Assembly (NCBI GenBank): GCA_035249885.1
Contig: DATFFV010000103.1
Span: 1 to 34,013, forward strand
Reading direction: 5' to 3'
Source of the DNA: Gammaproteobacteria bacterium
GTDB taxonomy: Bacteria; Pseudomonadota; Gammaproteobacteria; Steroidobacterales; Rariloculaceae
DNA length: 34,013 nt
Made by a program: the position numbers and the translations under genes. The notes under the pieces were generated by a model. That model was given only the letters and a program-made list of their open reading frames with translations, was not told where the DNA came from and searched no databases. Each line of letters begins with the position of its first letter. Positions within the stretch are counted from its first letter, which is position 1. Below, piece by piece: positions 1-34,013 of the stretch.

Positions 1-84
1 GTCGAGGATTTGCTCTCTTTCTGCCAGCAGCTAGCGCAGCACGCCAAGCGCGGCTGAGCTTCGCAACGCGGTCGCCCCTCGCAC

Positions 85-1212
85 TCAATGCCGCCCGAGG
101 TGGCGCTCGAAGAACTTGACGATCACGTCGTAGCAGTCACGCGATTCCGGCACGTCCACGTTGTAAAAAAAGCCGTGGAACATGCCCTCCCAAACGTGCA
201 GATCGGCCTCGACACCCTGCTTCACGAGCAGCGCATGCGTGTGCACAGCCGAGCTGAGCTCGAAACCGCGTGTGCCGGTCACGATCAGCGTCGGCGGAAA
301 CTTCGCGAGCACCTCGGGTGAGCTCGCGGGCGCGGCCAGCGGATCGTCGAGCCTCACGCCCGCGAGGTAGCCGAGCGGCGAGCGCGTGGGTGCACCGCCC
401 GACACCCGTGCCGGAAGCAGCGGCGGAGACCGGCTTTCGCCGATCGCGGCGGTCGTGTACGCGGCATCGCCGCCGAAACCGTTCGCTGCGAGCGTCATGC
501 CGGCGCAGAGCACGCCGATCGCTCCGGGCGACGGCAACGAATGCTGCTGGAACCAGGCCACGGCCATGCCCGCGAGCATGCCGCCCGCCGAGCAACCGTA
601 GAGACCGATGTTCTCGGCGCGATAAATCTCGAGTAGCTCGCGATAGGCCGCCGCGACGTCCTCGCTGGCTGCGGGGAACTTGTGCTCCGGCCCTTGGCGA
701 TAATCGAGGCTCACGACGCGAATACGCCCGAGCGCCGCGACGGGAATCGACTCGAGCTCGGCGCACCCCGGCCAACAGCCCGAGAAGCCGCCGCCGTGGA
801 GATTGACGAGCACGCGGTCGCGATTGCGCTCGGCGATTCCGTCCTTCGGCACGTAGTCGTACGCGCGCACGCCGCCGATCGTCACCTCGCGCCGCTCGAC
901 AGCGAACACCTCGCGTTGGCGCGCGAGATAGCCCGCCAAGAGGGGCGGCACACCGCCGTCCTGCACGAGCAGCTCGGGCCGCAGCATGTTCTGCAGGTGC
1001 TCCGTGACGTATGCCTGCCCTTCGGCACTCAAGAACGCGGACATGGGCACGGCGTGCGCCGGCACGTGCACGGTGCCGTCGTCATCGATCGCGACACCGG
1101 CCGGGCGTTCGCCGCCGTCCTGCGCGGAAACCTGTCCCGCCACGACGAGCACGGCCGTCGCGTAGTGGAGCCCGAGCCGCGCGAAGCCGCGGCGCTCGAC
1201 TGCGATTCGCAT
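85..1212 (-). CDS. Secreted alpha/beta-hydrolase, family IV (hormone-sensitive-lipase-like) esterase/lipase
   Basis: ORF 85..1383(-). It has an HGGGF oxyanion motif, a GCSAGG nucleophile elbow (GxSxG) and a C-terminal ...EGMFHGFF. I place the start at ATG 1210..1212 (MRIAVERRGFARLGLHYATAVLVVAGQVSAQ, signal-peptide-like). The 57 upstream codons are Ser/Arg/Gly-rich filler. Confidence 0.8.
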   Translation of the reverse strand: MRIAVERRGFARLGLHYATAVLVVAGQVSAQDGGERPAGVAIDDDGTVHVPAHAVPMSAFLSAEGQAYVTEHLQNMLRPELLVQDGGVPPLLAGYLARQREVFAVERREVTIGGVRAYDYVPKDGIAERNRDRVLVNLHGGGFSGCWPGCAELESIPVAALGRIRVVSLDYRQGPEHKFPAASEDVAAAYRELLEIYRAENIGLYGCSAGGMLAGMAVAWFQQHSLPSPGAIGVLCAGMTLAANGFGGDAAYTTAAIGESRSPPLLPARVSGGAPTRSPLGYLAGVRLDDPLAAPASSPEVLAKFPPTLIVTGTRGFELSSAVHTHALLVKQGVEADLHVWEGMFHGFFYNVDVPESRDCYDVIVKFFERHLGRH

Positions 1213-1288
1213 ATGATCCCCCTGAGAAAAATCCCCGCTGCTCGACTCTAGCCGTTTCCGCACTCGACCGCACACGAGCGCGGCTCGG

Positions 1289-2794
1289 TCACCGTGCCCG
1301 CCGTTCGACGGAGCGGCCCTCGCCCACTCCGAGCTCGAGATGCTCGACGCGTCCGGCCCGCGAGTACTCGAGCCGGTGTGCACACGTGCGCAGGTCGACC
1401 TGTAGGCGCGCGTGCTCGCCGCCGCGCCGCCAGCGCAAGTCGAGCGAGTCGGCCGCCGACTTGGCCGCCTCGAACGTGCCTTGAAACGCCGCGTGCGTGT
1501 TGCGCAGGCGAATGAGCTCGAGCAGACGCCGGACGACCGGCCGCGCGAGCGCGCGTTCGACCTCCGCGCCCGAGTAGTAATGCCGGTTGATGTCGCGGCC
1601 GACGCGAGTTCGCGCCAGCAACTCCATGTCGTTACCGCCCGCGAGTAGACCCACGTAGTAGACCTGCGGCACGCCGGGCAGGAAGAACTGAATGGCCCGG
1701 GCGAGCAAGTACTTCCGCTCGTCGCGGCCGAGCGCGTCGAAGAACGTGCAGTTCACCTGGTAGAGGTCGAGATTCGCGGCCGCGGCCCCCGTGGCGCGCG
1801 CGGCCTCGCCGTTGCTGTTGCTGTCGATCTGCGCGACGAGCCGCGCGAGCTCGGCGTCCGACACGAGGCCGGGATTGCCGGCGCGATCGCGATCGTCGGC
1901 CGCGATGTCGATGACGCCGATGCCGTCGTGCGTATCGAGCACCGTGACGGCGTTGCGCGGCCGCACCTCGATCCACCGGTGCAACGCGCCGGCGTCACCG
2001 CTGACGAACGCGTGCAGCACGAGCGGCGGCAAGGCGAAGTCGTAGACCCAGTCGACCGCAGCCGCGATCTCGATCTGTTTCCGGTAGTGCGAGTGGACCT
2101 CGACGAGCACCTCGAGGCCGTGCCGCTTCGCGCGCTCGGCGAACGAGCGGATGAACTCGAACGTCTCGTCGAGCATGAAGCAGCTCGTGCCGCGTTTCTT
2201 GACGGCGTAGCCGACGGCATCGAGGCGAACCATCGTGACGCCGTTCGCGGCCAACGTGCCGAGAATGCTCTCGAGATACTCGACCCCGCGCGCATGGCTC
2301 ACGTCGATGTCGACCTGCTCGGCCGTGAACGTGGTCCAGAGCAAGCGCCGCGAGCCGTCGGCGAGCGACACCGACGTGAACGGCAAGCCGGGCCGCGGCC
2401 GGTAGATCGTGAGCAGCTCCTCGGCCGTCGCGCCACCCGGGAACACGCGGTCGAACGTCAGGAACATGCCGGCGTGGCGGCTGCGCGTTCCTTGCGCGAC
2501 GAAGTCGAGGAATTGCGGCGAGCGGCTCGAGACGTGGTTCACGATGACGTCGGCCATGACATCCGTGGCTCGCGCGAGCGCCGCGACGTCGCTCCACGAG
2601 CCGAGGCGCGCATCGACCTGGCCATGATCGATGGGGTCGAAGCCGGCGTCGGCGCCGTCGATGGGCTCGAAGAACGGCAGCACGTGCACGCCGCCGAAGA
2701 GGCCCGCGAACGGCCCTTCGAGCAGCTCGCGCAAGCCCGGCAGCGTGCCGCCGAGCCGGTCCGCGTACGCGACGAGCTGGACGCGATTCTTCAT
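1289..2794 (-). CDS. GH13_18 sucrose-phosphorylase-family glycoside phosphorylase (exact substrate not determinable)
   Basis: N-terminus MKNRVQLVAYADRLGG...VHVLPFF..DGADAGFDP is typical of the sucrose phosphorylase family. The nucleophile region is VRLDAVGYAVKK and the acid/base region is LVEVHSHY. The ATG overlaps the upstream MFS stop (ATGA at 2791..2794). Confidence 0.85.
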   Translation of the reverse strand: MKNRVQLVAYADRLGGTLPGLRELLEGPFAGLFGGVHVLPFFEPIDGADAGFDPIDHGQVDARLGSWSDVAALARATDVMADVIVNHVSSRSPQFLDFVAQGTRSRHAGMFLTFDRVFPGGATAEELLTIYRPRPGLPFTSVSLADGSRRLLWTTFTAEQVDIDVSHARGVEYLESILGTLAANGVTMVRLDAVGYAVKKRGTSCFMLDETFEFIRSFAERAKRHGLEVLVEVHSHYRKQIEIAAAVDWVYDFALPPLVLHAFVSGDAGALHRWIEVRPRNAVTVLDTHDGIGVIDIAADDRDRAGNPGLVSDAELARLVAQIDSNSNGEAARATGAAAANLDLYQVNCTFFDALGRDERKYLLARAIQFFLPGVPQVYYVGLLAGGNDMELLARTRVGRDINRHYYSGAEVERALARPVVRRLLELIRLRNTHAAFQGTFEAAKSAADSLDLRWRRGGEHARLQVDLRTCAHRLEYSRAGRVEHLELGVGEGRSVERRAR

Positions 2795-4047
2795 CGCGCG
2801 GGCTTGGGGTGCGCGGCCACGTCGCCGTAGTCGTCACGATCCGACGCCTCGAGGCGGCCGAGCGCGGGGCGGAACCACCAGTTGCCGAGCAGGCCCGCGA
2901 ACAGCGCGAGCGCGAAGCCCGTCGCGAGCACGAAGCCGGCGCGCGTGGTGCCGTACGCGTCGCTGACGGCGGCCATCGCGAGCGGGCCAAGCGCGGCGGC
3001 CAAGGCCGTGAAGAACAAAATGACGCCGGCCGCGGCGCCGTGCTGCGACTTCGGGAAGCAGCTGATCCCCTTCGAGTTCAGCGTCGGATACATGATCGAC
3101 ATGAAGAGGCCCGACAGCGGCAGCAGCCATCCGGCGCTGTCGACGCCGAGCACGAGCGAACCGGCGAAACACAGCAGGATCGCGAGGCCGCACACGTTCA
3201 GAGCGGCGGTCCACTCGAGCCGCGCAAGCAACCAGGCGCCGAGAAATCGGCCGATGGCGCGCAGGACGAAGAAGATTGTCAACGCGTACGCGGGCAGCCA
3301 TGCGAGCGAGCCTTGGTAGCCGAGCAGGTACGTCGGCATCCACACGTAGATCGCCACCTCGACGGCGACGTACAGAACCACGAGCGCGGAGACTCCAAGC
3401 GCGAGCGGATCCCGCATCACGACGAGCATTTGCTCGAGATTCGCTCGCTCGGTCGCGGTCGTCGTGCGCGGATATCGGACGCGGCTCGCGATCGCGACGA
3501 GGACGACGCAGATGGCCGCCGCGATGCCATAGAGCCATTTCCACGATACGCCGGCGGTCACGAGCGTGGCGACGATCGCGGGGCCGGCGATAGCGCCGAC
3601 GGCGAAAAACCCCTCGACCGTGTTCATGATGCGCGTGTGCGAAGTCGTGGACGCGGAGACGTCGCCGATCAGTGCGAGCGCGCCGGTCTTGAACACGCTG
3701 ATGCCCAAACCCGAGAGCGCGAGCAGCATGACGAACGCGCCGAAGCTGTCGCTGAGCGCAAAGATCAGCGACGCAACGCCGTAGAGCGCGAGGCCGAGCA
3801 CGATCGTGCGTTGGCGCCCGATGCGGTCCGCGAGGAAGCCGAGCAGCAGAGCGCCCGCCGCGATGCCGGCCATCGTCGCGTACTGGAACGCGGACGCCGC
3901 CGTCATGCTGAGCGCAAGCTCCTCGATGACCTCGGGGATCACGCTACCCACGGCGTCCGTGGTCATCGCGAACGTGAAGAACATGAGGCACGTGAGCCAG
4001 CGGATCAGGCGGGCGTTGCTGGCTTCGTCGAGCGCGCGAGCGGACAT
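2791..4047 (-). CDS. MFS transporter (sugar/FHS-like)
   Basis: 418 aa, highly hydrophobic with about 12 predicted TM segments. It has an MFS loop motif GFLADRIGRQRT. A GGGGGAA-type SD lies upstream of ATG 4045..4047. Confidence 0.85.
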   Translation of the reverse strand: MSARALDEASNARLIRWLTCLMFFTFAMTTDAVGSVIPEVIEELALSMTAASAFQYATMAGIAAGALLLGFLADRIGRQRTIVLGLALYGVASLIFALSDSFGAFVMLLALSGLGISVFKTGALALIGDVSASTTSHTRIMNTVEGFFAVGAIAGPAIVATLVTAGVSWKWLYGIAAAICVVLVAIASRVRYPRTTTATERANLEQMLVVMRDPLALGVSALVVLYVAVEVAIYVWMPTYLLGYQGSLAWLPAYALTIFFVLRAIGRFLGAWLLARLEWTAALNVCGLAILLCFAGSLVLGVDSAGWLLPLSGLFMSIMYPTLNSKGISCFPKSQHGAAAGVILFFTALAAALGPLAMAAVSDAYGTTRAGFVLATGFALALFAGLLGNWWFRPALGRLEASDRDDYGDVAAHPKPAR

Positions 4048-4076
4048 CGTTCCCCCGGGCGCTGGCTACACGGCGC

Positions 4077-5546
4077 TCAGGCGAAGTAGACCGTTTTTAG
4101 CTCGAAGTACGGATCAAGCCCCTCGATGCCGCCCTCGCGTCCCGTACCCGACTGCTTGAAGCCGCCGAACGGCATCGTCGGATCGACGATGAGCCCGTTG
4201 ACGGTCACGCTGCCGGAACGTACACGGCGCGCGATCGCGTAACCGCGCTCGGGATCCTGCGTGTAGACGGCGCCGTGCAAGCCGTAAACGGTGTCGTTGG
4301 CCTTCTCCACGGCGTCATCGACGTCCTTGTAGGTGATGAACGACACCACGGGCCCGAAGATCTCCTCACGCGCGATCGTCATCGACTGCTGCACGTCCGT
4401 GAACACCGTCGGCTCGACGTACCAGCCGCGGTCGAAACCCTTGGGCCGACCGCCGCCGAGCGCGAGCTTGGCGCCTTCCTCTTTCCCCTTCGCGATGTAG
4501 CCCTGCACACGCGTGAGCTGCCGCTGCATCGCGAGCGGACCCATCTGCGTCGCGGGCTCCATGGGATCGCCGACCTTGACGCCTTTGATCGCGCCGACGT
4601 ACGCGTCGAGCACTTCCTGCTTGCGCGACTCCGGCACGAGCACGCGCGTCAGCGAGAAGCAGACCTGGCCCGTGATCGGCATCGAGAACGGCACGAGGCT
4701 CGGCAGCACCTTCGAAATGTCGGCGTCCTCCATGACGAGCGCCGCCGACTTGCCGCCGAGCTCGAAGCTCGCGCGCGCAAGCCGCTCGGCCGCGACGGCC
4801 GCGATGTGCTTGCCGGCAGCCGTGCTGCCCGTGAAGCTGATCTTGTCGATGCCGGCGTGACGGATCAGATAGTCGCCGGTCTCGCGGCCCGCCGGGATCA
4901 CGTTGAACACGCCGGGCGGTAGCCCCGCGGCCTCGATGCACTCGGCGAGGATGTACGCGTCGGCCGGCGTCTCGGGCGCGGGCTTCGCTACGATCGTGCA
5001 GCCCGCGGCGAGACCCGCCGCGACCTTGTAGCAGAGCAGCACGAGCGGCGCGTTCCACGGCGTGATCGCCGCGACGACACCGACGGGCTCCTTGACGACG
5101 CGTACGCGCTCGCCGTGACCGCCGGTCCGCTCGTCGACGAGCGGGTATGACTGGATCAAGTTGCCGTAGTACTCGAAGAGCTGCCCCGGCTGGCTCGAGA
5201 GATAGCGCGTGAGGCTGATCGGCGCGCCGACTTGCGTGGTCCACGTTGTCGCGAGCTCGGGCAAGCGCGCCTTCAAGAGCTCGGCAACCTTGAGCAACGC
5301 TACCCCACGTTCTTGCGGTGTCATGCGCGGCCACGGACCGGAATCGAACGCCCGGCGCGCCGCGGCGACGGCTTTGTCGACGTCGGCCGGCGAGGCCTCG
5401 GCGAATCGCATGACGACTTGCTCGGTGACCGGCGAGATCACCTCGAGCTTGTTTTTGCCCGCGGGCTTCTCCCATTTGCCGCCGATGAAGAAGGCGTCGG
5501 GCGATTTGACCGGCAGGCCGGCCGTGGTTTGCGGTAATGCGCTCAT
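4077..5546 (-). CDS. NAD(P)+-dependent aldehyde dehydrogenase
   Basis: ALDH hallmarks are present: SFTGSTAAGK, ELGGKSA (catalytic Glu region), GQVCFSLTR (catalytic Cys), PFGGFKQSG. I chose the start at ATG 5544..5546 (MSALPQTT...), which is preceded by GGGAG. The longer ORF to 5753 adds 69 non-ALDH residues. Confidence 0.9.
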   Translation of the reverse strand: MSALPQTTAGLPVKSPDAFFIGGKWEKPAGKNKLEVISPVTEQVVMRFAEASPADVDKAVAAARRAFDSGPWPRMTPQERGVALLKVAELLKARLPELATTWTTQVGAPISLTRYLSSQPGQLFEYYGNLIQSYPLVDERTGGHGERVRVVKEPVGVVAAITPWNAPLVLLCYKVAAGLAAGCTIVAKPAPETPADAYILAECIEAAGLPPGVFNVIPAGRETGDYLIRHAGIDKISFTGSTAAGKHIAAVAAERLARASFELGGKSAALVMEDADISKVLPSLVPFSMPITGQVCFSLTRVLVPESRKQEVLDAYVGAIKGVKVGDPMEPATQMGPLAMQRQLTRVQGYIAKGKEEGAKLALGGGRPKGFDRGWYVEPTVFTDVQQSMTIAREEIFGPVVSFITYKDVDDAVEKANDTVYGLHGAVYTQDPERGYAIARRVRSGSVTVNGLIVDPTMPFGGFKQSGTGREGGIEGLDPYFELKTVYFA

Positions 5547-5658
5547 GGCGAGCTCCCTTTTTTGGTGTGGGGTTGCCTCGCACGTTACTCCGAGGCGCGG
5601 CCGCCGAAAAGCCTGTCGCGGGTCGCCAACGCCGAGGCGTCGTGCCTGAGCGTCGTCA

Positions 5659-5682
5659 GGATATTTCCGAACGGGATATTTC
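5659..5682. promoter_or_regulatory. Direct repeat GGATATTTC-N6-GGATATTTC in the divergent ALDH / hypothetical-gene intergenic region (candidate regulator site)
   Basis: Exact 9-mers at 5659..5667 and 5674..5682, 15-bp period, in an AT-richer patch of the 187-bp divergent intergenic region. Confidence 0.3.
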
Positions 5683-5733
5683 TGTAGTATCGGCGCGTCG
5701 CTCCAGTTGCGTTGAAGTGAGGGGGAGTCGGCG

Positions 5734-6081
5734 ATGAGCTGGGAGAAGAACAACAGAGCACATGCCTGCCTGTGCGTCTTCGAGAAATGGCATCACAAAA
5801 AACGCGACGTGCCGTTCGTCGCGACCGGCGAGTGGACGACGGATTTTCTGATCAAGTCGGCGGCCGGTGAATCCGCCGCCATGCGAAGCAAGAAGGCGAG
5901 AGCGCATGCCGAGTTGCTCGACGGGGCCTTCTCGGGCCTCTACCGCGCCAAGTACGAGACCAATTTCGATCGCGATACTGCGATCGAGCAGATGCTCGCG
6001 GTCCTCAAGAACAAGACCATGAAGCTCAAGGACCTCGGCGATCCCGTCGACCAGGCGTACCAATTCATTGGTGAGCTCTGA
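5734..6081 (+). CDS. Hypothetical small protein (115 aa)
   Basis: ATG 5734 is preceded by GGGGGAG 7 nt upstream. The C-terminal half (AELLDGAFSGLYRAKYETNFDRDTAIEQMLAVLKNKTMKLKDL) has a helical-protein-like composition. The stop overlaps the next ATG (TGATG at 6079..6083). No family recognised. Confidence 0.45.
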   Translation: MSWEKNNRAHACLCVFEKWHHKKRDVPFVATGEWTTDFLIKSAAGESAAMRSKKARAHAELLDGAFSGLYRAKYETNFDRDTAIEQMLAVLKNKTMKLKDLGDPVDQAYQFIGEL

Positions 6082-7238
6082 TGGCTCTTTCGCTCAGAGC
6101 TGGCCTGGTCTTAGCGCTGGCCTTCGGCGTCGTCGATGCACGCGTGCAGGATCCCGTCCACCTGTTGTTGGACGTCTTCCCGGCCGCGGACCCCTGTCCG
6201 CGTCTCGAGCCGCTGCCTGCGGAAGCCTGCCGCGAGATCCTCGATGCCGCGGTCGACTCCACGGCGGACTCGCCCGTCGATCTCGAGGCGCTCGAGACGG
6301 CGCTCGCCGACGAGCTCACGAAACCGGACTTCTTGAACTCCGCGCTCGCGAAGGCGTTCGGCGGCGAAGTACCTCTCGGGCTCGAATTCAAAGAGCTCGA
6401 CGGCGAGAACGGCGAGCCGGCGCTCGCTCTGTCCTATGCGATCGACTACGACCTCGCGAGCAAAGGCGTCACGGCCGACGGCGCCTGGAACCGTCGTTAC
6501 GCGCTCACGTTCAATGCGACCGGAACCTATACGCAAGACCCGCTCGAGAATCCGCGCGATTTCCTGGACACGAAGCTGACCGCGTCCGGCGCAAGGTCCA
6601 CTCGAATCCCCGAGCAAAGCCTCGAGTTCGGTGCGCAGCTCACCGAGGCGGCGGTTCGCAACGTCGCGTGCGAGGGGGAGACCTCTCCGGAGTGCGAGGG
6701 CGCAGCCGACGAGGTTTTCGCTCTATTCGACAGCACGATGAGCTTCCTCAAAGCCTTCCGCTATCAGGAGTTCGGCCTCGATGCCGGCCTCGAGAGCGAC
6801 CAGGAGTTCGACGCCAAACAACGGAAGTTCAGCGCCTTCTTCTTCTCGCAGTACGAGAGCTGGGGAAGCGATTCGCTACTCGATACCCTCAACGTGACGC
6901 CCGCGTTTCGCGTCGGACTCGACAGCATCTCGCCGAACAGCCTCACGCCACGGGCGCTCGCCGGCGACGACTCCTCGTACATGCGGTTCTCGGGCGAAGT
7001 ATCGCTCTGGATACCGCTTGGCGCTCGCGTGCCCCTCGCGCTGACGTTCAACTATCGGCACTTCCGCGAGATCAGCCCGTCGGATGTCGTCAAGAATGCG
7101 AACCTTGACTCGTACGACATCAGAACGCTGAGCCTCACGGGCACAAACGGCTTGTTCGTCACGTATTCCTCGGGTCGTCTCCCGCTCGACCAGCAAGGTG
7201 ACGACGTCGTCGAGCTCGGCTGGAAAACCTACTTCTGA
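6081..7238 (+). CDS. Predicted outer-membrane beta-barrel protein (unknown family)
   Basis: N-terminal signal peptide MALSLRAGLVLALAFGVVDA. Alternating-polarity stretches are rich in Y/T/S/G. The C-terminal ...VELGWKTYF ends in an aromatic residue, as in OMP sorting signals. Confidence 0.6.
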   Translation: MALSLRAGLVLALAFGVVDARVQDPVHLLLDVFPAADPCPRLEPLPAEACREILDAAVDSTADSPVDLEALETALADELTKPDFLNSALAKAFGGEVPLGLEFKELDGENGEPALALSYAIDYDLASKGVTADGAWNRRYALTFNATGTYTQDPLENPRDFLDTKLTASGARSTRIPEQSLEFGAQLTEAAVRNVACEGETSPECEGAADEVFALFDSTMSFLKAFRYQEFGLDAGLESDQEFDAKQRKFSAFFFSQYESWGSDSLLDTLNVTPAFRVGLDSISPNSLTPRALAGDDSSYMRFSGEVSLWIPLGARVPLALTFNYRHFREISPSDVVKNANLDSYDIRTLSLTGTNGLFVTYSSGRLPLDQQGDDVVELGWKTYF

Positions 7239-7310
7239 CGGTCCGCCCGGTCCTACCGATTGCCGATCTCGCGTCGGCCGGCCGCGTCCGCGGCGTGGGA
7301 CGGCGGACCG
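7239..7310 (+). terminator. Long-range GC stem immediately after the OMP stop (terminator or tupB leader structure)
   Basis: CGGTCCGCC (7239..7247) is the exact reverse complement of GGCGGACCG (7302..7310). An inner GTCC/GGAC pairing extends the stem. No T-tract follows, so it is not a canonical intrinsic terminator. Confidence 0.3.
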
Positions 7311-7328
7311 TACTGGTATCGTACGCGA

Positions 7329-8033
7329 ATGGGTGACATTGGATCGGCGTTCGCCGAGGCCGCTCGTTTGATCGTCGCGGCCGACAGAACACTGTACGGC
7401 ATCGTCCTACTGAGCCTCGAAGTGGGACTCACCGCGGTCGCTGCAGCGACCGCCATCTGCCTGCCGCTTGGCGCCGCGCTTGCGATCCGTCGTTTTCCGG
7501 GACGGCAAGTGTTGCTCGTGACCTTGAATGCGCTCATGGGCCTTCCACCCGTCGTCGTCGGGTTGCTGGTATACCTGTTGCTGTCGCGAGCGGGCCCGCT
7601 CGGCGAGCTCGGGCTTCTGTTCACGCCTTTGGCGATGGTCATCGCTCAGGCGATACTCGTGACGCCGATCATCGCCGGGCTGTCGCGCCAGGTGCTCGAG
7701 GATGCTTGGCACGAATACGAAGAACAGTTGCGCTCGCTCGGCGCGACAGCTTCGACTGCAGCGGCAACCCTGGTTTGGGACACGCGCTATTCGCTCGTCA
7801 CGGTCGTGTTGGCAGGATTCGGCCGCGCGGCCGCCGAAGTCGGCGCTGTCATGATCGTTGGCGGCAACATCGACGGCGTGACTCGTGTGATGACGACGGC
7901 GATCTCGCTCGAAACGAGCAAGGGCGACCTGCCCCTCGCTTTGGGGCTCGGCATAATCCTCGTCGCCGTGGTGTTCGTCATCAATGCGGCGGCGCAGGTC
8001 ATCAAGTCGGGGGCAATCCGCCGCTATGGATAG
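7329..8033 (+). CDS. tupB: ABC transporter permease, tungstate TupB-like
   Basis: Hydrophobic permease with about 5-6 TM segments, sitting in an operon with the ATPase and a TupA-like binding protein. Start taken at ATG 7329 (MGDIGSAF...). The ORF-track TTG at 7260 adds a non-hydrophobic Arg/Pro leader. Confidence 0.75.
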   Translation: MGDIGSAFAEAARLIVAADRTLYGIVLLSLEVGLTAVAAATAICLPLGAALAIRRFPGRQVLLVTLNALMGLPPVVVGLLVYLLLSRAGPLGELGLLFTPLAMVIAQAILVTPIIAGLSRQVLEDAWHEYEEQLRSLGATASTAAATLVWDTRYSLVTVVLAGFGRAAAEVGAVMIVGGNIDGVTRVMTTAISLETSKGDLPLALGLGIILVAVVFVINAAAQVIKSGAIRRYG

Positions 8034-8039
8034 ACCGCC

Positions 8040-8750
8040 GTGCTCCCGCTAATCCTCGAGGACGTCTCTTTCATAGTCGGCGGGCGCGCGATCATCGACC
8101 GCGTGTCGTGCGAGTTCACGCCGGGACCGCGAACGGTGATCCTAGGTCCGAACGGCTCGGGCAAGAGCGTGCTGATGCGCTTGTGCCACGGTCTCCTGAC
8201 GCCGACGTCGGGGCGCATGGCCTGGCGCGGCAGCCGCGATGAACGCCGGCCGCGCGCTCAAGCGATGGTGTTTCAGAGGCCCGTGATGCTGCGTCGCGCG
8301 GCTCTTCACAACGTGACCTACGGGCTCAAGCTCGCCGGAGTGCCGCGAGGCGAGCGTGACCGGCGCGCGCGCGAGGTTCTCGACGCCGTTGGGCTCACCC
8401 TAGCCGCGAAACATCCCGCACGCGTGCTGTCGGGCGGCGAGCAGCAGAAGCTCGCACTCGCGCGTGCGTGGGCGCTCACGCCCGAGGTGCTGTTCCTCGA
8501 CGAGCCCACGGCGAACCTCGATCCCGGCGCCTCGCGCGAGGTCGAGCGTATCGTCGAGCAGATCCACGCGAGCGGGACCAAGATCGTGATGACGACGCAT
8601 AATCTCGGCCAGGCCCGTCGACTCGCCGACGAAATCCTGTTCATCAGCGGCGGTCGCCTAACGGATCACGCGCCGGTGGAGCGCTTCTTCGCCCAGCCGT
8701 CGACGGCGGAAGCTGCCGCGTTCATCAAGGGAGAACTGCCATGGAGTTGA
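8040..8750 (+). CDS. tupC: ABC transporter ATP-binding protein, TupC-like
   Basis: Walker A GPNGSGKS, ABC signature LSGGEQQK, Walker B LFLDEP, H-loop TTHN. GTG start at 8040, 6 nt after the tupB stop. Confidence 0.85.
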   Translation: MLPLILEDVSFIVGGRAIIDRVSCEFTPGPRTVILGPNGSGKSVLMRLCHGLLTPTSGRMAWRGSRDERRPRAQAMVFQRPVMLRRAALHNVTYGLKLAGVPRGERDRRAREVLDAVGLTLAAKHPARVLSGGEQQKLALARAWALTPEVLFLDEPTANLDPGASREVERIVEQIHASGTKIVMTTHNLGQARRLADEILFISGGRLTDHAPVERFFAQPSTAEAAAFIKGELPWS

Positions 8751-9574
8751 GGACGGCCTGCGCGCGAATCGCTGTTTTGCTTGTCGCGCTGGCCTGCACG
8801 CCGAGCGCACTCGCGCAACGGTTCATCACGGTCGCATCGACCACGTCGACCGAGCAGTCGGGGCTGTTCAAGCATTTGCTGCCGATCTTCGAGCAAGAGA
8901 CCGGCATCGAGGTGCGCGTCGTGGCACTCGGCACGGGCCAGGCGCTCGACCTCGCGCGCCGCGGCGATGCCGACGTCGTGTTCGTGCACGCGAAGTCGGC
9001 TGAGGAAGAATTCCTGCGCGAGGGCCACGGCGTGCGCCGCTACCCGGTCATGTACAACGACTTCGTCATCGTTGGACCGAGAGCGGACCCGGCGGGAATC
9101 GTGGGCGGAGTCGACACGCTCGACGCGTTCCGCAAGATCAAGGAGGCTGGTGCATCGTTCGTCTCGCGCGGCGACCGCAGCGGCACGCACATCGCCGAGG
9201 TCAACTTCTGGACCATGGCGGGCGTCGATATCGCCATGGAAAAAGGCCCGTGGTATCGCGAGACCGGCCAAGGCATGGGCCCCGCGCTGAACACCGCCTC
9301 ATCGATGAACGCGTATCTCTTGGCCGATCGGGCAACGTGGCTCGCGTTCCGGAATCGCGGCGAGCTCGCGATCCTCGTCGAAGGCGATAAGCGCCTCATG
9401 AACCAGTACGGCGTCATGCTCGTGAATCCTGAAAGACATCCCAGCGTGAAACGCACCGAGGGCCAAGCCTTCATCGATTGGCTCGTTTCGCCGGAAGGAC
9501 AGGCAGCGATTGCCGAATACAAGATAGAAGGCGAGCAGCTGTTCTTTCCGAACGCGGGCGAGCTGGGAGCCTAA
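8741..9574 (+). CDS. tupA: Periplasmic tungstate-binding protein, TupA-like
   Basis: Signal peptide (ARIAVLLVALACTPSALA). It has the anion-binding TTSTEQSGL motif characteristic of TupA-type binding proteins, plus VHA...MYNDFVIVGP..DPAGI. The start overlaps the tupC stop by 10 nt. Confidence 0.8.
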   Translation: MELRTACARIAVLLVALACTPSALAQRFITVASTTSTEQSGLFKHLLPIFEQETGIEVRVVALGTGQALDLARRGDADVVFVHAKSAEEEFLREGHGVRRYPVMYNDFVIVGPRADPAGIVGGVDTLDAFRKIKEAGASFVSRGDRSGTHIAEVNFWTMAGVDIAMEKGPWYRETGQGMGPALNTASSMNAYLLADRATWLAFRNRGELAILVEGDKRLMNQYGVMLVNPERHPSVKRTEGQAFIDWLVSPEGQAAIAEYKIEGEQLFFPNAGELGA

Positions 9575-9756
9575 ACTGGATCGGCGCGCGGAGCTGCCGA
9601 TTCGGCGAGTCTCGGGCGATGGCGTCGCTAGCACAATCCTCACGGCTTCTTGCGCGCCGGCGTGGCCAACGCAAGCAACCTTCGGCCGTCGAACGCCCTG
9701 CTGGCTCGACCATATTCGTCCAGCACCTTTTTCCCTTCCATCTTCCACGAGACCTG

Positions 9757-10287
9757 CTACGTCAATGACTGCCTCTCGAGATCCAACCGGTGCTCGATGG
9801 TCGCTGTAGCGCGCTTACCGTTGTGAACGAAGCTGTGGCGAGTTACTCGTTTGAAAGGCCGCGGGCCTGTGAACGCGATTGCGTTGAGTACGTCGAGCAC
9901 TAAGCATCCGTCGGGCGCGACGTGCGTGCGGAAGTTGCGCAGACAAGCCCGAATCTCTGTGTTGGTGCGGTTATACGAGAGCGTCGTGCCAAGACAAAGG
10001 AGCATGTCGAATCGGCGCCGAACTCGAAACGACTTCATGTCTCCGACGACATATTGGCCACTCGGGTCTTTTGACCGCGCCGCTGCAACGAACTTCGAAT
10101 TGGCATCGACGCCGACGGGATACGCGCCACTTCGACGCAGCAAGCGGCACAAGGACCCGGTCGCACAACCGACGTCCAGTATGTGCGGCCCGAAACGCCG
10201 CGCGAGGCGCCTGATGAATCGAGCTCGCGCGGGCGGCTCCGCGAAAACCGTATCCCACAGGTGGGGATCGTCTGAAAGGAGGGTCAC
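9757..10287 (-). CDS. Class I SAM-dependent methyltransferase, TylM1/DesVI-like (possibly C-terminally truncated)
   Basis: SAM motif I ILDVGCATG. The segment GDMKSFRVRRRFDMLLCLGTTLSYN resembles the GDMRDF..RRF....C.FSS segment of sugar N,N-dimethyltransferases. The GTG start at 10285..10287 overlaps the upstream stop (GTGA). It ends at TAG 9757..9759, shorter than typical family members. Confidence 0.7.
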   Translation of the reverse strand: MTLLSDDPHLWDTVFAEPPARARFIRRLARRFGPHILDVGCATGSLCRLLRRSGAYPVGVDANSKFVAAARSKDPSGQYVVGDMKSFRVRRRFDMLLCLGTTLSYNRTNTEIRACLRNFRTHVAPDGCLVLDVLNAIAFTGPRPFKRVTRHSFVHNGKRATATIEHRLDLERQSLT

Positions 10288-11291
10288 GACGCGGCGTCCG
10301 GCGCGGGGAGAACGCTCGCAATCGACCAATCCGCAAAGCCGCTCCCAAAGACGGTGACGGGAATGGTGAGAAGGGAATGCTCGACGAGCAACGCCTGCGC
10401 ACTGCACTGCATCGCCACGAAATAGCCGCCCGCTGCCGGCAGCGTGGAGATCCGGGTATCCCGCGCGCGCGCCATGAGCTCCCGACGTCTCGTCGACATG
10501 TCGCGCAGCAGCCGCTGCGGAAACTGCCTGTATTTGGTGAGAAGCTCGTGCGCGAGTGCCAGCTTGGGCTTGGCAGGAGCCAAACTCCGAAAGGTGGCGG
10601 AGTACGTTGCAAGATCTCTGCGCGGTACCAATGCGACGCCAAATACGCGCTCGTGAAGCCAGCCCTTGGAGAGGGAGTCGAGCAACAACACCTGATCCGT
10701 GGCCAGCAGACGGTTCGTCCCAGAATCCAGGGGCGCCCCGAAGCCATAGACGCCATCAAGAATGATCCGCCGTGCTGGGTCGTCGCGCAGCCAGTCGCGG
10801 GCCGCGGCGACTTCTAGCTCGGTCCATGATCGACCGTGCAGCTTGAGTGGTTGCGGAAGCAGCACCACGAGCGCGCTCGCTTGAGCGGCCGTCCTCAAGA
10901 CCTCGGCGACCTCGAACTGGGGAAACGTCGCAAACCCAACCGGCCGCAAGCGGGCCTGTGAAGCAAGGCGCCAATAGACCGGGTAGACGTCCGTCGGAAC
11001 GGCGACACCCGCGCCTCTCCGAGCAAGCGACTCGAAGATGATTTCGAGCGCCTGGCGAACGCCTTCGCAGACTAGCGCCGTCGGCGACAGGCTTGGATCG
11101 ACCCCGTACGTCTCGCACCAGAGTCGAGCCAAGTCACAGCGATGGACGTCTGGAGCGTTCGCCGCAAGCTCCGGCATGGGCCTGATCGCGGAGTAGGCAA
11201 CCGAGATTCGTGTTTCGCAGAAGCAAGACGCGTTCGGCACTTCGACGCGCGACGTCTGGCTCCACCGCAAGAATTCGCCGAAATCCATCAT
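10284..11291 (-). CDS. PLP-dependent aminotransferase, fold-type I (class I/II-like)
   Basis: LDSLSKGW...RVFG matches the SxSK PLP-lysine motif context. ALVCEGVRQALEIIFESLARRGAGVAVPTDVYPVY matches the small-domain/large-domain junction pattern. The start lies 6 nt downstream of the rSAM stop. Confidence 0.65.
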   Translation of the reverse strand: MMDFGEFLRWSQTSRVEVPNASCFCETRISVAYSAIRPMPELAANAPDVHRCDLARLWCETYGVDPSLSPTALVCEGVRQALEIIFESLARRGAGVAVPTDVYPVYWRLASQARLRPVGFATFPQFEVAEVLRTAAQASALVVLLPQPLKLHGRSWTELEVAAARDWLRDDPARRIILDGVYGFGAPLDSGTNRLLATDQVLLLDSLSKGWLHERVFGVALVPRRDLATYSATFRSLAPAKPKLALAHELLTKYRQFPQRLLRDMSTRRRELMARARDTRISTLPAAGGYFVAMQCSAQALLVEHSLLTIPVTVFGSGFADWSIASVLPAPDAAS

Positions 11292-11297
11292 GCGGCT

Positions 11298-12641
11298 CTA
11301 GTGATCGCAGGCTGCGGAGCAAAGCTCGAGCTTGCTCCGGCGGTCCTCGAGCGAAGCGAGACAAGCGCCGTCGGACATGACGTTCCAGCTTCGCGCTATT
11401 CCGGTGGATCGCTCCCAAAAGAGGCTCGGCTCGGTATAGGCGGCCACTCGAATGCATCGGCCTCCCGTTACGCCCCTGAAAATGGGCGCGCCCCACGGCA
11501 GCCGATCAACCACCTCGAATCCGCAATGCCCTGCCCAATCGGCAACGATCGACAACGAAACTTGGTTCTTTGCGCTCCAGGCATTCGTGCTACGCGAATG
11601 GTAGACCGACTCCTCGCTCGTGGAGACGTAGAGCTCTTTGAAGCACACGTCATCGACGCCCAACGACGCCGCCCAACCAACGTAGTTTTGGATGTCGCCG
11701 ACCGACTCCACTCCTCCCCGCTGGAGCACGCATATCAACCGCAGCCTCATCCCACTCAGGCGATCTCGATTGGCCGCGCACAGCTGCATCAACGCGGGTG
11801 TTTCGGTCTCGAGGTTCATGAGCTTCGCGTTGATGGCCTCCTCGTGATGATGACGAGACACCGCGAGCACGGACAACCCGGCCTCGCACAGTTCGCCGAG
11901 CTGTGTGGCGGCTGCAGCGGCCGGCGCCGACGCGAAGCGAACTCCGTTCGTGATGAGCACAACCTTGTCGAAATCTTTGTTGCAGGCATTCACGAGCTCC
12001 AAGAGCCGGGCGTGAGGAAGCAACGTAGGCTCGCCGCCGCCGGTAATGACGGCGCGCTCGGCCCCGCGACGCCGGGCGAGGTCGATCCAGGCCCGCGCGC
12101 CCTTCATTTCGAATCGTCCCTGCTCTTGATCCGTGGAAACCGAGGCCTCCGAAAAACAAAAAGGGCACGCCGCCTGGCATCCGCGTGCGATCGGCAAGAA
12201 CGAAAGCGATCGCGGTCGAAGATCGGCATAGGCGGCAAACGAGCTCGCATGTAGCTCCAGGGACCTCGCCATCGCCTCTTCGAGGCCCAATGCCGACCCG
12301 AGCTTGCCCAGTGGGTCCACGCGGAACACGCCGGCGATCGGCAGGTCGGGCGACGGCCACAGCAGTCCGATTCCGGTTCGCGGGTTGGGGACAACGCTGG
12401 CGCGGGAAACGGACGTCTGCAGCACGAGCAACTCGTCACCCGGGATACGCAACTTGTCGCGGAGCTTGGAAGCCTTCGCGACTCCAACTGCGAGGTCCGG
12501 CGCGGTCAAAAGATACGATTCGTTCGGGTATCGGCTCTCCGGGATGCCGCCTTTACGGTATCGCCGGGTGTACTTGTCGAAGCCCCGTGCGAAGTTCGAC
12601 AGGGACGTTACGTGATAGAGCGGTTCCGACGCGGTCGTCAT
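11298..12641 (-). CDS. Radical SAM enzyme with an unassigned ~150-aa N-terminal domain
   Basis: The CxxxCxxC cluster CQAACPFC is at residues 155-162. A GGGEPTL SAM-binding (GGE) motif is present, and there are extra Cys near the C-terminus (...CLASLEDRRSKLELCSAACDH). An AAGGGGA SD lies about 9 nt upstream of ATG 12639..12641. Confidence 0.85.
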   Translation of the reverse strand: MTTASEPLYHVTSLSNFARGFDKYTRRYRKGGIPESRYPNESYLLTAPDLAVGVAKASKLRDKLRIPGDELLVLQTSVSRASVVPNPRTGIGLLWPSPDLPIAGVFRVDPLGKLGSALGLEEAMARSLELHASSFAAYADLRPRSLSFLPIARGCQAACPFCFSEASVSTDQEQGRFEMKGARAWIDLARRRGAERAVITGGGEPTLLPHARLLELVNACNKDFDKVVLITNGVRFASAPAAAAATQLGELCEAGLSVLAVSRHHHEEAINAKLMNLETETPALMQLCAANRDRLSGMRLRLICVLQRGGVESVGDIQNYVGWAASLGVDDVCFKELYVSTSEESVYHSRSTNAWSAKNQVSLSIVADWAGHCGFEVVDRLPWGAPIFRGVTGGRCIRVAAYTEPSLFWERSTGIARSWNVMSDGACLASLEDRRSKLELCSAACDH

Positions 12642-12669
12642 AGAGCGCTATCCCCTTCGCCTCAGGTCG

Positions 12670-12717
12670 CCACTAAGTGGGTTGCACCCACTAAGTAATT
12701 GGCATAGTCCCACTAAC
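12670..12717. repeat. Three direct copies of CCACTAA(G/C) spaced ~19-21 bp
   Basis: CCACTAAG at 12670..12677, CCCACTAAGT at 12688..12697, CCCACTAAC at 12709..12717. The first two contribute the arms of the palindrome. Confidence 0.5.
12676..12692. promoter_or_regulatory. Perfect 7-3-7 palindrome AGTGGGT-TGC-ACCCACT (candidate operator of the NrtR-like regulator)
   Basis: Read directly from the sequence. It lies in the 92-bp divergent intergenic region between the rSAM operon and the regulator gene. Confidence 0.45.
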
Positions 12718-12732
12718 GAGCTAGCATGTCAA
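12704..12732 (-). promoter_or_regulatory. Candidate sigma70 promoter for the rSAM operon (TTGACA-N17-GACTAT on the minus strand)
   Basis: The minus strand reads a perfect -35 TTGACA (12727..12732), a 17-nt spacer, then a weak -10 GACTAT (12704..12709). The predicted TSS would sit just upstream of the palindrome, so a bound repressor would block it. Confidence 0.35.
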
Positions 12733-12733
12733 T

Positions 12734-13492
12734 ATGAAAGCCACCACACCTCGCAAGTCCGGCGACAAACAAGCCCGGGAGCCTCTCGACTTCGAGCGCC
12801 CCCTGAGCACCGTCGATGTCGTCATCTTCGCTGTTCGGGGCTCGGCCCTCCAGGTGCTCCTGGTGCGTCGTCCATCCGACGTAAGCGACCCATATCCCGG
12901 GCTCTGGGCGCTCCCCGGCGGCTTTGTCGACATTGCGCGTGACCGTGACCTCGAAGCATGCGCGTTGCGGAAGCTGCGTGAGAAAACCGGGGTCGACGCG
13001 CCCTACCTTGAGCAACTTGGGAGCTGGGGTGATTCCGCGCGCGATCCGCGCGGGTGGTCTGCGACGCACGTTTACTTTTCGTTGGTCGCGCCCGACGCCG
13101 TCGGCCTAACGGCGGGAGGAAACGCCACGGACACGCGTTGGTTCACAATTGAGGGTGATCTAGTCGAGGAGACGCTGGCCTTTGACCATGCGTCGCTGCT
13201 CAAAGCCGCTGTGAGCCGGCTGCGTTCCAAGGTCGAATACACCTCGCTGCCCGCGTTTCTGCTGCCTCAGGAATTTACGCTCACTGAGTTGCAGCGGACC
13301 TACGAAGCCATTCTGGACAGAACCCTGGAGAAGAAGGCGTTTCGCACGCGGCTCCTGACCGCCGATGTGCTCTATCCCGTACCCCGAAGGAAGGGCGGCG
13401 CGAACCGCCCTGCCCAGTTGTATCGACTCAGACGTCGGCGGCAACCGCATCTCTTCGCAAGGCCCTTTGGCTCCGCCCCGGGCGTGAGTTAG
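12734..13492 (+). CDS. Nudix-related transcriptional regulator (NrtR-like: N-terminal Nudix fold + C-terminal winged helix)
   Basis: The Nudix-fold segment LPGGFVDIARDRDLEACALRKLREKTGV has a degenerate box: RKLREK replaces REUxEE. The C-terminus FTLTELQRTYEAILDRTLEKKAFRTRLL....GGANRPAQLYRL matches the NrtR wHTH pattern (F.L..LQ..YE.IL...L.K.NFR.K.......GRPA.LYRF). Confidence 0.8.
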   Translation: MKATTPRKSGDKQAREPLDFERPLSTVDVVIFAVRGSALQVLLVRRPSDVSDPYPGLWALPGGFVDIARDRDLEACALRKLREKTGVDAPYLEQLGSWGDSARDPRGWSATHVYFSLVAPDAVGLTAGGNATDTRWFTIEGDLVEETLAFDHASLLKAAVSRLRSKVEYTSLPAFLLPQEFTLTELQRTYEAILDRTLEKKAFRTRLLTADVLYPVPRRKGGANRPAQLYRLRRRRQPHLFARPFGSAPGVS

Positions 13493-13507
13493 TCACCGTT
13501 GGGCGAT

Positions 13508-13561
13508 CCCTCCGCGGAGGGGTTCTTGCACTCTATTGGTGCAAAATCCCTCACGTGAGGG
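13508..13561. terminator. Three consecutive hairpins between the convergent nrtR-like gene and mobA (candidate bidirectional terminator region)
   Basis: A perfect 14-bp palindrome CCCTCCGCGGAGGG sits at 13508..13521 and is followed by GTTCTT. TTGCAC-N7-GTGCAA sits at 13526..13544. A second perfect 14-bp palindrome CCCTCACGTGAGGG sits at 13548..13561. Confidence 0.35.
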
Positions 13562-13686
13562 GCCGACATCACCCGAAACCAACCAGCGGGTTAGTCCGCC
13601 AGTCCAATTGCAAATGCCAAAGCGATATTGAGTCGCGGAATGTCTTGTTCATCGCGTATCGAGCTGGGAGACCGCTTCGATCCACC

Positions 13687-14334
13687 TCATCGCTTCGAGC
13701 TCGCTGGACCGATCGAGACCGGCGACCGCCTTTGCCACGCGCCGGCGCACGCCGCCAGATCATCGCGCGTGTTGATGTTCGCGAACGCCTCGGGGCCTTC
13801 GAATAGCACTTTGCGCGCGCCCAGCCTCTCGAGCATTTGCCACGTCGGCGGGTGCGCGCCGTCGGCTAACGCTTCGCGAACCGCCGGCAGCGCCGTGACC
13901 GGCCACAATGCACAGAGCGGCTGACGACCGTCGCGGGTTTCGGCCATCGCGGCCGTGCCTTCGGCACGCTCCAGCAGGCGCACGTAGAGATCGTCCGGCA
14001 ACAGCGGCGCATCGCACGGGCTCACTGCGAGCGTGTGCGCGCCCTGCGCTTCGGCCCAGATGAGTCCCGCCTTCACGCCCGCGAGCGGTCCCAGGGCATC
14101 GCCCGCGGCGTCGTAAAGGGTCGGAAACCCCAGCGCTTTCGCCACGGCCTCTGCCTCGGTGCCCGCACGCACGTTGATGCCCACGTTTACGCACACGCTG
14201 CGCAGCCGCTCCGCCGCCCACTCGAGCAGCGGCCGGCCCTCGAGCAGCGCAACGGCTTTTTCGCCGCCGAAGCGAACGGAGCGACCGCCCGCCAGCACGA
14301 GGCCCACGACCGAAGGCGCGCTCACGCGGGCCAC
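13687..14334 (-). CDS. mobA: Molybdenum cofactor guanylyltransferase MobA
   Basis: N-terminal GLVLAGGRSVRFGGEKA and an LxGxPLL motif, with ...SPCDAPLL... and NINTRDDL near the C-terminus. GTG start at 14332..14334 (alternative GTG at 14325), overlapping the mobB stop. Confidence 0.85.
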   Translation of the reverse strand: MARVSAPSVVGLVLAGGRSVRFGGEKAVALLEGRPLLEWAAERLRSVCVNVGINVRAGTEAEAVAKALGFPTLYDAAGDALGPLAGVKAGLIWAEAQGAHTLAVSPCDAPLLPDDLYVRLLERAEGTAAMAETRDGRQPLCALWPVTALPAVREALADGAHPPTWQMLERLGARKVLFEGPEAFANINTRDDLAACAGAWQRRSPVSIGPASSKR

Positions 14335-14825
14335 GGTCGCGCGAGCTTGTCGACGAGATCGGCAATCCCTTCGATGTCGTCGAGATCGGCCGCGGGCAAC
14401 GACAGATTCGCCCGCGGCAAATCGCTCGCGATCGCCACGATGTTCGGATCGTTGAGATACAGCAGCGGCTTGCCGACGGCTTCGCGATGCACTTCGAGCT
14501 TCGCGTGGTTCTCGGTCTTGAACCCTTCGACGATCACGAGATCGACGGGCGAGAGGCGCGGCACGAGCTCGCGCAGAGTCGGCTCGCGCTCTTCGCGCAG
14601 CTCGTGCATCAACGCCCAGCGCCGCGCGCTCGAAATGAGCACCTCGTGCGCGCCGGCCAGCCGATGCGTGTGGGAATCCTTGCCGGGCTGATCGACGTCG
14701 AACTCGTGATGCGCGTGCTTCAGCGTAGATACGGTGCGGCCGCGCGCGATCAAGGCCGGGAGGAGCTTCGCGAGCAACGTGGTCTTGCCGCTGCCGCTCC
14801 AGCCCGCGAGCCCGATCAGCCGCAC
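14322..14825 (-). CDS. mobB: Molybdopterin-guanine dinucleotide biosynthesis adapter protein MobB
   Basis: MRLIGLAGWSGSGKTTLL P-loop, then ...VSTLKHAHHEFDVDQPGKDS...LVIVEGFK. Typical MobB size (167 aa). The start lies 1 nt after the FDH alpha stop. Confidence 0.9.
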   Translation of the reverse strand: MRLIGLAGWSGSGKTTLLAKLLPALIARGRTVSTLKHAHHEFDVDQPGKDSHTHRLAGAHEVLISSARRWALMHELREEREPTLRELVPRLSPVDLVIVEGFKTENHAKLEVHREAVGKPLLYLNDPNIVAIASDLPRANLSLPAADLDDIEGIADLVDKLARPWPA

Positions 14826-14826
14826 G

Positions 14827-17622
14827 TTAGCCCGTCGCCGTCGCCGGCTCGCGAGCTCGTTCGACGCGCGCCGCGCAATACTTGAACTCCGGAATCTTGC
14901 CGAACGGATCGAGCTTCGGATTCGTCAGGCGATTCGCGGGGCTCTCGGCGAAGCAGAACGGCATGAACACGGAGCCTTCCGCGACTTCACGGTCGGCGCG
15001 CAAGATGGCCTCGAGCTCGCCGCGCCGCGTCGCGACCGTGATCCGGTCGCCCTGATGCAGCCCGCGCTGCTGCATGTCGCGCGGGTTCATCGCGGCGATG
15101 CCGACGGGCTCGATGGCGTCGAGCACGCCCGCGCGGCGCGTCATCGCGCCCGTGTGCCAGTGCTCGAGCAGCCGGCCCGTGGTCAGCACCAACGGATACT
15201 CGGCGTCCGGCAGCTCGTCGGGCGGCAGCAAATCCGCGGGCACGATCTTCGCGCGGCCGTCGGCCGTCGGAAAGCCTTCCGCGAACGCGATTTGCTCGCC
15301 GGGTAAGTCCGGCGCCTTCGACGGATAGATCACCGAGTCTTCGCGGTCGATGCGTTCCCAAGAGATGTTCCGCAGCGACGGCATCGTCGAGGCCATCTCG
15401 GTGTAGACATCGGAGACGTGCTCGTACTTCCAGTCGAGGCCGATGCGCCGCGCGAGCTCGACGATGAGCTCCCAGTCCTGGCGCGCGTCGCCGGGCAGAT
15501 CGAGCGCCGGGCGGCCCATCTGAATCTGGCGGTTCGTGTTCGTGTATGTGCCTAGCTTCTCGGCGTGCGCGGATGCCGGCAGCACGACGTCGGCGTACCA
15601 CGCCGTCTCCGTGAGAAAAATATCCTGCACGACGAGGTGATCGAGTTTGGCCAGCGCCGCGCGCGCGTGGTCTTGATCGGGATCGGACATCGCGGGGTTC
15701 TCGCCCATGATATACATGCCCGCGATCTCACCTTCGTGCACGGCGTCCATGATCTCGACGACGGTGAGGCCGCGCTTGGGATCGAGCGTCTGGCCCCAAA
15801 AATTCTCGTACCAGCCGCGGATGTCGAGCTTCTCGACCGACTTGTAGTCCGGGAAGTACATCGGGATCAGGCCCGCGTCGGACGCGCCCTGCACGTTGTT
15901 CTGCCCGCGCAGCGGATGCAGGCCCGTGCCGGGCCTGCCGATCTGGCCCGTGATCAGCGCGAGCGCGATCAAGCAGCGGCTGTTGTCGGTGCCGTGCGTG
16001 TGCTGCGAGATGCCCATGCCCCAGAAGATGATCGACGCTTTCGACGTCGCGTAGATCCGCGCGACGTCGCGCAGTACGCTCGCTTTGATGCCGACGACGT
16101 CGGCCATGGCTTCGGGCGAGAAATTTTTCACCTTGGCCTTGAGCGCCTCGAATCCCGTGACGTGGTCGCGAATGTAGTTTTCGTCGTAGAGCTTCTCGTC
16201 GACGATCGTGTGCAGCAGCGAGTTCAGCAGCGCCACGTCGCTGCCGGCTTTGAACCGTAGCGCGTGCGTCGCGTGGCGCATCAAGTCCTGGCCGCGCGGA
16301 TCGATGACGATGAGCTTTGCGCCGCGTTTCGCGGCTTGCTTGAAGAAGGTAGCCGCGACCGGGTGGTTCACCGTCGGCCGCGCGCCGATGACGACGATGC
16401 ACTCGGCGTCCATGGCTGCGTTGAACGGCGCCGACACGGCCCCCGAGCCGATGCCTTCCATGAGTGCCGCCACGGACGAGGCGTGGCACAGCCGCGTGCA
16501 GTGATCGACGTTGTTCGTCTCGAAACCCGTGCGCACGAGCTTCTGGAATAGGTAGGCCTCTTCGTTCGAGCCCTTCGCCGAGCCGAACCCGGACAAAGCC
16601 TTGCCGCCGCGCGCGTCGAGAATCTTTCTCAAGCCGGCGGCGGCACGCGTCAGCGCTTCCTCCCAAGTGGCTTCGCGGAAAACACTGAGACGGTCGGCGT
16701 AGAGCCTGATCGAGTCCTCGAGCTTCGGCGCGTCGTCGCGGCGGATCAGCGGCTTAACGAGGCGCTCGGGCGAGGCGACATAGTCGAAGCCAAAGCGGCC
16801 CTTGACGCAGAGCCGATTCTCGTTCGCGTAGCCGTTGCGGCCGTCGACCTGCACGACGCGGTTGTCCTTCACGGCCACGGCCGTCTGACAGCCGACGCCG
16901 CAGAACGGACATAGCGTGTTGACGACGTTGTCGAACTTCTGCACGGCGCGCTTCGTGGCCGTCTTGTCCATCAAAGACTTCTCGTAGAGCGCGCCGGTCG
17001 GACACGCCTGGACACACTCGCCGCACGTGACGCAAGTCGAGAGCCCCATCGGGTCGTGGATGTCGAACACCGGCACGGAGTGACTGCCGCGCAGCCCCAT
17101 GCCGATGACGTCGTTGACTTGGACCTCACGGCACGCGCGCACGCATGCGCCGCACGCGATGCACGCATCGAGGTTCACCGCGATCGCGGGGTTGGAAACG
17201 TCGAGCTCGGCCGGCTCATGACCGTTGCCGAACTTCGACGCATAGCGCTTGCTGCCGGCGATGCCCATCGACGACGCCCATTCCCAGAACGGCGCCTCGT
17301 TGTCGGGGCCTTTGTCGCGCGGACGCATGTTGCTCGCGAGCAGCTCGAAGACCATCTCGCGCGATTTCGCCGCGCGCTGCGACTGCGTCTGCACATCCAT
17401 GCCCGCCGTCGGCTTGCGGATGCAAGAAGCCGTCAGCACGCGCTCGCCTTTGACCTCGACCATGCACGCACGGCAATTGCCGTCGACGCGGTAACCCGGC
17501 AGGTCCACATGGCACAAGTGCGGGATTTTCGTGCCTTCGCGCTTGGCCACTTCCCAGATGGTTTCGCCGGGATTCGCGGCCACCTGCTTGCCGTCGAGCG
17601 TGAAGACGATCTTGTCGCTCAT
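14827..17622 (-). CDS. fdsA: NAD-linked formate dehydrogenase alpha subunit (bis-MGD Mo/W enzyme with N-terminal 2Fe-2S and 4Fe-4S domains), Cys-type
   Basis: N-terminal 2Fe-2S ferredoxin-like domain (CHVDLPGYRVDGNCRACMVEV). Two ferredoxin-type motifs follow (CIACGACVRAC, CVTCGECVQACP), then the 4Fe-4S of the MGD domain (CPFCGVGC). The active-site stretch is VDHCTRLCHASSV, with Cys where E. coli FdhF has Sec. There is no in-frame stop. Confidence 0.95.
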   Translation of the reverse strand: MSDKIVFTLDGKQVAANPGETIWEVAKREGTKIPHLCHVDLPGYRVDGNCRACMVEVKGERVLTASCIRKPTAGMDVQTQSQRAAKSREMVFELLASNMRPRDKGPDNEAPFWEWASSMGIAGSKRYASKFGNGHEPAELDVSNPAIAVNLDACIACGACVRACREVQVNDVIGMGLRGSHSVPVFDIHDPMGLSTCVTCGECVQACPTGALYEKSLMDKTATKRAVQKFDNVVNTLCPFCGVGCQTAVAVKDNRVVQVDGRNGYANENRLCVKGRFGFDYVASPERLVKPLIRRDDAPKLEDSIRLYADRLSVFREATWEEALTRAAAGLRKILDARGGKALSGFGSAKGSNEEAYLFQKLVRTGFETNNVDHCTRLCHASSVAALMEGIGSGAVSAPFNAAMDAECIVVIGARPTVNHPVAATFFKQAAKRGAKLIVIDPRGQDLMRHATHALRFKAGSDVALLNSLLHTIVDEKLYDENYIRDHVTGFEALKAKVKNFSPEAMADVVGIKASVLRDVARIYATSKASIIFWGMGISQHTHGTDNSRCLIALALITGQIGRPGTGLHPLRGQNNVQGASDAGLIPMYFPDYKSVEKLDIRGWYENFWGQTLDPKRGLTVVEIMDAVHEGEIAGMYIMGENPAMSDPDQDHARAALAKLDHLVVQDIFLTETAWYADVVLPASAHAEKLGTYTNTNRQIQMGRPALDLPGDARQDWELIVELARRIGLDWKYEHVSDVYTEMASTMPSLRNISWERIDREDSVIYPSKAPDLPGEQIAFAEGFPTADGRAKIVPADLLPPDELPDAEYPLVLTTGRLLEHWHTGAMTRRAGVLDAIEPVGIAAMNPRDMQQRGLHQGDRITVATRRGELEAILRADREVAEGSVFMPFCFAESPANRLTNPKLDPFGKIPEFKYCAARVERAREPATATG

Positions 17623-17623
17623 C

Positions 17624-19300
17624 TCAAATGCCCTTTCGGAACAGTGTCAGCAGGTGGGCCACGGGGTTCGGCGCCGCCTGACCGAGGCCGCAGATCGACG
17701 AATCGCGCATGACGGTCTCGAGGTCGCGCAGCGCCGGTTCGTTCAACGCGCCCTTGGCCTTGAGCAGCGCGACCATTTTATCAGTGCCTTCGCGGCACGG
17801 AGTGCATTGGCCACAGCTCTCGTGCTTGAAGAATTGCAGCAGGTTGATCACGGCGTCCTTGACGTCGTCGTGGTCCGAGAACACCACCACGGCGTGCGAG
17901 CCGACAAAAGCGCCCACTTTGGCGAGCTCCCCGCCGAAGTCGAGGGGAAGGCCGGCCATCGACGCCGGCAAGATGCCGCCGGAAGCGCCGCCTGGCAGGT
18001 AAGCCGTGAATCGGTGGCCGTCGAGCATACCGCCGCAATAGTCGTCGATGAGCTCGCGCACCGTGACGCCCGCCGGCGCCTGCACGACGCCGGGCTTCTT
18101 GACGCGTCCGGACACGGACCACGAGCGTGGACCGGGGTGGCCCTCGCGTCCCTGCTTCGCAAACCACTCGGGGCCCTTCTGCAGGATGTCGCGGATCCAC
18201 CAGAGCGTCTCGACGTTCTGGTTCAGAGTTGGGCGCCCGAAGATTCCGACCTCCGCGATGTAGGGGGGGCGATTGCGCGGCAGGCCGCGCTTGCCTTCGA
18301 TGCTTTCGATCATCGCGCTTTCTTCGCCGCAGATATACGCGCCCGCGCCGCGGCGCAGCTCGATGAATCCGGGAGGCGCGATGCCGGCAGCCTCGAGCGC
18401 CGCGATCTCGCGTCGCAAGATTTCGAGCACACCGGGATACTCGTTACGCATATAGAAATAGATGCGCTGCGCTTCCACGGAATGGGCAGCGATCAGCGCG
18501 CCTTCGAGCGTGCGGTGCGGATCGCGCTCGAGGAACCAGCGGTCCTTGAAAGTGCCGGGCTCGCCCTCGTCGCCGTTGATCGACATGAAGCGCGGCCCGG
18601 CGTAGGAGCGCACGAATTGCCACTTCTTGCCGGGTGGAAAACCGGCACCCCCGAGGCCGCGCAAGCCCGAGGACTGTAGCTTCTCGATGATCGCCTCGGC
18701 ACCGACCTTTCCGGAGCGCACGGACTCGTAGAGCTCGTAGCCGCCGCCGGCGCGATACTCCTCGAGCGCGATGTACTTCGGGACTACGACATCGGTGCGC
18801 CGCTCGCGCGCGTCGCGGAGCAACCCTTCGATCGTAGCGTTCTCGACCTCGCGGTCGCCGACGCGAGCGGCGGGTGCGCCCGCACAGCGGCCAATGCAGG
18901 CGGCGCGCACGACGCGGACCTGCTTCGGATCGACCCCGGCGCTCAAGCGCTCGATGAGCTGGTCGGCGCCCGCAATCATGCAGCTGATGGATTCGCAGAC
19001 GCGGATCGTCACGGGCGCGGGCTTCTGCTCGCCCTCTTTGACGATGTCGAAGTGGTCGTAGAAGGACGCGACCTCGTAAACCTCGGCCTGGGACAGGTGC
19101 ATTTCCTCGGCCAGCGCGCGCAAGTGGCGCGCCTCGAGGCAGCCGTACTTGTCCTGGATCAGGTGCAGATGCTCGATCAATAGGTCGCGGCGCCGTTCTT
19201 GCGCCCCAAGCAGCGCGCGAACGTCGGCGAGCGCCGCGTCGTCGACGACGCGGCCTTTCGGCCCGCGCTCGCGCCGCGAGCGCGGAGTTTCAGGCCTCAT
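17624..19300 (-). CDS. fdsB: Formate dehydrogenase beta subunit, fused NuoE-like (2Fe-2S) + NuoF-like (FMN/NAD, 4Fe-4S) diaphorase
   Basis: The N-terminal third is NuoE/FdsG-like (...VCESISCMIAG...ACIGRCAGAP). The remainder is NuoF-like: GLRGLGGAGFPPGKKW, GEESAMIESIEGKRG, ESCGQCTPCREG. The stop lies 1 nt before the alpha-subunit ATG. Confidence 0.9.
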   Translation of the reverse strand: MRPETPRSRRERGPKGRVVDDAALADVRALLGAQERRRDLLIEHLHLIQDKYGCLEARHLRALAEEMHLSQAEVYEVASFYDHFDIVKEGEQKPAPVTIRVCESISCMIAGADQLIERLSAGVDPKQVRVVRAACIGRCAGAPAARVGDREVENATIEGLLRDARERRTDVVVPKYIALEEYRAGGGYELYESVRSGKVGAEAIIEKLQSSGLRGLGGAGFPPGKKWQFVRSYAGPRFMSINGDEGEPGTFKDRWFLERDPHRTLEGALIAAHSVEAQRIYFYMRNEYPGVLEILRREIAALEAAGIAPPGFIELRRGAGAYICGEESAMIESIEGKRGLPRNRPPYIAEVGIFGRPTLNQNVETLWWIRDILQKGPEWFAKQGREGHPGPRSWSVSGRVKKPGVVQAPAGVTVRELIDDYCGGMLDGHRFTAYLPGGASGGILPASMAGLPLDFGGELAKVGAFVGSHAVVVFSDHDDVKDAVINLLQFFKHESCGQCTPCREGTDKMVALLKAKGALNEPALRDLETVMRDSSICGLGQAAPNPVAHLLTLFRKGI

Positions 19301-19336
19301 CGGAAGTCCCTCTCCCCGCTCGATTGGCCGGCACGG

Positions 19337-20596
19337 TTAGAGCAGAGAGGCATATGTAAAACAATCCACCATCTGTCCCGGTTCGACTTGCGTGACGCTT
19401 TCCTCGAGCTCGACCACGCCGTCCGTATCGACTAACGAGGATAGCAGCCCGGCACCCTCGCGCGGAAATTTCACGGCCTCGAGCGTGCCGTCCTGGCCCT
19501 TGCGCAAATGGACGCGGACGTACTCCCGGCGTGCGGGTTTCTTGCGATAGAGAAACTGCGCCCGGACGGGAACCGCCGGCGGCGGCGACCACTGCGTACC
19601 CGCGAGCGCGAGCAGCGCGGGGCGCGCGACGCGCGCGAAGGTCACGAAGCCCGCGACGGGATTACCCGGCAGGCCGATGAACGGGGCGCCGTCGATCACG
19701 CCCATCGCAACGGGGCGCCCCGGTTTCATCGCGATGCGCCAGAACACCAACGTGCCGACACTCTCGACGGCGGCCTTGACGTGATCTGCGTCACCGGTCG
19801 ACACGCCACCCGAGCTCAAGATCAGGTCGTGGGACCGTGCGGCGCTCTTGAGCACCTCCGCGACGGCCGCGCTATCGTCGCGGCGAATGCCGAGGTCGCT
19901 GACGACGCAGCCGATGCGACGCAGCATGGCGGCGAGCATGACGCGGTTCGAGTCGAAGAGCTGGGTTTCGCGCCTCGCGGCGCCGGGCTCGACGATCTCG
20001 TCGCCGTTGGAAAACACGGCGACCTTCACGCGTCGCCGAACCTTGAGCTCCGTCAGCCCCATCGCCGCCGCCACCGCCACGTCCTGCGGGCGCAGCCAGC
20101 GACCCGCGGGCACGATGACGCTTCCTGCGGCGATATCCTCGCCCGCCGGCCGCACGTTGGCGCCTCGCTTGAGCCCGGGGGGTAACAGCACGCCACCCGC
20201 GTCGTCGGCGCGGGCGTCCTCTTGCATGTACACGGTGTCCGTACCCGGAGGCAGCGGCGCCCCGGTAAATATGCGAATCGCTTCGCCAGCGGCGATGGGC
20301 AGCGCTGCGGCCGCGCCGCCCGCTGGCAACCGGCCGGCCACGCGGAACAGGCGCGGCTCGGCGCTCGGGACGTCCTCGCCGCGCACGGCGTAACCGTCGA
20401 CAGCGGAGTTCGTGAACGGCGGCAATTGCAGCGTCGCGATCAGGTTTTCAGCGAGAACCCGCCCGTCGGCAGCGGGCAGCGCGGCGGTCTCGACACCGTC
20501 CACCGGGCTGAAGCGCGCGACGATCGCTGCAACCGCGTCGTCGACCGACAGGATTTTTGCGCCGGACGCAAAGCAGTCTTGGGAGAGCTGCGCCAT
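19337..20596 (-). CDS. moeA: Molybdopterin molybdenum/tungsten-transferase MoeA
   Basis: NSAVDGYAVR, ...IFTGAPLP.GTDTV, SSGGVSTGDADHVK, GLPGNPVA. Start at ATG 20594..20596 (MAQLSQDCF...), 2 nt downstream of the fdhD stop. The ORF-track start at 20737 would overlap fdhD by about 140 nt. Confidence 0.9.
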   Translation of the reverse strand: MAQLSQDCFASGAKILSVDDAVAAIVARFSPVDGVETAALPAADGRVLAENLIATLQLPPFTNSAVDGYAVRGEDVPSAEPRLFRVAGRLPAGGAAAALPIAAGEAIRIFTGAPLPPGTDTVYMQEDARADDAGGVLLPPGLKRGANVRPAGEDIAAGSVIVPAGRWLRPQDVAVAAAMGLTELKVRRRVKVAVFSNGDEIVEPGAARRETQLFDSNRVMLAAMLRRIGCVVSDLGIRRDDSAAVAEVLKSAARSHDLILSSGGVSTGDADHVKAAVESVGTLVFWRIAMKPGRPVAMGVIDGAPFIGLPGNPVAGFVTFARVARPALLALAGTQWSPPPAVPVRAQFLYRKKPARREYVRVHLRKGQDGTLEAVKFPREGAGLLSSLVDTDGVVELEESVTQVEPGQMVDCFTYASLL

Positions 20597-20598
20597 CG

Positions 20599-21474
20599 TC
20601 AACTCGAGATGCGGTCGGGCCGGCTGTAGACGTTGAAGCGGTCGGCCTTGAGGAAGCCGACCAGCGTGATACCGAACTCGCGCGCGAGCTCGACGGCCAG
20701 CGACGACGGTGCGCCGACGGCCGCGACGAGCGGGCAACCCGCCATCTTGGCTTTCTGCATGAGCTCGAAGCTCGCCCGGCCGCTCACGATGACGCCGTTG
20801 TGCTGGAGCGGCAGCTCGCCGCGCAGCAACGAGTGACCGATGAGCTTGTCGAGCGCGTTGTGCCGGCCAACGTCCTCGCGCAGCCCGACGATCGTGCCCG
20901 CGGCGTCGAACAAGGCCGAGGCGTGCAGGCCGCCCGTTTGCTCGAATACGGCTTGCTGAGTTTTCAACGCCGCGGGCAGCCGACCGAGCGCCGCGCCCGT
21001 CATCTTGAAATCCATGGCACCGACGTCGTACTGGCCCTGCACGGCCACGGCGTCTATCGAAGCCTTGCCGCAGACGCCGCAGCTCGACGTCATGTAGAAA
21101 TTCCGTTCTAGGCGCTTGAAGTCGACCGGAACGCCGGGCGTCAGTTCGACGCGAACGACGTTGATCAAGCCGTCGGCCGCGCGCTGCCCGCGCGCTACCA
21201 CGCCTTGCACGTCCGTGCGCGCGCGGATGATGCCCTCCGTGAACAGGAACCCGACGGCGAGGTCCTCGTCGTGTCCCGGCGTGCGCATCGTGACCGAAAC
21301 CGGCTCCTCGGCGCGGCTGCCGTCGCGGCGTGAGTAACCCAAGCGAATCTCGAATGGCTCTTCGGTAGCAACGAGATCGGGGTCGTCAGCGAGCCCGAGC
21401 TCGCCGCCGCGGAAGCGACGCACCTCGAGGGGGCGCGTCGATCGCCGCCCGCCCGCGTCGTCTAAGTCGCCCAC
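20599..21474 (-). CDS. fdhD: Formate dehydrogenase accessory sulfurtransferase FdhD
   Basis: The SSCGVCGKASI catalytic loop, GGLHASALF and GRHNALDKLIG are all present. The GTG start at 21472..21474 overlaps the upstream gene by 13 nt. Confidence 0.9.
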   Translation of the reverse strand: MGDLDDAGGRRSTRPLEVRRFRGGELGLADDPDLVATEEPFEIRLGYSRRDGSRAEEPVSVTMRTPGHDEDLAVGFLFTEGIIRARTDVQGVVARGQRAADGLINVVRVELTPGVPVDFKRLERNFYMTSSCGVCGKASIDAVAVQGQYDVGAMDFKMTGAALGRLPAALKTQQAVFEQTGGLHASALFDAAGTIVGLREDVGRHNALDKLIGHSLLRGELPLQHNGVIVSGRASFELMQKAKMAGCPLVAAVGAPSSLAVELAREFGITLVGFLKADRFNVYSRPDRISS

Positions 21475-22637
21475 GACGAACCCACCTTGCGCACGAGGCT
21501 CGCATCGATGTCGCGAAGGGACGGGCAGCCGAGCAGCGCCATGTCACGCGCGAGCTCGGTCTTCAAGATCTTGAGCGCCTGGACGACGCCGGCTTCGCCA
21601 CCCGCGCCGAGGCCGTAGAGGTGCGGCCGACCCGCCGAGCACGCGCGGGCGCCGAGCGCGAGCGCTTTGAGAATGTGCGTGCCCCGCCGCACACCGCCGT
21701 CGAGTATCACCTCGAGGCGATCGCCGACGGCGTTGACGATTTCCGCGAGCACGTCGAACGGCGCCGGTGAGAAGTCGAGTTGGCGGCCGCCGTGGTTCGA
21801 CACCATGACGGCGCTCGCCCCGATATCGGCCGCGCGCTTCGCATCCTCGCGGGTCTGTACGCCCTTGATCGCCAACGGGCCGCCCCACTCCTTGATCATC
21901 CACTCGGCGTCCTTCCAGGTGACGCTGCGGTCGATCTGCGCGTTCAGGTACTGAATGATGCCGCCGAGCTTGTCGCTGCCGGGCGGCGGCCGATGCGCGA
22001 CGTTCGCGACCTCGATCTTCGGGGTCGTCAGGTGCTTCATGACCCACTTCGGCTTCATCGCGATGTCGAGCAGGCTCATGAGCGCGAGCTTCGGCGGCAC
22101 CGTCATGCCCGTTGCGATATCGCGCTCGCGGTTGCCGGATACGGTCACGTCGACGGTGAGCTGCAACGCGACATAGCCGGAGTCCTTCGCGCGCTGCACG
22201 AATTCGCGGCTCAAACTCCGGTCCTTGAACATGTAAACCTGAAACACTTTCGGCCCGGGGGAGAGCTTGGCCGCGTCCTCGATATTCGTCGACGAGATGC
22301 TCGACAACGAGAAGATCGTGCCGCTCGCATGCGCCGCGCGCGCCGTGCCGCCCTCGCCTTCGTGATGGAACAAGCGCTGCAAGGCAGTCGGTGCGCAGAA
22401 GTACGGCCAGTCGATCCGGTGGCCGAACAGCGTGGTCGACATGTCGATCGTCGAAACGTCGACCAGCGCGCGCGGCAGGAGCTCGACGTTATCGAACGCA
22501 GCCGTGTTGCGGCGCAAGGTCCACTCGTCGTCAGCGCCACCGTCGATGTAATGGAACATCGGCGCCGGCATCTTCTTTTTCGCGAGCTTGCGCAGCTCCG
22601 CGATGTTGTAGCAGCGCTCGACACGCCTCGAAAACAC
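21462..22637 (-). CDS. FMN-dependent alpha-hydroxy acid dehydrogenase/oxidase (LldD / glycolate oxidase family)
   Basis: N-terminal YNIAELRKLAKKKMPAPMFHYIDGGADDEWTLRRN, ...LQLTVD..V.GNRERD..., VSNHGGRQLD, and GGVRRGT..LKALALGA. GTG start at 22635..22637, preceded by GAGGG. Confidence 0.9.
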   Translation of the reverse strand: MFSRRVERCYNIAELRKLAKKKMPAPMFHYIDGGADDEWTLRRNTAAFDNVELLPRALVDVSTIDMSTTLFGHRIDWPYFCAPTALQRLFHHEGEGGTARAAHASGTIFSLSSISSTNIEDAAKLSPGPKVFQVYMFKDRSLSREFVQRAKDSGYVALQLTVDVTVSGNRERDIATGMTVPPKLALMSLLDIAMKPKWVMKHLTTPKIEVANVAHRPPPGSDKLGGIIQYLNAQIDRSVTWKDAEWMIKEWGGPLAIKGVQTREDAKRAADIGASAVMVSNHGGRQLDFSPAPFDVLAEIVNAVGDRLEVILDGGVRRGTHILKALALGARACSAGRPHLYGLGAGGEAGVVQALKILKTELARDMALLGCPSLRDIDASLVRKVGSSWAT

Positions 22638-22713
22638 GTAACGCCCTCGCGTGGCAACGAAAATTCAGTCCAACGGGGCAGTATACCGGCGGCCCGTGCT
22701 CGGGCGCGTCGGC

Positions 22714-23073
22714 TCAGCCGGCCGTTCCTGCTCGTCGGGTGGGGTCGTCCCCACTGCCGCGCCGGGTGGGGTCGTCTTTCTCGAGCACGATCTGCAGCAC
22801 CTTGCCGCCGCCGATCGGTTGGCTGCCTTCGACTGAAACCTCCGCGGGCCGGAGCCAAAGGTCCAGACGCGCCTTGGGTAACGTCACGAGCAACGCGGCC
22901 CCCGTGAACGTTGCGGTCACGGCCCCGGTCGGCCGCACCTCGATCCCATAGCGCAGACTCTGGTCCGACGAGAACCGCACGAGATCCTCGAGCTTGCCCT
23001 TGTCGGCAATCTTCGCGAGCTCGGTCTTCGTGACTCGCAAACGAACGGAGTTGCCGCGGATCCTGAGTTTCAT
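22714..23073 (-). CDS. Conserved-looking hypothetical protein (119 aa)
   Basis: MKLRIRGNSVRLRVTKTELAKI... has clean ORF-like composition up to ...QIVLEKDD. The tail carries an in-frame 9-codon duplication (DDPTRRGSG/DDPTRRAGT). No family confidently recognised. Confidence 0.55.
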   Translation of the reverse strand: MKLRIRGNSVRLRVTKTELAKIADKGKLEDLVRFSSDQSLRYGIEVRPTGAVTATFTGAALLVTLPKARLDLWLRPAEVSVEGSQPIGGGKVLQIVLEKDDPTRRGSGDDPTRRAGTAG

Positions 23074-23271
23074 CCTTGCCCGGTCGAACCGAAAACGGGG
23101 CGCATTTTAGCAGCCATCGGCGGCCCGCCAACCCTGGCGGTTCGTACTGCCGGACGTCTTTTAGGACCCATCCAGGAGTGCTCGTAAGCTGTTTGTCATA
23201 TAATCCGCCGCGGACGACAGGGGTGGCGGCCATACAACGGCCCCCGGAGAACGGCAGTTGCTGGGAGTTCT

Positions 23272-24735
23272 ATGACGGACCAAGTGGGTATCAGCGGCTT
23301 TGCCGTCTACGTGCCGCCTTACCGAGTCGACCTCGAGTCATGGTGTCGCTGGACCAACAACGTCTGGGACAAGACCCGTGCCGTCGTCGGTCACAGCTTC
23401 AGGATGCGCGGTCCCGCGCAGAGCGTCTACACCATGGCGGCCACGGCCGTCATGCGGCTCATCGACCGTTACGACGTCGATCCGTCCCGGGTCGGCTTCC
23501 TGGCGTTGGGCACGGAATCGAGCACCGACAACTCGGCCGGTGCCGTGATCGTCAAGGGCATGCTCGACGAAGGCCTCCACGCGCGGGGGCGCCCGCCGCT
23601 GGCGCGCCACTGCGAAGTCCCCGAGGTCAAGCACGCGTGCCTCGGCGGCGTCTACGCCTTGAAGCACGCCCTGCGCTATCTGGCGCTCGATACGGACGAC
23701 CGCTGTGCGATCGTCGTCAGCGCCGACATCGCCGAGTACGCGCGCGGCAGCTCGGGCGAGCCGACGCAGGGCGCCGGCGCCGTCGCGATGCTCGTCGAGC
23801 GCAACCCGAAGCTGCTCACGATCCATCTCGAGCACATCGGCAGCGCCTCGTCGTATCGCGCCGTCGATTTCCGCAAGCCCGTGCTCCGCAACATCATCCG
23901 CGGCAAGCTCAACTGCCATTTCCAAGATTTGCCGGTCTTCAACGGCAAATATTCGACGACGTGTTATCTCGACGAGACGCTGCACGCGCTCAACGACATG
24001 GCCCGGCGCATGGGCCGCGACCCGTCCGACTACTATCGCGAGCTCGCCGCCATCTTCATGCACCGTCCTTATCACCGCATGCCGGAGCAGTCGTTCGCGA
24101 TGAGCTACTTGTTCGGCCTGGCGCAGGATGGCGCACGCGGCCGCGAGGAGCTCGCGCAGCACTGCGGGCGCGCCAACATGCCCGTCGCGGCCGTGCTCGA
24201 GGAAATGCGCTCGCAGCCGAACATCCTGCAGTTCGTCAAGGACGGCAACATCGACGCCGACGCTTATCCCTTGAGCATCCAGCTGCTCAAGGAATTCCGG
24301 AACAGCAAGGAGTTCAGCGCGCTCGTCGCGGCGAAGATGTCGCTCGGCTCCGAGCCCATGAAAGACATCGGCAACGTCTATTGCGCAGCGCTGCCGGCGT
24401 GGATGGCGGCCGGGCTCGAGGACGCGCACGTGCGCGGCGCCGACCTCGCGGGACGCAAAATGCTCGCGGTCGGCTATGGCAGCGGCGACGCCGCCGAGGC
24501 GCTGCCGATGACCGTGGCCAAGACCTGGCGGCAGGCCGCGGCCAAGATCGGCTTCGAGGCCGCGCTCGAGCCGTATCAGGATCTCACGCAGGCGCAATAC
24601 GAGAACCTGCACGACACCGGCACGGCGCAAGGCCTGCACGATCCCGAAGAGGGCTTCGTGATTCAGTCGATCGGCAGCAGCGCGAACGCGAAGTTCAGCG
24701 ACGAGGGCATCGAGTACTACCGCTTCGTGCGCTGA
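23272..24735 (+). CDS. mvaS: Hydroxymethylglutaryl-CoA synthase family protein (long form, 487 aa)
   Basis: HMGS-like catalytic elements are present: LGTESSTDNS (Glu), KHACLGGVYAL (Cys), FMHRPYHRMP (His), IGNVYCAALP, VGYGSG. Mevalonate-pathway genes lie nearby. Confidence 0.75.
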   Translation: MTDQVGISGFAVYVPPYRVDLESWCRWTNNVWDKTRAVVGHSFRMRGPAQSVYTMAATAVMRLIDRYDVDPSRVGFLALGTESSTDNSAGAVIVKGMLDEGLHARGRPPLARHCEVPEVKHACLGGVYALKHALRYLALDTDDRCAIVVSADIAEYARGSSGEPTQGAGAVAMLVERNPKLLTIHLEHIGSASSYRAVDFRKPVLRNIIRGKLNCHFQDLPVFNGKYSTTCYLDETLHALNDMARRMGRDPSDYYRELAAIFMHRPYHRMPEQSFAMSYLFGLAQDGARGREELAQHCGRANMPVAAVLEEMRSQPNILQFVKDGNIDADAYPLSIQLLKEFRNSKEFSALVAAKMSLGSEPMKDIGNVYCAALPAWMAAGLEDAHVRGADLAGRKMLAVGYGSGDAAEALPMTVAKTWRQAAAKIGFEAALEPYQDLTQAQYENLHDTGTAQGLHDPEEGFVIQSIGSSANAKFSDEGIEYYRFVR

Positions 24736-24750
24736 GCGCGTTCCAGCCGC

Positions 24751-25386
24751 TCAATTCGCTCCGAGCTCCTCCGTCTGCGCGTCGAGCTCGGCGAGCAACC
24801 CTTCGAGCCCGCCCCTCGCGAACACGCGTTGATATTCCGCGCGCTTGAGCGCGAGGTCGCTGACGCCGTCGGCGATGATGTTGATGATGCGCCAGTCGCC
24901 GCCGGCATCTCGCTCGAGCAGATACTCGAGCGTCACGTCGGGCTGGCCACCGCGCGCGACCGCGGTCGACACTTGCACCCTGCCGCCCGCGCCCGCGGCC
25001 CCGGGCGCGATCGCTCGGAAGGTATCGGGCGCCACGTTCGCGAACCGCGACGCATACGTCATGACGCTCAGGCGCTGAAACGCCGCAACGAACCGCTGCC
25101 GGTCGGCGTCACCGAGCGAAGCCCACTGCCTGCGCAATGCGAACTCGGCGATGTACGGCAGGTCGTGCGTGGCGACGATGAGCGGCTCGAGCGCGCGGTA
25201 GCGCGCATCGACGCCGGTGCTTGCTTGGGCGCGAGCGGCCGCGACGAGCCCTGCTTGCAGCGTTGCGACGACGGCCTCGGGCGAGCCTGCAGGCCAGTCG
25301 GTGGCGCGGGCTTCCTCGACGCCGGCCATGAACACGAGGAATAGGGTCAGGACGCGGCTGACAACCCTTGGGTGCCTGTGGTTCAT
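24751..25386 (-). CDS. MlaC/Ttg2D-family periplasmic lipid-binding protein (HpnM-like by context)
   Basis: Start at ATG 25384..25386 (MNHRHPRVVSRVLTLFLVFMAGVEEARA signal). The body ...FALRRQWASLGDADRQRFVAAFQRLSVMTYASRF... follows the MlaC-family pattern. The 97 upstream codons of the ORF-track model are Arg-rich filler. Confidence 0.65.
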   Translation of the reverse strand: MNHRHPRVVSRVLTLFLVFMAGVEEARATDWPAGSPEAVVATLQAGLVAAARAQASTGVDARYRALEPLIVATHDLPYIAEFALRRQWASLGDADRQRFVAAFQRLSVMTYASRFANVAPDTFRAIAPGAAGAGGRVQVSTAVARGGQPDVTLEYLLERDAGGDWRIINIIADGVSDLALKRAEYQRVFARGGLEGLLAELDAQTEELGAN

Positions 25387-25436
25387 GTCACCGATTGTTT
25401 CACGACACTCGACGCGTCGGCCAGTCGGCGTTCCCG

Positions 25437-25766
25437 CTACCAACCGAGGCCGAGCTCGAGCGCGAGCAGCACGCTCGTGCCGACGACGATCACGCCGAGG
25501 ATGCCGCGCTGCCAGACGAAGTATGCCGTGCCGGCCGCGACCGCGAATAGGCGCGCGTCCTGCCACGTACTGATGAGCGCGCCGTCGGACACGAGCACCT
25601 CGGGCGCGATGATGGCCGCGAGCGCCGCGAGCGGCGCGTAGCGCAAGCCTTGCATGACCCAAGACGGCAACGGCCACTCACGATGCGTGAGCAGGAAGAA
25701 GCTGCGCGTGACAACGGTGATCGCGGCCATCCCTACGATGACGACGAATGCTACCGAGGGCGACAT
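25437..25766 (-). CDS. azlD: AzlD-family branched-chain amino acid transport protein
   Basis: 109-aa hydrophobic protein (MSPSVAFVVIVGMAAITVVTRSFFLL...). Its ATG overlaps the azlC stop (ATGA at 25764..25768). Confidence 0.75.
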   Translation of the reverse strand: MSPSVAFVVIVGMAAITVVTRSFFLLTHREWPLPSWVMQGLRYAPLAALAAIIAPEVLVSDGALISTWQDARLFAVAAGTAYFVWQRGILGVIVVGTSVLLALELGLGW

Positions 25767-26470
25767 CAGGCGCGCTCCTCGATGCGGTCGGGCCATTTCC
25801 GATCGAGCAGGAGCCCGATGGCGACGCCGGCCGCGATCGCAACGACGACGTTGAGCCGCAGCGGCAACGCGAAGGCCGCGACGGCGACGATCGCAGCCGC
25901 GACGGCCGCGATCCAGCTCTTGCGTCCCGACAGCGTCGAGTACGCGAGGCCAAGCAGCGCCAGCACACCGGCGAACCCGAGTCCCCACTCTTCGGGCACG
26001 CGATCCGCGAGCACGATGCCGACGAACGCCGGGATCTGCCAGCTGAGCCAACTCCACGTCGCACTGCCGAGGTAGTACGGAATCTGCTCGGGCTTAGGTC
26101 TGAGTTCCGGGAAACGCCGCAAGAACAACACGTAGCTCAGGTCGGTGGCGAGATACGTCAGCAGCAACCGCCGTGTGCGCGGCAAGTGACCGAAATACTT
26201 GCGCCAGTGTGCGCTGAAGATCACGAAGCGCAAGTTCATGCACGCCGCCGTCGCCCAAATGACCCAGATCGGCGCGCCCGCGGCGATGAGCGGCAACGCC
26301 GCGAGCTGCGCGCTGCCCGCGTAGACGGTGAGGCTCATGAGCGCGGCGAGCGGCACGGACAGCCCGCTCTTGATCATCGCGACGCCCGTGACGAGCGCCC
26401 ACGCCGAGATGCCGAGCGACGGCGCGACGATGTCGCGCAGTCCACGCCGAAACTCGTCGCGGCGGCTCAA
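25766..26470 (-). CDS. azlC: AzlC-family branched-chain amino acid permease
   Basis: ...VYAGSAQLAALPLIAAGAPIW...CMNLRFVIFS... is the typical AzlC signature. Multi-TM protein with a TTG start at 26470. Confidence 0.8.
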   Translation of the reverse strand: MSRRDEFRRGLRDIVAPSLGISAWALVTGVAMIKSGLSVPLAALMSLTVYAGSAQLAALPLIAAGAPIWVIWATAACMNLRFVIFSAHWRKYFGHLPRTRRLLLTYLATDLSYVLFLRRFPELRPKPEQIPYYLGSATWSWLSWQIPAFVGIVLADRVPEEWGLGFAGVLALLGLAYSTLSGRKSWIAAVAAAIVAVAAFALPLRLNVVVAIAAGVAIGLLLDRKWPDRIEERA

Positions 26471-26532
26471 GATGGGCAGGGCTCGACGTCGGTCGCGTTC
26501 ATGAGTGATGCAGATCCGGCAACCTTGACGTT

Positions 26533-27792
26533 TTAGCGCGCCGACTCGACGTAGTAACGCAAACGGAACGGCGCGTCGCCGTCGCTCGTCGGACGCGGGC
26601 GGAAGCGGCTCGAGCCCACGGCTCTCTCGACGTCCTTGCTCACACTGCGCAGCGACTCCGAGGACATGCCGACGACGTCGATCTTGCGCGCTACGCCGTA
26701 CTTACTGACCTCGAACGCGACGTCGACGTAACCTGCGTCTTTAGGGAGGCTCTCGGACGCCGCGAGCGGGTTCGATGCGAACGTGGGGAGTCGAACCGGC
26801 TCGTCGGCGGGAAACAGAGCGCGAATCTCGGCCTCGGACACGTTTCCTCTCTTGAGCAGCGCATACGCTTCGTCGTAGCGGTCCACGGCGGCGCCGTTGT
26901 ACGAGAACAGCAAATCCCAATCCGCGAGCTCGACGAGCGCGTTGGCGAAGTCGAGTGCCTCCCCCGAGTTGATGACGCTATAAGCCACGCGGCGGCGGTA
27001 GCTCTCGCGCCCCATGCCATGCAACCGCCCGTCACGCGGGTAGTCGCGCTCCGAGGCTTCGAGGTAGTAGCTGCGCGTGAGGCTGCGCTCGAGCTCGAGC
27101 AGATCCTCATGTCCGTAGCTCTCGTTGCGCAGAATGCTCCGGATCGCGGCGTTGTAGTTGGCGCGGGCGCCCCAGGCACCGAAGCGCCGACCGCCGCCGT
27201 TTGACCCGAAGCCACGCTGCCGGTCTCCGCGCGTTGGACCGAAGTCGGTTTGCGACACGTTGACTTCGAGCTGCCCCGGAATGTCGCCCGCAAGGTAGCG
27301 CTCGTAGAGCGCGAGCTGACGGTCGCCGGCCTCGCGAAAGATCGGCACGCTCCGCAAATCGTCGCTGCTGCGCCGCGCGACCTCGAGCATGCGGCGCTCG
27401 AGCTCGAAGGCCTCGGACACCCTGCCGAGCGCCGCTTCGTTGAGCATGAGTTGCTTGAGCAGCGGCACCTGCTCGAACGAGTAGAGACCCTCGTTGGCGC
27501 GCCGAACTTGCAGAGCGCGCTCGAGCACGTCGACGGCGAGATCGCTGCGTCCGTATTCCTGATGAGTCAAGCCGAGCGCCACGAGCAGCTCGACGAGCGC
27601 GGGCGAGAACGCGCCATTGCGAGACTGTTCCGCAGCGATGCGCGCCTCGTAGTCGTCCTTGAGATTGGTCCACTCCTGGAGCGCGCTGCGGCTCTCGGCA
27701 AGCGACGGCTCGCCGTCCGTAGCCGGCTGCGCAACGACCGCGCCAGTGAGCAGGGTGAGCAACACGAGGGCGAAGGGGCTGCGCATAGCCAT
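26533..27792 (-). CDS. Secreted hypothetical protein with helical-repeat (TPR-like) N-region and TonB-C-like C-terminal domain
   Basis: Signal peptide MAMRSPFALVLLTLLTGAVVAQP (start chosen at ATG 27790..27792). The C-terminus YVDVAFEVSKYGVARKIDVVGMSSESLRSVSKDVERAVGSSRFRPRP resembles the TonB C-terminal fold pattern. Confidence 0.55.
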   Translation of the reverse strand: MAMRSPFALVLLTLLTGAVVAQPATDGEPSLAESRSALQEWTNLKDDYEARIAAEQSRNGAFSPALVELLVALGLTHQEYGRSDLAVDVLERALQVRRANEGLYSFEQVPLLKQLMLNEAALGRVSEAFELERRMLEVARRSSDDLRSVPIFREAGDRQLALYERYLAGDIPGQLEVNVSQTDFGPTRGDRQRGFGSNGGGRRFGAWGARANYNAAIRSILRNESYGHEDLLELERSLTRSYYLEASERDYPRDGRLHGMGRESYRRRVAYSVINSGEALDFANALVELADWDLLFSYNGAAVDRYDEAYALLKRGNVSEAEIRALFPADEPVRLPTFASNPLAASESLPKDAGYVDVAFEVSKYGVARKIDVVGMSSESLRSVSKDVERAVGSSRFRPRPTSDGDAPFRLRYYVESAR

Positions 27793-27903
27793 TTCGGCTG
27801 ACCGCTCCAACTCATCAACGGAAGTCGGGCAACCTCACGTTACGAGAAGCCGCCACGGCGATCAACAGAGCCGCGGCGGAGCCGCGTTCGACGAGCCGTG
27901 TCT

Positions 27904-29052
27904 TCAAGGCGATCGCCCGTACGCCCGCGCCTTCCAGCTCGCCCGCGTGCCGCGCCAATAGCCGACGGCCGAGCTCACCGTCATGGCGAGAAACAACGCG
28001 CCCGCGCCCGGAAGCGTCAGCGCCCAGACGAGCGGCAGCCGGTAGAAGCGGACGAGCGGCGAGTAAGCGGCCGCCATCGCCAGCCAGCCCGCGAGCGCGA
28101 GCGCCGCTAACGTGAAGTCGCCCGTGGCGGCCGCGACGATCGTGCCGATCGCGGGCGCGATCAACGTCGCAACCATGAGCACGATCGCGAGCAGCAAGCA
28201 CGCCGTCGAGTACTTGAGCTGCGTGAACGCGCTGCGGCTCACCATGCTCCAGAAATCGCCGAGCTCCAGGTACTCGCGCAGGCTGCGCACCGAGTGGGTC
28301 ATGCCGAGCCAGATCGGCGGGCGCGTGCGCTTGAGCGCAGCGGCCAGCGTGCAGTCGTCGATGAGCGCGCCGCGGATCGCGGCGAAGCCGCCGATGGCGC
28401 GCAGCGCGTCGCTGCGGACGAGCATGCAGCCGCCGGCCGCCGCCGCCGTGCGCCGGCGCGGATCGTTGCTCCAAACGAAGGGGTAAAGCAGCTTGAAGAA
28501 GAACACGAACGCCGGTGTCAACAGCCGCTCCCAGAAGCCGGTGCAGTGGAGCTCCGCCAAGAGCGACACGAGGCTTGCGTCGCGTGCCCGAGCCTCGCGC
28601 AGCAGCGTCGAGACGAGGCCCCGTGCGACTTCGATGTCCGCATCGAGCAATAAGACGAACGGCCGGTCGACAGCGGCGAGCCCCTGCTCGAGCGCCCAGG
28701 GCTTGCCGGCCCAACCCTCCGGCAGCGGCCGCCCGGCGATGACACGCAGCTCGAGCGCGCCGCGGGCCGCAGTCGCGGCCGCCCTAGCGGCCTCGGCCGT
28801 TCCGTCGCTCGACTCGTCGTCGACGACGATGACGTCGAGTCCACGCCCCTGCGCCGCCAGCCCACCGATGGCACGGCCGATCGAGGTCGCTTCGTCGCGC
28901 GCCGGGATGAGCACGGTGACCGACGCGCAATCGTCCTCTGCCGTGGGATCGGCTTCGAGCCGCTCACGCGTGCGATGGGGCTGGTGCGGCGCAACCAGCA
29001 CGCCGACCCACGCGAGCAGCGCGAACATGCAAACGGCAATTAGCGCCGTCAC
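27904..29052 (-). CDS. Family-2 glycosyltransferase with membrane anchor and C-terminal TM segments (HpnB-like by context)
   Basis: VTVLIPARDEATSIGRAIGGLAAQ...VIVVDDESSDGT, ...LLLDADIEV (DxD), and hydrophobic N- and C-termini. Start at GTG 29050..29052 or ATG 29028. The ORF-track start at 29307 would run through the inverted-repeat element. Confidence 0.7.
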   Translation of the reverse strand: MTALIAVCMFALLAWVGVLVAPHQPHRTRERLEADPTAEDDCASVTVLIPARDEATSIGRAIGGLAAQGRGLDVIVVDDESSDGTAEAARAAATAARGALELRVIAGRPLPEGWAGKPWALEQGLAAVDRPFVLLLDADIEVARGLVSTLLREARARDASLVSLLAELHCTGFWERLLTPAFVFFFKLLYPFVWSNDPRRRTAAAAGGCMLVRSDALRAIGGFAAIRGALIDDCTLAAALKRTRPPIWLGMTHSVRSLREYLELGDFWSMVSRSAFTQLKYSTACLLLAIVLMVATLIAPAIGTIVAAATGDFTLAALALAGWLAMAAAYSPLVRFYRLPLVWALTLPGAGALFLAMTVSSAVGYWRGTRASWKARAYGRSP

Positions 29053-29069
29053 GCGAGCATGCCTGAGGA

Positions 29070-29244
29070 GGATTTCTCGTCGCGTGCAATGCGGCCCTTT
29101 CGAGACCGTCGGCGCACAGGGGCAGCAATTTGCTCCTGCAATTGCTGCACGCCGCCATCCATGGCGGCGATGTGCGCCGACGAGCCCCAGGGACGGTCTT
29201 CCGGCGTGTCTCGAAAGGGCCGCATTGCGCGCGGCGAGAAATCC
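29070..29244. repeat. 175-nt nested inverted-repeat element (37-bp outer arms enclosing a three-way junction)
   Basis: The outer arms 29070..29106 and 29208..29244 pair at 35 Watson-Crick positions plus 2 T:G positions out of 37. An inner perfect 12-bp stem (29107..29118 / 29171..29182) encloses two hairpins, at 29122..29130/29140..29148 and at 29150..29158/29161..29169. Confidence 0.8.
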
Positions 29245-29248
29245 GGGG

Positions 29249-30364
29249 TTACGACTTGCGGTTGATGCGCCCGATCTGATCGACGGGAATCGCGATGCCC
29301 GGAGCACCGCTGTGCAGCACGGGCAACTCGGGCGCCATCTCGCCTTCGAGCCGCGGCCCGAACAGGAACACGTTGAGCGCCGTGAGCGGGCTCGCGATCG
29401 TGTGCTCGACGGCGGTACCTTCGTAGCCGCAGTGCGCCATGCAGTTGTCGCACTTGGGATTGCGGCCGACGCCGTACTTATCCCACTCCGTGGTCTCCAT
29501 GAGCTCCTTGAAGCTCTTGGCGTAGCCTTCGTCGACGAGCAAGTAACACGGCTTCTGCCAGCCGAACACGTTGTATGTGGGGTTCGCCCACGGCGTGCAC
29601 TGATAGCTCTGATTGCCGGCCAGGAAGTCGACGAACAGGCTCGACTGATTGAAGTGCCACTTGCTGCCGCGCTTCTTGCCGATCTTGAAGATCTCGCGGA
29701 ACAGCTCCTTCGACTTCTTGCGCCCCAAAAACACGTCCTGACGCGGCGCGTGCTGATAGCTGTAGCCCGGCGACATCATGACGCCTTCGACGCCGAGCGT
29801 GTTCGTGAAGTCGAAGAAATTCGCGACGTCCTCGGGATCCTCACCGGCGTACAGCGTGCAGTTCGCCGTGACGCGGAAGCCCCTCGCGCGCGCAGCCTTG
29901 ATCGCGGACACGGCCCTGTCGAACGTGCCGTCGCGGCACACGGACGCGTCGTGGCGGTCGCGATTGCCGTCCAAGTGAATCGAGAACGTCAGGTACGGCG
30001 ACGGCTTGTACTGATCGAGCTTCTGCTCGAGTAGCAGCGCGTTCGTGCACAGGTAGACGAATTTCTTGCGTGCGATGATGCCCTCGACGATCTGCGGCAT
30101 CTCCTTGTGAATGAGCGGCTCGCCGCCCGGAATCGAGACGACCGGAGCGCCGCACTCGTCGACGGCCTTGAGCGCGTCCTCGACCGACATGCGCTTGCGC
30201 AGGATCTCATCGGGGTAGTCGATCTTGCCGCAGCCCGAGCACGCGAGGTTGCACTGGAACAGCGGCTCGAGCATGAGCACGAGCGGATAGCGCTTCACGC
30301 CCTTCAGCTTCTGCTCGAGGATGTAGCGCGCGATGCGATATGCCTGTACGACCGGAATACTCAT
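29249..30364 (-). CDS. hpnH: Adenosyl-hopene transferase HpnH (hopanoid side-chain radical SAM enzyme)
   Basis: KRYPLVLMLEPLFQCNLACSGCGKIDYP (CxxxCxxC), VSIPGGEPL, CTNALLL, SIHLDG.RD.HD, FLAGNQSYQCTPWANPT.NVFGWQKPCYL, and CDNCMAHCGYE. There is near-collinear motif agreement with HpnH as I remember it. Confidence 0.9.
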   Translation of the reverse strand: MSIPVVQAYRIARYILEQKLKGVKRYPLVLMLEPLFQCNLACSGCGKIDYPDEILRKRMSVEDALKAVDECGAPVVSIPGGEPLIHKEMPQIVEGIIARKKFVYLCTNALLLEQKLDQYKPSPYLTFSIHLDGNRDRHDASVCRDGTFDRAVSAIKAARARGFRVTANCTLYAGEDPEDVANFFDFTNTLGVEGVMMSPGYSYQHAPRQDVFLGRKKSKELFREIFKIGKKRGSKWHFNQSSLFVDFLAGNQSYQCTPWANPTYNVFGWQKPCYLLVDEGYAKSFKELMETTEWDKYGVGRNPKCDNCMAHCGYEGTAVEHTIASPLTALNVFLFGPRLEGEMAPELPVLHSGAPGIAIPVDQIGRINRKS

Positions 30365-30384
30365 TCAATCTCCTGATTCTTCGC

Positions 30385-30949
30385 TTAGCCGTCCGTGCCG
30401 GTGCCGACCAACATGCCGTCCAAGTAGTTGGCCTTGATGTGCACCCACTCCATCTTGAACCATGGCGTGAACGTCTCGGGCGCGGTTATGAGCTCGCGCT
30501 CGAGCGCCTCGACACCGACGAACCGCCACGCGGCGATCTCAGTCACGTTGGCGTCCACGGGGCCGTCGTAGCGGCCGAAGTATACCGAGCATAGCTCGTG
30601 CTCGGCGCCCACCGTGCCGAACTGTGCATGGTATTTGAACTTGTAGAGATACTCGAGCGGACACGTGAAACCGAGCTCCTGCGTGAGGCGCCGCGCGACC
30701 GCCACGCCGAGCACCTCGCCCCGGCGCGGGTGCGAGCAGCACGTATTCGACCAGAAACCCGGCCAGAGCATCTTGCTCAAGCTGCGCTGCTGGAGCAGGA
30801 GCTCGTTGTCACTGTTGAAGACGAAGATCGAGAACGCGCGATGCAAGACGCCGTATCCCAAGTGGCAATCGGCCTTGGGCTTGAAGCCGATCTCGCGATC
30901 TTGATCGTCGACGAGGATCAGCTGCTCGCTTGCGTTCGAGACGATCTCG

Positions 30950-30960
<11 letters not shown>
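30385..30960 (-). CDS. idi: Isopentenyl-diphosphate delta-isomerase, type 1 (Nudix fold)
   Basis: HRAFSIFVFNSDNELLLQQRSLSKMLWPGFWSNTCCSHPRRGE parallels E. coli Idi (LHLAFSSWLFN...[21 protein letters not shown]). The start overlaps the upstream stop by 11 nt. Confidence 0.9.
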
Positions 30961-33222
<2,262 letters not shown>

Positions 33223-33226
<4 letters not shown>

Positions 33227-34013
33227 GGACGCCGCTCCGCGCGCTGCTGCACTACCAGGCCGTGCTCGGCCAGCGAGACGTTGATCACTCGAAAACCCCG
33301 ATCCGTAATCCGCTTCGTGAATGCTGCGAGCGATTCGCTATCGGTGGCACACGCGAGGCCGAGATCGCCCCCACCGGCACCGCTGACCTTGTAGGCGACG
33401 CCAAACCGCCGCGCCTCGTCACCGATCTGCAGATGCTCGGCCGTGACGACCTCTACTCCGATCGCTTCCCCCAAATCCCCAAGACTGCGGCCATAGGCCG
33501 CGAACGCCTCGATCCAGGCGGCGGCATCGTCCCCCCGAGCCGCCGCGCAGCCGGCCTCCGCGAGCGCCGTCAGGCGGCGCAGCAGCGCCGCCGCTTCGGC
33601 CGGCCGATTCAGGCGCCAGGCCCGATAGTGCGCAACCAACTCGGGCGTCGAGGCGGACCGGCCAGCAAAAATACCCGCGAATCCTACACCCTTCGGCAGG
33701 CGGACTGAACCAACTTGGGGCACGCCGGCCGCGTCGAGACTGAATCTGATCGCCCCCCCCGTGTAGCTCGCGGCCACGTCGAGGCCGCTGCCCCTACCCC
33801 CTTGGAACGCCCTGTGCAGGTCGATGAGCCTCGCTAGATCCAAGTCCGCGACGGGCCGGCCTTGGCCACGCGCGAACGCGGCAAACGCCCCGGCCCAAGC
33901 GCAGAGCACCGCCGCGCTCGACCCGAGCCCAAGCTTCTCGCGGCCCGCGAACAGCGCGCGCGAATCGATGCTCGCGGTCCAGGGCAGCGGCGGTGTGACG
34001 GCCGCAGTCACGA
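33223..34013 (-). CDS. Phosphomevalonate kinase (GHMP family), 5' end outside the window
   Basis: GLGSSAAV (GHMP motif II) lies only about 30 aa from the window edge, so the N-terminus is missing. There is also a KVSGAGGGDLGLA motif III. The stop overlaps the ATG of the HMGR::MVK fusion (ATGA at 33223..33226). Confidence 0.65.

Follow-up and report, generated by a model that had tools for sequence, protein, structure and literature searches.

The analysed DNA is a stretch of 34,013 nucleotides (hereafter, the window) that contains a regulatory gene and a short operon in divergent orientation. The regulatory gene, nrtR (12734..13492, plus strand), encodes an NrtR-family regulator of 252 aa, and the facing gene (11298..12641, minus strand; Pfam Radical_SAM) encodes a radical SAM enzyme of 447 aa, which we refer to as rSAM. 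Their ATG start codons, at 12734 and 12641 respectively, are separated by an intergenic spacer of 92 bp (12642-12733). The rSAM gene is followed on the same strand by a gene for a fold-type I PLP enzyme (aminotransferase-like, AT; 335 aa; 10284..11291), which starts 6 nt past the rSAM stop and gives a weak match to Pfam Aminotran_1_2, and by a gene for a class I SAM-dependent methyltransferase (MT; 9757..10288, minus strand; Pfam Methyltransf_25, 4.9e-13). The MT gene probably begins with the GTG at 10288, which overlaps the stop codon of AT (GTGA); the listed open reading frame extends to 10407. Two operators, each a 21-bp palindrome, are predicted in the spacer on the basis of position weight matrices (PWMs) and a family consensus. 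Operator O1 (TAAGTGGG-TTGCA-CCCACTAA; 12674..12694) lies on the rSAM side, operator O2 (TAATTGG-CATAGTC-CCACTAA) occupies positions 12696..12716, and their centres are 22 bp apart.

The module is flanked by mobA, mobB, moeA and genes for formate dehydrogenase and a PBP_like_2-type solute ABC transporter. A molybdenum-cofactor (Moco) role for rSAM, which was considered in view of its MoaA-like fold and these flanks, was rejected because the flanks are conserved in no other locus. The G+C content of the module is ~0.62, compared with 0.67-0.70 for the flanks; the module is an insertion and not a Moco gene.

The rSAM protein is composed of an N-terminal domain of ~140 aa and a CX3CX2C core. In a Foldseek search with its AF2 model (pLDDT 87.7) the nearest folds were those of MoaA, viperin, viperin-like enzymes, BlsE and DesII, enzymes that act on nucleotides or nucleoside-sugars; the MoaA/viperin-like enzymes share the CX3CX2C partial TIM barrel with rSAM. 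rSAM differs from MoaA and viperin, however, in its sequence (12-20% identity), in the extra N-terminal domain and in the PLP-enzyme partner by which it is always accompanied. Its NCBIfam scores were below the curated cutoffs (32.9 versus 180 for viperin_w_prok, and 22-26 versus 231-325 for the MoaA models). As judged from the structural model, the likeness of rSAM to viperin and MoaA is one of fold only. All of its 1042 homologues are unnamed. A divergent protein of 223 aa encoded at locus L057, whose match is limited to the N-terminus, was considered as a shuffled copy of the rSAM N-terminal domain; this was rejected, as the locus is a frameshift-broken rSAM-AT cassette.

The AT gene is located after the rSAM gene in 50 of the 51 genome loci, a natural rSAM-AT fusion exists (P0222), and in many loci a methyltransferase gene follows AT. 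A profile of AT matched generic class I/II aminotransferases (2.8e-9), and the residues Lys209 (in the motif SxSK), Asp179 and Tyr182 are invariant. SbzP, a PLP enzyme of the altemicidin pathway, couples NAD to SAM. AT was not recognised as an SbzP-like enzyme: in searches against the PDB both the single sequence and a 16-sequence profile matched only generic class I/II aminotransferases. A homologue of SbzP, PsePQ, has been the subject of a cryo-EM study (PMC13518217). In all, the cassette has more than 1000 homologues, distributed over Proteobacteria, Myxococcota, Actinomycetota, Planctomycetota and Verrucomicrobiota, none of which has been characterised.

The 34-kb window contains no NAD gene, and an earlier note on this DNA had proposed that an NrtR-type sensor was recruited here to control a biosynthetic cassette unrelated to NAD. 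The gene contexts of the cassette in other genomes do not support this view. The gene order nadM-nadV-rSAM-AT-MT was found in two Dyella loci (L017 and L033) and in Ralstonia (L058), and in L017 these genes are followed by a gene for ADP-ribosylglycohydrolase (ARH). In Aquabacterium (L014) nadM precedes rSAM, and a planctomycete (L022) has the order pncB-nrtR-pncA-tpt1-rSAM-AT with an NrtR box in front. In addition, Roseateles (L140) has tandem NrtR boxes upstream of rSAM and lacks a nearby nrtR gene, so that these boxes would be served in trans, and in Kofleriaceae (L002) the rSAM start is preceded, at a distance of 31 nt, by a canonical GT-N7-AC box, ATATTGTACATCGTACAATAT. Three further loci, unannotated, were found in plasmid records. 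In a PWM scan most cassettes from actinobacteria and myxobacteria had no recognisable NrtR box of the type used by the clade of the window. When the upstream regions of all rSAM genes were scanned strictly for 21-bp palindromes, with 9 or more of the 10 pairs required, only the L002 site and GC-rich chance matches were returned; the PWM scan was the more informative of the two. The operators point in the same direction: the operator pair present in the window also faces nadM, in some cases together with nadV (L105, L108 and L097), and an ARH gene (L075), and its commonest target, in 51 loci, is a gene pair encoding an SPFH protein and an NAD-kinase-like protein. This places the pair in front of NAD-related genes and, judged by the refuting condition that the earlier note itself had set, makes the cassette part of a generic NAD regulon; the proposal of a regulon outside NAD metabolism thus finds no support. 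A literature search retrieved no paper combining NrtR with radical SAM enzymes and none joining NrtR to SPFH proteins.

Together, the linkage of both the cassette and the operators to NAD genes elsewhere makes the cassette look like an uncharacterised accessory member of an NAD/ADP-ribose regulon. Going one step further, rSAM and the PLP enzyme, with or without MT, could form an undescribed branch of NAD/ADP-ribose metabolism that modifies an NAD-derived nucleotide (for example NAD, ADP-ribose, NMN or a riboside) and that is switched on by ADP-ribose via NrtR; we put this forward tentatively, as a proposal with somewhat less than even chances. A route in which the ribose is oxidized or dehydrated and then transaminated would be chemically plausible. 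We consider the cassette the interesting lead from this locus. Three independent kinds of linkage, namely a divergent nrtR gene with its operators, membership of nadM-nadV or pncB-pncA operons, and NrtR boxes in trans, connect the pair of rSAM and PLP enzyme with NAD salvage and the turnover of ADP-ribose. Enzymologists thereby gain a short, concrete set of substrates to consider for this orphan family of radical SAM enzymes, and the linkage suggests an accessory reaction in bacterial NAD metabolism that has so far escaped recognition.

The identity of the regulator is clear. Both Pfam domains scored above their gathering thresholds: NUDIX (PF00293) at residues 27-154 (3.6e-16) and the winged helix NrtR_WHD (PF21906) at residues 174-232 (2.5e-20), the latter to be compared with 1.1e-5 for AraR_C. 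NrtR of Shewanella (3GZ5) matched over its full length (E=1e-46; query residues 16-243, chain residues 14-236), and the arabinose regulator BtAraR (5BS6) gave 4.4e-21 in the same PDB search. More than 7000 homologues were found at E<=1e-20. The score against NCBIfam model NF050029, "ADPR responsive transcriptional repressor", was 230.3 bits (E=2.3e-68), which is below the curated cutoff of 400 bits; the protein belongs to the same family but falls outside the equivalog group of that model. These results bear out the earlier assignment of an NrtR-type Nudix-wHTH regulator divergent from the rSAM operon, and the protein is an ordinary, full-length NrtR and a predicted repressor.

The core of its Nudix box (residues 79-84; 12968..12985, plus strand) reads RKLREK in place of REUxEE, with Lys at two of the three Glu positions; the Glu expected further upstream is also lost, Arg69 standing in its place. 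An intact signature GX5EX7REUXEEXGU is thus absent from the protein, and from its sequence the box is read as non-catalytic, as had been noted before. This is not a special feature of the protein, however, since degeneracy of the same kind has been described across the NrtR family (PMC2330246) and SoNrtR, the Shewanella protein, reads RKLAEK at the aligned columns. K80 and K84 are invariant among 65 members of the clade, and Lys76 of SoNrtR, which aligns with K84, contacts the alpha-phosphate of ADP (PMC4666351). Furthermore, the SoNrtR residues Phe15, Arg41, Lys76 and Arg98, which contact ADP-ribose, correspond to F20, R46, K84 and R106. Of the five contacts that can be aligned, four are thus identical; irrespective of the operon controlled, none of the four varies within the clade. 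The fifth, Asn43, is replaced by Ser48 at a position that varies within the clade, and for Tyr10 no alignment was obtained. The pocket residues therefore argue for a ligand of the ADP-ribose type, as the earlier note had suggested, although another derivative of ADP-ribose could serve as effector.

Another possibility is that NAD or another NAD derivative acts as a co-repressor, so that the operon would be switched on when NAD falls instead of being induced by ADP-ribose. A precedent is NdnR of Corynebacterium, which is cited in PMC4666351 as an NAD-responsive NrtR-family repressor. The SoNrtR contacts Asn43 and Tyr10 are not conserved in the window protein, and the targets of the clade, NAD salvage and NAD-kinase-like genes, would fit a signal of NAD sufficiency equally well. 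The phosphate and adenine contacts are kept, however, and these two ligands cannot be told apart by sequence alone; the window protein is moreover much closer to the ADP-ribose-responsive SoNrtR, and we regard control by an NAD co-repressor as unlikely.

The earlier note had also named an NDP-sugar as a possible metabolite of the pathway, and in the corresponding reading the sensor would now respond to such a ligand, made or used by the cassette. The lack of a canonical NAD gene near the regulator in the window, the biosynthetic appearance of the radical SAM enzyme, the PLP enzyme and the methyltransferase, the presence of the NDP-sugar/nucleoside-sugar enzymes DesII and BlsE among the nearest folds of rSAM, and the existence of NrtR relatives that have switched to sugars, such as BtAraR (PMC4666351), are all in line with such a ligand. 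Against it stand the presence of the cassette inside nadM-nadV and pncB-pncA operons of other phyla and the fact that regulators with the same pocket residues and operators control nadM-nadV and ARH genes within the clade. The residues that fill the pocket of AraR are absent, and retention of the Arg, Lys and Phe residues that contact ADP in SoNrtR places the protein outside the sugar-sensing (AraR/XylR) branch. An NDP-sugar is therefore not indicated as ligand, and we give a sensor recruited to a pathway unrelated to NAD little chance of being correct.

The most conspicuous element of the spacer is the perfect palindrome AGTGGGT-TGC-ACCCACT, previously noted and recovered here at positions 12676-12692, inside O1. 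It has no other match in the 34 kb with zero to two mismatches, and can be extended to 11+3+11 bp (12672-12696; 10 of 11 pairs). The T/A pair responsible for the 7+3+7 symmetry sits in the operator spacer, whose sequence is variable among family members, and the arms that are conserved in O1 read T(T/A)AGTGGG and CCCACTAA. The sequence CCACTAA occurs three times in the window, at 12670, 12688 and 12710 (spacing 18 and 22 bp), and all copies are inside the 92-bp spacer. By chance 0.74 copies would be expected, and at least three copies anywhere in the window were obtained in 5 of 100 shuffles. Thus, the three exact direct repeats described earlier do exist, but they are better read as parts of two tandem palindromes: the second and third copies constitute the right half-sites of O1 and O2, and the first (12670..12676, plus strand) overlaps the left arm of O1. 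The CCAC part of this first copy is specific to the window, and relatives have cactagTAAGTGGG, cataagTAAGTGGG and similar sequences at its position, so that this copy is not conserved.

The operators were scored with PWMs trained on metagenome relatives only, the window being excluded from training. O1 and O2 scored 26.3 and 34.7 bits, respectively, and the next best site elsewhere in the 34-kb window scored less than 2 bits. The pair is conserved in ~65 distinct upstream regions of relatives that are 58-82% identical, with the consensus TTAGTGGG-N5-CCCACTAA-G-TAAGTGG-N7-CCACTAA, that is, TTAGTGGG-N5-CCCACTAA for O1 and TAAGTGG-CACAGTA-CCACTAA for O2. In both operators the two arms shift jointly between lineages, from AGTGG to AGTTG, and the shift goes along with the replacement of Lys, residue 201 in the window protein, by Ser in the adjacent regulator's recognition helix (LEKKAFRTR versus L(E/N/D)KSAFRTR). 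Half-sites with GTTG accompany 18 of 21 KS proteins, compared with none of ~45 KK proteins. O2 is the only operator retained in relatives that have no divergent target gene (L052-56, L063 and L080). Locus L060, the closest relative (77-79% identity), which also faces rSAM, has lost O1, and hence O1 is not essential at every rSAM-linked locus. Neither operator has the GT-N7-AC core; GG-N7-CC is present at the corresponding positions. GT-N7-AC is common to most NrtR groups but not to all, and the several groups with divergent motifs that have been listed (PMC2330246) make this core typical rather than defining. Palindromes of 21 bp, nrtR divergons and autoregulation have precedents in NrtR (PMC2330246, PMC6800001), and tandem sites have one in the NrtR-family regulator AraR (PMC4666351). 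This conservation and covariation suggest that the palindrome and repeats are operators of the regulator, overlapping promoters, as had been predicted.

A reading in which the CCACTAA copies are iteron-like repeats for a protein other than NrtR, with the palindrome forming an element of its own (a transcript hairpin, for example), would account for the exact direct repetition of CCACTAA three times, 18 and 22 bp apart, and for a palindrome that would fall in the 5' untranslated region of the rSAM mRNA, but is highly improbable given the non-conserved first copy, the constant pairing of copies 2 and 3 with an inverted left arm at N5 and N7, the symmetric arm changes that follow the recognition helix, and the lack of an Rfam match in the region. 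That search, in which no match at E<=1 was found in 9500-13800, also led us to reject a riboswitch or other RNA there.

The operators overlap two predicted promoters. The minus-strand candidate for the rSAM operon noted earlier (12704..12732) was found again by direct reading: a -35 hexamer TTGACA (12732..12727), a spacer of 17 bp and a -10 hexamer GACTAT (12709..12704), which would start transcription near 12697. The -10 hexamer is weak, and with only three of six matches to TATAAT the rSAM promoter was not returned by a stricter promoter scan. Relatives keep TGTCAA/TGCAAC and a central TACTGT/GACTAT at the matching positions, and the Roseateles locus has the same layout, TTGACA-N17-TACTGT, with an operator over the -10 hexamer. 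On the plus strand the scan predicted a promoter for nrtR (12699..12727; TTGGCA-N17-TAGCAT; 9 of 12 matches). As the nrtR ATG is located 6 nt past this -10 hexamer, the nrtR mRNA is probably leaderless, with a predicted start near 12734. The hexamers have equivalents in relatives, with the ATG or GTG positioned 6-7 nt past the -10 in L060, L132, L117, L135, L136 and L057. The left arm of O2 overlaps the nrtR -35 hexamer and its centre coincides with the rSAM -10 hexamer; in the predicted rSAM transcript, O1 corresponds to about positions +4 to +24.

ADP-ribose is a product of NAD-consuming reactions. We propose that two NrtR dimers would bind side by side, one to each operator. The dimer on O2 would span two fully overlapping divergent promoters (the -35 hexamer and spacer of nrtR, and the -10 hexamer of rSAM), and that on O1 would sit shortly past the point where rSAM transcription starts. 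From these positions, occupancy is expected to repress both nrtR itself and the operon encoding rSAM, the PLP enzyme and the methyltransferase (12641 to 9757). Binding of ADP-ribose, the most likely inducer, to the Nudix pocket would release the DNA and allow expression of an accessory module of the NAD/ADP-ribose regulon, which probably acts on an NAD-derived nucleotide. We consider it likely that an ADP-ribose-induced NrtR repressor acting on O1 and O2 controls such a module. The regulator itself adds little new: it is another NrtR whose operator is particular to its lineage. The arrangement of two operators in tandem and the covariation of Lys/Ser with G/T, on the other hand, yield a recognition code that is clean and open to testing in a very large NrtR clade of soil bacteria.

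A close known counterpart is SoNrtR (SO1979; 3GZ5/3GZ6/3GZ8), the ADP-ribose-responsive repressor of prs-nadV in Shewanella oneidensis. The two proteins share the two-domain build, the degenerate Nudix core, the F/R/K/R contacts and a 21-bp palindromic operator at the promoter. The window system differs in having two tandem sites, T(T/A)AGTGGG-N5-CCCACTAA and TAAGTGG-N7-CCACTAA, both lacking the GT-N7-AC core, in its divergent rSAM-PLP enzyme-MT target instead of prs-nadV, and in the non-conserved Asn43 and Tyr10. In its gene arrangement it resembles the divergons of nrtR with nrtX-nrtY, targets of unknown function listed for Proteus, Hahella, Streptomyces, Frankia and Kineococcus (PMC2330246, Table 1): in both cases nrtR is divergent from a short operon with an NrtR box in the common spacer. 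The Hahella nrtX-nrtY regulon also includes NAD salvage genes (PMC2330246). The text of Rodionov et al. 2008 (PMC2330246) does not identify the nrtX and nrtY products, and none of the species named there for nrtX-nrtY is among the 51 rSAM genome loci; the SPFH and NAD-kinase-like pair would fit nrtX-nrtY no less well than rSAM-AT. Should nrtX and nrtY prove to be the rSAM and PLP-enzyme genes, their association with nrtR would already have been documented in 2008. NrtR of Mycobacterium smegmatis (MSMEG_3198) is likewise an auto-repressor that has lost hydrolase activity and that binds a palindrome in the spacer shared by nrtR and a divergently transcribed operon (PMC6800001), but it uses a single 23-bp site, GTTTTCGA-N7-TCGAAAAC, and its target is nadABC, for de novo NAD synthesis. 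Finally, the L-arabinose-responsive BtAraR of Bacteroides thetaiotaomicron (5BS6) has the same Nudix and wHTH fold, likewise uses operators in tandem, and provides an example of an NrtR-type protein that governs another pathway (PMC4666351). Its ADP pocket is filled by the side chains of Tyr5, Phe36, Leu67 and Gly89, whereas the window protein keeps F20, R46, K84 and R106.

The 92-bp spacer between the rSAM gene (11298-12641, minus strand) and the regulator gene nrtR (12734-13492, plus strand) contains an exact AGTGGGT-TGC-ACCCACT palindrome at 12676-12692, as the earlier note had stated. This sequence has no second copy in the window at 0-2 mismatches, and it extends to an imperfect palindrome of 25 bp (12672-12696). 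A metagenome scan yielded 80 loci with regulators 58-82% identical to that of the window. The upstream regions of these relatives have a common architecture, TTAGTGGG-nctgT-CCCACTAA G TAAGTGG-CACAGTA-CCACTAA, which consists of two 21-bp palindromes with 1 base between them. In the window they correspond to two predicted operators, O1 (12674-12694, TAAGTGGGTTGCACCCACTAA) and O2 (12696-12716, TAATTGGCATAGTCCCACTAA), whose centres are 22 bp apart. Scoring matrices trained on the metagenome loci alone gave 26.3 bits for O1 and 34.7 bits for O2, and no other position in the window scored above 2 bits. The three CCACTAA repeats noticed previously are all present in the spacer and are the only copies in the 34 kb (0.74 expected), but copies 2 and 3 form the right-hand arms of O1 and O2, respectively. 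Copy 1 overlaps O1 on its left arm, with a CCAC that the relatives lack.

Some lineages have AGTTG in place of AGTGG, and the change is then present in both arms of both operators. The recognition helix reads L(E/N/D)KSAFRTR in the AGTTG lineages and LEKKAFRTR in the AGTGG lineages; GTTG half-sites accompany 18 of 21 KS proteins versus 0 of ~45 KK proteins, counts that are not phylogenetically independent. Such symmetric arm changes, together with the correlation between protein and DNA, are what would be expected of a real operator for this regulator. Relatives without a divergent target gene (L052-56, L063 and L080) retain O2 alone, which fits O2 being an autoregulatory or shared site and O1 a target-side site. 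In the closest relative (L060:3915-4000; 77-79% identity, divergent from rSAM-AT-MT) O2 is good, and O1 is lost, its position being occupied by AAATTGAGTAGTCTCCAAAAA. On a long-read MAG contig (L057:3790-5911), frameshifts split the rSAM gene and the aminotransferase-like gene AT beside the regulator into at least three ORFs, reflecting either a decaying cassette or assembly indel errors; O1 and O2 are intact there.

The minus-strand TTGACA-N17-GACTAT promoter could be read directly from the sequence (12732..12704), and a plus-strand TTGGCA-N17-TAGCAT ends 6 nt ahead of the regulator ATG. In the relatives, TGTCAA/TGCAAC is conserved 3' of the plus-strand -10, at the position of the window's minus-strand -35, and the operator centre CACAGTA (TACTGT on the other strand) at the position of its -10, indicating that the predicted divergent nrtR and rSAM promoters would overlap completely. 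O2 would span the rSAM -10 as well as the nrtR -35 and spacer, and O1 would sit immediately downstream of the inferred rSAM transcription start. This arrangement agrees with the placement over a promoter described in the earlier note. The nrtR mRNA is probably leaderless, since in several relatives, as in the window, the start codon lies only 6-7 nt beyond the -10. At the other end of nrtR, a long GC-rich hairpin (CCCTCCGCGGAGGGG...CCCTCACGTGAGGG, 13508-13561) separates the convergent nrtR and mobA genes. The 115-nt stretch containing it folds at -49.3 kcal/mol (z=-3.4), and it is probably a bidirectional terminator; its lack of a T run explains why a simple scan for terminators missed it.

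The regulator (252 aa) contains the Pfam NUDIX domain and the winged-helix domain specific to the NrtR family, and its residues 16-243 align with Shewanella oneidensis NrtR (SoNrtR; E=1e-46), which confirms the proposed identity as an NrtR repressor. Its Nudix core is indeed RKLREK (residues 79-84), which the earlier note took as an inactivated box. The core of SoNrtR, however, is RKLAEK, and most NrtR proteins have a degraded Nudix signature, the domain serving to bind ADP-ribose (Rodionov et al. 2008, PMC2330246). In addition, the second Lys of the SoNrtR box, Lys76, contacts the ADP alpha-phosphate (PMC4666351) and corresponds to K84. The box is therefore a family-wide adaptation to ligand binding and no peculiarity of this locus. 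The SoNrtR ADP-ribose contacts Phe15, Arg41, Lys76 and Arg98 (PMC4666351) are kept as F20, R46, K84 and R106, making an ADP-ribose-type ligand probable, as was suggested before; Asn43 is replaced by Ser48, and Tyr10 has no alignable counterpart. These four residues and K80 are invariant across 65 distinct clade members. The regulator is thus an ordinary NrtR, another member of a described family.

The genes divergent from the regulator were surveyed at 86 loci, comprising the 80 scan loci and six fetched via close protein homologues. The partner was an SPFH/Band-7 protein, followed by a distant NAD-kinase homologue where the flank was long enough, at 51 loci, the rSAM gene at nine, nadM (NMN adenylyltransferase/Nudix) at two and an ADP-ribosylglycohydrolase (Pfam) at one; 14 loci had another partner or none, and at nine the flank was too short for a call. 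SPFH and NAD-kinase assignments were based on Pfam Band_7, PDB NAD kinase 2 and NCBIfam NAD kinase models; the kinase homologue (~310 aa) matched PDB 7r4j at 9e-6 and the NCBIfam NAD kinase model at 7e-5. This two-gene operon, the commonest divergent target in the clade (L083:1913-3875, minus strand, and 50 loci among L068-L139), is one for which we found no literature. In L097, SPFH, NadK-like, nadM and nadV (nicotinamide phosphoribosyltransferase) form one divergent operon. Dedicated control of a non-NAD pathway, as first proposed, fails on the earlier note's own criterion: the same motif fronts NAD genes elsewhere in the clade, which places the regulator in a generic NAD/ADP-ribose regulon.

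Nor is the cassette itself, consisting of rSAM, AT (10284-11291) and a methyltransferase gene MT (9757 to a probable start at 10288), all on the minus strand, unrelated to NAD. Among 51 rSAM genome loci from Proteobacteria, Myxococcota, Actinomycetota and Planctomycetota, the AT gene follows rSAM in 50, often with a methyltransferase third. The metagenome protein P0222 (777 aa) is a natural fusion of an N-terminal rSAM and an AT-like part (residues 455-777; 43% identity to the window AT). The cassette lies immediately 3' of nadM then nadV in Dyella (L017, L033) and Ralstonia (L058), with an ADP-ribosylglycohydrolase gene after it in L017, and nadM precedes it in Aquabacterium (L014). A planctomycete locus (L022:2388-8309) has an NrtR box (TTAGTGTATTTTTAACACTAA at 2404, start of pncB) followed by pncB-nrtR-pncA-tpt1/kptA (RNA 2'-phosphotransferase)-rSAM-AT. 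In Kofleriaceae L002, a canonical GT-N7-AC 21-mer, ATATTGTACATCGTACAATAT, precedes the rSAM start by 31 nt. In Roseateles chitinivorans (L140), two tandem AGTTG-class NrtR-type boxes (TGGGTTGTACTGTGCAACTTA and TGGGTTGTTCAGTGCAACTCA, 7875-7934) overlie a TTGACA-N17-TACTGT promoter. The rSAM gene of the rSAM-AT-MT cassette lies 110 nt downstream, and no nrtR is present within 8 kb, implying putative NrtR control in trans.

Further cassette loci have features of their own. In Streptomyces, Kitasatospora and Streptacidiphilus (L008-L049), a strongly conserved GTTC(A/G)TGCATGATGACGGGATGAAC lies ~30 nt before and across the rSAM start. It includes a 10-bp palindrome, TCATGCATGA, as well as GTTCAT/ATGAAC arms, overlaps both ribosome-binding site and start codon, and does not match the clade operators; an actinobacterial regulator could bind here, or the element could be no more than conserved N-terminal coding sequence. 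In Nitrospirillum (L141:6755-7740), a small Nudix protein without wHTH is encoded upstream of and divergent from rSAM-AT-MT, with a candidate tRNA-gene-like sequence between the two (~7680-7750).

In the window, the nrtR-rSAM-AT-MT module is flanked on one side by a solute ABC transporter (PBP_like_2 binding protein, permease and ATPase; 7260-9574) and on the other by mobA-mobB-fdh-moeA (fdh, formate dehydrogenase). This neighbourhood is not conserved around the cassette elsewhere, and G+C is ~0.62 over about 9000-13500 versus 0.67-0.70 in the flanks. Together with the module's position, this suggests a horizontal insertion into a molybdenum-cofactor/FDH neighbourhood.

The predicted rSAM structure (pLDDT 87.7) has as its nearest solved folds MoaA, viperin, viperin-like enzymes, BlsE and DesII, all of them nucleotide or nucleoside-sugar enzymes; the likeness is one of fold, and no curated family model reached its cutoff. 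All 120 homologues among the matches listed are named 'radical SAM protein' or automatically. AT belongs to the fold-type I PLP enzymes, has an invariant lysine in an SxSK motif and resembles only generic aminotransferases. These folds and the PLP partner, taken together with the gene contexts, point to a cassette that may modify an NAD-derived nucleotide.

Of the reading in the earlier note, then, the NrtR repressor, the promoter operators and a probable ADP-ribose-type ligand stand, and the cassette unrelated to NAD and the special dead box do not. Earlier work has described NrtR proteins and their 21-bp palindromes, divergons and autoregulation, as well as ADP-ribose as effector and the recruitment of such proteins to other pathways (PMC2330246, PMC6800001, PMC4666351); our literature search found no paper naming both 'NrtR' and 'radical SAM'. 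Rodionov et al. (PMC2330246) list 'nrtR<#>nrtX-nrtY' divergons whose targets are of unknown function; the species that the paper names are all missing from the 51 rSAM genome loci. Since, in addition, the SPFH/NadK-like pair is by far the commonest partner, we lean, short of proof, towards this pair rather than the rSAM/PLP pair as nrtX-nrtY. Beside these known systems, the lead worth following is the orphan pair of rSAM and PLP enzymes as an accessory module of NAD/ADP-ribose metabolism.
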